Assembly (NCBI RefSeq): GCF_000829315.1
Contig: NZ_AP013028.1
Coordinates: 1,170,001 to 1,202,000, forward strand
Source: Wolbachia endosymbiont of Cimex lectularius
GTDB taxonomy: Bacteria; Pseudomonadota; Alphaproteobacteria; Rickettsiales; Anaplasmataceae
Direction: 5' to 3'
Length of the DNA stretch: 32,000 bases
A program made the position numbers and the translations under genes. This document shows positions 1-32,000 of the stretch, piece after piece. Numbering within the stretch: the stretch's first letter is position 1; each line of letters starts with the position of its first letter. The notes under the pieces were generated by a model that worked only from the letters and a program-made list of their open reading frames with translations, made no database searches and was not told the origin of the DNA.

Positions 1-46
1 ATCTATGCTTACTTTACCTCACATTTCCAAGATTTTAAACAGGTTC
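1..46 (-). mobile_element. Terminal 46 bp (left end, inverted) of a second copy of the IS5-family element; the rest lies outside the window
   Basis: The reverse complement of 1..46 is identical to 17276..17321, the left end of the complete IS. It ends in the same GAACCTGTTTAAAATCTT terminal repeat and abuts a TTA (=TAA) triplet at 47..49. Confidence 0.85.
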
Positions 47-465
47 TTATAATGATACTAAAGCTATTTGTTTATCTTCGCAATCTGTGCAGGTTAAAGA
101 CAAAAAACTTAGGGTATTTGGCGTCTCATGTTTAAATTTTTGCACTATGTGCACCTCACGTCTTTTTAAAACTTCTGGTTTTTACCTATACAAGCTGAAA
201 CGCGCTTATAAGTCGTTTAAGACAGTATAGAACGTCAAATAGACAAGGGAGAATTTGAATACTAGCTGCCCTAGAGTTTTTTTGCCTTTTTTTCCGCTCA
301 GTAAAATTCTTAACGTTTACAGTTTTGGTTAGTTGCATTTAAAAGTAGCTGAATCGTAGCGCTGAGAATAAAAACGCCGATATTTGAGGTACATATAAAT
401 AATTAGCCACCAACGGGGCTTCTTTTGCTTTTTTCTCCATTTGGTAAGTTTCTTAAATATTAAAG
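47..465 (+). repeat. Promoter-bearing intergenic repeat, copy A. The -35 region has been removed by the IS insertion; the leader and two tandem T-rich-ended modules are retained.
   Basis: Positions 123..242 are 120/120 identical to 8245..8364. The flanks are alignable with 8168..8578. Module ends lie at ~275-300 and ~415-465 (GGGGCTTCTTTTGCTTTTTT..TTGGTAAGTTTCTTAAATATT). Confidence 0.85.
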
Positions 466-500
466 CAATTCATGAACGAACATTTATTTTTACAACAAGT

Positions 501-582
501 GGTGTCATTCCAGCGTCACGCGCTGGAATGACAAAAAAAGGAGGCGCTGGGATGACAAGAAAAGGAGCTACTTACATGACAC
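501..582. repeat. Hairpin-repeat cluster: one 13-bp-stem palindrome (503..533) plus two half-site remnants
   Basis: TGTCATTCCAGCG-tcacg-CGCTGGAATGACA, followed by GCGCTGGGATGACA and GCTACTTACATGACACC. The same motif family occurs at 8593..8860 and 19964..20235. Confidence 0.85.
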
Positions 583-695
583 CACTTTTGCTTCAATGTT
601 TACCACGCCCCTTATATGTTAAGAACAAGCAATTTTCTCATAGTAACAGTAGAGGCAATTTTATATGGTTCTTTATGTTGATTATATAATAAAGA

Positions 696-1154
696 TCATC
701 CTTCGCAAAAAGCGGGAAGGAAGGCTAAAAGACAGCTAACCATAACATTGGAAAGACATCTAGCTGGTAGGCCTCTCAATAAATCAATTATTTCCTTATT
801 CTTAGCAAAAGAAAGCGGTTTTTTACCATTATTATCTTTTATGTTAGTTTTAGCTTCTGCTTCGAGAAGAAGTTCAACCATATCAGTGTTATTGAAACAA
901 GTAGCATAGTGCAATACAGTTCTCCCCAGATTGTCTTGGGCATCAATGTCTGCTCCTGCTCTGAGAAGAAGTTCAACCATATCAGTATCATTGAAATAAG
1001 CAGCATAATGTAAAGCAGTTCTTTTCATATCATCTTTGGCATTAATGTCTGTATGCTTGCCCATTAGACGCTCATGGCCTACTGGTCCAACTTCATTATT
1101 ACGGTACTCCTTTAAAATTTTATATAAATCATAACCTCTGGTACCATTTAGCAT
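696..1154 (-). CDS. Ankyrin-repeat protein (2 full and 1 partial ANK repeats) with a C-terminal hydrophobic tail
   Basis: ANK consensus occurs twice (TALHYAAYFNDTDMVELLLRAGADIDAQD and TVLHYATCFNNTDMVELLLEAEAKTNIKD). The start is set at ATG 1154, which is preceded by GGAGG 8 nt upstream; the ORF track begins at TTG 1187. The C-terminus LSNVMVSCLLAFLPAF is hydrophobic. Confidence 0.85.
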   Translation of the reverse strand: MLNGTRGYDLYKILKEYRNNEVGPVGHERLMGKHTDINAKDDMKRTALHYAAYFNDTDMVELLLRAGADIDAQDNLGRTVLHYATCFNNTDMVELLLEAEAKTNIKDNNGKKPLSFAKNKEIIDLLRGLPARCLSNVMVSCLLAFLPAFCEG

Positions 1155-1249
1155 AATTTTACCTCCATATACACTAACGATTGACAAGTATTTTTATAAA
1201 GCTCAACATATTGCATTTATAGAAGAGTTGCAAGATATCTTTTAAGCAT

Positions 1250-3700
1250 TTATTTTTTATTCTTAATTAACTCTAAAGCTTTTTTCAAATCTATACTTTC
1301 AATGTCTGCATTTTTGCCTAAGGCAACATTTGTTTTACCGCATTTTATATAGAATCCATACTTACCGTTGCAGATGAAAACTTCTTTTCCCTTGTCATTA
1401 AAACCGAGGGATTTTAGCTCTTTACGTGGGCTTTTTGCAATAATTTGCACAGCTTCATCCAATTGCGTGTCCAATACCTCCTTGGAGCTCTTCTTAAGAG
1501 AAAAGTATCTACCATCATAGAAAATATAGTACCCAAATCTTCCAAGGCCTATTTTTACTTCCTTCCCGGTTTCTGGGTGTTCTCCGATTACTTTTGGCAA
1601 GGAAAGTAACTGAATAGCGGTATTCAGATCAATATCATTAACATTTATATCTTTTGGTATGGAAACCGTTTTTTTCTTTTTCGACTCGTTATTGAATTCC
1701 AGGTAAAGCCCAAAAGGGCCTTTTTTGATCATCACCTCTTGCCCTGTCACATCGTCTATACCCAAACTTTTTGGGTATTCTGAGTTGTCATTACTACCTG
1801 TAATTTCTTTTGTATGGCTGCATGCAGGGTAGTTAGAACATCCAAGAAATACTCCCGCTCTTCCAAAATTCAATTTCAATATACCATCAGAACAATCAGG
1901 ACATTTTTTGCCTATTTCTTCCTTTCCTTCTTCTGAACAAAACCAATCGACTACCAAGCTGTAAATGCCGCTAAAAATCTCATCATGCGTCATTTGCTTG
2001 ACAGAGTTTACATGATTAAAAAATGGTACCCAAAAATAGCCTAGCTCTTTTTTCCAATCTGCACGTCCATTTGAGATTAAATCAAGCTTTTCTTCCATTT
2101 GTGCTGTGAAATTATACTCTATACAACGCTGAAAAAAGGTTTCTAGAAATATGGTAACGATCTTACCGCGGCTGCTTGGAATAAATCTTTTATTATCCAG
2201 TGTAACGTACTCACGGTCTTGCAATACTGAAATAATTGCTGCATAAGTTGATGGACGGCCTATACCAATTTCCTCCATTTTTTTAACAATGCTTGCTTCA
2301 CTATAACGTGGTGGCGGTTGAGTAAAATGCTGTTTTGGATCAACAGAAATCAATTTGCACGCTTCACCTTCTTTCATGGCAGGTAGCATGCCCTCATCTT
2401 CATCATCTGCGTTATCTCTATAAACTTTATAGAACCCATCAAAAAATATGCTCGACCCACTTGCTCGTAGAATTACCTTCTGATCAGTAGAACTAATTTC
2501 AACCACCACTTGATCGAGGATAGCCGATTCCATCTGACTTGCGATGGTTCTTTTCCAAATCAGATCATACAATTTAAATTGTTCTGGCGTTAAATAGTCT
2601 TTGATACTACCTGGCGTTCTATTTATATCAGTTGGACGAATTGCTTCATGCGCTTCCTGAGCGTTTTTGATCTTTTTTACATATTGACGAGGAGACTTGG
2701 GTAAATATTTATCGCCATATAACGACTTAATTGACTCTCTGATTGAGTTTATAGCCTCATCTGCAATATAAAACCCATCTGTACGCATGTAAGTTATCAA
2801 CCCGACAGTTTCACCACCAATATCGATACCTTCATATAGGTTTTGCGCTATGCGCATAACATTTTTCACATTAAAGTAAAGCTTATTCACTGCATCTTGT
2901 TGAAGACTTGAAGTAATAAATGGAGGAAGCGGGTTTCTCTTAACTTGCTTGCGTTCTACTGTGCTTACAGCATATTGCCTTGACTCAATCTCCCCAACTA
3001 AGTTCTTTGCTTCCTCTTCATTCTTAATATCAAATTTTTCTAGCTTTTTATTGTCATAGTGGCTGAGCATAGCAAAGAACGTTTCGTCTTTGCTGTTTTG
3101 CATCTCTGCCTTTATGCTCCAATACTCCTGTGTTATAAATTTACTAATTTCATCTTCCCGCTCGCATATGAGCTTGAGTGCAACAGATTGCACCCGTCCT
3201 GCAGATTTGCTTCCTGACAACTTCGTCCATAAAAGTGGCGACAAATTAAATCCAACCAGGTAATCTAAAGCTCTGCGTGCTTGTTGCGCACGCACTAAGT
3301 CCATGTTTATTTCGCGTGGATTCTTTATCGCTTCTTGCACTGCCCTTTTTGTTATCTCATTAAAGACTACTCTATAAATGTGACTTTTATCATTGATTGC
3401 TTTTCTTTCCTTTAGTGCCTCTACTACATTCCAAGCTATTGCTTCTCCTTCTCTATCTGGATCTGTTGCAAGGTATATGTCTGATGTTTTACTTGCTTCC
3501 TTTGCCAGCTCTTTCACATACTTCTCTGCTTTTTTAATAATCTCATACTTTATGGCAAAATCATTATCTGGATCAACAGAACCGTTTTTTACTGGCAGAT
3601 CTCTCACATGTCCAAAAGATGCAGCTACCTTGAACTCTTTACTTAGATACTTACCTATCGTTTTTGCCTTCGCAGGCGACTCAACTATCAATAAAGCCAT
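1250..3700 (-). CDS. topA: DNA topoisomerase I (type IA)
   Basis: 816-aa ORF with a TOPRIM N-terminus (LIVESPAKAKTIGKYL, DPDREGE), an active-site Tyr region (GLITYMRTD) and a C-terminal Cys4 zinc ribbon (CPDCSDG..CSNYPAC). Confidence 0.95.
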   Translation of the reverse strand: MALLIVESPAKAKTIGKYLSKEFKVAASFGHVRDLPVKNGSVDPDNDFAIKYEIIKKAEKYVKELAKEASKTSDIYLATDPDREGEAIAWNVVEALKERKAINDKSHIYRVVFNEITKRAVQEAIKNPREINMDLVRAQQARRALDYLVGFNLSPLLWTKLSGSKSAGRVQSVALKLICEREDEISKFITQEYWSIKAEMQNSKDETFFAMLSHYDNKKLEKFDIKNEEEAKNLVGEIESRQYAVSTVERKQVKRNPLPPFITSSLQQDAVNKLYFNVKNVMRIAQNLYEGIDIGGETVGLITYMRTDGFYIADEAINSIRESIKSLYGDKYLPKSPRQYVKKIKNAQEAHEAIRPTDINRTPGSIKDYLTPEQFKLYDLIWKRTIASQMESAILDQVVVEISSTDQKVILRASGSSIFFDGFYKVYRDNADDEDEGMLPAMKEGEACKLISVDPKQHFTQPPPRYSEASIVKKMEEIGIGRPSTYAAIISVLQDREYVTLDNKRFIPSSRGKIVTIFLETFFQRCIEYNFTAQMEEKLDLISNGRADWKKELGYFWVPFFNHVNSVKQMTHDEIFSGIYSLVVDWFCSEEGKEEIGKKCPDCSDGILKLNFGRAGVFLGCSNYPACSHTKEITGSNDNSEYPKSLGIDDVTGQEVMIKKGPFGLYLEFNNESKKKKTVSIPKDINVNDIDLNTAIQLLSLPKVIGEHPETGKEVKIGLGRFGYYIFYDGRYFSLKKSSKEVLDTQLDEAVQIIAKSPRKELKSLGFNDKGKEVFICNGKYGFYIKCGKTNVALGKNADIESIDLKKALELIKNKK

Positions 3701-3890
3701 AATTATTAGTATTTAAAGATAATATGTTGAGGAATATATAATGAAATGTAAAAAAATATTTTAATGGGTCCTGTGAATTTTACAAAGTGGGTTGTTGAAG
3801 GTCTTTAGGAAACACTTTACATTAACTATTCCAACTATTATCGGTTAATGTCAAATTTTGCAATGATACAACATCCGATGCTCCCTTTCT

Positions 3891-3921
3891 TGTTATCCAA
3901 GTAGTTAAAACTGGAATAACA
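3891..3921. repeat. Degenerate member of the hairpin-repeat family
   Basis: TGTTATCCAAGTAG-ttaaaa-CTGGAATAACA is an imperfect palindrome related to GTCATCCAAGTAGCTGACACTGGGAT. Confidence 0.6.
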
Positions 3922-3952
3922 TCATGCGTTCGAGGTAAAACAGGTCCTCTGG

Positions 3953-5758
3953 CTATACATCATCAAGCATAGCGTGATTAACTTCAACCTTATACTTTGA
4001 TTCTAGATAGCTAATTAATTGCTCTTTTAGCAATATCATCACGCGTTTTCCAGTATCAAATGTGTTTAATCTGCCACTTGATGAATACATCTCTTTTAGA
4101 ACGCCTATTATAACTTCATTATTATATTGAATAGGGTCTGTCACCGAGTCAGTTGTCTTCATATTAAAAATCTCTTCTATAAAAGAAAAAGGATAATTTT
4201 GTCGGTCTGCTTCATTGCGGTGTATCTGCTGATCTTTAATTAATTCTACACCTTGAGTTTTCTCCAAATCTGTTTTCTCTTTTAGTTGAGCTGCAATTTC
4301 TTGCCCAATCTTAAACATTTGTTCTTTTATAAACCCATCACGCCAAAGGTCTTCTACTGATGCTTTGCCTTCTTCAAAACTTTGCAGTTTAGGCGGGATA
4401 ATATCGGTGATCTTTACACTGACAACGGCATCTTCAATGCCTTTAAAATAACTTCTCTGGTCTTTTTCTCGAGAAAAGATAAAAGAAATCAAATCATTAG
4501 AACTTTCTACACTATTACCACTTTGATCCTTTCCGCCCGCATCTACCGTACCAATGGCTTGTATAGGTAAATTGTATTCACTGGATATTTCCTCAATCGT
4601 TGCGCCATTGTATATCTTATAATTTGCTTGATTTATGAAATCGTTGACTTTTTCAAAAGACTTTCGGTTAATTAAAACTGATTTCACGTCCTTTTTTAAA
4701 TCAGCTAAGTTTTCGCTAGAAATTTGATGCGCACTTTCCACTTTTATTATATGCCAACCAAAACTGCTTACTAAAACTTCACTTACTTCGCCTACCTTGA
4801 GAGCAAATACCTTTTCTCCCATACCCTCTGGTAGAAAATCCTTGGTTATATTATTCATCCTGGCTTCCTCAAGTTTTGTTTTACCAAACTCTTCCGCTAT
4901 CTGCTCAAAGCTTATTTTGCCCTCTTCAAATGTTTTTCTTGCCGCTTCGGCTTCCTCTTTAGAATGAAATATTAGGTTGAATATATCTCTTTGATCCTTA
5001 AGTTTCTGTTGTTCTATTATATCATCAACCTCTTCATCTGAGATCTGAACTTGATCTTCAAAATATTTTTGGCCTAAAGAAATATACTGTGCAGCTCGAT
5101 ATTCAGGATAATAAAAATGGGATTTATTTTTTTCATATAAGTCAAGTAAAGTTTGATTATCTGGCTTGGGAACATTTGTAACTGCATCTTTAGTTATTTT
5201 AACAATATCAACTACTCTGGTTTGGTGGCGATTTCTGTATATCTGCTCATCAATTTTCTCGCCAAAAGTCACTGGATAATTATCTCTAAACAGTGAAGTT
5301 ACAAACATCATTGCAGGCAGAATTTTCTCTAGCTTTGCTGTATATTCTCCTTCTGTCATATGCAGGGCGTTTAGCGTCTCATGAAATTTCCCTTTGTCAA
5401 ACTCACCTTCATCGTTTTGAAAGTATTTAGTATTTTTAATATGGTCCTTTATAGACTCTTCTCCAATTACCAACCCCAGATCACTCATCAGGTTAAACAA
5501 TAGTTTTTGCTCTATGAGTGCATTAAGTAAATCGTATTTTAGTCTTTTTACTTGTTCTTCACTAACATTGGATCCAAAAATTTGCTTTCCGTAATTTTGA
5601 TATAGCGATTTATACTCATCTAGTGTTATAACTTCCTTTCCAACTCTAGCTAACTCCTCCTTTTTATTGTCATCTGATAGAAGGTTGCCAACTCCCATAA
5701 AGATTAATAAACAAACTAAAATGACAACGATTACTTTAGTGGACAAGTTTTTATTCAT
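3953..5758 (-). CDS. ppiD: Periplasmic chaperone / peptidyl-prolyl isomerase, PpiD/SurA-like
   Basis: 601-aa ORF with an N-terminal signal-anchor helix (VIVVILVCLLIFMGV), a long SurA-N-like region and a parvulin rotamase signature (SSFGWHIIKV). Confidence 0.75.
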   Translation of the reverse strand: MNKNLSTKVIVVILVCLLIFMGVGNLLSDDNKKEELARVGKEVITLDEYKSLYQNYGKQIFGSNVSEEQVKRLKYDLLNALIEQKLLFNLMSDLGLVIGEESIKDHIKNTKYFQNDEGEFDKGKFHETLNALHMTEGEYTAKLEKILPAMMFVTSLFRDNYPVTFGEKIDEQIYRNRHQTRVVDIVKITKDAVTNVPKPDNQTLLDLYEKNKSHFYYPEYRAAQYISLGQKYFEDQVQISDEEVDDIIEQQKLKDQRDIFNLIFHSKEEAEAARKTFEEGKISFEQIAEEFGKTKLEEARMNNITKDFLPEGMGEKVFALKVGEVSEVLVSSFGWHIIKVESAHQISSENLADLKKDVKSVLINRKSFEKVNDFINQANYKIYNGATIEEISSEYNLPIQAIGTVDAGGKDQSGNSVESSNDLISFIFSREKDQRSYFKGIEDAVVSVKITDIIPPKLQSFEEGKASVEDLWRDGFIKEQMFKIGQEIAAQLKEKTDLEKTQGVELIKDQQIHRNEADRQNYPFSFIEEIFNMKTTDSVTDPIQYNNEVIIGVLKEMYSSSGRLNTFDTGKRVMILLKEQLISYLESKYKVEVNHAMLDDV

Positions 5759-5873
5759 AAACGCAAAAGTTGATTATTGGTTAATTATAGAATAGTGATA
5801 ATTTAGTTCTTGTAAACCTGTTGATTATAGTATCAACTTGTGTCTGCAGAGAGTTTTCAGATTATTAGATAGT

Positions 5874-6833
5874 CTAATCTCCTTGACTGAAAAAGCTGAC
5901 TATATTTTCTTTTACTTCCATGCTGTCTGTCATGTTATTTACTCTCACACGAAATTCAGATGAGTTTTTAAACCCGCTGCTATACCAGCCTATGTGTTTG
6001 CGGGCCATTTTTATCCCCGTGTCGTTTCCGTAATACTCAAGAATACTATCGTAATGTTCAAGTATGATGTTTAATCTCTCTGAAGCTGTTGGCTCAGAAA
6101 TTTCACCTCCACTTAGAAAGTTCATTGCTTGATTAATCAACCAGGGTTTGCCATAAGCGCCACGACCTATCATCACTCCGTCTGCTCCGGATTCTTTGAG
6201 CGCATTTTGAATGTCATTCAAATTTTTAATGTCACCATTTACTATCACTGGAATTTTTACTTGCTCTTTGACATTCCTAACGAATTTCCAATCTGCTTGA
6301 CCGTTATAAAGCTGTGCTCTTGTTCTTCCGTGCACAGTGATCATTTTTGCACCTAAATCCTCTGCGATTTTCGCTAAACGTGGAGCGTTGCGATTTTCGT
6401 CGTTCCATCCAGTGCGCATTTTCACCGTAACTGGCACATTAACTGCCTTGACTACAGCTTCAATTATTTCGGCAGCCTTTTTTTCATCGCGCATTATCGC
6501 TGATCCTGCATAACCGTTTACAACTTTTTTGACTGGGCAACCAAAGTTTATATCTATGATTTTTGCGCCCATATCCTCGTTTAATTTTGCAGCCTCTGCC
6601 ATAACGTCGGGTTTGCACCCAGCGAGTTGTACAGCGGTTAACTCATCAACTTTTGCTTCTTGCATACTCTGGCGAGTTTGCAAAATCATAGCTCTGCTTG
6701 CGATCATTTCTGAGACTAACAAACTTGCACCAAGTTTTTTTACAATACTTCTGAATGGATAATCAGTCACTCCAGACATTGGCGCTAAGATTACCGGAGG
6801 ATCGATCGTTAGATTTCCTATTTGAAGGGGCAT
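5874..6833 (-). CDS. dusB: tRNA-dihydrouridine synthase (Dus/NifR3 family)
   Basis: Motifs [24 protein letters not shown] and HGRTR. The start is moved to ATG 6833 (MPLQIGNL), 7 nt after the upstream ORF stop at 6841. Confidence 0.9.
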
Positions 6834-6840
6834 AAGTTTA

Positions 6841-7992
6841 CTAGTTACTTGGTCCAAGTGCATTCGCGCACTTTTTGACAAGACCGCAAACAATCGATCT
6901 TGGTTTCTCTAAAACAGACGAAGCTACCTCGGCTTTCTCGTAATGATCAGGCTTTAAATATATTGTTTCGCGTTCTCTGTTGCCCCATAACTCATCATTC
7001 TGCTGATAACCCTCATTTATCATTTCTGGATTTGGCTTAAACACTGTGTGTACATCATTACCATTATTTTTATAATGAACGTCAATTTCAATATCAGCCA
7101 ACGAAGCTAAAATAGGGATTTCTTCTATGAAAACATAGTAACTTTGACTTCTGATTGCTTCTAGGTAGGATTTGTAAATCAGTTTACTGTTGAGAAGAGA
7201 ATTTGCTGCACTCTCACTATTATAATTTTTGTCATATCTTTTTGCACTGAAAAAATTGCTGACAGCTAGCTCTTTGAGGTTGCTCTTAACTTCATTTTCA
7301 GGCAAATCCATACGAAGTAATTTTCTTATCAACTTTTCAACCTTTCTTTTAACTTTCTTTATTTTCTTATTTGTGTGTTCAGCCAACTTTTTTATTTTGT
7401 CAGACTTGCCAGTTAAATCTTCTGGTTTATTTAAGAACATGTTGAAAACTTTTCCTAGCTGAGCTTTTAAAGAAGTTGGCATACTTGCGTCATCCAAAGA
7501 TGTGAATTGACTTAAAAATTTGTGCCATTCCAGTCTCATCTCTTGTGCTTTTTCAGCCTTATATTGACCAGAGCTATTATCACCGAACACTGCATAGAAA
7601 AAGCAATTACCATTTCCTGCAGTATTGTATGTTTTAACTTGTGTTTTTTTAGTTTGCTCGCTTTCTGATGACTTGATACCACTATCCCCATCTGGAGTTT
7701 TTTGCTTTTCTTGATCTGTTTTCTTTCCTTTGAAATGATCCCTAACCAAGCAAAACAAAGGCTCAATAGCCACTTTGTATATAACTGTAAGAACTACTCC
7801 CATTACAGCCCAAACCACAGGACGAGAGATTAGCATAGTAAGTGGAAAGGTCAGTAGAGGAGATCCTACTATCAACCATAAACAGCCAATGGTAAATGTA
7901 GCCGCCAGATGTATACCAAAAGCGTGAATAGCAAACCTTCCACCATCTTTGAGTTTAGTAAGGTAAGTATCCTTTTCTGTAGTACCTAACAT
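6841..7992 (-). CDS. Membrane-anchored OTU-like cysteine protease (putative deubiquitinase-type effector)
   Basis: 383-aa ORF with 2-3 N-terminal TM helices (aa ~20-80). It has an OTU Cys-loop, [13 protein letters not shown] (Cys130, 7603..7605), and a C-terminal His motif, LKPDHYEKA (His350, 6943..6945). A Lys-rich helical insert lies between them. Confidence 0.65.
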
Positions 7993-8021
7993 GTTATATC
8001 CATGAATGCCAAGTTAACTAG

Positions 8022-8050
8022 ATTTTAGCAAATTTTGGGGGTAAAGTCAA
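8022..8050 (-). promoter_or_regulatory. Putative sigma70-type promoter for the OTU-like gene (and dusB)
   Basis: On the minus strand: TTGACT (8045..8050), 17-nt spacer, TAAAAT (8022..8027), about 30 nt upstream of ATG 7992. Confidence 0.5.
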
Positions 8051-8129
8051 TTATGATGATCTTATACCAATTTCCACTACACAGAAGGCGGATGGACAAC
8101 AGTGGAAAAAGTTATAACGTCATCCAATA

Positions 8130-8578
8130 GAAACAAAAAAAACTACTTGACAAATTCCTCCAACCCCATTATAATGATACTGAAGCTATTCATTTAACTT
8201 CACAATCTGCAGATTAAAACGACAAAGGAAACTTTGTATTTGGTGTCTCATGTTTAAATTTTTGCACTATGTGCACCTCACGTCTTTTTAAAACTTCTGG
8301 TTTTTACCTATACAAGCTGAAACGCGCTTATAAGTCGTTTAAGACAGTATAGAACGTCAAATAGAACAAGAGAGAATTTGAATACTAGCTGCTCTGGGTT
8401 TCTTTTGCCTTTTTTTTCTGCTTAGTAAATTTCTTAGCACTTAAGTTAAGGGCCTGTTACAGTTTAAAAGTCGCTAAATTGCAGCGTTTAAGACCTTAAA
8501 AAACGCCAATACTGAAAATAAATATTGATCAGGGCTTTTTTTGCTTTTTTTTCACTTGGTAAATTTCTTAATATTTAT
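8130..8578 (+). repeat. Promoter-bearing intergenic repeat, copy B (the most complete: promoter, leader and two tandem modules)
   Basis: See the promoter at 8147..8175. The core 8245..8364 is identical to 123..242. Modules end at 8393..8440 and 8530..8578 (GGGCTTTTTTTGCTTTTTTTT-CACTTGGTAAATTTCTTAA), 136 nt apart. Confidence 0.85.
8147..8175 (+). promoter_or_regulatory. Consensus sigma70-type promoter inside repeat copy B
   Basis: TTGACA (8147..8152), exactly 17 nt spacer, TATAAT (8170..8175). It is preceded by the A-tract AGAAACAAAAAAAACTAC. Confidence 0.7.
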
Positions 8579-8592
8579 TGCTAGAATAGTAT

Positions 8593-8860
8593 CCTAGGTT
8601 CCAGTGTCAGCTACTTGGATGACAGAAGGGGGCACTTGGATGTACCCACAGACCTGTCATTCCAGCGCGTGACGCTGGGATCCAGGAAAGTTTGCTTGGC
8701 TTACAAGCAAACTAATTTTATGAGCATAGAAAGTAGCTAATCTTAATTTAAAACACAATATTTTAGTTATTATGGAAAGACTGGATCCCAGTGTCGAAGC
8801 ATTGGGATGACAAGGAAGGGGCTACTGGAATGACAGGGGGAGGGGTGCTGGAATGACACC
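8593..8860. repeat. Hairpin-repeat / MITE-like cluster (156-bp element at 8656..8811 flanked by solo hairpins and half-sites)
   Basis: The ends of 8656..8811 are imperfect ~30-bp inverted repeats (GTCATTCCAGCGCGTGACGCTGGGATCCAG versus the reverse complement GTCATCCCAATGCTTCGACACTGGGATCCAG). The internal ..TGAGCATAGAAAGTAGCT.. is shared with 19964..20107. Confidence 0.75.
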
Positions 8861-8988
8861 ATTGTTGACTGGCAAAACGGTATCTCTAATTTATCCTATT
8901 ACCATAGCAGTTATTAATGGCGTGTGCAAAAATATTGAGTATTAAAAGCTTTTAAAGTACAGTAACAATGTTAGTAATAGCACAATGT

Positions 8989-10266
8989 ATGCATGATATA
9001 GAGTATATACGCAAAAACCCTGAGGAGTTCGGGAAAGCGATGAAAAGTAGGGGAATTAAAAATTTTACTGTGGAAGAAATATTGGAAATCGATCATGAGA
9101 AAAGGTTATTAACCACTAAACTGCAAGATTTGAATAGGAAGCGCAATGAAATCACAGAAGAGATAAAGAAGCTCAAAATGAGCAAGAGCCCCTGTGAAAA
9201 TGAGGTAGAAGCGTCAAAAAACGTAATAAATGAGATAGAAGCAATCAGCTTAAAAGAGCAAACGGAGAAAGATAACTTAATGAATATCTTATCTAACTTA
9301 CCAAATATCCCTGCACAAAACGTGCCAATAGGTGAAGATGAGAGCTCCAACGTAGAAGTTAGAAAATGTGGAGAGAGAAGAAAATTTGATTTTGTGCCAA
9401 AGTCTCATTATGAGCTCGGAGAAGGGTTGGATTCGATGGATTTTGAGCAAGCAGCAAAAATCTCCGGGTCAAGATTTGCAGTATTGAAAGGACGGTTAGC
9501 TAAGCTTGGACGAGCATTAGTAAATTTTATGCTTGAAATGCATGTTAATGAATTTGGCTATACTGAAATATATCATCCGGCTTTGGTAAAGAATGAAGCG
9601 ATGTATAATGTTGGTCAGCTACCGAAATTTTCTGATGATTCATATTTAACTACCGACGAATTGAGATTGATTCCCACAGGTGAAGTGGTTTTAACAAATT
9701 TGGTTGCTGATAAAATAATAGAAGAAAAAGAACTGCCAGTTCGTTTTACTGCGTATTCGGAGTGTTTTCGTAAGGAGGCCGGCAGCGCAGGACGAGATAC
9801 GAGAGGCATGGTAAGGCAACATCAATTTTGTAAAGTGGAATTGGTGAGTATCACAACCGAAAACCAATCAAATGATGAACTTGAGCGCATGACAAGTGTT
9901 GCTGAAGAGATATTAAAACAGTTGGAGTTGCCATATAGGGTGATGCTGCTATGCAGTGGTGATATGGGCTTCGCCGCGCAGAAGACTTATGACATAGAGG
10001 TGTGGTTACCTGAGCAAAATAAATATAGAGAGATATCAAGTTGCTCAAATTGCGGTGCATTTCAGGCAAGAAGAATGAACACTAAATACTTTTTAGAGGC
10101 TGACAAGAAGGTGAAAAAATATGTTCACACTTTAAACGGCTCGGCTTTAGCTATAGGAAGAACGATTATTGCCATAATGGAGAATTATCAGAATCCTGAC
10201 GGGTCGATTACAATACCAAACGTGTTGCAAAAATATATGAGTAATGATACTGTTATAAGCAAATAA
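8989..10266 (+). CDS. serS: Seryl-tRNA synthetase
   Basis: N-terminal coiled-coil arm and class II motifs ([21 protein letters not shown]; [16 protein letters not shown]). The start is set at [12 protein letters not shown]; the upstream ATG at 8968 is also possible. Confidence 0.95.
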
Positions 10267-10301
10267 TAGTTTTAACATACAAAAAAGCGAGGAAATTAAA
10301 G

Positions 10302-11573
10302 ATGAAGGTTCTGGTTATAGGTTCTGGTGGGCGTGAGCATGCTTTACTTTGGGCTCTAAAAAAATCTCTTATCTTAACTGGGTTATATATCACTCCTGGC
10401 CGCCGAGCTATGGAAAATCTTGGGATTCTTGTGGATATAAATATCCAAAACTCAATTGATATTACACAATTTTGCAAGAGAGAAAGTATAGAATTAGTTG
10501 TTATTGGCCCAGAGCAACCAATAATCGATGGGCTTGCTGACAACCTAGTTGCAGAGGGAATAAATGTTTTTGCTCCAAGTCGGGCAGCTGCAAAGCTTGA
10601 GGCGTCAAAGTCTTTTACCAAGGGATTATGTAAACAATATGGTATACCAACTGCCAAGTATGAGTGTTTTGTCGATGAGGGATTAGCTAAAAACTTTGTA
10701 TGCAGCAATAAAATAAAATTTCCACTTGTAGTGAAAGCAAATGGAATCGCAGCAGGGAAAGGCGTAATAATATGCAACACAGAAAACGAAGCTTTTTCGG
10801 CGATAGATTCAATGTTGGTAGAGAAAAAATTTGGTGAATCAGGCGAAGAGATAGTCATAGAAGAATTTTTAGTTGGAGAGGAAGTAAGCTTTTTTGCTCT
10901 TGTTGACGGGTTGAAAGTTGCAACTCTTGGATGTGCAAAGGATTATAAAAGAGCTAATGAAAACAATGAAGGTCAAAATACCGGAGGTATGGGGGCATAC
11001 TCATCGCCTTCAATTATAAGTAAGGATATGGAACAAAAGATTATCCAAAGAATAATATATCCGACAATTCAAGCACTGACTAATATGGGAACACCCTATA
11101 AAGGAGTGCTCTTTGCTGGTTTGATGATTTGCAAGGATAGCCCTAAACTTCTTGAGTATAATGTTAGATTCGGTGACCCGGAGATACAATCTCTTTTGCC
11201 TAGATTTGATGAAAATTGTGACTTATTAAAATTAATGTTGTCAGTTGCAGAAGGAAAGTTGAGTGCCAAAACGGTGGAGCTTACTAACAAATCTACAGTT
11301 TGTGTAGTCGTTGCAAGTAAGGGTTATCCAGGTGATTATAAAACGGGAGAAATAATTAGAGGATTGGATAAAATTGAGAGTATTCCCGGTATACTGGTGT
11401 TTCATGCTGGTACTCAGTTGGATGAAAGCGGTAACTTAGTTTCCGCTGGCGGGAGAGTGCTCAATATAATAGGGGAAGGAAGCAGTATAGAAGAAGCTAA
11501 AAGTAAAGTGTACTCGGCACTGAACTTTTTAGAATGGCCAGGGGGTTTCTTTAGATACGATATTGGTAGTTAA
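10302..11573 (+). CDS. purD: Phosphoribosylamine--glycine ligase
   Basis: MKVLVIGSGGREHAL N-terminus, an ATP-grasp core and a C-terminal GNLVSAGGRVL motif. Confidence 0.95.
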   Translation: MKVLVIGSGGREHALLWALKKSLILTGLYITPGRRAMENLGILVDINIQNSIDITQFCKRESIELVVIGPEQPIIDGLADNLVAEGINVFAPSRAAAKLEASKSFTKGLCKQYGIPTAKYECFVDEGLAKNFVCSNKIKFPLVVKANGIAAGKGVIICNTENEAFSAIDSMLVEKKFGESGEEIVIEEFLVGEEVSFFALVDGLKVATLGCAKDYKRANENNEGQNTGGMGAYSSPSIISKDMEQKIIQRIIYPTIQALTNMGTPYKGVLFAGLMICKDSPKLLEYNVRFGDPEIQSLLPRFDENCDLLKLMLSVAEGKLSAKTVELTNKSTVCVVVASKGYPGDYKTGEIIRGLDKIESIPGILVFHAGTQLDESGNLVSAGGRVLNIIGEGSSIEEAKSKVYSALNFLEWPGGFFRYDIGS

Positions 11574-11672
11574 CATTAGCTACCTAAGTGTCTGGAATTT
11601 TAAGTCGTCCTTCTTAAAGATATTTTAGTATACTAGATGTATTATTGGGATAATAATAGAACTGGGAGGTTT

Positions 11673-12203
11673 ATGGAAACGTCTGAATTAACTTTACTCG
11701 ACTTGCAAAACTTTCTTGGCAGTTTAAAGAATCATGTGCGCAGTGAAGTAGAAAAATATGTAGATAAAAGAGCAGAGGAAGTTAAAAACGAGGTTGTAAC
11801 ATATATAGTATACAAGGTGTTAAATAACATGTTAGGCAACAAACCGCCAGTTACATCCGAAGTGAATAAATCTGACGAAGTTATACAAGTTGATGACGAT
11901 GGCTTAACGCAAAATGAAGAAGTTATCAAAGCTCTCTTTATAGGGAAAACACTTGTATGGGATCGCCCAAATAGTGGTCAGAAATACGAAGTTAGAGTTG
12001 AGGGAGTGGATAAGTTTGTAGACAACAAAACTGGAAAAGTGATTGAGGCTAAGTCTTTATCCAAAGCATGTATAATACTGGCTGGTGGTGGAAGCTATAA
12101 TGGTTGGGACTGCTTCAAGGTATGCCTTAACCCTGAAGAAGGACTAAGAACTCTGAGCTACCACCGTGCAAAGTTTCTGTCAGCTCAAAATAGTAACGTT
12201 TAA
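11673..12203 (+). CDS. Hypothetical protein with a C-terminal RAMA/DUF4357-like domain
   Basis: The C-terminal region GKTLVWDRPNSGQKYEVRVEG..KTGKVIEAKSLSKACIILAGGGSYNGWDCFKV matches the G..y.A.v..G....y.SpSaAA....g...NGW..W pattern. The start is ATG 11673 (GGGAGG upstream) or ATG 11637. Confidence 0.55.
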   Translation: METSELTLLDLQNFLGSLKNHVRSEVEKYVDKRAEEVKNEVVTYIVYKVLNNMLGNKPPVTSEVNKSDEVIQVDDDGLTQNEEVIKALFIGKTLVWDRPNSGQKYEVRVEGVDKFVDNKTGKVIEAKSLSKACIILAGGGSYNGWDCFKVCLNPEEGLRTLSYHRAKFLSAQNSNV

Positions 12204-12297
12204 GCTACATATTAAAGCATTTAAAGAGGTCTTAGTTTACTTGCTCCATTATTTTCTTTATTATCAGAAATTGCTTTAAATAATATGGAGGAGCACA

Positions 12298-13860
12298 TTG
12301 TCAGCAATTGCTATTATTGATTTTGGTTCACAGTTTACACAGCTTATAGCAAGACAAATAAGGGAAATGAGCGTTTATTGTGAGATATTCCCAAGCAACA
12401 TCAGTTTTGAAACAATATCGAAGTTCAACGGATTTATTTTCTCTGGAGGACCACAATCCGTAAATGACAGTTGTACTGAGGCAAGTGAAGTAGTGCATGA
12501 AATTATAAAACTTAATGAGGCAACAAACGTTCCTATACTTGGGATATGCTACGGACAGCAACTCATTTGTCATTATTTTGGGGCAAAAGTAAAAAAGGAA
12601 TTCAAACAAGAATTTGGTAGAACTAAGATCAAAATACTAGAAGAGTCTCCCATTATAAAGGATACGTGGGAAGTCAATTCCGAAGTGGATGTGCTGATGA
12701 ATCACGCAGACAGTGTTGAAACTATACCGCAGGGATTTACTGTTATTGCATCGGGTGTGATAAATCAAACAATCGCAATAATTGCCAACGAGCAGCGGAG
12801 GATTTACTGTACTCAATTTCATCCTGAAGTGAGGCCCACAACAAATGGCAGCAAATTGCTCTCTAATTTCTTGGATATTGCAAATTGTGAAAGAGACTGG
12901 ACAATGAAGTCACTTGTTGAAAAGCAGAAGGAAAAAATCAAAAACTTGGTAGGGAAGAGAAAGGTAATTGCCGCAGTAAGTGGTGGTGTTGATTCAAGTG
13001 TTGCAGCAACTCTCACATATAAAGCTATAGGAAAACAATTGAACTGTATTTTTATCGACACTGGGTTATTACGCAAAGACCAAACTATTGCTATGTTGCA
13101 AGAGATTCCGATAAACTACATTGACAGATCAAACTTATTTTTGAGTAGGTTAAAGGGAATAACTGATCCGGAAGAAAAGCGAAAGATTATCGGCAATACT
13201 TTCATTGAAGTGTTTGAAGAAGAGGCGAAAAAAATAGGTGATGTGGATTTTTTAATGCAAGGCACCATCTACTCCGATGTAGTTGAGTCAGGGCACGCTT
13301 CGAGAAATACTAGTACAATTAAATCTCATCACAATGTTGGTGGATTGCCGGAAAAGATGAATCTGAAGCTAGTAGAACCTTTACGCTACCTCTTTAAAGA
13401 TGAAGTAAGGCTGCTTGGAAAAGAAATTGGTCTTTCAGACGAGATAATATTTCAACATCCGTTTCCTGGACCTGGACTTGCAGTGAGAATCATAGGTGAA
13501 GTGGATGAAGAAAAGGTGCGAATATTGCAAGAGGTAGATGAAATATATATCAATACAATGAAAAATTACGATCTGTATGATAAGATATGGCAGGCTTTTG
13601 CTGTACTGTTACCAATAAAAACTGTGGGGGTTATGGGAGATAACCGCACATATGGATATGTTTGTGCTTTGAGAGCTGTAACATCGTCTGACGGTATGAC
13701 GGCTGATGCATTTCCGTTTGAGAATAAGAATCAACATTCATTAGTATTTTGGGATTTTCTGCAGAACGTTAGTAGCATAATCGTTAACAACGTTTCCAGA
13801 GTAAATAGAGTTGTATATGACTTAACTTCCAAACCACCAGCAACTATTGAGTGGGAGTAA
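12298..13860 (+). CDS. guaA: GMP synthase (glutamine-hydrolysing)
   Basis: GATase-1 domain ([12 protein letters not shown]), ATP-pyrophosphatase loop SGGVDSS, and a C-terminus ending in [11 protein letters not shown] start. Confidence 0.95.
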
Positions 13861-13867
13861 TCATGAG

Positions 13868-13889
13868 CCAGTGCTCCGACACTGGTTTT
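13868..13889 (+). terminator. Putative intrinsic terminator after guaA
   Basis: CCAGTG-ctccga-CACTGG stem-loop followed by TTTT, starting 8 nt after the guaA stop. Confidence 0.55.
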
Positions 13890-13904
13890 CTAAGCCACAA
13901 GAGC

Positions 13905-13980
13905 CATAAAAACTACTGACAAATTCTTTCAGTTCCCTTATCATAGTATTGAGGCTATTTATCTTCGCAATCTCTGCAGT
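13905..13980 (+). repeat. Promoter-bearing repeat, copy C (promoter and 5' leader only)
   Basis: AAAAACTAC-CTGACA(13916..13921)-17 nt-TATCAT(13939..13944), then AGTATTGAGGCTATTTATCTTCGCAATCTCTGCAG. This aligns with 54..100 of copy A. Confidence 0.75.
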
Positions 13981-14076
13981 GGATTGTATAGTCTAGTTTT
14001 CTGCTAGTTTTATTATTATAAAATTAATATCTCTAACCTTATAATTTTATTAGTTAATAGGTTTAGAGGTAAAAAA

Positions 14077-14907
14077 ATGAATACTACAGTAGAAAAAAAT
14101 AATCCAAAAATTTTTCCTAAAAATGAACACTCAAAAGGCATAGTTGCCCCACCTGTTCCTCCGAAGTCTCACTAAACCAAATTTGCAAGAATAAAAGCAA
14201 TTTTTGAGCAAAATGCGTCTCATTTTCAAGTAAATGATAGTAATACAGTGAGTAGCAATCTTGGGAAAACATTTGGTCCGACAATGCGAAAACTTATGGA
14301 AGATGGCGATATTAACATTCATGTAAGCGCTAGCACTCCCAGCAAACAACGCCGCAACTCGGGGGATAGTGGTGTATCTTCATGCAGTGATGTTAGTGGT
14401 CGCACTTCTGATGATGAAGATAGAGTGATAGAAGAGAAAATGAAAGATACGTTTCCAAAACTACCAGCATGTGCATATAAGCTGGCGCTGTTTCCAAAAC
14501 CATCAAAAGAGAAAATAAACGAACTTCTAAGCAAAAATAGCTACAAAGCTTTAACTTCTACACCAGCTCAAAGTATTAGTAGAAAAAGCACTCCTATTTG
14601 GAGTCCACTTAACCATAATACAGTTTGCATAGGTAAGAAGCCATTCAATTTGGAGAATAGTATGTCAAGTAGTTCGTCTTCGTGTAGTGAAAAAAGCAAT
14701 ATTTCAGATATAAGCGATAAGTCTAATAATTCTAACATTGTCAGATGTAATATTACTAGGAGTAACACTAAATAAGACCTTCGTAAACCTGATGCTTCAT
14801 ATAAACAGGATCCTTCATCAGGAGTTTCTGAAGTGAACGTGGATTATATAAGAAATAGAGTAAAGAAATTAATTGATCAATTTGAACAGAGTGGCCGTAG
14901 CTGCTAA
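14077..14907 (+). pseudogene. Disordered Ser/Pro-rich effector-like gene interrupted by two in-frame TAA codons (14173..14175 and 14773..14775)
   Basis: ATG 14077 has GAGG 8 nt upstream and the copy-C promoter ~130 nt upstream. A single frame runs to TAA 14905..14907 apart from the two TAA codons. The ORF track shows only the middle part (14248..14775). Confidence 0.6.
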
Positions 14908-14914
14908 GTGTTTT

Positions 14915-14941
14915 CCCTGCCTTTGTACCCCAAAGGCAGGG
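14915..14941. terminator. Perfect 11-bp stem-loop between convergent genes (possible bidirectional terminator; no clear U-tract)
   Basis: CCCTGCCTTTG-taccc-CAAAGGCAGGG, located between the stop at 14907 (+) and the stop at 14948 (-). Confidence 0.45.
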
Positions 14942-14947
14942 CTGTTC

Positions 14948-16185
14948 TTAAAATAGCATGTTCCTTACTTGCTTCACAGCATTACTAGCCTTTGATTTTT
15001 CGTCTGTGAAAGCAGCATTAAGAGAGATTTTGAGTCTTTCCCATTCTTCTTGGCCATTCGTGCGAGCTGGAATTAAAGATTTATATTCATTTTCAATTTT
15101 TTCTAGTGCCTTCTGATATGAAGAACCTAGTTCCTCATACGTATCAATATCTACCGATCGTAGTATTACCAAAAATGAAAACAGATTTGGAGCGGGTAAT
15201 TCTTCCTTTGTGTAATTCAAAAGACATAGTTCTATTTTTTTCACACAGTATTTTATTGTTTCTAACGATAGTGAAAGACTTTCTGCATAGAATATAAAAC
15301 TATCTATAATTGAGCTTTTTGATTTTTTCGGTAGTTTGATATTTTGAAACAATGCTTTTGTAAATTTCTTTATCGATTGTTTTGGCAAATGTAAGGAGAG
15401 ATCAGTAAAAGACTTTAAGTCAAAATTTGATCCAAGTACTGTGCTAATAGCTTTATATACGTTACTCTTATCTCTACTGACAGAAATGACAAAAACGAGC
15501 CCCTCTATATCAAGCATATATTTTATAGATTCCAAAAAATTAACAATACAATTAGGACGGCATATATCAAGATCATCCACCATTATATAGATATTTTTGC
15601 CTTTTCTGATTCTATTAATTAATCTTGTTAATTGTGCTTTAAAATCCTTAATATTTTCTTTTCTTTTTTGGAGGATATTTAACTCTCTCAATATACAATC
15701 AATATCTTTTTTGTCAGCCTCTTTTGCAGCATCAAGAAATACAGAAAGCATAGCAAGTGGGGATTTACTAATGAGCTTCCCTAGTGTATTGAATGAAAAC
15801 AGTTCCTGGTTTACGTTCTTGAACCGTTGTATAACGCTCTTTTTTATTTCATAAGATGCTAATAAATCTTCAAATAGAGAATTTAAAAAAGAGGGCAGTG
15901 ATAAGCCCAATGCACTGATATCCCATGCGCTATAATAAGCTGCAATTTCGTTTTGTTGCTTTAACTCTTTTACCCACTCTTTCAGAAAAACGTCTTGCCC
16001 CATCCGTCATATCCTTCTAAAGATATCATTGTAAAAGACTGATCGATTGTTTTAACTATAGTGCTGAACTTGCCTGAAAATTGCTTGTAGTTTAGGAGGT
16101 CATTTTCCCAAGCTACCACTTTAGATGGCGACACTGCTTCTTTTTTTCTGAAGGTTATTAGCGATATAAGTTTTCTTAAGCACAT
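14948..16185 (-). pseudogene. KAP-family P-loop NTPase, split by a 1-nt frameshift in an A5 run (15986..15990)
   Basis: The upstream ORF ends ..SLEGYDGWGKTFF* (Walker A GxxxxGKT). The downstream ORF continues FLKEWVKEL.. in the other frame; one extra base in the run restores GWGKTFFLKEW. A Walker B-like IYIMVDDLDICRP follows. Confidence 0.7.
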
Positions 16186-16188
16186 ACC

Positions 16189-16794
16189 TTATTTTATGTT
16201 CAATTCGTATTCTTGTCTTGAGGTAAGAGCTGCTTTTAGCGTTCCTTCATCTAGGTAGTCAATTTCTCCACCCATTGGTATGCCGCAAGCGAGGCGTGAT
16301 ATTTTCACATCTAAGTTTTTTAGTAATTCAATTATATACTGTACAGTAACTTGACCCTCTAATGTTGGATTAATTGCGATAATGATCTCTTCAATTTTAT
16401 ACTCTGCGACTCTTTTAGGGATAGTACCAAGGTTAAGTTCTTTTGGACCTACACCGTTTATTGCAGACAACTTACCACCTAAAACGTGGTACATACCTGA
16501 ATATATACTACCTTTCTCAAACGCCCATAAATCACCTAATTCTTCTACTATGCACATTAACTTGTTGTCACGTTTTGGATCAGTACAAATAGAACAAGGT
16601 GATTTAGCATCAAGATTTCCGCAAACTTTACACTCTATTATAAGGTCCGCTAGCTCTTTGATTAAAGATGCAAGTGGTAGCATAACTTTCTCCTTATTTT
16701 GTAGTAAATGTATGGCTAACCTTCTTGATGATGATGGCCCTAAACTTGGCAATTTAGAAAAAGCATGAACTAAATTTTTTATTTTAATGTTCAT
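16189..16794 (-). CDS. recR: Recombination protein RecR
   Basis: 201-aa ORF with a helix-hairpin-helix N-terminus, a Cys4 finger (CKVCGNL..CSICTD) and a Toprim domain. Confidence 0.95.
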
Positions 16795-16983
16795 TCAATA
16801 AATTCAGAATAGGCCATCAAAATAGTAACATCAAACCCTTTATATAGGAAGTAGTAAATTTCTCTCATCTCACTTTAGGTTAGCTATAAAAGAAATTTTT
16901 TACTCTATGAGGATTTATAGATAACATTTACTAGATTTTAACTTTTAGGTCTATATTTTAATAAATATTGGGTAATAATTAAT

Positions 16984-17313
16984 ATGGATGATCCATTTAA
17001 GAGTGGCAATTATAACAAGAATCTCAGTTCTTTGATACAAGTTATAAAGCTGAAAGATACAAAAAAAATTGATAAACAATATAATGAAACGGTAAGAGAT
17101 TTCTCTCAAGCTCTGAAGGATTTTACAAACAAAGCAGAAGATGTAGCTAGGTTTGTTATATATACTGACTTGAATAATTATGTAGAACCGGTGGATAAAA
17201 AGCCATTAGGCCTTTTTGGAGCATTAAAGAGAATATGGCTAGGGAAAGATGTTCCGGTTAAGAATGACAACATAAGAACCTGTTTAAAATCTTGGAAATG
17301 TGAGGTAAAGTAA
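16984..17313 (+). CDS. Hypothetical protein whose last 11 codons and stop are supplied by the IS end
   Basis: The ORF runs into the IS at 17276. Removing the IS and one TAA copy gives ..DNIRNI* with a stop at 18148..18150. No recognisable domain or SD. Confidence 0.4.
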   Translation: MDDPFKSGNYNKNLSSLIQVIKLKDTKKIDKQYNETVRDFSQALKDFTNKAEDVARFVIYTDLNNYVEPVDKKPLGLFGALKRIWLGKDVPVKNDNIRTCLKSWKCEVK

Positions 17314-18136
17314 GCATAGATTAATAATGAGGTGTCTATGCAGAAAAGTTATCCAAGTAATATAAGTCAAGAGCAGTTTGAAAAAATCAGGCCAATTTTG
17401 GAGAGTAGCAAGCAGAAAACAAAACCAAGAAAACTTGATTTGTATGACGTATTTTGTGGGGTGTTGTACGTCTTAAAAAGTGGTTGTCAGTGGAGGATGT
17501 TACCAAAGGGTTTTCCAAGATGGGAAAGCGTATATTACTATTTTCGAGTGTGGAGTAAAAAGAATGGAGAAGAGCCAAGCTTGTTGGAATTAGTCTTAAA
17601 AAAAATTAGTTGGAGAGGTCCGTATCAGCAATGGTCGGAAAGAGAAAACTAGCTTTTGTATAATTGATTCTCAAAGCGTTAAAAACGCAGATACTGCTGA
17701 AAAAAAAAGGCTATGATGCAGGTAAAAAGATTTCAGGGATAAAGCGCCATATTGCAGTTGATACACAAGGTTTGCCACATGCAATTTATGTAACAACGGC
17801 AGAAGCAACTGACCGTAGCAGTGCTGTGAAAATGGTCGAAAATGCTAAAGCAAACCTCTCTGAAGTTAAAAACATACTGGTTGATGCTGGCTACACAGGA
17901 GAAAATTTTGCAACACAAATAAAAGCTATCATTGGTGCGACTGTTGAAGTAATAAAGCGAAGTGAGTTACACACTTTCGTCGTATTGCCAAAAAGATGGG
18001 TTGTTGAACGCTCTTTTGCCTGGTTAGAAAAGTGCAGGCGATTGTGGAAAAATTGCGAGCGGAAGCTCAACACTAGCTTACAGATGATAGTCCTCTCCTT
18101 CATTTCTCTCCTGTTACGAAGATTTTAAACAGGTTC
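17276..18136 (+). mobile_element. Complete IS5-family insertion sequence (ISWpi-like), 861 bp, with a TAA target-site duplication
   Basis: Terminal inverted repeats GAACCTGTTTAAAATCTT (17276..) and AAGATTTTAAACAGGTTC (..18136). It is flanked by TAA at 17273..17275 and 18137..18139, and carries an internal DDE transposase. Confidence 0.9.
17332..18128 (+). CDS. IS5-family DDE transposase, encoded in three successive frames joined at A8 (17598..17605) and A9 (17700..17708) runs
   Basis: Frame 1 encodes ..CGVLYVLKSGCQWRMLPKGFP... Frame 2 encodes KKLVGEVRISNGRKEKTSFCIIDSQSVKNADTAEKK. Frame 0 encodes GYDAGKKISGIKRHIAVDTQG..LVDAGYTGENF..KRWVVERSFAWL. Confidence 0.85.
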
Positions 18137-18227
18137 TAAGGAACATATAGAAGCAAAAAGAGCAAATAAACAGCAGCAACAATCTAAACCTACAATACTT
18201 CCAAAGCCTAAAAGTGCTGATCAACAA

Positions 18228-18689
18228 GTGAGCATGAAATCAAGGATAGTAGGAATGACTCCAAAAAAATCAGCTGAAGGTAAACCTACAGTACCGCTAA
18301 AATCTGAGAGTCAAGGCCGTAGGCAATCAGCACAAAAAGTTGCTGATAAAGCAGCACCAGCAGTAAAAGTGGTTGCTATGAAAGAAGAAGTAAATAGCAA
18401 GAAGGACGGCAGAGTAAAGTCGATGGTAGGAAAAATTGAGCAAGATCAAACTGCTGCAAGCAAAACCACTCCAGTGGCACAAGCAGATATCGGTGTGAAG
18501 AAAGATCCTGCACCATCGCCAAAAGCTGCCTCCCAATCTCACTCATTTCCAGCGGGAAATGAAAGATCTGAAATGAACCCCATAACAGCAAAGTCCGATC
18601 CTAAGCCTCCAGCTAGTAAAAAGCCCCTTCTCACGCATGTTAGCGTAAAGGAAATAACTGCACGATTTGAAAGTCATGGAAAGAAATAA
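18228..18689 (+). CDS. Hypothetical disordered Lys/Pro/Ala-rich protein with a C-terminal ..VSVKEITARFES tail
   Basis: The 153-aa ORF is low-complexity, and its frame is open from the IS boundary (18129). The start is uncertain (GTG 18228, ATG 18234 or ATG 18255). The tail motif is shared with the ORFs at 24573..25973 and 14077..14907. Confidence 0.5.
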   Translation: MSMKSRIVGMTPKKSAEGKPTVPLKSESQGRRQSAQKVADKAAPAVKVVAMKEEVNSKKDGRVKSMVGKIEQDQTAASKTTPVAQADIGVKKDPAPSPKAASQSHSFPAGNERSEMNPITAKSDPKPPASKKPLLTHVSVKEITARFESHGKK

Positions 18690-18812
18690 CCATAGATCTC
18701 TTGCATTATGGTGAGAAATTTTTAGGAGTAACGCAACCGCAGAATACTTGCAGTATTTGAGGAGCAGAAGCAAGTTTTGACGCAAAATCAGAAAGCGGAT
18801 TATGTAGGAGAT

Positions 18813-19913
18813 CTATTGAATAAACCCTATAATATCCTTTATTTCTTTTATGTTGTGGTTTGCAATCTCTGCTGCTTTTTCTGTACCTTTCTTTAACATT
18901 TCATGTAAATGGGACTGGTCCTTTAAGAGGTCTCTCATTTTCTCACGTATAGGTGATACAACACTGATAATTAAATCAGCCAACTCTTTTTTAAAGTGCC
19001 TCATATCGTGCTTGTTCATCTCTTCACATACTCTTTCTACATCCAAACTACTCAGCACTGAATAAATGTTTATCAAGTTACTTACTTCCGGACGACACTT
19101 TAAAGTAGGAAAATAAAAGCCTAGCATTGAGTCTGTCTTCGCTTTTTCTATTTTTTTAGCAATGAAATCATCTGTGTCGTCAAGGCTAATGCGTGAGTAT
19201 TCTGAAGGATCAGATTTACTCATTTTGCTTGTGCCATCTCTTAAGCTCATTATTCTTGATGCGTGGTCCAAAACTAGGATTTCAGGCACAACGAAATAAT
19301 TTAGTTTATAGTGATTGTTGAAAGTGAGTGCGACATCGCGTGTGAGCTCCAAATGCTGCTTTTGATCATCACCAACAGGAACGTATTTAGTTTTATATAG
19401 CAGTATATCTGCAGCCATAAGCACTGGGTAACTATATAGCCCTAAAGAGGCTTTTTGTTTATCGCTACCGGCTTTATCTTTGAATTGAGTCATGCGACTG
19501 AGCCAACCAACTGGTGTATAGCACCCAAGTAGCCAACCGAGTTCTGCATGACCGCTGACTGTGGACTGACTAAAAATAATGGACTTTTCTGGATCTATTC
19601 CGCACGCAATGTAAGCTGCTGCTGTCTTAAGAATATTACTTTTTAATTCGCTGGCAGGAAGTTTATTAGCTGTGATTGCATGCAAGTCAACAATACAGAA
19701 AAGAGATTCATATTTGTTCTGTAAGTCTATCCACTGCTTGATTGCACCAAGATAATTACCTAAGTGCAGTATGCCACTTGGTTGAATGCCTGAAAAGACA
19801 ATGGAATCTTTCAAAGCTTGATTTCCGATGATAGTTTTGCTCTGCTTTTTAAACGCACTCGAGTATTCTGTGATGCGTTTCTCCTCTTCGTTATTATAAC
19901 AACCAGATGTCAT
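18813..19913 (-). CDS. trpS: Tryptophanyl-tRNA synthetase
   Basis: Class I signatures HLGNYLGA and KMSKS. The start is ATG 19913 or GTG 19931, giving a ~35-aa N-terminal extension before IVFSGIQPSG. Confidence 0.92.
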   Translation of the reverse strand: MTSGCYNNEEEKRITEYSSAFKKQSKTIIGNQALKDSIVFSGIQPSGILHLGNYLGAIKQWIDLQNKYESLFCIVDLHAITANKLPASELKSNILKTAAAYIACGIDPEKSIIFSQSTVSGHAELGWLLGCYTPVGWLSRMTQFKDKAGSDKQKASLGLYSYPVLMAADILLYKTKYVPVGDDQKQHLELTRDVALTFNNHYKLNYFVVPEILVLDHASRIMSLRDGTSKMSKSDPSEYSRISLDDTDDFIAKKIEKAKTDSMLGFYFPTLKCRPEVSNLINIYSVLSSLDVERVCEEMNKHDMRHFKKELADLIISVVSPIREKMRDLLKDQSHLHEMLKKGTEKAAEIANHNIKEIKDIIGFIQ

Positions 19914-19963
19914 TCTAGTGCCCCGACACACAACTGTACGAACATTGTGATTTTGAGCCTGAG

Positions 19964-20107
19964 GGTGTCATCCAAGTAGCTGACACTGGGATCCAGGAAT
20001 TTTACTAAGTTGATGAGCATAAAAATAGCTGTTTTATGTTAAGACACAACGTTTTTAATGGGATTGCGTGCGGACTGGGTTCCAGTGTCAAGCGCTGGAA
20101 TGACACC
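19964..20107. repeat. MITE-like element with hairpin-forming inverted ends
   Basis: GGTGTCATCCAAGTAGCTGACACTGGGATCCAGG ... CTGGGTTCCAGTGTCAAGCGCTGGAATGACACC. The internal TGAGCATAAAAATAGCT is shared with 8656..8811. Confidence 0.75.
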
Positions 20108-20204
20108 TTTATGTTTGAGGCAAAATCCTCTATAACATTTAACACACTGTTTTTGGAACAAATGTTCGCACAGTTATGTGCTCCGACATCTATTTTCTTT
20201 TTCT

Positions 20205-20237
20205 GGATTCCAGCGTCACGCGCTGGAATGACACCAA
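20205..20237. repeat. Solo hairpin repeat
   Basis: GGATTCCAGCG-tcacg-CGCTGGAATGACACC has the same core as 503..533. Confidence 0.8.
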
Positions 20238-20296
20238 ACTGGGCTATTGATTTTCTACTTAAATAATAGTTATAAGGAAAGTCCAACCTTTGATAT

Positions 20297-20857
20297 TTAT
20301 GCATTTTCATCAGATTTCTTGGAAATAACAACGATTGCAGGACGAAGCAACCTACTTTTAATAGTATAACCGGTTTGTAAGACTTCCACGATAGTACCAG
20401 TTTCTTTTTCATTATCTTCTCTTTCCACAACGGCTTGGTGTAAATTACTATCAAAAGATTCTCCCATTGGGTCTATTTCTTCTATTCCGTGTTTTTTCAG
20501 ATCATTCATAATTTTTTGATGAGTTACTTTGATTCCTTCATGAACAGGATCGCCATCTTTTAAATTTTCCATCACTCTTTTTAAATTGTCGCACGAGTCG
20601 ATCATATCACGTGCAAATTGTGTAACTGCATAATCACTTGCATCGCTGATTTGCTTTTGCATTATACGTTTGACGTTTTCATTATCTGCAACAGCACGAC
20701 GTAAATGATCTTCAAGTTGAGCTGCACGCTCTTTCAACGCGTTGAGATTTTCTTCAAAATCATTAGTGTGTTTGCTACTACCTTGTTGGTCTTCGCTTTT
20801 TTGCTTATTTACCATATCGGTAAACTTCTTCTTTCTTTCTTTGCTACTATCTGACAT
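20297..20857 (-). CDS. grpE: Nucleotide exchange factor GrpE
   Basis: 186-aa ORF with a GrpE-type long helix plus a C-terminal beta domain (..GYTIKSRLLRPAIVVISK). Confidence 0.92.
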   Translation of the reverse strand: MSDSSKERKKKFTDMVNKQKSEDQQGSSKHTNDFEENLNALKERAAQLEDHLRRAVADNENVKRIMQKQISDASDYAVTQFARDMIDSCDNLKRVMENLKDGDPVHEGIKVTHQKIMNDLKKHGIEEIDPMGESFDSNLHQAVVEREDNEKETGTIVEVLQTGYTIKSRLLRPAIVVISKKSDENA

Positions 20858-20918
20858 ATCATTAACCTTAAGAACCTAATAAATATATAGCAACTAATCT
20901 GAAAATATCAAGAACTAG

Positions 20919-21905
20919 CTAAACTTGTCTTTCTATGCTTGTATTCAAAAAGTCAATCAAAGCAGTTTTATAAGGAGAATCAGAAAAAGTGCTAATATCA
21001 TTTAGCGCCATGTTAACATAGTGCCTTGCATTTTTTATAGAAAGCTCGATGGCATTGTGGTGACTAATATAGTGCAGCGCCTGGTCAAAATTGCGCTCAG
21101 CCGAAGAAAAACATTTTTCCCAAAATTTTTGTTCTGCTAGGCTGCCTTTTTCGTATGCTATAATAGCAGGTAAAGTTACTTTGCCTTCAAAAAAGTCTTT
21201 TCCAACTTGCTTTCCAGAAGTGCTTTGATCAGCAGTATAATCGAGCATGTCATCAATTATTTGGAATGCCATGCCAAAATTAAAACCAAAATTCCTTAGC
21301 CTTTCTGTTTCATCACTTGTAGCACCAGATATTACAGATGCAGCTTCACAACACGCAGAAAATAAAGACGCTGTTTTTTCTCCAATGATATCGAAATAAT
21401 TTGTCCGAGTAGTGTGAGGGTTAAAGCATGTCGTCATCTGTTTTATTTCACCTTTTACAAGCAAATGTGACGCTCTAGATAAAATAGAGAGAACATTTAA
21501 ATTTTCACATTCTATAAGCCATCTAAATGCTAGAGTCAATAATAGGTCACCAACTAAAATGCTCGATTTATTTCCCCAGATTTTATTTGCTGTTTTGACT
21601 CCATGGCGTGCTTCACTTTCATCGAGCACGTCATCGTGAAGTAAAGTAGCATTGTGTATAAGTTCTACCGATGCAGCAACTCTCACTCTGTCCTCCCCAG
21701 AGTAGTTCAGCATTTTGCATAAGATGAAGACGAATTTAGGCCTTATTTTTTTTCCACCTGACCCAACAAGATGAGATATAATATCAGCAGCAAGTTTGAT
21801 GTTTTCATCATCAACGTTTCTGAAGATAAAATCTTTCATAGCTGATAAATCAGAAGATATAATATCATCTAATTTACCGTTATTTATTAAATCAGTGTTC
21901 AACAT
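20919..21905 (-). CDS. ispB: Polyprenyl (octaprenyl) diphosphate synthase
   Basis: Two Asp-rich motifs (LLHDDVLDES and IIDDMLDY) in a trans-IPPS fold of typical length. Confidence 0.88.
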   Translation of the reverse strand: MLNTDLINNGKLDDIISSDLSAMKDFIFRNVDDENIKLAADIISHLVGSGGKKIRPKFVFILCKMLNYSGEDRVRVAASVELIHNATLLHDDVLDESEARHGVKTANKIWGNKSSILVGDLLLTLAFRWLIECENLNVLSILSRASHLLVKGEIKQMTTCFNPHTTRTNYFDIIGEKTASLFSACCEAASVISGATSDETERLRNFGFNFGMAFQIIDDMLDYTADQSTSGKQVGKDFFEGKVTLPAIIAYEKGSLAEQKFWEKCFSSAERNFDQALHYISHHNAIELSIKNARHYVNMALNDISTFSDSPYKTALIDFLNTSIERQV

Positions 21906-21915
21906 TTAAAGAGAC

Positions 21916-22248
21916 TTATGCCTCTTGTTCTTTCACTTTCTGTGTTGCTACTTTCTTTTCCTCTGTTTTTTTTGCTTCTATCTTCTTCTTTGTTTCTAAA
22001 GCGATCATGCCTTTTTCAATGAACCATAGCACTCTCTTGGTTGGTTGCGCACCCACATTTAACCAATGTTCTAATCTATCAACTTTTACCACAACACGAT
22101 TTTTGTTGTCTTTTGGTAGCATCGGGTCATATTGCCCTATTCTCTCAATAAAACGCCCATCCCTTGGTGCCAGCGAATTAGCTACAACTATCCTGTAAAA
22201 AGGGCGTTTCTTTTTACCAAACCTTGCCAACCTTATTTTAACTGTCAT
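21916..22248 (-). CDS. rpsP: 30S ribosomal protein S16
   Basis: [22 protein letters not shown].. with a Lys-rich C-terminal extension. Confidence 0.95.
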
Positions 22249-22276
22249 GTTAACCTTTATTCATACGTTATTTACA

Positions 22277-22304
22277 ATTTTATACAATAAGCAGTTTAAG
22301 TCAA
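22277..22304 (-). promoter_or_regulatory. Putative proximal promoter of rpsP
   Basis: On the minus strand: TTGACT (22299..22304), 16 nt spacer, TAAAAT (22277..22282), about 30 nt upstream of ATG 22248. Confidence 0.45.
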
Positions 22305-22420
22305 ATGAATTTTCTTACAATAGACTGCTTGCATAACCTAAATTAAGCAGAAAAAGGTAATTTACTGTCTGCCACTACCTGCAGATCTCATCCGCTAGCA
22401 AGCAGTGGGATGATGGTAGC

Positions 22421-22810
22421 TATAAATATTTAAGAAATTTACCAAGCAAGAAAAAAAAAGCAAAAGAAGCCCTGGCCATTGTTTATTTTCAGTATTGGCG
22501 TTTTTATGCCTTAAACGCTGCAATTTAGCTGCTTTTAAACGCAACTAGTCTAAGCTATAATATTTAAGAAATTTACCAGGCAGAAGAAAAGGACAATAAA
22601 ACCCCGAGGTAGCTAGTTATTCCACTCTCTATTTTAAAATCCGACGTTGGGTGATGTCTTAAACGACTTATAAGCGCGTTTCAGCTTGTATGGGTAAAAA
22701 CCCGAAGTTTTAAAAAGACATGCAGTGCATAGATTGGGAAGTTAAACAAATAGCTTCAGTTTCATTATAAAGGGGTTGAAAGGATTTGCCAAGTAATTTT
22801 TTTGGCCCGT
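22421..22810 (-). repeat. Promoter-bearing intergenic repeat, copy D (inverted orientation; two tandem modules)
   Basis: On the minus strand: A-tract, TTGGCA (22787..22792), 17 nt spacer, TATAAT (22764..22769), then the leader GAAACTGAAGCTATTTGTTTAACTT. The core 22655..22719 matches 8282..8346 with a few mismatches. Module ends lie at ~22590-22610 and ~22445-22475. Confidence 0.8.
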
Positions 22811-22832
22811 TTAAATCACAATAGTTGTAAAA

Positions 22833-23204
22833 CTAGCTGCAGATTACAATAAATGCAGTAGCGTAATCCCCGTCATCGCTTAAGGAGAGGTGAATTATGT
22901 GGTCCTTGGAGATAGAATCCTTGCTAATGGCTAGATGCGGCTTTCCTCTTATATCATTGTATATTTCTATGTCTTTTATTGTAATGCCCTGGCTGAATCC
23001 ACTGCCTAGTGCTTTAACAAAAGCCTCCTTTGCTGCAAAGCGTTTAGCAAAATACTTTGCCCGTATTTCTTGACTGTTGTACTTTCTGCTTATCTCTATT
23101 TCCTGCTCAGTGTAGACTTTATTGAGGAATTTTTCCCCATACTTCTGCAGTATTTTCAATATCCTTGGTATATGTACTATGTCAGTGCCGATGCCGCGTA
23201 TCAT
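22833..23204 (-). CDS. acpS: Holo-[acyl-carrier-protein] synthase
   Basis: 123-aa ORF with an [11 protein letters not shown]-terminus, typical of AcpS-type PPTases. Its ATG overlaps the proS stop (ATGA, 23201..23204). Confidence 0.88.
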
Positions 23205-24478
23205 TCTGCATTGAAGCGGTTTATTGCTTCTTCAATCTGCATTTCCTCAATTTCTCCAGTTGCCCTATTTTTTATTTCAACTATATTTTCACTTGCTGCT
23301 TTCTTTCCAACAATTATTTGCCACGGTAAGCCTATTAGGTCCATTCTAGCAAATTTCACTCCTACGCTTCCCTCTGTATCATTGTAAAGCACTTCATCGT
23401 TTTTTAAAGCTTTGTATATTTTGTCTGCAATCTCCACGCATTTGCTAGTTTTCGTTTGTAAATTGATTAGACCAATCCTAAAGGGAGCTATCGCCTCTGG
23501 CCAGATAATCCCTTTATCATCATGAAAAGCTTCTATTATCGCACCAACAAGCCTTGAAACTCCAATGCCATACGAACCCATATGCACGTTGACATTTTTT
23601 CCATCGTGTGAGGTGACTTTTGCATTCATTGGCTTTGAATATTTATCGCCAAAATAAAAAATGTGCCCTATTTCAATACCTTTACTAACGCTTAACTGTT
23701 CTTGCGGTATAGGGCAAGTTTTGAGGTCGTGCATATCATCTGCAACTGCGTATATACTCTTCAGACTTTCAATATCTTCACTTTCTAATAACTTGGAAAA
23801 TTTATTGTCGTAGTATAAAGTGCTCTCACCAGTGCTTGCCAATATGTGAAATTCATGGCTTAAATTTCCTCCAATTGGCCCTGTGTCTGCTCTTACTCCA
23901 ATTGGGGTGAGTCCCATGCGTTTGAAGATTTTTATGTAAGTTTTGTACATCAAATTGTATGAATTCAGTGCATTTTCATAGTCTATATCGAAACTATACG
24001 CATCCTTCATCAAAAATTCCCTGCCTCTCATAACACCATAACGAGGCCTTACTTCATCACGAAACTTCCACTGAATTTGATATAAACAAAGTGGTAAATC
24101 CTTGTAACTCTTTACTGTACCTCTAATCAAATCAGCTGCTACCTCCTCATGCGTTGGCCCGAAAAGCATATCACTCTCATGCCTATCCTTAATGCGCAGC
24201 ATCTCTTTGCCGTAATCATCATAACGTCCTGATTCTCGCCAAAGGCTTGCTGGTTGCACACAAGGCATTAATACCTCAATTGCACCAGCTTTATTCATTT
24301 CATCTCTGATGATGTCTTCAATATTCCTAAGCACGCGCAGACCGAGCGATAACCAAGAATGAATGCCAGACGCTGTCTGCTTGATTAAGCTCGCACGTAA
24401 CGAATATCGGTGAGAAGCAATTTCAGCACCAGCCGGGATCTCTTTCAAAGTTGGTAGGTAATATTTAGATAGGCGCAT
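23201..24478 (-). CDS. proS: Prolyl-tRNA synthetase (short form without an insertion editing domain)
   Basis: Class II core ([25 protein letters not shown]; [16 protein letters not shown]) with a C-terminal anticodon-binding domain. Confidence 0.95.
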
Positions 24479-24481
24479 TTA

Positions 24482-24525
24482 ATAGATCTGATTGTACTGA
24501 GTAATTTTAGTACAATCAGATCTAT
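24482..24525. terminator. 17-bp perfect inverted repeat between the effector-like ORF and proS
   Basis: ATAGATCTGATTGTACT-gagtaatttt-AGTACAATCAGATCTAT. There is no U-tract on the minus strand, and it lies immediately upstream of the proS ATG. Confidence 0.4.
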
Positions 24526-24572
24526 AGGTAAACTTATTTTAAGAAGGGAAGCGCTAAAACATCTCCATTCTA

Positions 24573-25973
24573 TTACCTATAATTTTCAAACAGTTTAGCA
24601 CGCTCCTTGAAAGAAAGAGCAGATGGTTCTTCCAACTTGCTACTCGTTAAGCCTGTACCATTCTCTTTTTCTATAAGAGGACTTTTAGGTCTTGTGTGTA
24701 AATTAGCAGGCTTAAGAGGTAACGATGGCTCCTCTACCTCTGGTGCAGAATGTAGCGGAGATATGGGTTTAAGTTCTACGTTATTACCGGATATATAACC
24801 ACCGTCGGAAGATCCGCTTCTTTCTCTATGGCCTAATTGGGAGCCTGAAGATGCCTGCACGACAGTTCCTTGGCTCGCATTCCGATTTTCATTATCACTA
24901 GATATATGATCATTGTCGGGACTTTCGCTTCTTGTTTTACTACCTGGCTGAGGGTTTGAGGGTGTAGATTTTTTTCTGCGTTTTGTCCGCTTCTTCTGCT
25001 TTGTCTCTTTCCGTTTGCTTTCACCTTCATCTGTAGAGCAACCTGAACTACCGTCAGAATGTTCGCTTTCACTGTCTGGGTTTTTAATTATCTTTTTTCT
25101 CTTTGCAAGAGCCGGAGCTATATCTGCAGGACCAGATTGCCGTTGCCTTTTCCTTTCTGCTTGCTCCCTTTCAATTTTTGCAGCGAGCTCTTCTCTTATC
25201 TTTTGGTTAGCATTGTCCTCATTGCTTTTGGGTGTTGCACTCAACTTTTCTGGGTCTTGCTTACGAGTATCATCTTTTTTACTAGCCTTCCTTTTCTGCA
25301 AAAGATCTTTAAGCTCCTTATTTACATCACTCCAAAGATCTATTTGACTATTAGCCTTATTTTTAGGCCCGCTAGAGCTACCAGTTTTATTTTTTTTTGT
25401 ATTTCTCAACGCTGCGAGCGGATCGATTTGTATCACAGGTGGTGGTGGTGGTGGCGGTGGTGGCGGAGCAGCACTGTGTGGTGATTGGGACGCTGCAGCA
25501 CCAGTTTGTGGGATGGCTGTACCAAGCGTTATTGGAGATTGAGCAGGAGTATGTATACCTGATTCATTTTTTATATTAGTATTACCATCAAATTCCGTCT
25601 GTGTTCCACTATTTTGCTTAACAAGCTTATTGGATTCTTCTCCAGTTGACTTACTTTCCAGGTTAGTACTATTTTCATGCACAAATCCTCCTGCTAGCTC
25701 TTTTGTTGGCTGCTTAGGTTCAATTTGCTGGTCAGGTTCTTCTTTACTAGGGCCTGCTTCTTTCTTATTATCAGCTTTAGAAATGATCAGTTTGACAAGA
25801 TATATCACTGAAACCAGTGCAACAACAGCAGAAACAGTAAAAATTGCCAAAGGAACTGCTGCAATCGTACCAGAAAATGCTGTAATAACATAAGGAAGAT
25901 ATTGACTGGCTATAAAACTTAATACAGACGATGATAAAATAGCTATTAAAGGACCAAGATTGGATGTACGCAT
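24573..25973 (-). CDS. Effector-like membrane-anchored disordered protein (paired N-terminal TM helices, Pro10 tract, basic NLS-like cluster)
   Basis: 466-aa ORF with GAGGTG 6 nt upstream of the ATG. TM helices at aa ~7-24 and ~38-64. Pro10 at aa 170-179 (25437..25466). Also contains KRKETKQKKRTKRRKK, and the C-terminus is ..LSFKERAKLFENYR. Confidence 0.8.
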   Translation of the reverse strand: MRTSNLGPLIAILSSSVLSFIASQYLPYVITAFSGTIAAVPLAIFTVSAVVALVSVIYLVKLIISKADNKKEAGPSKEEPDQQIEPKQPTKELAGGFVHENSTNLESKSTGEESNKLVKQNSGTQTEFDGNTNIKNESGIHTPAQSPITLGTAIPQTGAAASQSPHSAAPPPPPPPPPPVIQIDPLAALRNTKKNKTGSSSGPKNKANSQIDLWSDVNKELKDLLQKRKASKKDDTRKQDPEKLSATPKSNEDNANQKIREELAAKIEREQAERKRQRQSGPADIAPALAKRKKIIKNPDSESEHSDGSSGCSTDEGESKRKETKQKKRTKRRKKSTPSNPQPGSKTRSESPDNDHISSDNENRNASQGTVVQASSGSQLGHRERSGSSDGGYISGNNVELKPISPLHSAPEVEEPSLPLKPANLHTRPKSPLIEKENGTGLTSSKLEEPSALSFKERAKLFENYR

Positions 25974-26003
25974 TTTTTCACCTCGCTAGCTTATACAATG
26001 TTG

Positions 26004-26031
26004 ATAATAGCTAAATTATCATACCTGTCAA
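26004..26031 (-). promoter_or_regulatory. Putative promoter of the 24573..25973 ORF
   Basis: On the minus strand: TTGACA (26026..26031), 16 nt spacer, TATTAT (26004..26009). Confidence 0.5.
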
Positions 26032-26095
26032 TAATTTATGGACAATTATTTTAATTTACTATACGACCAACAATGGTCACATAATATTTATAGAA

Positions 26096-27649
26096 TCATT
26101 TTCTTAGCATATACCGCAATATCTCACTCGCTATAGCAACATCCTGGCGTGGAGTTTTGCCGTGTTCTATGAATACAGAGATTGCGTAGCACGGGCCATG
26201 GCAGGGGCCATAAGCGATAAACAATTTATGGCTTTCACCCCTGGAGTTTATCTCTGGAGTACCGGTTTTGCCGGCAATTTGTATGAACTCAAGCCCTTTT
26301 CTATAGGCTCCAGCTTTAGAATTCACCACATCAAACATAGCTTTTCGAACTATGTCAAGGTGCTCATGATTCACATCGATTTCAGAAAAATCCTGTGCCG
26401 TTTTACTTATCTCAATGTGGGGAACCACCTCTTTCCCTGTTGCAATCCTTGCTGCAAGAACTGCAAGTTGCAGTGGTGTTGTAAGCAAATATCCCTGTCC
26501 TATAACTAAGTTGATAGTGTCACCCAAATACCACTGCGAATATAGCTTCTGCATGCGCCAATCTCTATCAGGCAATAACCCTGGAGCTTCCTCCTTAAAC
26601 GTTCCAATTAGTGGCCCACTTCCGATACCAAATTTTCTGGCCATTTCTACTAGAGAGTCTATACTTATTTTTTTTCCTATATTATAAAAGTAAGTGTTGC
26701 ATGAGAAAGTCATTGCCTCGTTTAAAGATACATATCCATGGGCTTTGCTTTTCAGGCAACGGAATTTCCGCTCTCCTATTGTCATATAGCCCCTACATGA
26801 AAATTTTTCCTCTGGTGTGATTATTCCGTCCTTTAAACCTGCAAGCGCAACTATTACTTTAAATATCGAACCAGGTGGAATTTGATACGATAATGCACGA
26901 TTTACAAGCGGTAATGAAGGAGCATTTAGACTCTCCCAAGTCTCATTCGATAGTCTGCTAGTAAAGAGATTATTATCGTAGGAGGGTGAATTGTATAACG
27001 CTAAAATTTCCCCATTATTTACATCAATGACCACTGCAGAGCCTTTGTGACCCTGAAATACCTCTGCAATTTTCTTCTGCAGATCAATATCAATTGTTAG
27101 CTGCACATCTTGCCCGTCTTGCTGTGGTATGTTCAATAATTCTCTCATAACACGCTTCTTGGAATTTATTTCCTGCTCAGATTTCCCTGGTTCACCTTTT
27201 AATATATGATCATACGTATACTCAATGCCACTTACTCCTACCTCGCTTATTTCCTGCTGTTTTTTCGTATACCCAAGTACATGAGAACACATCGAACCAA
27301 ACGGATAGTAACGTTTATAAAGAGCAGTTATTTTTGTCCCCGAAGGTCTTGCTAAATCAGATTCAATTTCTGATAACACCTGCAAATCAGCTTCTTTACC
27401 AGAAATTTTCTGCTCATTAAACACGATTTTGTTTACCGCGAGTTCGACGCCATTTCTATCTAGAATTCTGCCCCGCCTAGGCACAATATTGGTAATCCGT
27501 ATCCTATTATTGTTAGAAAGCGCTTCGTATTTTTGTCTATTCCGTATTTGTAAATTATATAGCCTATAACTAAAAATTGTAGAAATGGTAAGCTGAATGC
27601 TACCTAATATGAATGCTCTGCGGTTAAAGACTTTGTTTTTTGTCCACAT
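26096..27649 (-). CDS. mrdA: Penicillin-binding protein 2 (elongasome transpeptidase)
   Basis: N-terminal membrane anchor and transpeptidase motifs SIFK (SxxK), SCN (SxN) and KTGT. Confidence 0.9.
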   Translation of the reverse strand: MWTKNKVFNRRAFILGSIQLTISTIFSYRLYNLQIRNRQKYEALSNNNRIRITNIVPRRGRILDRNGVELAVNKIVFNEQKISGKEADLQVLSEIESDLARPSGTKITALYKRYYPFGSMCSHVLGYTKKQQEISEVGVSGIEYTYDHILKGEPGKSEQEINSKKRVMRELLNIPQQDGQDVQLTIDIDLQKKIAEVFQGHKGSAVVIDVNNGEILALYNSPSYDNNLFTSRLSNETWESLNAPSLPLVNRALSYQIPPGSIFKVIVALAGLKDGIITPEEKFSCRGYMTIGERKFRCLKSKAHGYVSLNEAMTFSCNTYFYNIGKKISIDSLVEMARKFGIGSGPLIGTFKEEAPGLLPDRDWRMQKLYSQWYLGDTINLVIGQGYLLTTPLQLAVLAARIATGKEVVPHIEISKTAQDFSEIDVNHEHLDIVRKAMFDVVNSKAGAYRKGLEFIQIAGKTGTPEINSRGESHKLFIAYGPCHGPCYAISVFIEHGKTPRQDVAIASEILRYMLRK

Positions 27650-27810
27650 AGAATCCCTTCAAATATAGCTCTGTGGCTTATTATATGAATATAAGAGACC
27701 GAAAAACTTCTACACATGAATTGCAAAGGCAGTATGTTAAATGTTATAGCAGTTAAATGCAAATAAGTACACTTGTGCAAACATTGTCAGCCGTAAGCTA
27801 AATAATTCAC

Positions 27811-28288
27811 AGAAACAAAAAAACTACTTGACAACCTGCGCCAGTCCCCTTACAATAGAGTTGTGGGTGTTTTAGACCTAAAATTTATTTTGAATCTTTG
27901 TATTAAGTGACAAAAGCACAGTATAAAACAAGGCGTGTTATGTTTAATTTTTGCAGCATGGATACTGCATGTCTTTATAATTTTTTGCCTACATTAGCTG
28001 GACCTCGCTTATTAAGCGGTGTAAGAGAGAACCGGACGCCAAGTTTTTGAGAGAACAGTAAACAACTCACGTTGCGGGGTTTCGTTTGTCTTTTTTTTTA
28101 ATTAGTTAAAAATTTAACCAATCTCATTTTTTTCACAAAAAAATTGCTTGACAAGTTTCAACGTTTCCCTTATCATGAAATTATGGGTATTTACAACCCT
28201 AAGGTCAGCTACTTGTTAAGCGTATAGAGCATTAACGCCAAGTTATTAAAATAGATATTGACCAGGGCTTCTTTTGCCTTTTTTTCAG
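27811..28288 (+). repeat. Promoter-bearing repeat, locus E (divergent; two modules, each with its own promoter)
   Basis: AGAAACAAAAAAACTAC-TTGACA(27828..27833)-17-TACAAT(27851..27856), and AAAAAAAATTGC-TTGACA(28148..28153)-17-TATCAT(28171..28176). Module ends are GGGGTTTCGTTTGTCTTTTTTTTT (28077..28100) and AGGGCTTCTTTTGCCTTTTTTT (28264..28285). Confidence 0.7.
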
Positions 28289-28382
28289 CTTTTATGCAAG
28301 AAAATAGTCAGATTATAGCAAACTAAGTTTTGATGCAAACGTGGCTTTTCAAAATTTTGCAAAAATCCTTTAATTAGCAGGG

Positions 28383-28409
28383 TTGACTTATTTTTTTAGT
28401 GTTTATAAT
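28383..28409 (+). promoter_or_regulatory. Possible proximal promoter of the sirtuin-like gene
   Basis: TTGACT (28383..28388), 15 nt spacer (short), TATAAT (28404..28409), 30 nt before ATG 28439. Confidence 0.35.
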
Positions 28410-28438
28410 GAAGGTTAGGTTATCAGATAGCATAGGTG

Positions 28439-29482
28439 ATGCGTAATCTTCTGCAAAAATGTTTAATTCTACTAATTCTTAGTATAAATGTCTGTTATGC
28501 GGAGAATGTTTTACTGCAAGCCCCACAAAAAGTTTCTGAAGAAGACATCAATAGAGTAACAGCTAATCATGACAGTAGTATGTGCTTTGCTCAGACAGAA
28601 CCGGGAAAATGGCATGTGAAATGGTGCTGGAACTCTTGTATAGACTCTGGAAATAGCAAATCAGGGTTTCAACTATCCTTTAATGGTGATGATTTAATTA
28701 AAGAATTGACAAAGCAAGAAAATGTCTCGCTCAGCGATAAAGAAGGACAAAAAAATTACGAATACGGTTGTGTAGTTAGTGACAAAAGGTTAAGTAGCAA
28801 AAGATCAAACAATACCTATCATTTTGCTCAAACTTTGTACGTACGAAATGCAACTCCAAATAGGATATCAGTACCACAAGTTGTTAAACTCATCAACGAC
28901 AAGAATGTAGTTTTCTACACTGGTGCTGGAATATCAGCACTAGTAGTGCCAGATGTATCCGAGCTTAATAAACAATTTGGAGTAGCTTTTTACGACCGCA
29001 ACTTAAAGCAAGATGATGCTATTGCACTTATACATAAAATTCTCAAGGAACCAGAAAAGTTTGCGAAAATTATAGACAATTTCTACAAAGCTTGTCTTTA
29101 TGGCATACCAACTTCAGCTCATTACGCAGTGAAGAATATAGCTTTACTTAAAAATTGGCAGCTACTCACTGAAAATGTGGATTTACTTCACCAACGTTCA
29201 GGGATTGAGGTCTTGGGAAACACGGGTGGTAAAATGAATTTTGATTGGTTGATGAATAATATCAAACCAGAGCACTTAAGGCAAATTGATTTTATTGTTA
29301 CCTGCGGACTCAATAGTGACACAGTTGGGTTTCTCGCTTTGTATAAAAAGCATAATCCTAAAGGAAAGATAATTGCAATGAATCTAGTACAACCAAATTA
29401 CTTAGGAGATGATGATATTTTGGTAGCTGGTGATTTGCAAGAAACTTTGCCTGATTTATTTGAGAACTTATCTCGGCTTTAG
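28439..29482 (+). CDS. Secreted/periplasmic SIR2(sirtuin)-fold protein lacking the catalytic His and the Zn module
   Basis: Sec-type signal peptide MRNLLQKCLILLILSINVCYA|EN. Sirtuin motifs are TGAGIS (GAGIS at 28922..28936), LLTENVDLLHQRSG (29171..29203; compare TQNIDxLHxxAG) and a C-terminal LVAGDLQETLPDLFENL. The expected ..ELHG.. reads IEVLGNT, and there are no CxxC pairs. Confidence 0.6.
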   Translation: MRNLLQKCLILLILSINVCYAENVLLQAPQKVSEEDINRVTANHDSSMCFAQTEPGKWHVKWCWNSCIDSGNSKSGFQLSFNGDDLIKELTKQENVSLSDKEGQKNYEYGCVVSDKRLSSKRSNNTYHFAQTLYVRNATPNRISVPQVVKLINDKNVVFYTGAGISALVVPDVSELNKQFGVAFYDRNLKQDDAIALIHKILKEPEKFAKIIDNFYKACLYGIPTSAHYAVKNIALLKNWQLLTENVDLLHQRSGIEVLGNTGGKMNFDWLMNNIKPEHLRQIDFIVTCGLNSDTVGFLALYKKHNPKGKIIAMNLVQPNYLGDDDILVAGDLQETLPDLFENLSRL

Positions 29483-29532
29483 TTGCGTGAGAGCAAAAAC
29501 TTTGCAGAGTTCAAATTGAGAATAACTTATTG

Positions 29533-29561
29533 TTGATAGCTTTAATTTATTAATATATAAT
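29533..29561 (+). promoter_or_regulatory. Putative promoter of the 29590 ORF
   Basis: TTGATA (29533..29538), 17 nt spacer, TATAAT (29556..29561). Chance matches are plausible in AT-rich DNA. Confidence 0.4.
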
Positions 29562-29589
29562 GTATATATACTAGTAAATGGAGCTCAAA

Positions 29590-30087
29590 ATGTACGACAT
29601 ATTTGGTTACTTTCCAAAAAATAACACTTGCAACACACAATCAGATAGAGAAAGTTATCAATACACAAAAAGAGATTACGTAACAATTTACTTCAACAAT
29701 ACATTAGCCAGTCTAGGCAGATCATGGGAAAGTTTTAAAATGGATGCATGTTTAACTATGTATGAAATTGGAACTTGGCTGGAAGAAAAATACAAAAGCT
29801 TTACTGAACGAGTTAAAAAGTACGATTCCCACACCCCAACAGAAAAACCTCCAATTATTGAAGAAATAGAAATGAAGGAACTTAACTGTGCATTTAAAAC
29901 ATTCCGAACTCCGCCTATTCATCCAGCAAGCAGCAATCCTGGCGCCAATGACCTAAAGCAAGTTGTTGTTACTCGACACGCACCTCAAGTTACTCAACAA
30001 AATAGATTAGGTCCTTTAATGCACGATCGTATCTATTATGCAGTTGTATGTTGCTACTTGGATAACATCTTTTCGTGCTTGGAATAG
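29590..30087 (+). CDS. Hypothetical protein (orphan, no recognisable domain)
   Basis: The start is set at ATG 29590 (GGAG 6 nt upstream); the ORF track starts at 29578. The C-terminus is Cys-rich and hydrophobic (IYYAVVCCYLDNIFSCLE). Confidence 0.45.
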   Translation: MYDIFGYFPKNNTCNTQSDRESYQYTKRDYVTIYFNNTLASLGRSWESFKMDACLTMYEIGTWLEEKYKSFTERVKKYDSHTPTEKPPIIEEIEMKELNCAFKTFRTPPIHPASSNPGANDLKQVVVTRHAPQVTQQNRLGPLMHDRIYYAVVCCYLDNIFSCLE

Positions 30088-30129
30088 AGTTTGCTATAAA
30101 ATGAACTACATTAAAGACAGTCATCATAA

Positions 30130-32000
<1,871 letters not shown>

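Follow-up and report, generated by a model that had tools for sequence, protein, structure and literature searches.

Among the closest described counterparts of the sequence reported here, the Correia/NEMIS elements of Neisseria are small, multi-copy, intergenic and non-coding repeats, transcribed and equipped with functional promoter elements; as MITEs they are bounded by terminal inverted repeats and flanked by a duplicated TA target, and their promoters arise at the element ends. The pneumococcal BOX elements are modular intergenic repeats with variable tandem internal modules, which are transcribed and predicted to fold and to our knowledge have no promoter of their own. Paralogous sRNA genes with conserved promoters, sometimes arranged in tandem, are represented by Listeria LhrC1-5, rhizobial AbcR1/2 and Vibrio Qrr1-5, families of 2-7 copies with canonical terminators and with known regulators, chaperones and targets. 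Within Wolbachia, repeat classes 4, 11 and 29 of wMel were catalogued as anonymous and fragmentary (Wu et al. 2004, PLoS Biol 2:e69, Table S1), and VNTR-141 is a single-locus intergenic tandem with a 141-nt period, a 108-nt core, an internal hairpin and up to 7 periods (Riegler et al. 2005, 2012).

The 32,000-nucleotide stretch of the genome of the Wolbachia endosymbiont of Cimex lectularius analysed here (the window) contains, at 8130-8578, one copy of a multi-copy, intergenic and non-coding repeat of ~450 bp that is present in many Wolbachia strains. Like the Correia elements, the repeat is small, intergenic, promoter-bearing and, in wMel, transcribed; unlike them, it has neither inverted repeats nor a TA duplication, and it carries a complete internal cassette of UP element, -35 and -10 boxes. 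Tandem modules, transcription and predicted folding are shared with BOX, whereas the sequences are unrelated and only the Wolbachia repeat has its own promoter. With the LhrC, AbcR and Qrr families it has in common paralogous units behind a conserved promoter, which stand in tandem at one locus of the window (copies E1 and E2 below); however, the Wolbachia family reaches at least 16 copies in wCcry and has no canonical terminator. The classes 4, 11 and 29 of Wu et al. 2004 are the same sequences as the family, and their pieces at 713868-714301, 1216516-1216820, 130990-131233, 1067796-1067955 and 1190018-1190122 fall on members of the wMel family that were recognised by their start-site rows and RACE clones. 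The concern raised with the original prediction, that the copies might belong to an already annotated element, is justified insofar as pieces are listed in these three classes, but there they are split over classes without unit boundaries, promoter, transcript or structure, and no function, promoter or mobile-element label is attached to them. The suggested likeness to VNTR-141 is plausible, as both are intergenic tandem units of similar period with an internal hairpin, and class 29 covers both a confirmed family member (module 1/2) and the region estimated to hold VNTR-141, an indirect link through a shared repeat class. The family differs from VNTR-141 and its up to 7 periods in having at most two submodules, placed behind a promoter, and no element with three or more was found among the loci fetched. 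The reading favoured here, which is probable if some way from secure, is that the copy at 8130-8578 (copy A) is a member of a Wolbachia-wide family of self-contained sigma-70 transcription units that make a structured non-coding RNA.

The 5′ edge of copy A (8126..8146, + strand) is formed by CTAC and, ahead of it, a UP-element-like A-tract lying at about -47 to -40, and the starts of BLAST alignments cluster at 8120-8139. The core sigma-70 promoter (8147..8175, +) is composed of the -35 box TTGACA (8147-8152), a 17-nt C-rich spacer (8153-8169) and the -10 box TATAAT (8170-8175), and matches the consensus in 12/12 positions, compared with 11/12 at three other window cassettes. From homology with the wMel starts, transcription is predicted to begin at the G of GAAGCTATT (8182, +), the 7th nucleotide after the -10 box. 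Next come a 5′-terminal hairpin GAAGCTA/TAACTTC from +1 (8182..8201, +), a second short hairpin or palindrome AATCTGCAGATT (8204..8215, +), a central domain of ~125 nt (8237..8364, +; 139.7 bits with covariance model R1) and the end of module 1, a pyrimidine tract GGGTTTCTTTTGCC plus T8 that is conserved in the family (8397..8417, +). Module 2 (8418..8572, +) is an incomplete tandem copy of the 3′ third of module 1, found as repeat families D4 and D8, and contains a hairpin GCGTTT..AAACGC, the motif ACGCCAA and GGGCTTTTTTTGC plus T8 at 8533-8553. The 3′ edge of the repeat is TTGGTAAATTTCTTAA at 8557-8572, with BLAST alignment ends clustering at 8570-8589.

Exactly six family loci are present in the window: one is full, another has an internal deletion, a third has diverged, two are partial and the last is interrupted by an insertion sequence. 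The five cassettes that had been predicted are indeed found at 8147-8175(+), 27828-27856(+), 28148-28176(+), 22792-22764(-) and 13916-13944(+), with the expected hexamers and a 17-nt spacer, and a profile model built from 60 copies of other genomes recovers the predicted loci and no additional ones, its matches lying at 46-586, 8115-8843, 13888-13979, 22827-22396(-), 27788-28116 and 28137-28309. The spacers likewise end in C-rich sequence, but the strict CCC(A/T)T ending originally proposed does not hold, the observed endings being CCCAT, TCCCT, CCCTT, CCCCT and TCCCT. Copy A′ (46..470, +; R1 match 115-242, 143 bits) retains modules 1 and 2 and has its promoter cut at the -10 box by the terminal part of an IS5-family element (1..47, no strand assigned). 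Window positions 1-50 match, at 100%, the reverse complement of 17272-17321, where an IS5 copy with transposase ORFs at 17332-18128 ends, so that copy A′ is split inside its promoter and retains the -10 box alone. Copy C (TTGGCA-17-TATAAT; 22425..22803, -), upstream of rpsP, has modules 1 and 2 and does belong to the family as predicted, but its leader is shortened by ~58 nt. Copy E1 (27817..28100, +) combines a TTGACA-17-TACAAT cassette with a diverged module 1 of ~65% identity to the consensus (R1 match 27927-28046, 65 bits). The forecast layout stands in that the six loci exist, but not for copy B (CTGACA-17-TATCAT; 13905..13979, +; consensus positions 10-84), which is truncated on the 3′ side and amounts to a promoter and 5′ leader only, nor for copy E2 (28137..28290, +), where the second cassette of that locus, TTGACA-17-TATCAT, heads a ~105-nt unit that ends in the module-2 tail CCAGGGCTTCTTTTGCC plus T7. 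In the window, successive submodule ends lie 143, 135 and 134 nt apart, and over all loci the spacing is 133-135 nt with a second mode at 143-145.

To place the cassette in the family, further copies were sought by the internal motif AGCTGAAN{0,1}CGCGCTTATAA, which is independent of the promoter, and at least 120 loci were obtained, nearly all of them in Wolbachia; the family counts refer to the matches listed, from 12 Wolbachia genomes, with sampling skewed to the canonical subfamily. Among the matches listed from these 12 genomes, the cassette is present at the fixed 17-nt spacing in 98 of 100 further copies with enough upstream sequence, the -35 box is exactly TTGACA in 90 of the 98, the -10 box is TAT[C/T/A]AT in 75 (TATCAT in 53, TATTAT in 11 and TATAAT in 11), the hexamers are conserved at 94.9% compared with 72.8% for the spacer, and indels are absent from the spacer while the length of the leader varies. 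The spacer measured 17 bp in all ~75 regular-expression matches, in which 16-18 were permitted, as well as in the 98 ungapped cassette alignments, and the A-tract at about -47 to -40 has A in 78-90 of 90 aligned cassettes. The cassette also occurs in 12 of the 14 copies that were found by the structure model but lack the exact internal motif. Promoter matches of at least 11/12 number six in the window, four of them family cassettes, against 1.85 ± 1.4 in Markov-1 random sequences. These data support the view that the cassette is a genuine promoter and an integral, conserved part of the dispersed repeat. Strong promoters are unevenly retained: in wMoz, C61_2 and wStur together just one copy of 14 has one, versus 72 of 86 elsewhere (Fisher p = 3e-8, among the matches listed).

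Transcription of the family can be followed in published wMel data. Cappable-seq of wMelPop-CLA places starts 7 nt past the -10 box at oTSS_-_131390, iTSS_+_713865 and iTSSps_+_1067756 (Suliman et al. 2025), and the 5′RACE clones of IGR-1021 and IGR-1047 from wMel begin at GAAG..., likewise at the 7th nucleotide after the -10 box (Woolfit et al. 2015), in agreement with the start originally predicted at 6-8 nt. By sequence, IGR-1021, IGR-1047, IGR-1049, IGR-1035, oTSS 131390, iTSS 713865 and iTSS 1067756 are all wMel family members. The levels at the family start sites are modest (40-70 cpm, with multi-mapping reads discarded), and two of them rise ~3-5-fold at 4 h of temperature shift (Suliman et al. 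2025); the RACE sites of Woolfit et al. 2015 were not found in the Cappable-seq table of that study. Each intergenic region was handled as an isolated locus by Woolfit et al. 2015, with repetitive candidates set aside, and the family start sites were similarly treated one by one by Suliman et al. 2025 after removal of multi-mapping reads; the shared promoter-bearing repeat is recognised in neither study. The Cappable-seq tables hold no start inside or antisense to the module ends, and an internal or antisense promoter at TTGGTAAATTTCTTAA was rejected, as no Cappable-seq start bears these motifs. Identity of the repeat with ncrwmel01, ncrwmel02, the 915471 oTSS or WsnRNA46 was also rejected, as the sequences differ.

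The predicted transcript contains several putative helices. The folding energy of the whole element is no better than that of shuffled sequences (z = -0.7, +1.2 and +0.1), and the global minimum free energy was for that reason dropped and individual helices were tested. In the 5′-terminal hairpin 91% of cells are paired over 53 copies, with A-U to G-U changes and a G-U/C-G exchange at one pair. The second hairpin AATCTGCAGATT is paired in 94%; among its variants, U-G/G-U wobbles account for 14 cells and A-C for 1 cell, and its counterpart in wAlbB is AAGTCTGCAGACTT. The central domain, closed in copy A by the helix TTTGGTGT/ACGTCAAA, contains a GCAC-TAT-GTGC hairpin, a GTCTT/AAGAC helix, a GGT/ACC hairpin and an AAACG...CGTTT hairpin, and 89.5% of its cells are paired in 117 distinct copies, compared with 32-45% in slid controls. 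Double changes occur at 14 of 30 pairs versus 9.3 ± 1.8 in shuffles, and in 76 cells versus 32 ± 5, as counted in the 117 copies on an alignment (A5) that had been fitted to the structure model and with statistics that ignore relatedness. In variants the GCAC hairpin is swapped for GCAGTAC..GTACTGT, GCAGTAT..ATACTGT or GCAG..CTGC. G-U cells outnumber A-C cells by 129 to 64, which favours pairing in the sense-strand RNA. A long-range pairing between the leader and the tail before the first T-run was left out of the model (cognate duplexes -13.7 versus permuted -12.8 kcal/mol), and a small ORF in module 1 (MFNFLHYVHL..) was discarded, its ATG and frame, as read from the alignment, not being conserved among subfamilies. 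The window has no Rfam match at the gathering score, and an E-value search with the element gave nothing meaningful. The adjoining palindromic region at 8655-8812 scores 48.4 bits against WsnRNA46 (RF02625), under the 65.3-bit threshold.

Every module end carries T7-T9, and these ends had been proposed as sRNA terminators, a proposal that is not supported in that form. A terminator scan of 8397-8417 and 8533-8553 found no local stable hairpin before the T-runs, the last 45 nt before the first and second T-run fold at -5.9 and -4.1 kcal/mol compared with -6.9 and -4.6 in shuffles, the scan at 28264 gave just a marginal 5-bp stem, and the IGR-1047 RACE clone from wMel crosses the first T-run into module 2 (Woolfit et al. 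2015). Intrinsic, Rho-independent terminators were rejected, as the G+C-rich stem-loop is missing. In the proposed scheme, the proximal-UP-like A-tract, the consensus -35 box, the 17-bp spacer and the TATCAT or TATAAT -10 box would recruit RNA polymerase, and transcription would begin at the 7th nucleotide after the -10 box, as mapped in wMel and as expected by homology in the Cimex lectularius strain. The RNA would open with the +1 hairpin, which probably stabilises it, continue through the second short hairpin into the ~125-nt domain, which the UUGGCGUC/GACGCCAA helix closes and whose structure is supported by compensatory changes, and then enter the pyrimidine tract and U7-9. Termination there is probably leaky or factor-dependent, given a pyrimidine tract without a local hairpin; read-through would extend the RNA through module 2, which closes with that tract as well, and may at some loci reach the downstream gene, as is the case at one wMel locus.

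As to how the copies arise, the predicted 120/120 identity of 123..242 and 8245..8364 is correct, and the full identical run is 121 nt (123-243 = 8245-8365) between flanks of 78% and 88% identity; an identical stretch of this length would be expected with a probability of ~3e-9 at ~85% identity, and the tract supports recent copying or gene conversion as originally suggested. Promoter and body form mosaic junctions at the E locus and the rpsP locus, and the E1 ortholog in another genome (L096) shares the flank and promoter but has a canonical body. Recurrent alternative flanking modules surround 63 copies, with varying 5′ and 3′ partner modules. No terminal inverted repeats were found at the ends in the window or at 63 copy termini, and no target-site duplication in the flanks of these 63 copies, so the repeat is not a MITE, and classical transposition is unlikely. 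Retro-copying via RNA is excluded by logic, since the promoter lies upstream of the start and is untranscribed yet travels with the unit, which therefore must spread at the DNA level. An origin in phage WO or a plasmid was rejected as well, since WO records yielded just two fragments of 90 nt and neither plasmids nor a scan of viral contigs gave any match. Copies of the transcription unit would thus appear by duplication, recombination or gene conversion of DNA.

The position of the copies among genes bears on the first of the competing interpretations, in which they act as portable promoters or long 5′ UTRs and are retained for giving the downstream gene a strong promoter and leader. Every intact cassette of the window points towards an ORF on its own strand, where the original prediction counted four of the five as pointing at the next gene; in wMel, IGR-1021 and its downstream CDS are co-transcribed (Woolfit et al. 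2015), solo fragments of promoter plus leader exist, both as copy B and between ruvA and rnhB in a wRi record, and the copy upstream of rpsP is kept in two strains, its ortholog preceding rpsP in wPaur (L062). As a general role for the family, however, the idea fares poorly, because 46 copies are co-directional with the downstream gene and 45 opposite (91 copies, among the matches listed), with the same median distance in both classes, and the orientation pattern of the window is therefore chance. Moreover, wCcry has no copy at the orf383-serS site, its serS lying 123 nt from the neighbouring gene, and a simple promoter donor would have no use for a pair of U-runs and 400 nt of conserved, structured RNA; the interpretation is rated as quite improbable. 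With its own promoter and random orientation, the repeat is independent of the flanking genes. An ORF of at least 110 aa overlaps only 1 of 120 copies (among the matches listed), and no antisense match to the repeat was found in the window outside the copies themselves.

It is also conceivable, though unlikely, that the repeat is selfish or decaying DNA, MITE-like or spread by recombination, with the promoter an ancestral relic and the transcripts functionless. The listing of the wMel pieces as nothing but anonymous repeats, the mosaic flanks with their variable partner modules, gene conversion, presence/absence polymorphism and the decay of the promoter in some lineages would all agree with this, as would the inefficient selection in Wolbachia argued by Wu et al. 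2004. Such a view has to contend with the lack of terminal inverted repeats and target-site duplications, with plasmids that give no match and phage WO records that hold just 90-nt fragments, with hexamers far better conserved than the spacer and a spacing invariant in 98 copies (among the matches listed), and with the compensatory changes in the helices; in addition, the promoter decays where selection seems relaxed, and its intactness elsewhere therefore calls for an explanation. The palindromes and the tandem submodules with their 133-145 nt period, together with the indirect link to VNTR-141 via repeat class 29, could instead point to a structural repeat acting as DNA, in replication, recombination or nucleoid binding, whose likeness to a promoter is coincidental. 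This is very remote, being largely refuted by the cassette starts that two independent studies mapped, and the wobble changes favour sense-strand RNA over symmetric DNA palindromes. The family of transcription units making a structured RNA thus remains the preferred reading; the conserved promoter and the conserved pairing together argue that the repeat is kept by selection in most arthropod Wolbachia strains and is decaying in some lineages, and under weak selection its persistence could be partly neutral or selfish.

Wolbachia is not genetically manipulable and has few regulators and almost no transcription factors. A bolder proposal, which is possible but doubtful, is that the commonest anonymous repeat of arthropod Wolbachia constitutes a dedicated multi-copy gene family, each genome having tens of paralogues, whose product is a structured non-coding RNA that responds to stress; purifying selection would maintain it across the supergroups, some reduced lineages having lost it, and the RNA would be a major trans-acting regulator or RNA-level effector. 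If the assignment of the repeat as a transcription unit is true, it would explain both the look-alike intergenic regions that were dropped as repetitive among wMel sRNA candidates and the breaks of draft assemblies at repeat sites, and it would mean that discarding multi-mapping reads hides a family that may collectively be highly transcribed. It would also provide a compact near-consensus Wolbachia promoter, with a start mapped in wMel, that is usable in reporters, as well as a defined RNA for functional testing, and a repeat class known since 2004 as clutter would turn out to be a family of promoter-driven RNA genes.

The repeat family of the original prediction is real: a repeat search of the window retrieves the same family, and a profile HMM built on 60 copies from other genomes matches six loci in the window and no others, namely copies A′ (46-586), A (8115-8843, a match that takes in adjoining repeats), B (13888-13979), C (22827-22396, minus strand), E1 (27788-28116) and E2 (28137-28309). 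The five intact cassettes, each composed of an A-tract, CTAC, a -35 box, a 17-nt spacer and a -10 box, are all present with the hexamers and spacer length that had been noted, and four of the 6 promoter matches of at least 11/12 in the window (1.85 expected) are family cassettes. Window positions 1-50 are reverse-complementary to the end of the IS5-family element at 17272-18137, which has its transposase divided between two ORFs (17332-17652 and 17664-18128), so the break in copy A′ falls within its promoter; the sequence at the window start (1-47) is the end of a second IS5 copy, in the opposite orientation, inserted exactly at the -10 box. The identity claimed between A′ and A extends over 121 nt (123-243 and 8245-8365) between flanks that are 78-88% identical, and since the chance of such a run at ~85% identity is ~3e-9, it indicates either that this segment, which is the central domain, was recently gene-converted or that it is strongly constrained.

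The window encodes a WD_0964-family protein, topA, serS, purD, guaA, recR, trpS, grpE, rpsP, acpS, proS, PBP2 and mreB of Wolbachia; no tRNA genes and no Rfam matches at gathering score were found in it, and the element corresponds to no Rfam family. Short palindromic hairpin repeats of the TGTCATTCCAGCG..CGCTGGAATGACA type cluster directly downstream of the element at 8590-8830, and also at 500-565 and 19966-20240. The palindromic stretch 8655-8812 scores 48.4 and 35.3 bits on the two strands against WsnRNA46 (RF02625), below the gathering score of 65.3, and such hairpins of wMel and wAlbB have their own starts, with TTGACA in the hairpin loop, according to the published Cappable-seq tables (e.g. 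asTSS_-_218317). A 32-codon ORF (MNTTVEKNNPKIFPKNEHSKGIVAPPVPPKSH, 14077-14175) with a purine-rich stretch 5′ of its ATG follows the truncated copy B; no other gene in the window is a candidate for being actually driven by a solo cassette. The ankyrin-repeat ORF at 696-1187 contains two tandem 99-nt repeats, 81% identical, at 853-1050; intragenic tandem repeats of this kind are used for Wolbachia MLVA typing.

To avoid circularity, the collection of species-representative genomes was searched with a motif from inside module 1, AGCTGAAN{0,1}CGCGCTTATAA, the promoter being left out of the query. The scan returned at least 120 loci, with ~110 from Wolbachia and ~10 chance matches in unrelated taxa among the matches listed, where the Wolbachia hosts include Cantharis cryptica, Psylliodes chrysocephala, Tettigetta isshikii, Penenirmus auritus and Mansonella ozzardi, and further sources are wStur, C61_2, WOLB0025 and four MAGs labelled 'Rickettsiales'. 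Aligned with MAFFT, 60 distinct full copies delimit a unit of ~450 nt with conservation falling sharply at both edges, and BLAST end-points cluster at window coordinates 8120-8139 and 8570-8589. The unit begins with the A-tract, CTAC, TTGACA, 17 nt and TATCAT, followed by 6 nt to the start; then come a leader opening with GAAGCTATT, module 1, which ends in GGGGTTTCTTTTGCC plus T7, followed by GTAAATTTCTTAA, and module 2, which partially duplicates the final third of module 1 and closes with CCAGGGCTTCTTTTGCC, T7 and TTGGTAAATTTCTTAA. The two module ends lie 133-135 nt or, less often, 143-145 nt apart in the fetched copies, none of which has more than two submodules, and the leader between start site and core differs in length by tens of nucleotides.

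The promoter belongs to the unit and is conserved. Among the matches listed, 100 copies have at least 260 nt of upstream sequence, and 98 of these carry a recognisable cassette at fixed spacing in an ungapped alignment, with an exact TTGACA in 90/98 and TATCAT (53), TATTAT (11) or TATAAT (11) as the -10 box; the spacer is 17 nt in every regex match, although 16-18 were permitted. The twelve hexamer positions are 94.9% conserved versus 72.8% for the seventeen spacer positions. The cassette is also found in 12/14 copies that were retrieved via the structure model of the central domain but lack the exact search motif. Copies without a strong promoter mostly have point mutations in the hexamers rather than loss of the cassette, and strong promoters are found in 1/7 copies of wMoz, 0/5 of C61_2 and 0/2 of wStur versus 72/86 elsewhere (Fisher p = 3e-8). 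Conserved hexamers, a free spacer sequence of fixed length and decay in particular lineages make up the pattern expected of a promoter held by selection where it is used.

Published start sites show that the promoter reading was right, as they fall at the predicted base, the 7th nucleotide after the -10 box, of wMel family members. The supplementary tables of Suliman et al. 2025 (PMC12558409), which print every Cappable-seq start with 50 nt of upstream and 100 nt of downstream sequence, contain three family members among the wMelPop-CLA rows, all with TTGACA-17-TATCAT: oTSS_-_131390, starting at the G of GAAGCTATTT (40 cpm), iTSS_+_713865, starting at the G of GAGGCTATTG (69 cpm), and iTSSps_+_1067756, starting one base earlier and still at the 7th base (45 cpm). 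These levels are lower bounds, because multi-mapping reads were dropped in that study. Both 34 °C and 21 °C for 4 h induce oTSS_-_131390 (log2 fold change 2.4/2.4) and iTSS_+_713865 (1.4/1.6). In the wMelPop-CLA and wAlbB tables, neither strand has a start between 50 nt upstream and 100 nt downstream of a module-end motif, so the cassette is the unit's only start. The 5′RACE clones IGR-1021 and IGR-1047 of Woolfit et al. 2015 (PMC4349823, S1 File Table C) are, as independent evidence, likewise family members starting at GAAG..., and family sequence also contains the sites of the IGR-1049 and IGR-1035 PCR primers; the IGR-1047 clone passes the first T-run and continues into module 2, and IGR-1021 is co-transcribed with its downstream CDS (PMC4349823). 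In wAlbB, a degenerate canonical copy has a weak, shifted start (oTSS_-_948792), and a related cassette, AAAAAAATACTTGACA-17-TATTAT (oTSS_+_402708), reaches 758-1988 cpm and has a leader with the analogous palindrome AAGTCTGCAGACTT (PMC12558409 Tables S2 and S3). The orphan transcript from oTSS_+_402708 collapses in the same tables, with a log2FC of -11.5 in the first antibiotic column and -8.3 in one temperature condition, which would be unusually strong regulation for Wolbachia.

The MFE of the whole element is unremarkable; individual helices are well kept. In a hand-drawn structure comprising a 5′ hairpin at +1, AAUCUG..CAGAUU, the closing helix UUGGCGUC/GACGCCAA, GCAC-UAU-GUGC, GUCUU/AAGAC, UAGGU/ACCUA and AAACG/CGUUU, 93% of positions are paired across 53 module-1 sequences versus 33-41% with the partners slid. 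The covariance model R1, which covers the central domain (129 positions, 30 pairs), gives 125 matches in 100 sources, four of them in the window, and over 117 distinct matches pairing is kept in 89.5% of cells. Both-sided changes occur in 14/30 pairs versus 9.3 +/- 1.8 in shuffles (reached by 5/500) and in 76 cells versus 32 +/- 5 (reached by 0/500), figures to be read with an alignment fitted to the model, related sequences and a structure drawn from the consensus. Compensatory changes are present in 6/8 closing-helix pairs and 5/5 pairs of one hairpin, and other subfamilies swap the GCAC hairpin for GCAGTAC-ATAG-GTACTGT, GCAGTAT-ATAG-ATACTGT or GCAG-N8-CTGC. G-U cells outnumber A-C cells 129 to 64 overall and 57 to 6 in the closing helix, an excess that is predicted by pairing of a sense-strand RNA and not by a symmetric DNA palindrome.

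The original prediction proposed that the cassettes could be portable promoters or long 5′ UTRs, or alternatively that the T-rich module ends could terminate sRNAs. Judged by ORFs of 110 aa or longer in the fetched loci, only 1/120 copies overlaps an ORF and the downstream gene is co-directional in 46 cases versus opposite in 45, at the same distances, so the gene-facing arrangement of the cassettes in the window is not general and portable promoters do not hold as a rule. The terminator proposal is unsupported: the sequences preceding the T-rich module ends fold no better than shuffles; a consensus scan called no terminator at the T-runs of copy A. An origin as a MITE was rejected, the termini of 63 copies showing neither inverted repeats nor target duplication. 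Several alternative flanking modules instead recur on both sides: two 5′ of the A-tract, GACTTCTTGCATAAC..TTTTGGCAGCGCGTTGGA and CACTACACAGAAAGCGGATAGACAACAGTGGAAAAAGCTA, seen at many copies (e.g. fetched loci L027, L032, L045, L082, L100, L101 and L106, and window 8060-8125 with L044, L066, L069 and L116), and three downstream. Wolbachia intergenic DNA around the copies is a mosaic of few building blocks.

The rpsP-upstream copy is common to wPaur (L062), with modules 1 and 2 ~96% identical and a promoter spacer of a different subfamily, and the PBP2-adjoining copy is common to MAG Spi319 (L096), with flank and promoter ~95% and the transcribed body only ~65% identical. The orf383-serS junction, where copy A resides in the window, is empty in the Cantharis strain (L052), the site there being 123 nt long. 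This mixed orthology implies an old, mosaic family, reshuffled by recombination and at times gained or lost. Between window 27650-28440 and L096:3700-4500, identity is ~65% from the first transcribed base on, the body-swap breakpoint being the -10/+1 junction, and the 3′ partner module differs. Draft Wolbachia assemblies with identical RpsP (L002-L005, GCA_9026368xx/9026365xx contigs) end ~340-360 nt upstream of rpsP, inside the repeat, which makes the family a systematic cause of contig ends. The WOVitA1 prophage record (L127, HQ906662.1, 42-133) has a ~90-nt leader fragment at its very end, adjoining the recombinase gene, and this fragment might be relevant to the prophage junction; in a wRi 'phage WO' record (L126, MN180249.1, 24160-24247), a fragment of promoter plus leader sits between ruvA and rnhB.

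The wMel loci of the family coincide with anonymous repeat pieces in Table S1 of Wu et al. 2004, namely class 11 (713868-714301 and 1216516-1216820), class 29 (130990-131233 and 1067796-1067955) and class 4 (1190018-1190122), so the DNA has been catalogued since 2004 as fragments. The suggested likeness to VNTR loci gains only indirect support, as class 29 also spans 90.3-90.6 kb of wMel, a region estimated from neighbouring gene coordinates to hold the VNTR-141 locus between WD0096 and WD0098. The named sRNAs ncrwmel01 and ncrwmel02 show no sequence relationship to the family, and nor does the 915471 orphan start. Searches of the literature turned up no account of a Wolbachia repeat family that bears a promoter, and neither PMC12558409 nor PMC4349823 describes the repeat family.

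Known before was thus the sequence, in an anonymous listing, and the promoter reading is backed by published start sites. The best explanation of the family is a set of multi-copy, self-promoted, structured non-coding RNA genes. The promoter, upstream of the start site, is copied along with the unit, so copying must be at the DNA level, where the family would both spread and be homogenised. It belongs with promoter-bearing intergenic repeats or multi-copy sRNA genes and is not a new category.

Follow-up and report, generated by a model that had tools for sequence, protein, structure and literature searches.

Sirtuins are cytoplasmic or nuclear NAD+-dependent deacylases that combine a Rossmann with a zinc lobe. 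The SIR2 NADases of anti-phage defence (ThsA, DSR1/2, SIR2-HerA, SIR2-APAZ), which keep an Asn/His pair, and the vertebrate FAM118 proteins consume NAD+ instead of deacylating. The class M sirtuins (SirTM) of Staphylococcus and Streptococcus have no catalytic His; they ADP-ribosylate proteins and show no deacylase activity. They retain the zinc domain, have Gln137 and Arg192 as a conserved pair where the His would be, and reside in the cytoplasm, and their gene shares an operon with a macrodomain, GcvH-L and LplA2 (PMC4518038). SliP of Campylobacter jejuni is a secreted sirtuin-like effector (DUF4917) that acts on the host: it leaves the bacterium by flagellar secretion and is reported to be a zinc-stimulated deacetylase, and its paper is silent on a signal peptide (PMC10421069). 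Our literature search on secreted SIR2 proteins of Wolbachia, Chlamydiae or Dependentiae, and on zinc-less periplasmic sirtuins, found no description of the family that we report here.

The window analysed is a stretch of 32,000 nucleotides from the Wolbachia endosymbiont of Cimex lectularius (wCle), and it contains the following gene:

28439..29482, + strand: SIR2-like gene, complete, 347 aa plus stop (ORF list)

Its product is 100% identical to the wCle protein P0001. An alternative start, the GTG at 28436, gives 348 aa and is the one taken in the NCBI model. The GenBank name of the gene, 'putative transposase', is wrong and needs replacing. Rfam at its gathering threshold gave no match anywhere in the window. 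The protein has a two-domain architecture, with a Sec-type signal, a family-specific alpha/beta domain and a sirtuin-fold Rossmann domain:

28439..28501, + strand: predicted Sec signal peptide, aa 1-21, MRNLLQKCLILLILSINVCYA (rule-based: n/h/c regions and -3/-1 rule)
28502..28858, + strand: family-specific N-terminal alpha/beta domain and linker, aa 22-140 (family HMM, AF2)
28859..29479, + strand: SIR2-fold (DHS-like NAD-binding Rossmann) domain, aa 141-347 (Pfam, phmmer, family profile, AF2, Foldseek, hhalign)

Membership of the SIR2 superfamily, proposed in a first-pass annotation of this DNA, was confirmed at the levels of sequence, profile and structure. The Pfam SIR2 model (PF02146) matched the wCle protein with 29.2 bits (gathering cut-off 24, E 1.1e-6), and a phmmer search of the PDB returned Sir2-Af2 (E 1.5e-4), as did the family profile (E 5.6e-12). 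The profile and structure checks that had been suggested also returned a SIR2 fold: hhalign against canonical CobB gave a probability of 98.6% (E 5.9e-16), and the best 50 Foldseek matches of the AF2 model (pLDDT 90.5, pTM 0.87) were genuine sirtuins without exception (best E 5.6e-9). The closest folds are thus the canonical sirtuins (PF02146; Sir2-Af2 1ma3/1s7g, Sir2Tm and E. coli CobB), with which the protein shares the Rossmann fold, the GAGIS loop, the PxxAH helix, the xxNxD.LH..(A/S)G motif, the helical sub-domain and a collinear C-terminal G...N...GD series. Sequence-level SIR2 matches reach the N-terminal half of the domain only, as far as ...LHQRSG. The C-terminal motif matches are weak when taken alone (BLASTP E 0.023; z = 4.1 versus shuffles), and their assignment comes mainly from the fold match, over some 255 aligned columns, together with collinear spacing. 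Because of a 40-50-aa deletion, MAFFT misaligned the C-terminal half with canonical CobB, and an anchored segment comparison was used in its place.

One can suspect an ordinary CobB misread by eye, or a pseudogene decaying in wCle: Pfam does call the protein SIR2, and the orthologues in Wolbachia sp. C61_2, wCori and wPaga have decayed into pseudogenes, so that the gene is dispensable in these three. However, NCBIfam CobB/deacylase equivalog models reached at best 33.4 bits, far below their cut-offs of 221-395 (221-320 for the CobB models), and neither the intact catalytic His nor the zinc site that mark an ordinary CobB is present. As for decay, the wCle gene is full length, keeps 16/16 family-invariant residues and shows a dN/dS of 0.24 against its wTis orthologue: purifying selection maintains it in wCle. 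Model scores, motifs and dN/dS refute both suspicions, and we rejected the two of them as having practically no chance of being right.

The motifs quoted in the first-pass annotation were each found at the expected residues of the wCle protein: YTGAGIS at 160-166, VPDVSEL at 170-176, PTSAH at 224-228, LLTENVDLLHQRSG at 242-255, IEVLGNT at 256-262, FIVTCGLNSDTVGF at 285-298, IIAMNL at 311-316 and LVAGDLQETLPDL at 328-340. Three of the stretches they cover correspond to parts of the sirtuin NAD+ pocket:

28916..28936, + strand: YTGAGIS, dinucleotide phosphate-binding loop, aa 160-166, aligning to GAGIS of Sir2-Af2 and CobB
29168..29182, + strand: TENVD, aa 244-248, counterpart of sirtuin TQNxD (alignment, family counts)
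29306..29320, + strand: GLNSD, aa 290-294, counterpart of the sirtuin GTS/GSS phosphate-binding turn (family counts)

The Rossmann domain thereby retains the dinucleotide loop, the PxxAH helix, the nicotinamide-pocket Asn and Asp, and, on the adenosine side, the Gly, Asn and Gly-Asp. Sixteen residues are invariant in 48/48 members (Y160, T161, G162, A163, G164, S166, H228, T244, E245, N246, D248, G255, D294, P319, D326 and Q334), and they cluster in motifs that contact NAD+ in sirtuins. Six of the seven positions of YTGAGIS are among them, I165 being the one that varies. N246 and D248 are the Asn and Asp of TQNxD, which in sirtuins are nicotinamide-pocket residues serving nicotinamide cleavage beyond mere binding. 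The Gln of that motif has become Glu245 in wCle, and Glu is found in 90/90 motif-matched family sequences versus Gln in the canonical CobB control; one outlier (P0216) has kept TQN. In the turn, G290 is found in 47/48 members and Asp294 is a family-specific invariant, while the Ser/Thr of sirtuin GTS is replaced in the wCle protein. The distance from G290 to N315 (25 aa) is comparable to the 26 aa of canonical CobB.

What has disappeared is the machinery for lysine deacylation, of which three elements are lost: the general-base His, the Cys4 zinc ribbon and the FGE substrate loop. These losses, and a change in the cofactor-binding loop, map to two segments:

28946..28966, + strand: VPDVSEL, aa 170-176, in place of the sirtuin GIPxFR cofactor-binding loop (alignments, family consensus)
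29204..29287, + strand: 28-aa stump, aa 256-283, IEVLGNTGGKMNFDWLMNNIKPEHLRQI (regex-measured segment lengths, alignment)

The sirtuin counterpart of the stump comprises the ..ELHG catalytic-His strand, a Cys4 zinc ribbon of about 40 aa and the FGE substrate loop. Measured with one regex, the segment is 30 aa long in wCle and 21-32 aa across the family, versus 71 aa in canonical CobB (L086). No CxxC pair occurs in it among 90 family sequences, and the SIR2 domain of wCle, where the helical sub-domain is kept and the zinc ribbon is gone, has C219 and C289 as its only Cys and no CxxC, which bears out the missing zinc ribbon of the first-pass annotation. To that earlier description we add, from the alignment, that the deletion takes out the FGE substrate loop besides the ribbon. 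The replacement of GIPxFR also stands: VPDVSEL keeps the Pro, has Val (Met in most relatives) for the Phe and has lost the Arg, the family consensus being VPTM. Since the Phe and Arg of this loop and the GTS Ser/Thr are replaced, binding of NAD+ could be weaker or altered.

The catalytic His, likewise described as missing, aligns to G263 without gaps; with a loop 3 residues shorter it would fall on G260. There is no His within aa 252-278 of the wCle protein, and H279, the sole one between H251 and H305, lies in a column that is not conserved. Across the family the putative catalytic column is variable (H 36%, R 16%, F 11%, G 8%, and also K), and it is occupied by Gly or Ala in wCle and the related Wolbachia proteins. 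Counted from the SG of the preceding motif, relatives have a His at +5 in 33/91 cases (for example P0010, ...IKPLHHEGS...) and at +6 in 19/91. About a third of them thus have a His near the catalytic position, and some members may still deacylate. A NAD+-dependent lysine deacylase of host proteins, e.g. histones, with Glu245 or a nearby His as the base and the N-terminal domain as a clamp, would draw on those approximately 36% of members with a His 5 residues past SG. It would also draw on the precedent of SliP, a secreted sirtuin-like histone deacetylase, and on a SET fusion (P0038) recalling the pairing of deacetylase and methyltransferase on one lysine, of which Legionella LphD/RomA is an example. 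Yet the Gly/Ala of the Wolbachia proteins, the family-wide deletion of the FGE loop and half of the acyl-lysine tunnel, and the fact that in SirTM loss of the His accompanies loss of deacylation make this quite improbable for wCle.

With the His (a Gly at its putative position in wCle), the cofactor-loop Arg and Phe, the GTS Ser/Thr, the zinc ribbon and the FGE loop all gone, the protein might be a non-catalytic pseudo-enzyme, i.e. a sensor, decoy or binding protein whose pocket serves to bind NAD+, ADP-ribose or another nucleotide, or is structural. The invariance of N246, D248, Glu245 and Asp294 speaks against it, since a protein that only binds would seldom keep residues of catalytic type so strictly from phylum to phylum. 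We regard a pseudo-enzyme as unlikely.

The explanation that we tentatively prefer, without rating it as probable, is that the wCle protein is an exported putative NAD+-cleaving or ADP-ribosylating enzyme and not a deacylase. After Sec export and cleavage of the signal, the mature protein would bind NAD+ in the manner of sirtuins and cleave its nicotinamide-ribose bond. By analogy, the ribose might be activated by the invariant Glu245, perhaps with Asp294, in place of the missing His. ADP-ribose would then be passed to a target or to water, making the protein an ADP-ribosyltransferase or a NADase. The N-terminal domain would act as a substrate-binding lobe in the stead of the zinc module, and the protein would act after leaving the cytoplasm, be it in the periplasm, the lumen of the symbiosome or the host. 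The best functional analogy is SirTM, a sirtuin fold without a general-base His; unlike SirTM, the family has a variable residue at the His position and no zinc domain, macrodomain or conserved neighbour. The first-pass list of possible activities (NAD binding, NAD cleavage, ADP-ribosylation or a pseudo-enzyme) is still the right one, with SirTM as a precedent. Other differences from canonical sirtuins are summarised by a segment shortened from 71 aa to 21-32 aa without the catalytic His, Cys4 ribbon or FGE loop, by Gln changed to Glu and GIPxFR to VP(T/D)(M/V), and by the added N-terminal domain and signal peptide.

The signal peptide, which had been read as a Sec signal cleaved after CYA, agrees with the n/h/c and -3/-1 rules. 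Its layout is MRNLLQK / CLILLILSINV / CYA|E, with basic R2 and K7 ahead of a hydrophobic core of 11 residues, and with small residues in positions -3 and -1; cleavage is predicted at CYA|ENV, and there is no lipobox. These rules are heuristic, and equivalents in diderm relatives agree with them: in members from Wolbachia, Holosporales-like bacteria, Chlamydiae, Babeliales and Verrucomicrobia, the conserved motif follows N-termini that are hydrophobic but unrelated in sequence. Signal-like N-termini occur in all diderm lineages, while CPR members have no signal peptide, suggesting that the core activity is not inherently extracytoplasmic. NAD+ is not a known constituent of the periplasm, and no type II secretion system that would carry a Sec substrate onward is known from Wolbachia; both points count against the preferred explanation.

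The N-terminal domain opens with a near-invariant N-[IL]-L-L-x-x-P (aa 23-29) and falls within the coverage of the family HMM in nearly all full-length members, CPR included. In the AF2 model its secondary structure is H34-42, E46-54, E58-69, E72-82, E99-101 and E104-109, and the linker at aa 118-135 is of low confidence. It had been described as an extra Cys-containing domain of unassigned fold. The second half of that description held, since the domain modelled alone (pLDDT 75) gave nothing significant against the PDB (best E 0.41) and a Pfam search gave no match; its four Cys (49, 63, 67 and 111) are not conserved in the family.

The protein is no Wolbachia oddity: it falls into a separate SIR2-superfamily clade that host-dependent bacteria carry. 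The family numbers at least 317 cluster representatives from several phyla of such bacteria, with members in Wolbachia, Holosporales/Finniella, Chlamydiae, Dependentiae and CPR, and it is almost confined to bacteria living in or on other cells, a distribution typical of host-interaction genes. Rare signal-bearing fusions join it to SET (P0038), CYTH (L013) or a HAD-IIIB acid phosphatase (P0136, E 1.2e-28). As SET would need SAM, that fusion points to a host-side compartment containing the cofactor as the place of action. We also noted a weak HD fusion and a His_Phos_1 neighbour.

The phosphatase fusion brings up a different role, in which the protein would scavenge NAD+ or nucleotides in the periplasm: host NAD+ would be captured or hydrolysed and its nicotinamide or ADP-ribose salvaged by a NAD-auxotrophic symbiont. 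Haemophilus influenzae has a periplasmic NadN/e(P4) route of similar logic, and the HAD-IIIB Pfam family of the signal-bearing P0136 fusion is one that we take to include e(P4)-type periplasmic phosphatases. The CYTH fusion, the His_Phos_1 neighbour and the weak HD fusion can be counted on the same side, as can the confinement of the family to host-dependent, cofactor-auxotrophic lineages and the lack of de novo NAD synthesis in wBm (PMC1069646). Nevertheless, the phosphatase associations are single cases among >300 clusters, the SET fusion does not fit, CPR members lack the signal peptide, and no conserved neighbour emerged, so that we give scavenging a low probability. The clustering of neighbourhoods from about 75 loci found no recurrent partner, the best cluster being present in 5 loci.

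The same neighbourhood data bear on a possible role in anti-phage defence, as a SIR2 NADase of the ThsA, DSR or SIR2-HerA type. Defence SIR2 domains, like the family described here, have the SIR2 fold without the zinc ribbon, a feature shared with FAM118, and they act as NADases. In contrast to them, the wCle protein is predicted to be Sec-exported and has no fused or adjacent sensor, partner domain or conserved neighbour. PADLOC was negative (0 matches), the nearest folds are those of canonical sirtuins, there is no defence-island context, and viral contigs are essentially free of the family. A defence NADase is thus very improbable indeed. The scan of viral contigs yielded 2 weak matches, both to the N-terminal half only, and a phage origin was dropped on these grounds. 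SliP resembles the wCle protein in being bacterial and sirtuin-like, and it does leave the bacterium, but it belongs to a different family; we found no Pfam match to DUF4917 in the wCle protein.

The ORF immediately downstream (29590..30087) had been put forward as a partner, with a check of the synteny of the two genes across genomes. In wCle the neighbours of the SIR2-like gene are PBP2, WD_0964 and MreB, and the downstream ORF is the WD_0964-family protein, of a family found only in Wolbachia. In supergroups A/B, WD_0964 is flanked by nuoJ and a UvrD-like helicase, and its surroundings contain no SIR2-like gene. The two genes lie side by side only in the lineage of wCle, wTis, L008 and C61_2; in wFol and the Tyrophagus Wolbachia the SIR2-like gene has no WD_0964 next to it, and in wFol an unrelated ORF follows instead. 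Adjacency is therefore not conserved and co-occurrence fails as well, and WD_0964 was rejected as a partner.

Taken together, members of the family have kept the NAD+ pocket, dropped the zinc lobe and the His, and gained a new N-terminal lobe and, in diderms, a Sec signal. It is possible, though doubtful, that they form a pan-symbiont class of Sec-exported, zinc-free, His-independent sirtuin-fold enzymes of which the wCle protein is the founding example. In such a class the invariant Glu of TENxD would cleave NAD+ and the new N-terminal lobe would hold the substrate; obligate intracellular and epibiotic bacteria of at least five phyla would use it for ADP-ribosylation of host or envelope targets or for taking NAD+ from the host. 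If the protein is active, sirtuin-fold chemistry would extend to a Glu-based, His-independent mechanism, and unrelated symbionts would share a testable host-interaction or NAD-acquisition factor. Within Wolbachia, intact copies of the gene are found in wCle, wTis, wFol and a mite Wolbachia, and none turned up from supergroups A/B. This accessory gene, restricted to certain lineages, is thus a candidate for determining traits specific to the strain wCle, an obligate bedbug mutualist.

The translated SIR2-like ORF is 100% identical to P0001, a protein of wCle (Wolbachia endosymbiont of Cimex lectularius) found by protein search (window 28436-29482) that NCBI names 'putative transposase'. Since neither Pfam nor NCBIfam returned any similarity to transposases, this name is an annotation error; some family members are automatically annotated 'SIR2 family protein'. 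The gene lies in the following setting:

26096..27649, minus strand: mrdA/PBP2, divergent, one flank of the SIR2-like gene
27815-28097, plus strand: tandem unit 1 in the mrdA/SIR2-like gap, with an 11/12 sigma-70-like promoter (27828-27856) and a G-rich stem/T-run end (28077-28097)
28135-28285, plus strand: tandem unit 2 in the same gap, with an 11/12 sigma-70-like promoter (28148-28176) and a G-rich stem/T-run end (28265-28285)
28439..29482, plus strand: SIR2-like ORF of 347 aa; a GTG at 28436 is in frame
29578..30087, plus strand: WD_0964-family ORF, the other flank
30130..31212, minus strand: mreB, next after the WD_0964-family ORF

The product of this ORF is a sirtuin-fold protein, as the first-pass annotation had claimed. 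Pfam SIR2 scores 29.2 bits (gathering cut-off 24; E 1.1e-6), covering only profile positions 1-105 of 180, and phmmer matches Sir2-Af2 at E 1.5e-4. A 31-member family profile matches 72 PDB sequences, those listed being sirtuins (Sir2-Af2, E 5.6e-12), and hhalign gives a 98.6% probability against the canonical CobB of locus L086. The AlphaFold2 model built from the family alignment (pLDDT 90.5, pTM 0.87) retrieved genuine sirtuins as all of its best 50 Foldseek matches in the PDB, including Sir2-Af1/Af2, PfSir2A, Sir2Tm, CobB and SIRT2/3/5, with alignments of ~255 columns and a TM of ~0.55 on the target. Matches by sequence methods end at ...LHQRSG; the C-terminal half shows weak similarity to CobB (BLASTP E 0.023; z = 4.1 against 2000 shuffles) and is collinear with it: G290 and N315 are 25 residues apart, versus 26 for the GTT Gly and adenosine-ribose Asn of CobB, and a conserved Gly lies 16 residues past the Asn in both proteins. 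Over this half, relatives also give sub-threshold matches to TPP_enzyme_M, a related NAD/FAD-binding fold. The GAGIS-to-TENVD segment equals that of sirtuins in length (79 aa), and hence the helical sub-domain is retained.

The protein is not a CobB, since it reaches at most 33 bits with the NCBIfam CobB/deacylase equivalogs, whose cut-offs are 221-395. Both the catalytic His and the zinc ribbon, reported missing at first reading, are indeed gone. The His position is occupied by G263 in a gap-free alignment, or by G260 if the loop before it is 3 residues shorter. H279, whose column is not conserved in the family, is the sole His separating H251 (in the ..LH.. motif, non-catalytic) from H305. 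C219 and C289 are the sole Cys of the SIR2-fold domain, which has no CxxC. By the same measure, the distance from SG to the next Rossmann strand is 30 aa in wCle and 21-32 aa in the family versus 71 aa in canonical CobB, so that the FGE substrate loop has been deleted along with the zinc ribbon. The cofactor loop GIPxFR has become VPDVSE in wCle and VPTM in the family consensus, losing Phe and Arg, and the GTS turn has become GLNSD in wCle.

All 48 of 48 diverse full-length members share 16 invariant residues: Y160, T161, G162, A163, G164, S166, H228, T244, E245, N246, D248, G255, D294, P319, D326 and Q334. We take N246 and D248, from established sirtuin structures, to be the counterparts of the nicotinamide-pocket Asn and Asp. 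The Gln of TQNxD is replaced by Glu in 90/90 motif-matched members, with P0216 as the single outlier retaining Gln, and the family-specific invariant Asp294 lies within the turn standing in for GTS. The NAD-type pocket is thus conserved, and three elements needed for canonical deacylation are lost family-wide. A protein that binds a nucleotide and catalyses nothing would be a rather unlikely reading of this pattern, and a residual deacylase directed at the host an improbable one.

The wCle N-terminus (MRNLLQK-CLILLILSINV-CYA/ENV, the slash marking the predicted cleavage) has the features of an SPase I-cleaved signal peptide in a rule-based check, with a basic n-region, a short hydrophobic core and small -3/-1 residues, which bears out the export signal read previously; it has no lipobox. 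A nearly invariant N-[IL]-L-L-x-x-P motif directly follows the predicted cleavage site, and hydrophobic N-termini of unrelated sequence precede it in Wolbachia, Holosporales-like, Chlamydiae, Babeliales and Verrucomicrobia members. CPR members have a charged start, MEGEKMFYPEKKEE..NLLLEGPE, no signal peptide and a ~50-aa inter-domain insert. Since the family HMM spans the two domains in almost every full-length member, the N-terminal domain is an integral part of the family. Modelled alone it forms an alpha plus antiparallel-beta unit (pLDDT 75) without a significant match in the PDB (lowest E 0.41), and its 4 Cys in wCle are unconserved in the family.

Sirtuins without the general-base His, the SirTM enzymes, ADP-ribosylate proteins and have no deacylase activity (PMC4518038), and the sirtuin-like SliP of C. 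jejuni is secreted and acts on host histones (PMC10421069). From these precedents, the conserved pocket and the lost deacylation elements we infer NAD+ cleavage by the exported protein. Our tentative proposal is that the mature exported protein would bind NAD+ and cleave the nicotinamide-ribosyl bond, with Glu245, perhaps together with Asp294, acting on the ribose hydroxyls; ADP-ribose would then pass to a target or to water, and the N-domain would serve as substrate lobe. Against this mechanism stand the CPR members' lack of an export signal and, to our knowledge, that neither NAD+ nor SAM is expected in the periplasm and that Wolbachia lacks type II secretion.

Fusions are rare but informative:

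P0038: signal, N-domain, SIR2-like domain and SET (SET E 1.5e-12)
L013:4566-6259, a genomic locus: signal, N-domain, SIR2-like domain and CYTH (E 8.5e-16)
P0136: signal, N-domain, SIR2-like domain and HAD-IIIB acid phosphatase (E 1.2e-28)
P0162: from CPR, with an HD domain at the N-terminus matched weakly (E 0.016)

The SET fusion points to host-protein targets and a SAM-containing compartment, and the phosphohydrolase associations, which include a His_Phos_1 gene directly downstream at one locus, point to nucleotide processing. The phosphatase fusions are also compatible with periplasmic NAD+ scavenging by NAD-auxotrophic symbionts, as is the lack of de novo NAD synthesis in wBm (PMC1069646), and we regard this alternative as rather unlikely. 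A defence-type NADase is highly implausible, given that PADLOC returned no match and no partners were found. No neighbour of the gene is conserved, the commonest neighbour family occurring at 5 of ~75 loci.

A word-indexed search recovered 50 relatives (295-455 aa), and HMMER, run over all 1.84 billion cluster representatives, gave 317, 573 and 3532 matches at E cut-offs of 1e-30, 1e-10 and 1e-3, respectively; ordinary sirtuins are among those at the loosest cut-off. The family is a distinct SIR2-superfamily variant rather than a system of a new kind, and is apparently undescribed, our literature search having found no description of it. With each GTDB species represented by one genome, a pattern-seeded scan yielded 80 loci, of which two from Lachnospiraceae and one true CobB fall outside the family. 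Carriers comprise Wolbachia (wTis, 92% identical; wCori, Tyrophagus, wPaga, C61_2), further Rickettsiales, Holosporales/Finniella, many Chlamydiae (Rhabdochlamydia, Parachlamydiaceae, one Simkaniaceae symbiont), Dependentiae/Babeliales including Vermiphilus, a dozen CPR/Patescibacteria lineages, and a few Verrucomicrobia, Omnitrophota and Melainabacteria; viral contigs are practically free of the family. The proteins of the two Lachnospiraceae loci (Lachnospiraceae and Acetatifactor; L080:4706-5518, L084:473-1222) are shorter and zinc-less, also carry TENLD, differ at the N-terminus and have GVGNPCCQ where the family has GL..D; they may form a sister family.

In a neighbour-joining tree, copies cluster largely by host lineage, with Wolbachia copies monophyletic inside an alphaproteobacterial clade and CPR copies nearly identical between nominal phyla, which suggests recent horizontal transfer or mis-binning. 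These ~405-aa CPR-type copies (L035, L039, L041, L044, L046, L049, L050, L051, L054) extend to MAGs labelled 'Bdellovibrionales' and 'Gammaproteobacteria'.

The wCle gene is probably functional, because its dN/dS relative to wTis is 0.24 (dN 0.037, dS 0.151), similar in both domains, and it keeps all family-invariant residues. Pseudogenes with multiple frameshifts and stops occur in Wolbachia sp. C61_2, wCori and wPaga (L010:4990-6040, L071:4990-6040, L011:40-640), that of C61_2 at the same PBP2-mreB locus, and no supergroup A/B protein was among the homologues found in the protein search; this is therefore an accessory gene, lost repeatedly. The copy of L008, a Rickettsiales MAG (88% identical), has a frame change near aa 56-77.

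The first-pass interpretation thus holds for its observation, the fold, the losses and the export signal, but not for the downstream ORF, which it had put forward as a partner. This ORF belongs to the WD_0964 family (NCBIfam E 1e-68), confined to Wolbachia, and synteny across Wolbachia rules it out as a dedicated partner: in supergroups A/B it is flanked by nuoJ and a UvrD-like helicase without the SIR2-like gene, it is missing from the Tyrophagus Wolbachia locus, and in wFol an unrelated ORF follows the SIR2-like gene. Adjacency is seen only in the wCle, wTis, L008 and C61_2 lineage. The wCle WD_0964 copy runs 28 aa past the stop of its wTis orthologue, and it sits at a different place from the supergroup A/B copies, flanked by the SIR2-like gene and mreB instead of nuoJ and the uvrD-like gene.

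The two tandem units lie within the 790 bp that separate mrdA from the SIR2-like gene; their 58-nt leaders are 71% identical and their G-rich stem/T-run ends 86% identical. Rfam gave no match anywhere in the window; the units could be small RNAs or regulatory modules that have been duplicated.
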